Part shown: positions 1-7,166 of the stretch, in pieces | Numbering within the stretch: the first letter of the stretch is position 1 | How the letters are laid out: every line of letters begins with the position of its first letter | Virus record (IMG/VR): IMGVR_UViG_2737471853_000005 | Coordinates: 1-7,166 of that record | Direction: 5' to 3' (one strand) | DNA from: a virus | Taxonomy: Duplodnaviria; Heunggongvirae; Uroviricota; Caudoviricetes | Length of the DNA stretch: 7,166 bases | Notes under the pieces: model-generated | The model's database searches: none | The model's input: only the letters and a program-made list of their open reading frames with translations | What the model was told of the DNA's origin: nothing | Made by a program: the position numbers and the translations under genes

Positions 1-162
1 TTCCTGCTGCTGTTCCTGCTCAGCAGGATTTTCTGATTCATCGAGCATCGCATAGCCTTTTTTGATGAGCTCGCGACCGTGCTGTTCCAGAGTTTCCAGC
101 GGAAGCCCCTCAGTAACGACGGTACCGCCGAAATAAATCGGTTTGAGTGCGATCAGTTTCAT
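1..162 (-). CDS. Partial CDS (N-terminus present, C-terminus beyond window edge); hypothetical phage head-associated protein immediately downstream of the major capsid gene
   Basis: ATG at 162-160 preceded by GGTGGG SD-like motif (172-167 on minus strand); my own translation is open for 54 codons to the window edge (MKLIALKPIYFGGTVVTEGLPLETLEQHGRELIKKGYAMLDESENPAEQEQQQE...). Absent from the supplied ORF track, presumably because it has no stop. Function inferred only from position (head-completion or connector genes usually follow the capsid gene). Confidence 0.5.
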   Translation of the reverse strand, partial: MKLIALKPIYFGGTVVTEGLPLETLEQHGRELIKKGYAMLDESENPAEQEQQQE

Positions 163-178
163 TTTCCCACCTGTGAAA

Positions 179-194
179 GCGGCCCGAAGGCCGC
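179..194 (-). terminator. GC-rich stem-loop between capsid gene stop and next gene; on the operon mRNA it reads GCGGCC-UUCG-GGCCGC (6-bp stem, UUCG tetraloop); possible attenuator or RNA-stabilising hairpin
   Basis: Perfect inverted repeat gcggcc/ggccgc with 4-nt loop at 179-194. On the plus strand it is followed by a T5 run (197-201), so it looks like an intrinsic terminator for antisense transcription; on the minus strand it is followed only by UUUCAC, so at most a partial terminator. Confidence 0.45.
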
Positions 195-202
195 AGTTTT
201 TA

Positions 203-1414
203 TCAGCTACCTGAGCCAGTGCTGAAAGAGCCATACACGAACGCTTCAGGGCGTTTGACGGCCAGCGCCAGACGTTCTTCGCAACGGATGGTGATCATGT
301 TTTTCTCGAAGTCGTCGGCGTTCTCCGTGGAGATAACCACGTTCGCATCTTCGCGGTCGAAGATTTGCGCGCCAGCGTTAAATACACCGGTCAGGAATTT
401 ACCCTGGAAGGCTGCCGCTTCCGTTGCAACAACTGGCAGGCCCCACAGAGTCGGACCAGTCAGCGCCGCAGGGTTCGCCAGAATGTAACGACCCAGGCTG
501 TCTTTGGTCAGCTCGATCCGCGCCCAGTCAATGAAGTGAAGAACATGACCAGATGCCGGGAAGCGTGCCAGCTGTGCCTGCAACATTGCCAGTCGCAGAT
601 CGTCAATCCCGCTCTGCTGTTCGACAGTGAACGCCGGATTGAACGCTGACGCCTGAGGAACGATGCCGTGCAGATGAACGCCGGTACCGTCACCGAAGAG
701 AATTTCCTGCTCTTCTGCATACTTCAGCCCGTAGCGCATTTCGGCATCAACGGTGGACTGCAACTGTGCGAAGTCATCCAGGATCTGCTTTGAGGCTTTG
801 AACAGGTGGGCAATGGTGCTGACGCCAGTGATTTTCGGCGTGAACTCAATTTCGCTGTATGGTTTCTGCGTATTTTCAGGAACCACTTTCGCGTTATTGG
901 TAAAGCCTGTCTGCTGCACCCAGAAAATAGCTGAGGATGACGTACGGCCTGGAGCAATCAGATCGCGGATGAACAGGCGCTGTTTCGGCGCCGTATCAAT
1001 ACCCGGCAGGCGCTGTGGCTCCACAACACCATCAGGCACATCCACCGAAGTCAGGGCAGCCTTAACCGGGATGCTGATGCGCTTACCGCCTTCCACGCTG
1101 GAAGCAAAGGTTTTCAGGGCTTCAGCGGAGATCACCTGGTGGCCAACGGACTCGACAACCTGTTTCGCGTTTGCCAGCGGCATCTGGGCAACATGTTGCT
1201 CCAGTTCGCCCATTGCGGCCTTCAGGGTTTTTTCAGCTTCACGCAGCGCATTGAACTCAGAAGCCATTTTATCAACGGCAGCTTTTGTTTCTTCTGACAG
1301 CCTGCCTGACTTCTGCGCCTCTTTGAGTGCGTCTTCTGCTTTCGCGTTGAATTTGCCGGTTGCCTCTTCAATGCTGGCAGTGACTTTTTTCAGAATTTCG
1401 TTTACTTCAGACAT
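203..1414 (-). CDS. Major capsid protein, HK97 family (with N-terminal delta/scaffolding domain)
   Basis: 403-aa ORF; ATG at 1414-1412 with AAGGA SD overlapping the upstream stop; C-terminus ...KNMITIRCEERLALAVKRPEAFVYGSFSTGSGS closely resembles HK97 gp5 (...KNMLTILCEERLALAHYRPTAIIKGTFSSGS, recalled from memory); N-terminal ~110 aa Ala/Glu/Lys-rich and coiled-coil-like, as in the gp5 delta domain; stop TGA at 205-203. Confidence 0.95.
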   Translation of the reverse strand: MSEVNEILKKVTASIEEATGKFNAKAEDALKEAQKSGRLSEETKAAVDKMASEFNALREAEKTLKAAMGELEQHVAQMPLANAKQVVESVGHQVISAEALKTFASSVEGGKRISIPVKAALTSVDVPDGVVEPQRLPGIDTAPKQRLFIRDLIAPGRTSSSAIFWVQQTGFTNNAKVVPENTQKPYSEIEFTPKITGVSTIAHLFKASKQILDDFAQLQSTVDAEMRYGLKYAEEQEILFGDGTGVHLHGIVPQASAFNPAFTVEQQSGIDDLRLAMLQAQLARFPASGHVLHFIDWARIELTKDSLGRYILANPAALTGPTLWGLPVVATEAAAFQGKFLTGVFNAGAQIFDREDANVVISTENADDFEKNMITIRCEERLALAVKRPEAFVYGSFSTGSGS

Positions 1415-1423
1415 AAAGGGTCC

Positions 1424-2272
1424 TTATTTGACTAACGCCGCAAGAGCGCTTTCAAGTGAATTGAGGGTTTCAGGTTTGATATCTTCGGCAGCGCCCGGCG
1501 TACCGTCGTTGGTGGTGACAGCGCCAGGCATGCCACCGGATAAGGCTTTAATGAGTTTTCTGCGCTCAGAGCGCGGGGTGTTGGTTTTAGCCAGCAGCGC
1601 ATCAAGTTTTCGAAGCGCGGCCGCGGGTGATTCATCGCCATCACTGACTGCATCAGCAGAAAGCAGGCTGTCTGCCAGTCCCTTCGCCACAGCGTCACTG
1701 CCACCGATATAACTCTCGGCGTCCATCAGTTTCTGAACGGCTGCCATATCAAGGCCGGAACGCGCCGCGTAGATGTCTGCCATAGCGGTATCGAACGGCT
1801 CAAGAGACTGTGCCAGTTCCGCAAAGTCATGGCGGTTACCCATCGCGTAGACCCAGCAGTTGTGGATCATCAGGAAGGCACCACGGCCGATCTGAATTTC
1901 ATCCCCGGCCATCGCAATGACCGAGGCGGCGCTGGCGGCAATACCGAGCACCTTCACAGTCACACGGCCTTCGTATTCACGCAGAAGGTTGTAGATGGCC
2001 AGGCCTTCGAACATGTCCCCGCCAGGGGAGTTAATATTGACCGTGACGTCGGCGCCATTCATCGCCCGAAGCGCACCGGCGATACGTTTGGCTGTTACGC
2101 CTTCACCCCAGTAGTCCTGCCCGATCACATCAAAAACAGAAATACTGTTGTCGTCGGTGGCCGCAGCTTTGATCCCGCCGTCCCAGCGGTCCAGTGCGGA
2201 CGGTAATGTTTCACAGGTAACGCGCGCGCAGGGGCGACCCGCCGGTGCTACCGGAAGTTGTTTTTTGCTCAT
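1424..2272 (-). CDS. Prohead (head maturation) serine protease, ClpP-like (peptidase S14 fold) with ~90-aa C-terminal extension
   Basis: 282-aa ORF; motifs NINSPGGDMFEGLAIYN, GIAASAAS (catalytic Ser context) and LMIHNCW (His) match ClpP hallmarks INSPGG / GQAASMG / MIHQP; sits between portal and capsid genes as in HK97-like head modules; ATG 2272-2270, stop TAA 1426-1424. Confidence 0.9.
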   Translation of the reverse strand: MSKKQLPVAPAGRPCARVTCETLPSALDRWDGGIKAAATDDNSISVFDVIGQDYWGEGVTAKRIAGALRAMNGADVTVNINSPGGDMFEGLAIYNLLREYEGRVTVKVLGIAASAASVIAMAGDEIQIGRGAFLMIHNCWVYAMGNRHDFAELAQSLEPFDTAMADIYAARSGLDMAAVQKLMDAESYIGGSDAVAKGLADSLLSADAVSDGDESPAAALRKLDALLAKTNTPRSERRKLIKALSGGMPGAVTTNDGTPGAAEDIKPETLNSLESALAALVK

Positions 2273-2284
2273 CAGGAAGTGCTC

Positions 2285-3589
2285 CTAAGCGGCCTGTTTC
2301 AGCGGAGATTGTTCAAAGGAAATATCGGGGAATACGTGGTTATGCAGTTCTCTCAGGGCCAGAGCCTGAACAGCAGGATTGCTGCTTTCGAGATTTTTCA
2401 GTTGCGTCAGGTTGAGCTGAACGGTGTAAATGTCACCCCCTTCAATCGGTGGCATATTCTCAAGACGGCGCACGTCATTGCGGGACATCCACCCATTCTG
2501 GAGCGCGCTGGTATAGTACGCAGCACGGCCCGCGCTGTCGGCGCGCAGCAGACCTTCTACAGAGAACTCCGCGAACACCTCATCATCGCTGTCCAGCAGG
2601 CACCGTCCTATTTCCTGTTCTATGTTCACCAACAGGGGTCGCAGGGTGTGCGTCAGGAACTGGAGGTTCATGCCCTCCAGACTGGATGCCCAGCTGCTTT
2701 GCTTCGTGGTGTGACCGACCATGAAAGGCGGAACGCGAAACCAGCGACAGATTTCCTCAATACTGAAAGAGCGGCTTTCCAGCATCTGGGCGTCTTCGGG
2801 ATTCATGGTGACGCCCTGGTACTTCAATCCGCCTTCAAGCACCATGATTTTCCCGGCGTTTTTTGAACCGGTAAATGCAGCCATGTAGCTGCGAAGTCTT
2901 TCACGTTGTTCGTGATCCAGCGCACCCTCAGCGGAGAGAAAACCTGAACTCTGAAGCCCCTGTTCAAAAATCTTCGCGGCAGACTCCTCAACCGCCATTG
3001 CAGAACCGATCACATCCCGCCCTGTTTTCATCGGCATCATGCCGCAAACACCGTCAAGACCGAACCCGCGAATGTGCATGATGTTTTTGACGGGAATGAC
3101 GCGCTCGTTACCGTTTTCAGTGTATTTGTATTCCAGCGCCCCGGTCGTGAGACGTTTAACCACCATGTTCTGCGGCAGCAAAGGCACCAGAGAAACCAGG
3201 CGGTTTGCGATGAATTTCTTCTCAATGAAGGCGTTCCCGCGCAGGCAAATACTGGCGACCACCATCAACATAAATCGTGATGGTGTCATTTCTGAATTGG
3301 GTCGGCGGCACAGTATCGAATAGGCCGGATGATCGGTTGCCGCTTTACGCGAACCGTCAGGCTGTCGAACGTATATTTTCAGCGGAAGGGTTGAAATAGA
3401 CTCGCTTAACAGTCTTACACATGCCCACACAGCCGATAGCTGGATGGCTTTATCGGCCGTTACCACCTTTCCGCTGCTGCTGGTACCAAACCATTCCTCC
3501 CAGAATGTGCCGGTAGTCAGGCTGATAGGCACACCAAGCCAGTTGAGCAGAGCACTTTTAACCCTGCCTGGCCGTTTGTTTTTTTTCAT
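2285..3589 (-). CDS. Portal protein (HK97-family phage portal)
   Basis: 434-aa ORF immediately downstream of terminase large subunit, with start ATG sharing one base with the terminase stop (TGATG at 3591-3587); size and position typical of portal proteins; sequence pattern consistent with HK97-type portals as I recall them. Confidence 0.88.
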   Translation of the reverse strand: MKKNKRPGRVKSALLNWLGVPISLTTGTFWEEWFGTSSSGKVVTADKAIQLSAVWACVRLLSESISTLPLKIYVRQPDGSRKAATDHPAYSILCRRPNSEMTPSRFMLMVVASICLRGNAFIEKKFIANRLVSLVPLLPQNMVVKRLTTGALEYKYTENGNERVIPVKNIMHIRGFGLDGVCGMMPMKTGRDVIGSAMAVEESAAKIFEQGLQSSGFLSAEGALDHEQRERLRSYMAAFTGSKNAGKIMVLEGGLKYQGVTMNPEDAQMLESRSFSIEEICRWFRVPPFMVGHTTKQSSWASSLEGMNLQFLTHTLRPLLVNIEQEIGRCLLDSDDEVFAEFSVEGLLRADSAGRAAYYTSALQNGWMSRNDVRRLENMPPIEGGDIYTVQLNLTQLKNLESSNPAVQALALRELHNHVFPDISFEQSPLKQAA

Positions 3590-5325
3590 CAGAAACCTAC
3601 CATGATGGGATTATTGAAGAATCCGGAGAGATCCTGCTGGTCGTTGCCACCGTTAACCAGAACGCGGCTCATTGCTGTGAACAAGGCCGCAGGGCCATCA
3701 ATCTTGGCCTCTGGTGTGGACTTATTCGGGAAAATGTTCTCGTTCCGGTCCGGTTTGACGGTTACGTTAGACATCATCCAGTTCATCACCGGGTGATCGC
3801 TGTGATGGAAGCGGCCACCGTATACCAGCGCTTCGACCTCTTTCATCGCCTCAGAGAAATTGCGAACCGTCTGCGGCACTTCCACCAGCGGCAATCCTTC
3901 TTCTGCCAGCGCAAGGCTGAACTGCGTCGCACTCCACGGATCGAAGCCAATTTCTTTCAGGCTCTCACCAGCAACCCACAACTGTAGCTCTTCCTTAATC
4001 TGAGCATGGTCGATTACATCACCGTCGGTAAGGATCAGCTTGTCCATCCCGGCCCACTTACGATAGAGCTCTGCCATCTGGCGTGAACATTTCTCAAGGC
4101 GTCCTTCCGGTAGCCAGAATTTGAAATCCGCATGAACGTGGCCATCTGGCGCGCGCCAGACTTTAGCGGCCGCACAGATATCAATTTTGTTTGACAGGTC
4201 AACGCCCACCCAGGAGGGATAGGTTTTAAGTTCGTGCTGCGGGGCGATAAACTCGCATTTCTCCCATTTCATCATGTCCATCCAAGCTGACTCAGCGGTA
4301 ACCCAGATATTCATGTGCTTAGTGAAAAAGTTGATTCTGGCCGAAACCTGCTCTTTCGCCTTTTTAGCCAGGCGGCGCAGGTCATCCCAGCGCTTACAGA
4401 TACCCAGCCCCGGATTCGCCTTCTGCCAGACTTTTTCATCAAAGGGATCGTCACCTTCATCTAAGGTGTAGATGATGGCAAAAAACGTATCGTCTTTAAC
4501 CAGGCCGCGCAGGACCTTGATTGCGTAATCGCGTAGTTCGTAACAGATACCTTCTTTGTTGAAGCCGGCGGTGGTGATACCGAAAAGCAGCGATTGCAGG
4601 CGCGCGCCGGTGGCCGTCTCCAGAACGTCCCAAACGTCACGGGTTTTGTGAGCATGCAGCTCGTCGACGATGGCACAGTGGATGTTCAGGCCGTCGAGGT
4701 TGTTCGCATCTGATGATAAAGGCTCGAATTTGGAGGCCGTTTGCTCCTGGTAGATAGCGAGCTTGTTGAATTCGAAGATCCGCCCAAGAGTGGCTTTCGC
4801 CTTCTTGACCATATTCTTCGCGTCTTCAAAAACAATTCGTGCCTGGTCTCGGGTGGTTGCAGCGGAATAAACCTCCGCACCGCCCTCGCCGTCGGCGCCA
4901 GCCATATAAAGCCCCACGCCAGAGCAAAGCGTTGATTTAGCATTTTTACGAGCCACCTCAACATCTGCTGTCCGGAAGCGCCGAACCATTACTGGACGAC
5001 CGCTGCCGTCGTTACGCAAAACGGTTTCTCCCGTTTCTTCGTTAACCAGCGGGATCACGAAACCAAAAATATTAATCAGGATGAAAACGTGCCAGTCCAT
5101 CAGCTCAATAGGCTGCCCTGCCAGTGCGCCTTTTACGTGAGGTACAAAATTATAGAAATTCAGAATGTGCTGCGCGCGCGGTTCACTGAAGAAAATACCG
5201 CGCTCTTCGCCGTGTGCCAGATCGTCAAGAAAACGCTGGCAGGCAAGGCGCACATACTCACAGGCAATAATCTCCCCAGCAACCACCCTCTCGGCGTAGC
5301 GGATGCCTTCTGCAACCTTCGCCAT
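3589..5325 (-). CDS. terL: Terminase large subunit (ATPase/nuclease)
   Basis: 578-aa ORF; located between terminase small subunit and portal; start ATG overlaps terS stop (TAATG at 5327-5323) with GAGGGA SD inside the terS 3' end; length and overall sequence character typical of terminase large subunits. Confidence 0.9.
   Translation of the reverse strand: MAKVAEGIRYAERVVAGEIIACEYVRLACQRFLDDLAHGEERGIFFSEPRAQHILNFYNFVPHVKGALAGQPIELMDWHVFILINIFGFVIPLVNEETGETVLRNDGSGRPVMVRRFRTADVEVARKNAKSTLCSGVGLYMAGADGEGGAEVYSAATTRDQARIVFEDAKNMVKKAKATLGRIFEFNKLAIYQEQTASKFEPLSSDANNLDGLNIHCAIVDELHAHKTRDVWDVLETATGARLQSLLFGITTAGFNKEGICYELRDYAIKVLRGLVKDDTFFAIIYTLDEGDDPFDEKVWQKANPGLGICKRWDDLRRLAKKAKEQVSARINFFTKHMNIWVTAESAWMDMMKWEKCEFIAPQHELKTYPSWVGVDLSNKIDICAAAKVWRAPDGHVHADFKFWLPEGRLEKCSRQMAELYRKWAGMDKLILTDGDVIDHAQIKEELQLWVAGESLKEIGFDPWSATQFSLALAEEGLPLVEVPQTVRNFSEAMKEVEALVYGGRFHHSDHPVMNWMMSNVTVKPDRNENIFPNKSTPEAKIDGPAALFTAMSRVLVNGGNDQQDLSGFFNNPIMVGF
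3883..3890 (-). other. Chi octamer (5'-GCTGGTGG-3' on minus strand)
   Basis: Exact ccaccagc on plus strand at 3883-3890. Functional only if the host uses the E. coli-type RecBCD Chi sequence. Confidence 0.5.
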
Positions 5326-5798
5326 TAATCCCTCGCTTTCATAAACTCGGCCAGCGGGTCAACCGCATCAGGACCTTTTGCATTCACTTTCGTGCGGCTG
5401 GCTGGCGTCATGCCGAACTCACCAAGCATGGCGCGCAGACGTTTCCAGGCATCAGCTTTCATGATGGCGGCGGGGTGAGCCTTGATCAGCACATCCCCGC
5501 TCTGCGTTTCGGTCCGGTAGGTATAGCCCTCAACTTCAAGCGTGTCGCAGTGATGCCGGTATTCGGTATAAGCCTCAACCAGCAGTTCAAGGGCTCTGGC
5601 GTCCAGCTGAGACATCACACCGATAGCATCAAGCTCGTCGGCCATCCGTTTAAACCAGTATTTCCCCTGCTTGTCGAAATGCTTCGGCGTTGGGGGTACC
5701 CCTGAAGGGGGTTTTGGTTCGTTCTCATTGATCGGGCGTTTAGATGGGTTCCCCCTCACCAAACGTAGATGGGTCGGGGTTTTCGGTGGTCCAGACAT
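5325..5798 (-). CDS. terS: Terminase small subunit, P27 family
   Basis: 157-aa ORF; N-terminus MSGPPKTPTHLRLVRGNPSKRPINENEPKPP and C-terminal FGMTPASR match the conserved pattern of P27-family small terminases (RGNPGKRP.NENEP...FGLTPASR); AGGAG SD 9 nt upstream of ATG 5798-5796. Confidence 0.88.
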   Translation of the reverse strand: MSGPPKTPTHLRLVRGNPSKRPINENEPKPPSGVPPTPKHFDKQGKYWFKRMADELDAIGVMSQLDARALELLVEAYTEYRHHCDTLEVEGYTYRTETQSGDVLIKAHPAAIMKADAWKRLRAMLGEFGMTPASRTKVNAKGPDAVDPLAEFMKARD

Positions 5799-5955
5799 AA
5801 TCGAAAACTCCTATTAATCATCGAGTGGGGGACCCCATAAAAAAGTTTTCTAACCTGCGGCGATGTGAAAAGAGGTTGGGCGGCGGTCCTTTGGCGCGTC
5901 GTTCCTGAACTTTCAACCCGCCCTCCCCCTCGGTCGATTCAAATGAGAATTGATG
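5799..5955. other. Candidate cos / packaging-initiation region (intergenic, between HNH endonuclease and terminase small subunit)
   Basis: Only sizeable non-coding gap in the operon (157 bp), at the position where HK97-like phages carry cos. Contains GGGCGGCGGTCCT (5878-5890), resembling the lambda cosN cohesive-end 12-mer GGGCGGCGACCT, a polypurine/polypyrimidine GC-rich tract (5919-5934), and an inverted repeat at its edge. Cut site not determinable from sequence. Confidence 0.45.
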
Positions 5956-5966
5956 TCATTTGAGTC
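5936..5966. repeat. Inverted repeat / hairpin (gattcaaatga ... tcatttgagtc, 9-nt loop) overlapping the HNH stop codon
   Basis: tcaaatga (5939-5946) is the exact reverse complement of tcatttga (5956-5963); flanking bases extend the stem to ~11 bp with one wobble. Not followed by a U-tract on either strand. Confidence 0.6.
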
Positions 5967-6306
5967 TTTCGACCGCTGTCTTCGCCCTGTGGCAAGGCTT
6001 GCAGAGGCTTTCGAGGTTGGACAGGTCATCGGTCCCCCCATTTGCTTTGGCGGTGATGTGGTCCACCGTCTCAGCGGGTGTATACCTTCCATTTCGCAGG
6101 CATTCCTGACAAAGGTGTTTATCTCTGTCGAGAACGATTGGGCGCAGCCTGTCCCACTTACTGCCATAGCCGCGCTGATGTCGGCTCTGTCCCCGCTGAT
6201 GCTGCTGCCAGCCTTCGTTAAGGTGCTTGGGACAATAGCCTGAGCGATCTGTGGTTGTGCCGGGGCAGCCACGCTTGCGGCATGCCCTTGGTATCAACGC
6301 AGGCAT
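5956..6306 (-). CDS. HNH endonuclease (terminase-associated, cos-cleavage accessory type)
   Basis: C-terminal CQECLRNGRYTPAETVDHITAKANGGTDDLSNLESLCKPCHRAKT is a classic HNH motif (CxxC...H...N...CxxCH). Located directly upstream of cos/terS, as for HK97 gp74-like HNH proteins. I place the start at ATG 6306-6304 (GGAGG SD 8 nt upstream) rather than the GTG at 6321 used by the ORF track. Confidence 0.9.
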   Translation of the reverse strand: MPALIPRACRKRGCPGTTTDRSGYCPKHLNEGWQQHQRGQSRHQRGYGSKWDRLRPIVLDRDKHLCQECLRNGRYTPAETVDHITAKANGGTDDLSNLESLCKPCHRAKTAVERLK

Positions 6307-6310
6307 CAGG

Positions 6311-6715
6311 CTAACCTCCACGCCCTGCGGCGTTCTGTGCGTGGCGCTGAGTCAGGGTGACGTTCAACCGGTTCAACATCTGCATGGTCCACCAGCGAGT
6401 AGCACGGATAGACCACTGCGCCGCTATAGGCATCACCCACTGCATAATCAGCGCGGTTAAACTGGCGTTCTTCGAAGCAACAATGCCAAGCGATGTTTCA
6501 TGGCGACGCAACTGCACTCCGTCAGGTACTACGGCGGCAGGTTGAGAACCGTCGTCGATAACCACCACCAGCGACCCGGCTGGCAGATGCCTCAGATGCT
6601 GTTCGAGTGAACGTTTTAAAACGTCTGCGCGCTGGTGTGTCGTTATTGCAATCCCGATCCGCGATGAAATTGCGCAGACTGGTGCATACGGGACACCATC
6701 AATAATGACCTGCAT
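6311..6715 (-). CDS. Hypothetical 134-aa protein; N-terminal ~95 aa resembles the start of a family-2 (GT-A) glycosyltransferase, followed by a Trp-rich non-conserved tail; possibly a truncated or remnant gene
   Basis: ATG 6715-6713 with GGAG SD 5 nt upstream; IAITTHQRADVLKRSLEQHL...VVVIDDGSQ...LGIVASKNASL parallels GT2 hallmarks (IIPTYNR..LL.R.L.S...Q......IVVDDGS.D......G.S.ARN.G) but lacks the downstream DxD region and is far shorter than a full GT2 enzyme; stop TAG 6313-6311 lies between the SD and ATG of the HNH gene. Assignment is by eye only. Confidence 0.45.
   Translation of the reverse strand: MQVIIDGVPYAPVCAISSRIGIAITTHQRADVLKRSLEQHLRHLPAGSLVVVIDDGSQPAAVVPDGVQLRRHETSLGIVASKNASLTALIMQWVMPIAAQWSIRATRWWTMQMLNRLNVTLTQRHAQNAAGRGG
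6389..6396 (-). other. Chi octamer (5'-GCTGGTGG-3' on minus strand)
   Basis: Exact ccaccagc on plus strand at 6389-6396; same orientation as the Chi at 3883-3890. Confidence 0.5.
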
Positions 6716-6728
6716 AAATTCTCCAGCA

Positions 6729-6971
6729 TCAGTCCGTCCAGCGTGTCACAGCAATTTTCAACGTTCCTGGATTTGCGTTCCAGACCCATACCTTCAGCGG
6801 CGGATAAATTACCATTCTGTCCCTGAGGTAGTCACCGGCATTTATATCCGGGGATACGTCAGATTCCGCAAAACTGATTGCATAGCTGCCCAGAACCGTT
6901 ACCAGCGCGCTATTCGTACCATCCGTTATTTGAACTGGCTCACTACCGATTGTCATTCTTTCTGTTGCCAT
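6729..6971 (-). CDS. Hypothetical 80-aa protein of unknown function
   Basis: ATG 6971-6969 preceded by GGGGGAG SD; stop TGA 6731-6729, 13 nt upstream of the next ATG; co-directional and tightly spaced with flanking genes; no transmembrane segment or recognisable motif. Confidence 0.45.
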   Translation of the reverse strand: MATERMTIGSEPVQITDGTNSALVTVLGSYAISFAESDVSPDINAGDYLRDRMVIYPPLKVWVWNANPGTLKIAVTRWTD

Positions 6972-6980
6972 GTGCTCCCC

Positions 6981-7166
6981 CTACGCCAGTACGTATTCAG
7001 GTGTTGATGGATTGATGATAAATTTCTGCGCAGCTTCAGGTATGAGGCCATAGATAACATCAATGTGATAACCGTCCTTTAGGGTCGGCTCCTTTATCAC
7101 ATTTCCGGCCTCGTCATATTCACCGTCACTGTTATACAGAACGCCCCGCACAGAAAACTGAATAGA
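6981..7166 (-). CDS. Partial CDS (C-terminal 61 aa; N-terminus beyond window edge), hypothetical protein
   Basis: My own translation of the minus strand is open from the window edge to TAG at 6983-6981 (...SIQFSVRGVLYNSDGEYDEAGNVIKEPTLKDGYHIDVIYGLIPEAAQKFIINPSTPEYVLA*); stop lies 9 nt upstream of the 80-aa ORF start; lower GC than the structural genes by eye. Confidence 0.4.
   Translation of the reverse strand, partial: SIQFSVRGVLYNSDGEYDEAGNVIKEPTLKDGYHIDVIYGLIPEAAQKFIINPSTPEYVLA

Follow-up and report, generated by a model that had tools for sequence, protein, structure and literature searches.

A predicted HK97-type cos site between the HNH endonuclease and small terminase genes of a Caudoviricetes sequence

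The gap between the HNH endonuclease gene and the small terminase gene terS in the window (the whole 7,166-nt stretch of viral DNA analysed here) is very probably a cos site. It would belong to a temperate, HK97-like phage with an HK97-type TerL, a TerS of the P27 family and an HNH endonuclease, and cleavage at this place is predicted from the behaviour of its relatives. The site is an ordinary member of the well-studied HK97-type cos. Read in the direction of terS, the gap runs ...TGA CATCAATTCTCATTTGAATCGACC GAGGGGGAGGGCGGGTTGAAA GTTCAGGAACGACGCGCCAAA GGAC CGCCGCCCAA CCTCTTTTCACATCGCCGCAGGTTAGAAAACTTTTTTATGGGGTCCCCCACTCGATGATTAATAGGAGTTTTCGATT ATG, and its core on the minus strand is AGGAC/CGCCGCCCAA/CCTCTTTTCAC, where slashes mark the predicted nicks. 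The features of the site and its surroundings are as follows.

203-1414, minus strand: major capsid protein gene
1424-2272, minus strand: ClpP-like prohead protease gene
2285-3589, minus strand: portal gene
3589-5325, minus strand: terL, HK97-type large terminase, ATPase plus RNase H-like nuclease (Pfam TerL_ATPase and TerL_nuclease)
5325-5798, minus strand: terS, small terminase of the P27 / Terminase_4 family (Pfam PF05119, E=1.3e-24; phrog_83)
5799-5955, between minus-strand genes: HNH-terS gap, 157 bp
5799-5875, minus strand: left-end or TerS side of the predicted cos (cosB-like), CCTCTTTTCACATCGCCGCAGGTTAGAAAACTTTTTTATGGGGTCCCCC..., with a predicted minus-strand nick at 5876/5875
5876-5885: predicted 10-nt 3' cohesive end, CGCCGCCCAA on the minus (terS-sense) strand and TTGGGCGGCG on the plus strand, by homology to HK97 ends
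5886-5890, minus strand: AGGAC (GTCCT on the plus strand), conserved flank directly 5' of the cohesive end, with a predicted plus-strand nick at 5885/5886
5891-5910, minus strand: spacer from the G-box to the nick region, variable in sequence and fixed in length (low conservation, many variants, constant spacing)
5911-5931, minus strand: G-box GAGGGGGAGGGCGGGTTGAAA in the terS direction, a C-rich tract on the plus strand, conserved in relatives
5936-5966, no strand assigned: inverted repeat GATTCAAATGA / TCATTTGAGTC across the HNH stop codon (11-nt arms, 91% complementary)
5956-6306, minus strand: HNH endonuclease gene, packaging-associated gp74-like terminase partner (Pfam HNH, E=1.6e-15)

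All genes of the window lie on the minus strand, in the order HNH, gap, terS, terL, portal, ClpP-like protease and capsid (ORFs and Pfam). The sequence-only reading, made before any database search, had singled out 5799-5955 as the only long gap in this HNH-terS-terL-portal-protease-capsid operon, and the ORFs and Pfam matches agree, because elsewhere neighbouring genes overlap or are separated by no more than 12 bp. The packaging and head genes are all intact ORFs with full-length family matches. For the HNH gene, an ATG start at 6306 agrees with the CDS annotated in relatives including CharmingMan, while the ORF itself reaches a GTG at 6321. The HNH protein matches the phrog_144 HNH family (E=4e-40) and aligns with HK97 gp74 at 49% identity over 41 aa (BLASTP, E=5e-10), and TerL matches the HK97 TerL structure 6Z6D (E=2.4e-35, residues 121-563). 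The terS product gave no BLASTP alignment with HK97 gp1, and a PDB sequence search with TerS returned 0 matches. Just upstream of the HNH gene and overlapping its start region, a minus-strand ORF of 134 aa (6311-6715) matches the phage glycosyltransferase family phrog_1579 (E=4e-26) over no more than about the first 87 of its 482 profile positions, and resembles a truncated glycosyltransferase moron. One IMG/VR metagenome contig (3300045988_142981) is 99.6% identical to the window over 6.3 kb. Among 5,426 complete E. coli genomes, 16 contain anything similar and none of these is a close relative.

The placement of cos between HNH and terS, as first proposed from the position of the gap and a lambda-like 13-mer, is supported by the genome ends of HK97-family phages and by homology, not by the lambda resemblance. 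The records of HK97, HK022 and HK75 all have CGCCGCCAAA as their last 10 nt, annotated as 'cos site' in HK75, GenBank record ends being only as reliable as the methods of the depositors. The HK97 record ends in ...GGGCAGGGGGGGGGATCAAATCTTCAAAACCTTTGCCCCAAATGAC CGCCGCCAAA and starts with GTTTGAATTT; joined, these ends read ...GGGGGGGGATCAAATC...AAATGAC CGCCGCCAAA/GTTTGAATTT, the HNH gene ending 319 bp before the join and terS lying 49 bp beyond it (starting at base 50). The window 10-mer CGCCGCCCAA is identical to that of HK97 at 9/10 positions, is likewise preceded by GAC and has a G-rich box at an equal distance. Given this shared box, spacer length, GAC and 10-mer, the HK97 right-end sequence therefore lies at the same place in the window. 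Two further records deposited as complete genomes, those of HK633 (JQ086377; loci L144/L145) and Aeromonas AsXd-1 (MH178096; L271/L272), are without exactly the 10 nt CGCCGCCAAA: they end in ...AAATGAC and begin with (ACT)GTTTGA..., the HK633 start having ACT in the place of the 10-mer. Such a loss is as expected from the polishing off of 3' overhangs. HK97 DNA has 10-nt 3' overhangs, and its HNH protein gp74 stimulates cos cleavage (PMC9410871; PMC11331095). In SfI, run-off sequencing of virion DNA gave a 10-nt gap, TGCCCGCCCC, at the homologous position (PMC3636060), and in SfV the same 10-mer is preceded by GGAC and the same G-box.

Ends that bear on the predicted nicks are also found within the TerS lineage of the window itself. 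Proteus phage Pm34, deposited in the opposite orientation, has ends that join as ...CACCTAGGAC/CGCCCCCTTACCTCTTTTCACATC..., the record boundary falling at ...AGGAC/CGCCCCCTTACCTCTTTTCAC (...AGGAC/CGCC...); we found no paper on how the Pm34 ends were determined. From the HK97 and Pm34 ends it follows that each record is one full strand with the 10-mer at its 3' end, which is what 3' overhangs would give. One viral contig from a metagenome (L129) stops precisely at CCTCTTTTCAC. In the record of phage Fraca (LR597645; L002:1777-1900), bases 1-124 come from within the terL coding region and form a chimera with the left genome end; the junction ...CTGATCCT/CTTTTCAC (CCT/CTTTTCAC) lies at the predicted left duplex end. 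The contig end and the chimeric junction could each be a coincidence. At its right end, the Fraca record continues through cos into a terminal duplication.

The same type of cos could still differ in its details, with nicks displaced by 1-2 nt, an overhang of 9-11 nt, or an uncut relic site in a defective prophage. The GGAC of Pseudomonas phage D3, whose overhang is reported to be 9 nt, is 3 nt closer to the G-box, and record ends depend on depositor conventions, which speaks for such differences. Both nicks are nevertheless backed by independent ends in the same TerS lineage (Pm34, L129 and Fraca), and the intact, full-length packaging and head genes of the window argue against a relic, so that we regard differences of this kind as unlikely and retain the layout given above.

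The closest sequenced virion genome, CharmingMan (PP925830; 92% identity), departs from this layout: the block GCGCCAAAGGAC+CGCCGCCTAA is replaced by its reverse complement, with the right breakpoint at TAA/ (L001:1760-1800). An HK97-type phage of the same submission series, LMessi (PP925823; L267:340-375), carries CGCCGCCAAA+GTTTGATTTTAACGCG in inverted form, the breakpoint on the left being GAC/. The inverted blocks are 22-26 nt long, and in each of the two records one breakpoint falls exactly on a predicted nick. That the CharmingMan inversion means a core able to work either way was considered and set aside as the less likely reading in view of the LMessi analogue, the breakpoints at nick sites and the count of inverted cores among the other instances (0/138). 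The inversions are probably assembly artefacts at 3'-overhang ends; if they were real, the nicking core would be functional in either orientation. On both readings the breakpoints coincide with predicted nicks and so add to the support for them. Several GenBank phage records are accordingly flagged here for end-related assembly artefacts in their cos regions.

A wider survey used as its query the terS-side 27-mer at 5845-5871, which found at least 120 IMG/VR loci and 12 genome loci, the latter in Proteus, Morganella, Enterobacter, Citrobacter and Pseudescherichia. Outside this query pattern, AGGACCGCC(G/C)CC is nearly invariant and stands in one orientation in 138 of the 139 instances listed, the exception being CharmingMan. 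It is followed, in these 139 instances, by a variable triplet (TAA, CAA, TTA or TTG) and then by CCT(C/T). The cohesive-end variants of the TerS lineage are CGCCGCCTAA, CGCCGCCCAA, CGCCCCCTTA and CGCCGCCTTG, and the window variant CGCCGCCCAA recurs in about six other loci among the matches listed. Across loci L010-L141 the cohesive end is asymmetric, CGCCGCC by the plus-strand nick being nearly fixed and the last three bases (5876-5878) variable. The AGGAC flank is kept in nearly all instances listed, with isolated single-base variants (AGGGC in L100) and with the exception of the records judged to be artefacts. The conservation profile as a whole shows three blocks, the G-box, AGGAC plus the 10-mer, and the DNA from the cut through the terS start; the spacer between them varies in sequence, not in length.

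As part of its case for a cos site, the sequence-only reading had pointed to a 13-mer, GGGCGGCGGTCCT, said to begin like the lambda cohesive end, and had not chosen between chance and common descent for this likeness. This 13-mer occurs once, at 5878-5890 on the plus strand, and its bases 1-8 are indeed bases 1-8 of the lambda record (gggcggcgacct); if one inserted base is allowed, 11/12 positions of the lambda cohesive end match. As a cos core the 13-mer holds in part, since its first 8 bases (5878-5885) lie inside the predicted cohesive end 5876-5885, while 5886-5890 form the nick flank. In shuffled sequences the 8-mer GGGCGGCG is expected 0.48 times per window, with one copy or more in 77/200 shuffles, and the expectation inside the 157-bp gap is roughly 0.01. 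By itself the 8-mer is not unusual, and therefore the case rests on comparative evidence; on such sequence comparisons, the conservation of the motif among relatives lifts it beyond what chance would be expected to give.

A lambda-type cosN would be a direct homologue of the lambda cohesive end, at which terminase alone nicks 12 bp apart around GGGCGGCGGTCC to leave 5' overhangs. The 8 contiguous lambda bases, the 11/12 match with one insertion and the resemblance of the GTCCT after the 8-mer to the GGGTCCT of lambda cosQ all speak for it. Several features speak against it and make it exceedingly unlikely: TerL is of the HK97 type (6Z6D, TerL_ATPase/TerL_nuclease) and not of the gpA type, TerS belongs to Terminase_4 and not to Nu1 (Pfam), an HNH gene adjoins the site, the motif is opposite to terS here and reads toward Nu1 in lambda, the ends of relatives (Pm34, L129, HK633 and AsXd-1) bracket the 10-mer off the lambda register, and the 8-mer alone is statistically ordinary.

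The HK97-type reading does leave a general likeness to lambda cos, which is likewise built of three elements, one upstream, one for nicking and one downstream that is specific to TerS, and has the 8-mer GGGCGGCG in common with the window. The lambda cosQ sequence GGGTCCT (lambda 48473-48479; L270:174-180) stands 23 nt from cosN, whereas the window G-box is 30 nt away and of different sequence. The likeness of the window GTCCT (5885-5890 region) to this element is probably a coincidence. Lambda differs further in its 12-nt 5' overhang GGGCGGCGACCT, which reads toward Nu1 while the window motif is on the strand opposite to terS, and in its terminase families, and by its type the window site would be HNH-dependent. 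Lambda-like cos sites are three-part and have a cohesive end with one conserved and one variable half (PMC4669245), as does the lineage of the window. The sticky-end resemblance is thus real and probably superficial; common ancestry with lambda cosN, as against convergence on a G/C-rich nicking core, seems to us rather unlikely.

It could also be argued that the gap is a regulatory or RNA element, for instance one controlling terS translation or a late-transcript signal, with cutting of the genome at another place or headful packaging. The gap does hold the terS ribosome-binding site (AGGAG, 5808-5812, within 5799-5875) and is internal to the late operon, and the 3' half of the gap is also conserved above the coding flanks: 5799-5875 is near-invariant, with the proviso that 5845-5871 is conserved by construction, being the search pattern. 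On the other side, no promoter-like or terminator-like sites were found in 5799-5955, and Rfam gave only sub-threshold chance matches in the gap, none of them near threshold. The conserved blocks coincide with annotated or physical ends in HK97, HK022, HK75, Pm34 and SfI, the spacing from G-box to overhang is constant, at the DNA level, between phages whose TerS families are unrelated, and TerL is of the HK97 cos type. We therefore consider a regulatory element very unlikely to be the explanation and return to the cos reading.

On the TerS side of that predicted cos, a conserved segment of G residues and an A/T tract lies at +14..+37 downstream of the cut. The TerS site of HK97 is at +15..+29 bp downstream of the cut (PMC11331095). 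From there, HK97 TerS positions or arrests TerL. A candidate TerS site in the window may accordingly be placed at about +14 to +37 (5839-5862), comprising G residues and then AAAACTTTTTT; TerS is unrelated in sequence to HK97 gp1, and the prediction therefore draws on position and composition only. No match to the IHF consensus was seen by eye in the TerS-side DNA.

Upstream of the cut, the element of most interest is the G-box. The sequence-only reading had flagged a second, GC-rich tract, ccgccctccccctcgg, and was right that it belongs to the site: it is the G-box read on the plus strand, at 5918-5933 and not at 5919-5934 as first given. The last base of the window GGGT is 5916, and the cohesive end begins exactly 30 nt further on, at 5885. 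The box is highly conserved in 116 aligned unique sequences, though it lies outside the 27-mer search pattern. A query made from the G-box, GGGNGGGGCGGGTCAAA, covers no base near the cut, and it had 118 IMG/VR matches. An HNH homologue lies immediately upstream in 110/118 of them, and the box is followed by terS genes of four kinds (SfV-like, window-like, D3-like and HK97-like) and then by TerL. GAC begins 27 nt after GGGT in 48/71 unique sequences, and therefore the cohesive end starts 30 nt past the box, as in the window. In the G-box-ascertained set, A and C at -2/-1 of the cut are found in 34/52 and 47/52 unique sequences, respectively. The consensus around the cut in this independently ascertained set is G-A-C / C-G-C-C-S-S-C-C-A-A / followed by a T-rich run. 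The G-box also stands between HNH and terS in SfV (L149/L147) and Pseudomonas D3 (L148), D3 having the layout of the window, and it is present in Pm34 and HK97.

Beyond these phages, Staphylococcus phi12 (L273:2490-2545) has GCCCCCTACCC, then 30 nt, then CGGCGGGGGC, both elements being on the opposite strand. The sequence CGGCGGGGGC is the cos sequence named for phi12-type phages and their SaPIs (PMC6233219). Phages phi12 and phiSLT and the cos SaPIs, which are HNH-dependent (cos cggcgggggc), resemble the window in their HNH-terS position, their 10-nt GC-rich core and a GC-rich box, GCCCCCTACCC, that ends exactly 30 nt upstream of the core. They differ in that, read in the sense of terS, the box is C-rich and the core G-rich, in their AT-rich surroundings and in having no detectable sequence identity beyond composition.

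Among the closer systems, mEp235, Fraca, CharmingMan, Proteus Pm34 and many enterobacterial prophages are of the same TerS lineage; between the G-box and the start of terS the site aligns throughout, without essential difference from the window. The Shigella serotype-converting phages SfV, SfI and SfIV share the G-box (GGGGAGGGGCGGGTCAAA), a 26-nt spacer, GGAC and a 10-nt C-rich cohesive end, with HNH upstream and a P27-family TerS downstream, and differ in their cohesive end TGCCCGCCCC and in the TerS-side motif CCCGCGAAAAATGAAA. The cos sites of HK97, HK022 and HK75 (Hendrixvirinae) are alike in the HNH-terS position, the TerL type, the G-rich box, the spacing, (G/T)GAC and the near-identical cohesive end. 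HK97 differs in that gp1 is unrelated to the P27/Terminase_4 TerS of the window and in that its HNH-terS gap is 368 bp, against 157 bp in the window. With the TerS proteins unrelated, the downstream DNA is accordingly wholly different, CCTCTTTTCACATCGCCGCAGG... in the window and GTTTGAATTTAACGCTAACCCG... in HK97.

The DNA downstream of the cut is sorted by TerS family: CCCGCGAAA goes with SfV-type TerS at 55/59 loci and CGCCGCAGGTT with window-type TerS at 23/38, the figures for the D3 type and the HK97 type being 5/5 and 2/2. The cut site is therefore a mosaic boundary. As read from these sequences, the DNA upstream of the cut consists of putative modules shared with the HNH/TerL machinery, and the DNA downstream is a predicted cosB-like module that travels with terS.

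Several inverted repeats are found around these elements. The one at 5936-5966 is lineage-specific and only possibly part of cos. In the D3-like and HK97/mEp235-like lineages, similar AATGA...TCATT pairs lie upstream of the G-box. As a general element upstream of the G-box, the AATGA...TCATT pair was rejected, being present in only 11/103 unique loci (about 0.5% in shuffles). The cos core (5871-5883) and the G-box (5918-5930) themselves form an imperfect inverted repeat, AGAGGTTGGGCGG / CCGCCCTCCCCCT, of 13 nt, 77% complementary and 34 nt apart, and the corresponding pair in SfV, GGGGCGGG and CCCGCCCC, matches better. That the G-box and cohesive end co-vary as arms of an inverted repeat (GGGCGG/CCGCCC) was likewise set aside: the two are G/C-rich on opposite strands, with no convincing covariation across lineages.

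The following course of events is proposed for the window. On induction, the genome would be replicated into concatemers. TerS would bind conserved DNA a short way ahead of terS (about 5839-5862) and position TerL, and TerL together with HNH would nick the strands 10 bp apart, the minus strand at 5876/5875 and the plus strand at 5885/5886, leaving 3'-protruding cohesive ends with CGCCGCCCAA on the terS-sense strand. Packaging would then proceed from CCTCTTTTCAC... toward terS, terL and portal, in falling window coordinates, and would stop at the next cos, which completes the genome unit. Phages with unrelated TerS share the G-box, placed 30 bp upstream of the cohesive end; it would serve in nicking by TerL/HNH or in termination.

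This last role was arrived at from the cosQ-like position of the box, ahead of the nicking site on the DNA that would be last to enter the capsid, and its conservation independent of TerS, from which a part in nicking (TerL/HNH) or in termination is the most economical guess. The G-box is thus most likely an upstream recognition or termination element, predicted to be cosQ-like by position. We propose more tentatively, and at somewhat less than an even chance, that it is a functional, universal element of HNH-dependent cos sites, held 30 bp (about three helical turns) off the cohesive end whatever the TerS family, and read by TerL/HNH or acting on the motor/portal as a cosQ-like termination signal. 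A bolder idea, which we think improbable, would trace the G-rich core and lambda cosN/cosQ back to a common ancestral nicking site whose nicks have since moved. String searches of the literature with the cohesive-end and G-box sequences returned nothing relevant, and no description of the G-box was found in the searchable literature.

Base-level predictions of the genome ends and of the packaging direction help to delimit the prophage and to orient its genome, and prediction of the site helps to foresee which site-bearing satellites or plasmids could be mobilised. The comparison suggests that an HNH-dependent cos is built of two shared modules, a G/C-rich box and a GC-rich 10-mer at a fixed spacing, and one TerS-specific module. 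If true, this modularity would explain how terS genes can be swapped between phages at the cut site. The G-box is an upstream element left undissected by the in vitro work on HK97, which focused on the TerS site at +15..+29. A fixed architecture of box, 30 bp and 10-mer may be common to HNH-dependent cos phages and may be worth experiment.

Follow-up and report, generated by a model that had tools for sequence, protein, structure and literature searches.

What is a short open reading frame (ORF) resembling a glycosyltransferase (GT) doing directly upstream of the packaging genes of an Escherichia coli phage? The ORF in question, 134 codons at positions 6715-6311, lies within a 7,166-bp stretch of DNA, hereafter the window, which constitutes the entire contig JWZB01000090.1 of the E. 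coli draft assembly GCA_000819205.1 and carries all of its genes on the minus strand. Upstream of the ORF are two small phage ORFs assigned to PHROG 4772 and PHROG 18574. Directly downstream lies an intact packaging HNH endonuclease of 116 aa (6306-5956), followed by a P27-family small terminase (5798-5325), the large terminase (5325-3589), the portal (3589-2285), a ClpP-type protease (2272-1424) and the major capsid protein (1414-203). GenBank records the 134-aa product as hypothetical protein KIG49313.1. The original prediction had read its beginning as a family-2 GT and its end as out-of-frame sequence, and had offered three explanations: a decayed cargo gene, a junction with non-phage DNA, or a genuine short phage protein. 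As set out below, the ORF is a chimera of a GT 5' remnant and the out-of-frame 3' end of the next gene, and it is in all likelihood a non-functional deletion scar, that is, a pseudogene, of a two-gene phage GT cassette.

The two parts of the chimera can be assigned separately. Residues 1-90 match PHROG 1579, annotated as 'glycosyltransferase', with an E value of 3.7e-26 across profile positions 2-87 of 482, and more weakly PHROG 2456 (E 2.3e-11). The GT-like N-terminus thus exists as described, with the similarity ending at residue ~90 instead of continuing through the first ~95 residues. PHROGs proved to be the informative profile library for this cassette. The Pfam model Glycos_transf_2 (PF00535) stayed below its gathering threshold (E 0.021; 15.2 bits versus a cut-off of 23.3) and covered just profile positions 2-75 of 168; for the 134-aa product and its intact relatives alike, Pfam and NCBIfam returned nothing beyond such sub-threshold, generic GT2 matches. 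PADLOC gave no defence-system match and a sequence search of the PDB gave no match. By homology and by orthologous genomic position, this segment (6447..6715, minus strand) descends from the first ~90 codons of the gene for a 485-aa tandem GT-A glycosyltransferase of the type represented by mycobacteriophage Ramsey gp106.

The second part is the 3' remnant of another GT gene, a homologue of mycobacteriophage Che8 gp110, of which the last 48 codons and the stop remain (6306..6452, minus strand). Read from 6452 to 6306 in its own frame, which is not that of the 134-aa ORF and lacks a start codon, it encodes ADYAVGDAY...RRAWRLA* and matches PHROG 854, 'glucosyltransferase' (E 2.9e-12, profile positions 157-198 of 211). 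The same stretch encodes the C-terminus of the intact gene-2 protein, ...ADYAVGDAYGGAVVYPCYSLVDHADGEPVERHPDS.PRTERRRAWRLA*. With 48 codons left, the full-length PHROG 854 ORF of ~196-211 aa and its acidic motif VVVLEDDALP are absent. The 44-residue tail of the chimera is rich in Trp, Arg and Gln because gene 2 is read there in the wrong frame; out-of-frame or non-coding sequence had been suspected. The chimeric frame closes at a TAG (6313-6311) four nucleotides before the HNH ATG at 6306, again as predicted, and the TGA of the gene-2 remnant overlaps that ATG (TGATG).

A GT at this position had been considered abnormal for a late region. A survey of relatives overturns that view. The order 485-aa GT, 196-217-aa protein, HNH, small terminase, large terminase is found in Salmonella phage FSL SP-016, in two E. 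coli prophages and in coliphage HK542, and the second protein of the intact cassette belongs to PHROG 854 (E 7e-70). Comparison with related prophages had been proposed as a check, and related E. coli, Salmonella and Enterobacter phages carry the full-length 485-aa GT followed by a 196-aa GT at the very position of the remnant. The intact 485-aa GT accounts for at least 764 protein clusters in Enterobacteriaceae, including E. coli, Salmonella, Citrobacter, Enterobacter, Klebsiella and others (all 120 among the matches listed are 485-486 aa long), and matches 575 IMG/VR stretches. At 77 of the 80 viral loci examined, gene 2 and, beyond it, terminase genes come after the 485-aa GT. These terminase genes are of several types: the window's type occurs at about a quarter of the loci, and at the others the large terminase has 21-32% identity. 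In its position and orientation relative to HNH and terminase, which lie downstream, the window remnant matches the enterobacterial 485-aa GT (HK542_055, FSL SP-016 SP016_00200, WP_225395700.1), and its residues 1-90 correspond to the N-terminus of that protein at about 80-88% DNA identity. Unlike it, the window lacks residues 91-485, comprising the DxD motif, the rest of the first domain and the whole second GT-A domain.

The alignment of the window with intact relatives locates the junction precisely. The GT gene can be followed down to 6447 and gene 2 from 6452, so that six bases, GCTGAT on the gene strand (6447..6452), are common to both. This hexamer occurs at both sites in intact relatives, in the GT gene as ..GCGCTGATGGAC.. 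and in gene 2 as ..CCAGCTGATTAT.., and the contexts of the six common bases in intact phages are ..ACCGCGCTGATGGAC.. and ..AAGCCAGCTGATTAT... The missing DNA amounts to 1,620 bp with respect to the compact arrangement (L005, L049, L069 and others), 2,182 bp relative to FSL SP-016 and 2,416 bp relative to L004. GT codon ~90 is thereby joined to the last 48 codons of gene 2 with a change of frame, and the break-point falls inside coding sequence at a locus where the homologues are intact. These features carry the signature of a microhomology-mediated deletion. The closest intact relatives recovered reach 88% identity to the window in the GT part and 93% in the HNH part; complete E. coli genomes and GenBank phages yielded mosaic pieces but nothing near-identical to the region as a whole. 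Decay of a cargo gene, the first of the three explanations, therefore describes what happened, in that a two-gene cassette was mostly deleted.

Could the truncated product still act as a GT? The DxD metal/nucleotide-sugar motif, which follows beta4, lies beyond residue 90 and is absent from the window ORF. In an alignment of 51 homologues of 38-87% identity its residues D101 and D103 are invariant, as are many further residues across both halves of the 485-aa protein. An AlphaFold model of an intact 485-aa relative, which reached a pLDDT of 47.8 with 26 close homologues and 91.9 once actinophage-type homologues were added, contains two GT-A domains, the first spanning roughly residues 20-250. 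Mapped onto this model, residues 1-90 supply beta1-alpha1-beta2 (VVVIDDGS)-beta3-alpha3; beta4 is missing and the central beta-sheet is incomplete. Structure prediction had been suggested as a way to find an intact GT-A core: the model of the intact relative indicates that three strands of the first sheet are kept and the core is not. Without the DxD metal/sugar-nucleotide site the remnant cannot be a glycosyltransferase, and GT activity of the 134-aa product is excluded. Foldseek matched the modelled intact relative best to tandem GT-A enzymes (E 8e-11 to 4e-8), namely Pasteurella multocida heparosan synthase 2 (8vh7), E. coli K4 chondroitin polymerase (2z86) and human COLGALT1 (9evj), which likewise carry two GT-A domains per chain. 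With sequence identities of only 9-14% and TM-scores of about 0.3, the resemblance is one of fold and is silent on donor or acceptor.

The same cassette has decayed elsewhere. In locus L017 (2098-2565), a separate deletion of 1,599 bp runs from GT codon 108 to gene-2 codon 163 and yields a 155-aa ORF that overlaps the HNH gene. In L226 (about 4760-4789), a third deletion joins GT codon ~435 to gene-2 codon ~91. The window and L017 deletions each take out the bulk of the two genes and leave 105-147 nt at the 3' end of gene 2; that this end, with the HNH ribosome-binding site, has been retained would fit selection against deletions extending into the packaging genes. Many frameshifted or truncated alleles of the 485-aa GT also occur in Enterobacter, Citrobacter and other genomes. 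In several of these (P0007, P0016, P0017, P0022-P0026) the frameshifts are scattered over codons ~95-105, in the vicinity of the DxD motif. Such alleles could reflect real recurrent decay or sequencing error, for instance at the CCTGG site in GACGCCTGGCC.

The scar is not confined to the window. The exact 134-aa protein is present on at least 8 contigs, and about 60 E. coli and Enterobacter contigs carry between them 14 distinct 134-aa variants, all with the same junction. The junction 30-mer has 1 match in IMG/VR and 0 in GTDB species representatives. At least four prophage backgrounds carry the junction. In four of them, DNA from 50 bp upstream of the junction through HNH is 99-100% identical to the window, and in the portal and capsid genes the identity is 81-98%; in two of the four, the GT 5' part drops to 81-89% identity and the genes upstream of it are unrelated. 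The mosaic is sharp in L006, L007, L014 and L015, with the scar-plus-HNH block (5956-6452) at 99-100% and portal, protease and capsid at 81-98%. Since this block is far more alike than the structural genes, it was recently exchanged between backgrounds, and the common junction together with the pattern of identity traces the scar to one ancestral deletion later moved by homologous recombination. The cross-over site was likely the conserved ...RHETSLGIVASKNASLTAL segment. The scar resembles the decay of moron or cargo genes in prophages in having a direct repeat at the junction, a frame shift, lost catalytic residues and intact essential neighbours; unlike decay confined to one prophage, it has passed between phage backgrounds by recombination.

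These observations also bear on whether the ORF is a genuine short phage protein made of the N-terminal nucleotide-binding third of a GT and a new tail, which might, for instance, bind UDP-sugars, or whose translation just ahead of HNH might keep ribosomes coupled to the HNH start. The length is identical in all 14 variants, the allele has reached at least four backgrounds, translation from the original ribosome-binding site and ATG is probable, and the frame stays open for 44 codons past the junction to stop just short of HNH. Equal length is nevertheless what common descent from one junction in 99-100% identical DNA would give, and is not the mark of a conserved small gene. The tail is nearly invariant, which is statistically compatible with selection on it; yet its DNA has been shaped by the gene-2 frame, in which 4 of the 6 amino-acid-changing tail variants are silent, in a sample that is small and, because it was drawn from distinct proteins, biased towards amino-acid changes. 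One of the six restores a glycine conserved in intact gene 2, and the variants are better accounted for by exchange with intact gene-2 alleles than by selection acting on the new frame. Moreover, the short protein would keep just three strands of the first GT-A sheet and no DxD, the independent L017 deletion with its longer, overlapping ORF shows no convergence on this architecture, and HNH has a GGAGG of its own. A dedicated small protein, the third of the original explanations, is thus disfavoured and very unlikely.

The second of those explanations, in which a fragment of a bacterial GT2 gene recombined beside the packaging module, was right about a deletion junction and wrong about non-phage DNA. 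Pfam taken by itself, with its weak generic GT2 match, would have allowed it; both sides of the junction come, however, from one phage cassette that is intact at the same place in many phages, and the genes upstream belong to the phage families PHROG 4772 and 18574. Foreign DNA is refuted by the junction alignment and the 80-locus survey, leaving this account an exceedingly small chance. An assembly or sequencing artefact that collapsed two genes might be suspected in a short 7,166-bp draft contig, yet the identical protein with its junction turns up in independent assemblies and sequencing runs, among them contigs 306 kb and 5.2 Mb long, and in one IMG/VR contig, and we consider the probability of an artefact negligible.

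The deletion pseudogene can be given a highly probable history. The ancestor of this E. coli prophage carried the two-gene GT cassette between its lysis genes and its HNH-terminase packaging genes, gene 1 encoding a 485-aa protein with two GT-A domains and gene 2 a 196-aa GT whose stop overlapped the HNH start. Illegitimate recombination or replication slippage between the two GCTGAT copies would then have removed, in one event, everything from gene-1 codon ~90 to gene-2 codon ~148. The 5' piece now continues out of frame through the final 139 nt of gene 2, as far as the TAG 4 nt before the HNH ATG, and the scar allele later entered several prophage backgrounds through homologous recombination. 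The retained gene-2 3' end would carry the Shine-Dalgarno sequence of HNH, a putative GGAGG at 6315..6319 (minus strand), 8 nt upstream of its ATG. With this end spared, the packaging genes should still be expressed. The remnant itself is probably still translated, as a candidate GGAG ribosome-binding site at 6721..6724 (minus strand), 5 nt upstream of its ATG, is retained along with that ATG. A scan of 5700-7166 returned no promoters or terminators, consistent with read-through late transcription. The 116-aa HNH start adopted here is the one used in 881 contigs. Within the HNH gene, a 97-aa ORF runs antisense on the plus strand (5950-6243); in several public contigs (L007, L008, L010-L013) an antisense ORF of 96 aa has been called instead of HNH, which is likely a mis-annotation.

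What did the intact cassette do? A clue comes from the mycobacteriophages. The intact enterobacterial 485-aa GT is 43-45% identical over its full length to GTs of cluster F mycobacteriophages, such as Ramsey gp106, and gene 2 is 36% identical to Che8 gp110 (E 1e-26); Che8 gp108 and gp109 have no detectable similarity to the 485-aa protein. Gene order agrees as well. In Ramsey it is gp106-gp107-gp108, cos, HNH, small terminase and large terminase (L101, L265), and in Che8 gp108-110, gp111 and HNH gp112 (L099, 56171-59300), so that Ramsey gp106/gp108 and Che8 gp110 stand in the same GT-GT-(cos)-HNH-terminase synteny as the enterobacterial cassette. The two-gene cassette, at 36-45% protein identity, is thus common to phages of Enterobacteriaceae (HK542, L100) and of Mycobacterium, and in both groups it sits at the right genome end beside HNH, cos and terminase. 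Che8 gp110 is reported to be essential for capsid glycosylation (PMC12363180), and mycobacteriophage capsid and tail-tube proteins to be glycosylated (Freeman et al. 2023, as summarised in PMC11256854 and PMC10877033). The enterobacterial phages differ from Ramsey and Che8 in that their hosts are Gram-negative and the glycosylation of their virions is a prediction from sequence; the window, for its part, keeps fragments of both genes. Literature searches found no report of virion glycosylation in enterobacterial phages, or of a cassette common to them and mycobacteriophages, which is not proof of absence.

The sugars on mycobacteriophage virions reportedly sit at the C-terminal ends of the capsid and tail-tube subunits. 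Of the 12-13 structural genes of Che8 and Ramsey, just those for capsid and tail tube encode a protein with a final Gly-Ser, and both proteins have this ending in the enterobacterial cassette phages as well. No C-terminal dipeptide is more frequent than GS in the 79 enterobacterial viral loci that carry the cassette, where it closes 127 of 1,855 ORFs. The proteins concerned come from several unrelated families: the major head proteins are of at least four types (the window's PF05065 type, the HK97 type, PHROG 617 and PHROG 247), and the major tail proteins that do so belong to PHROG 158 and 584. The window capsid itself terminates in STGSGS (206..223, minus strand, at the end of gene 1414-203), a putative acceptor; it keeps the Gly-Ser end that accompanies the intact cassette in relatives, the window's own GTs having been lost. 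Among 61 close relatives of the window capsid with at least 8 kb of upstream DNA, 45 of those with the cassette have a capsid ending in GS and 2 do not, against 2 and 12, respectively, where the cassette is absent (Fisher's exact test, p = 4e-9, without phylogenetic correction). The cassette-free close relatives have capsids ending in ...PAGA or ...GGGA (loci L106-L264).

Some Gly-Ser ends lie outside this pattern. Two close relatives, L233 and L236, lack any trace of the cassette upstream of HNH and still have Gly-Ser ends on capsid and tail-tube proteins, and the HK97 capsid ends in SSGS without a cassette; these cases are either recent clean losses or signs that the motif is not strictly tied to the cassette. 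A few other ORFs of cassette-bearing loci have this ending too. The head-tail adaptor Ad1 (PHROG 40) ends in Gly-Ser in L143, L144, L163, L177 and L184 and may be a third substrate. An Rz-like spanin does so in L106, L114, L116 and L140, which may be chance.

By analogy with the mycobacteriophage genes, the intact cassette may well glycosylate virions. As an alternative, it might modify host surface glycans or DNA instead, which would leave the association with Gly-Ser ends unexplained. A weak Pfam hint of a TET-associated DNA glycosyltransferase (E 0.039) was set aside, there being no DNA-hypermodification genes beside the cassette. Our working reading, built on virion glycosylation, is that the ancestral phage glycosylated its virions and that the window lineage lost that ability. 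We give even chances to the proposition that the scar records how a system for glycosylating virions, one demonstrated only in actinobacteriophages but widespread among temperate Enterobacteriaceae phages, was lost. If it is true, the window phage would make unglycosylated virions with an orphan acceptor tail (capsid ...STGSGS), and the at least three independent deletions together with the frameshifted alleles would mean that the trait has been lost repeatedly.

Taken together, the scar itself is genuine but unremarkable, a deletion pseudogene derived from a common phage cassette, and matters little for the window; the 134-codon ORF is better annotated as a pseudogene than as a hypothetical protein. 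It illustrates how phage mosaicism can carry the scar of a deletion along with the HNH-terminase module. The wider interest lies in the cassette, which is common to Gram-negative lambdoid HK97-like phages and mycobacteriophages, has the same neighbours in both and in the latter is linked to virion glycosylation and to shielding from antibodies. Were the capsids and tails of enterobacterial phages glycosylated too, the immunogenicity of phages in the gut and in therapy would be affected.

Follow-up and report, generated by a model that had tools for sequence, protein, structure and literature searches.

Two hypothetical genes upstream of an HK97-type packaging module belong to a conserved, mobile fibre cassette and probably serve its fibre

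The window analysed here is a stretch of 7,166 nucleotides from a virus of the Caudoviricetes (IMG/VR record IMGVR_UViG_2737471853_000005, positions 1 to 7,166), and two small ORFs, one complete and one partial, lie at its end. Both belong to a conserved, mobile fibre cassette, the first gene of which is past the window end. We read them as the second and third genes of a portable, late-transcribed spike-fibre accessory cassette of lambdoid prophages in which they would act as helper and adaptor, and we put the probability of this reading at about 0.55. Because the linkage to a virion-type spike-fibre gene is strict, an accessory for adsorption is favoured over a defence function, and the two small proteins are probably the helper and the anchor of the fibre rather than defence cargo. 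The genes are named below after their homologues gp74, gp75, and gp76 in coliphage HK639. The window contains the following features.

203-1414, minus strand: major capsid protein
1424-2272, minus strand: ClpP-type prohead protease
2285-3589, minus strand: portal
3589-5325, minus strand: TerL
5325-5798, minus strand: TerS (Pfam Terminase_4, E = 1.3e-24)
5956-6321, minus strand: HNH endonuclease (Pfam HNH, E = 1.6e-15)
6311-6715, minus strand: GT2-like ORF of 134 aa, a neighbour outside the cassette
6729-6971, minus strand: 80-aa gp76-like gene, complete (PHROG 4772)
6972-6980, minus strand: 9-nt spacer with most of the purine-rich ribosome-binding-site motif of the 80-aa gene
6981-7166, minus strand: 3' part of the gp75-like gene, 61 codons plus TAG (PHROG 18574)

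Every gene in the window is on the minus strand. The HNH endonuclease is the first gene of an HK97-type packaging module (HNH, TerS, TerL) and is also the downstream edge of a variable region. A first-pass annotation of this DNA had described two co-directional ORFs of 80 aa and at least 61 aa, and both are present on the minus strand with correct coordinates. The frame of the partial ORF is open through the window end and its start lies past it. The upstream extension proposed in that annotation is provided by relatives, in which the full gene encodes 94 aa and is preceded by the fibre gene. A Shine-Dalgarno-like GGGGGAG (6975-6981) is located 3 nt ahead of the ATG of the 80-aa ORF and has its first base in common with the TAG stop of the upstream gp75-like gene. 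The 80-aa ORF is separated from its neighbours by gaps of 9 and 13 nt, and this tight spacing suggests co-translation of the gp75-like and gp76-like genes in one operon.

Both ORFs are under purifying selection. The pairwise dN/dS for gp76 was 0.12-0.20 in close pairs, with a median of 0.45 across all pairs, of which the distant ones have largely saturated synonymous sites; for gp75 the median was 0.21. In a public assembly collection, 213 indexed blocks contain the exact 80-aa protein, and its entries from Escherichia coli and the Enterobacter cloacae complex give it no name beyond "hypothetical protein". Both small proteins are acidic. Neither has a signal peptide, nor a transmembrane segment as judged by the Kyte-Doolittle 19-residue mean (maxima of 1.07 and 0.77), in agreement with the first-pass annotation. 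The lower GC content that it had seen was likewise borne out, with 47.9% in the two-ORF block vs 54.3% in the TerS-to-capsid genes and GC3 values of 0.47-0.49 vs 0.60-0.63. In the prophage of E. coli ECCRA-119 (NZ_CP029242.1; L002, 5800-7480) the gp75 and gp76 homologues are unannotated in RefSeq, which annotates instead an opposite-strand ORF of 91 aa across gp76. The fibre gene of this prophage is in two pieces, of 122 and 231 aa, and is probably a pseudogene.

The first-pass annotation could match neither ORF to a family, and here profile searches corrected it. The 80-aa ORF matches PHROG 4772 (E = 2.7e-22, residues 1-75 of 80) and the partial ORF matches PHROG 18574 (E = 4.3e-23, profile positions 38-99), two families that carry no function label in PHROGs. 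The 61 residues encoded in the window are identical to the C terminus of HK639 gp75, and the 80-aa ORF has 71% identity to HK639 gp76. The gp75 family comprises more than 600 clusters, whereas the gp76 family is small: clustering of 1.84 billion proteins at 50% identity leaves it with ~30 clusters, all of whose members have 75-84 residues. No match to gp75 or gp76 was found in Pfam at E values up to 1, nor to either ORF in NCBIfam and PADLOC scans. Sequence searches of the PDB with single sequences and family profiles returned nothing meaningful for either small ORF, and for the gp75 family no solved-structure match. The first-pass annotation had also raised the prospect of homology to conserved lysis or structural proteins; the ORFs lack direct homology to a characterised structural protein. 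We found no paper on either small family, and the literature matches for HK639 concern other genes.

Six contigs that encode the identical 80-aa protein have 93-94% identity to all or most of the window. Common to all six are the lysis genes, a 341-359-aa protein, the 94-aa gene, the 80-aa gene, HNH, and TerS; between the 80-aa gene and HNH they hold either a 485-aa GT2 glycosyltransferase (GT) gene and a 196-aa gene or a remnant of these. A late terminator and the lysis genes are upstream of the gene for the 341-359-aa protein, the stop of which is overlapped by the 94-aa gene. The lysis set comprises a GH19 endolysin and two proteins of the holin family, together with two short ORFs of 89 and 64 aa that overlap each other and occupy the place of the Rz-like spanins of HK639. 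The first-pass annotation was right that the two ORFs of the window are not lysis genes, as a complete lysis set is present upstream in the relatives and both products are acidic and soluble. It placed them where a lysis cassette or late-region cargo is normally carried; the lysis cassette is not displaced by them but lies 1.5-3.3 kb further upstream in the relatives than the two ORFs.

The same trio of genes is found in HK639 (gp74-75-76) and in the ECCRA-119 prophage. Among cultured phages, close relatives of gp75 and gp76 occur only in HK639, where they are the final two genes before the right genome end and are annotated only as hypothetical. They are direct homologues of the two ORFs, in the same order and at the same place just upstream of cos and the terminase genes. 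HK639 differs from the window in its head type and in having neither HNH nor GT genes downstream of gp76. A diverged form of the trio (301, 89, and 83 aa) is present in Pantoea prophages, and more trios were found upstream of other terminase types. Different carriers pair the fibre-gp75-gp76 cassette with several types of head and several of tail. Some of them are defective prophages, as seen from the split fibre gene of ECCRA-119 and the broken terminases of L014/L015. The genomic linkage of the three genes is a direct observation. Conservation of the block in all relatives, an outcome considered in the first-pass annotation, is seen in the six closest relatives but not in others, from which the block is absent.

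The first gene of the cassette encodes, in the closest relatives and in HK639, a protein of ~345 aa with a GTA head spike fibre domain. Its product in the relatives matches the NCBIfam family NF048003 (GTA_spike_fiber) with 45-47 bits against a cut-off of 36, a score that belongs to the upstream gene of those relatives, the gene itself being outside the window. Alignment of the product to Rcc01080, the head spike fibre of RcGTA, is weak. A strong alignment (E = 5e-14) spans ~290 residues and pairs them with residues 166-455 of the Sf11 distal tail protein gp17, which form a C-terminal appendage (PDB 9OCC). The function of this appendage is given as unknown by the authors of the structure (PMC12724387). 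Homologues are present in ~40 E. coli siphophages, including "minor tail proteins" of Kagunavirus. In Sf11, unlike the cassette, the domain is fused to the distal tail protein ring of the tail tip, and there is no gp75- or gp76-like neighbour.

Comparison of 16 enteric and Pantoea fibres revealed conservation of the first ~110 and last ~90 residues, and in copies of the E. coli type the ends are identical. The central ~190 residues occur in this set as at least five unrelated alleles. Such a mosaic, with constant ends and a variable centre, is typical of receptor-binding proteins. The enteric fibres begin with a conserved N-terminal peptide, MKGLFIPGV, and the fibres of L010 and L242 carry SLGLS and ISLALS at their N termini. 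An isolated pair of genes in Erwinia phage Snitter (MZ333132.1; L263, 3974-5174) encodes a 308-aa protein with the fibre domain and an 87-aa beta-rich protein, on the strand opposite to a surrounding kinase gene and other early-type genes. The 87-aa protein has no significant match to the three small-partner profiles.

The head spike of RcGTA (PDB 6TB9) consists of an Rcc01079 base and an Rcc01080 fibre (PMC7296036, PMC5026251). The fibre binds capsular polysaccharide, and its first ten residues are anchored in a pentamer of the 84-aa jellyroll protein Rcc01079 on the capsid pentons (PMC7296036, PMC10218006), with each base pentamer holding the N-terminal peptide of one fibre (PMC7296036). The spike genes form a mobile locus that is present in unrelated prophages (PMC5026251). 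The cassette is similar to this system in four respects: a fibre with an NF048003 domain; a small partner of ~80 aa that is, in the case of gp76, predicted to be an all-beta jellyroll; a short N-terminal peptide and flexible linker before a lectin-like domain; and a compact, horizontally mobile locus apart from the core structural genes. It differs in its gene order (fibre first, small genes after), in its obligatory extra partner of the gp75 family, which R. capsulatus lacks and which the RcGTA papers do not mention, and in the fact that gp76 has no sequence homology to Rcc01079. The N-terminal peptide of the cassette fibres is M-K/R-G-L-F/Y-I-P-G rather than the I/L-G repeat of RcGTA. The RcGTA spike sits on the capsid and has polysaccharide-dependent adsorption as its own role; for the cassette fibre, attachment to a head is putative. 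The species-representative genome of Rhodobacter capsulatus SP108 (L019-L021) contains several paralogous base-plus-fibre loci; its bases of 84 and 88 aa have only ~33% identity, consistent with the prophage-borne copies of SB1003.

ORFs were extracted from all fetched loci and scored with local profiles. Among 91 gp75-like genes whose upstream ORF could be assessed, 86 are immediately 3' of a fibre-like gene, and the two genes overlap by 1-4 nt, usually 4 nt. In three of the five exceptions the fibre and gp75-like genes are separated by an additional ORF, which in at least L016 and L017 encodes an HNH_3 endonuclease. This homing-endonuclease gene (5417-6004) is inserted exactly between the two genes in two of three otherwise collinear environmental phage contigs (L016 and L017 vs L018). 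An NF048003 domain is encoded upstream of the gp75-like gene in enterics, Pantoea, environmental siphophages, a Malikia prophage, and T4-like cyanophages. The environmental siphophages carry the fibre-gp75 pair between capsid and connector genes. The fibre of cyanophage S-TIM54, with 1026 aa and four copies of the domain, is annotated as "virion structural protein" and that of cyanophage S-WAM2 as "tail protein". In these cyanophage records the gp75-like neighbour bears no such label, a difference that fits a chaperone rather than a structural subunit.

Small acidic proteins encoded directly 3' of a fibre gene, and translationally coupled to it, are also known as lambda Tfa and Mu U' (Pfam Caudo_TAP) and T4 gp38. 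In L255 (418-1034) a tail fibre gene is followed by a Caudo_TAP chaperone gene in the slot of gp75 and then by a gp76-like gene just before the terminase genes; from this order gp75 occupies the position of a chaperone. However, gp75 has no sequence or fold similarity to Caudo_TAP (PF02413) and, unlike those chaperones, is highly conserved though the fibre centre varies. Given the chaperone slot in the gene order, the translational coupling, and the occurrence with head- and tail-annotated fibres alike, the gp75-like protein would most simply be a dedicated assembly partner of the fibre.

Of 71 genomic loci found with the RcGTA fibre as seed, only 7 contain a gp75-like gene, and the fibre domain therefore has no general need of gp75. 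No Rcc01079-like ORF was detected within 7 kb in 80 gp75-seeded loci. We considered gp75 as a stand-in for the Rcc01079 base and rejected this possibility. The two proteins are nearly mutually exclusive, yet L242 (2962-4635) encodes a portal, an Rcc01079-like base (87 aa), a fibre (N terminus ISLALSSVL), and a gp75-like fragment, the last with a weak match (E = 8e-4). It is the sole locus observed with both types of small partner, and it argues that gp75 is an additional fibre partner rather than a replacement for the base.

The AF2 models of both small proteins are confident, and gp76 is predicted to be a small all-beta protein with a double-stranded beta-helix (jellyroll) fold. A cupin enzyme is ruled out, as the 80-aa protein contains no His and no Cys for metal-binding His/Glu motifs. 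Resemblance of motifs by eye made gp76 a candidate homologue of Rcc01079, the sequence of which was taken from R. capsulatus and confirmed against PDB 6TB9. This candidate was also rejected: hhalign gave a probability of 0.1-0.2% with small profiles and then with enriched ones (45 and 78 sequences), and Rcc01079 was not among the top structural matches of the gp76 model. The two proteins share only size and general fold class.

A gp76-like gene follows the gp75-like gene in 26 enterobacterial and Pantoea loci and in L256 and L259. The gap between the two is ~3-10 nt, except in L100, where they overlap, and in L097, where it is ~60 nt. The genes that come after the gp76-like gene vary (GT, HNH, TerS, cos, or others). 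In one set of loci (L001, L002, L004-L009, and L090-L107), the gp75 proteins are ~99% identical and the fibre ends nearly identical, and the gp76 subtype tracks the downstream terminase, portal, and capsid type. Fibre alleles shuffle freely while the gp76 subtype follows the downstream head module. The nucleotide homology between the window and HK639 breaks inside gp76 (window ~6856), and gp76 residues 1-25 do not differ among the three E. coli-type subtypes compared (window, HK639, and ECCRA-119). As a sign of a virion-specific adaptor this tracking is only suggestive, because physical linkage could account for it. The gp76-like protein would most simply be a virion adaptor by analogy with the RcGTA base, an analogy that fails the test for homology and draws on a generic fold.

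These results can be combined in a model of the cassette. The first gene would provide a four-part fibre: a short peptide conserved at the N terminus, then a linker, then a hypervariable lectin-like domain of the kind found in the RcGTA head spike fibre, and lastly a conserved C-terminal segment. The gp75-like protein would be translated in step with the fibre through the 1-4-nt overlap of their genes and is most likely a fibre-specific assembly chaperone, or else a subunit that sits on the fibre's conserved part. The gp76-like protein, a putative non-enzymatic jellyroll, is most likely an adaptor that docks the fibre onto the particle, taking the role that the 84-aa jellyroll base Rcc01079 has in the RcGTA head spike. 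The assembled fibre may bind surface polysaccharide reversibly and so make adsorption faster or broader.

The main counter-argument to docking is the association of the cassette with several unrelated head and tail types, which is awkward for a protein that needs a specific virion surface. The many combinations are compatible both with an adaptor that can be tuned and with a product that stays out of the virion. The objection is softened by the RcGTA spike locus, which is itself mobile among unrelated prophages (PMC5026251). A more specific form of the docking model, which we hold only tentatively and consider unlikely as it stands, is a self-contained plug-in head spike of enterobacterial lambdoid phages in which a gp76 pentamer on the capsid vertices holds a swappable lectin fibre folded by gp75. 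The C-terminal half of gp76 would then be tuned to each capsid type, and the pentamer would grip the N-terminal peptide of the fibre.

It is also conceivable, though we think it doubtful, that the two small proteins have unrelated jobs, the gp75-like protein being a fibre chaperone and the gp76-like protein a head-assembly or capsid accessory of the packaging/head module that is merely adjacent. Some loci fit this explanation, as a gp76-like gene is found without fibre or gp75 genes in L257/258 (L257, 1953-3674), where it is flanked by a Mu-type portal and an S49 prohead protease and no fibre is close by, and in L253, ahead of an Ig-domain protein and TerS. The tracking of the head module by the gp76 subtype and the break in homology inside gp76 point the same way. 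However, the gp76-like gene follows the gp75-like gene in the 26 loci and in L256 and L259 whatever gene comes next, and the identity of its first 25 residues in the window, HK639, and ECCRA-119 also speaks against unrelated jobs.

Only residues 1-90 of the 134-aa GT2-like ORF match the 482-position glycosyltransferase family PHROG 1579. Window positions 1-6453 and 6462-7166 align to L006 on both sides of L006 10511-12138, and the GT2-like ORF is the remnant of this 1.6-kb deletion, which joins the N terminus of the 485-aa GT2 glycosyltransferase, out of frame, to the end of the 196-aa gene. What remains in frame of the latter is its tail, an ORF of 44 aa (6306-6440, minus strand) that overlaps the start of HNH. 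Full-length GT and 196-aa genes are present together with the trio in L005, L006, and L090. The pair is found without the trio in the E. coli GDSC2BY4G prophage and with a J-tip-like protein in Salmonella phage FSL SP-016, and it is absent from HK639. It is an independent, optional unit. The three-gene block with the GT2-like ORF proposed in the first-pass annotation is thereby ruled out, and the real unit is fibre-gp75-gp76. In L004 (7392-8476) there is a second, apparently disrupted GT copy upstream of the fibre gene, besides the downstream remnant.

The same site in other HK97-like phages contains a KilA-N gene and a small ORF (mEp235), other genes (Fraca), or only the GT pair (GDSC2BY4G), and it is a hot spot of variable content among related HK97-like phages. 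In L259 (1760-4516) the stretch from the lysis genes to the trio holds a gene of the Acb2/Tad1-hairpin type (anti-CBASS-like) and, on the opposite strand, a block that includes a Cse1-like gene; the hot spot is therefore a site that genuine counter-defence cargo does occupy. PADLOC gave no match for gp74, gp75, gp76, or the 196-aa protein, and the GT scored no better than a non-significant E of 0.05. On the coding strand, a consensus scan that may miss weak signals detected neither a promoter nor a terminator inside the cassette or beside it (window 5800-7166; relative L009), and the only strong terminator is ahead of the holin gene. Independent transcription, by which a moron is recognised, is thus not indicated by the consensus scan. 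Because a promoter and terminator of its own were not found, the cassette looks like a late-transcribed part of the late operon rather than an autonomous moron. The cargo site of the first-pass annotation is confirmed as a place of variable content, but its suggested use here for defence or anti-defence is not.

A moron whose products stay outside the virion, acting in superinfection exclusion, receptor masking by a released lectin, anti-defence, or surface modification with the GTs, is in our judgement improbable. This explanation would account for the position in a variable hot spot between lysis and packaging genes, the GC content unlike the rest of the window, and the sporadic distribution over many virion types. 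It would also agree with the GT genes that adjoin the cassette in some prophages, the Acb2/Tad1-like cargo at the same hot spot in one related prophage, and the isolated fibre-like pair of Snitter among non-structural genes. Nevertheless, besides the negative PADLOC result and the missing transcription signals, the small proteins have neither a signal peptide nor a membrane segment. Every characterised relative of the fibre domain, namely the RcGTA head spike and the Sf11 distal tail protein, is part of a virion, and the fibre-gp75 pair is found inside the head and tail modules of other phages. The trio is intact where the GTs are deleted, and the GTs occur without the trio.

A lysis or lysis-regulating role is very hard to credit, as its only support is the position downstream of the lysis cassette, whereas a complete lysis set is already present upstream in the relatives and the two acidic, soluble proteins have no membrane segment and no lysis-family match in Pfam or PHROGs. 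Chance ORFs or decaying pseudogenes might be suspected from the defective prophages among the carriers (ECCRA-119 and L014/L015) but are effectively refuted by the purifying selection on both ORFs, the identical proteins in many genomes, the confident AF2 models, and the presence of both genes in the viable phage HK639.

The finding does not speak for a novel system of defence or anti-defence, and the cassette is not a new kind of system but one of a kind already known, a receptor-binding protein with helper genes. What it does provide is a testable hypothesis for two "hypothetical" ORFs, and since cultured HK639 carries all three genes, the model can be tested directly. The gp75 family, which is large and has no Pfam entry, is usable as a marker for annotating accessory receptor-binding cassettes because of its near-universal linkage to fibres across lambdoid prophages, siphophages, and cyanophages. 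If the plug-in head spike were true, it would give coliphages of this kind their first described head-borne adhesin, one that had converged on the RcGTA spike with small proteins unrelated to those of RcGTA. If the proposed helper and adaptor roles are true, many Escherichia and Enterobacter prophages would carry an exchangeable polysaccharide-binding fibre with an allele-swapping centre, with a bearing on host-range prediction and phage engineering.
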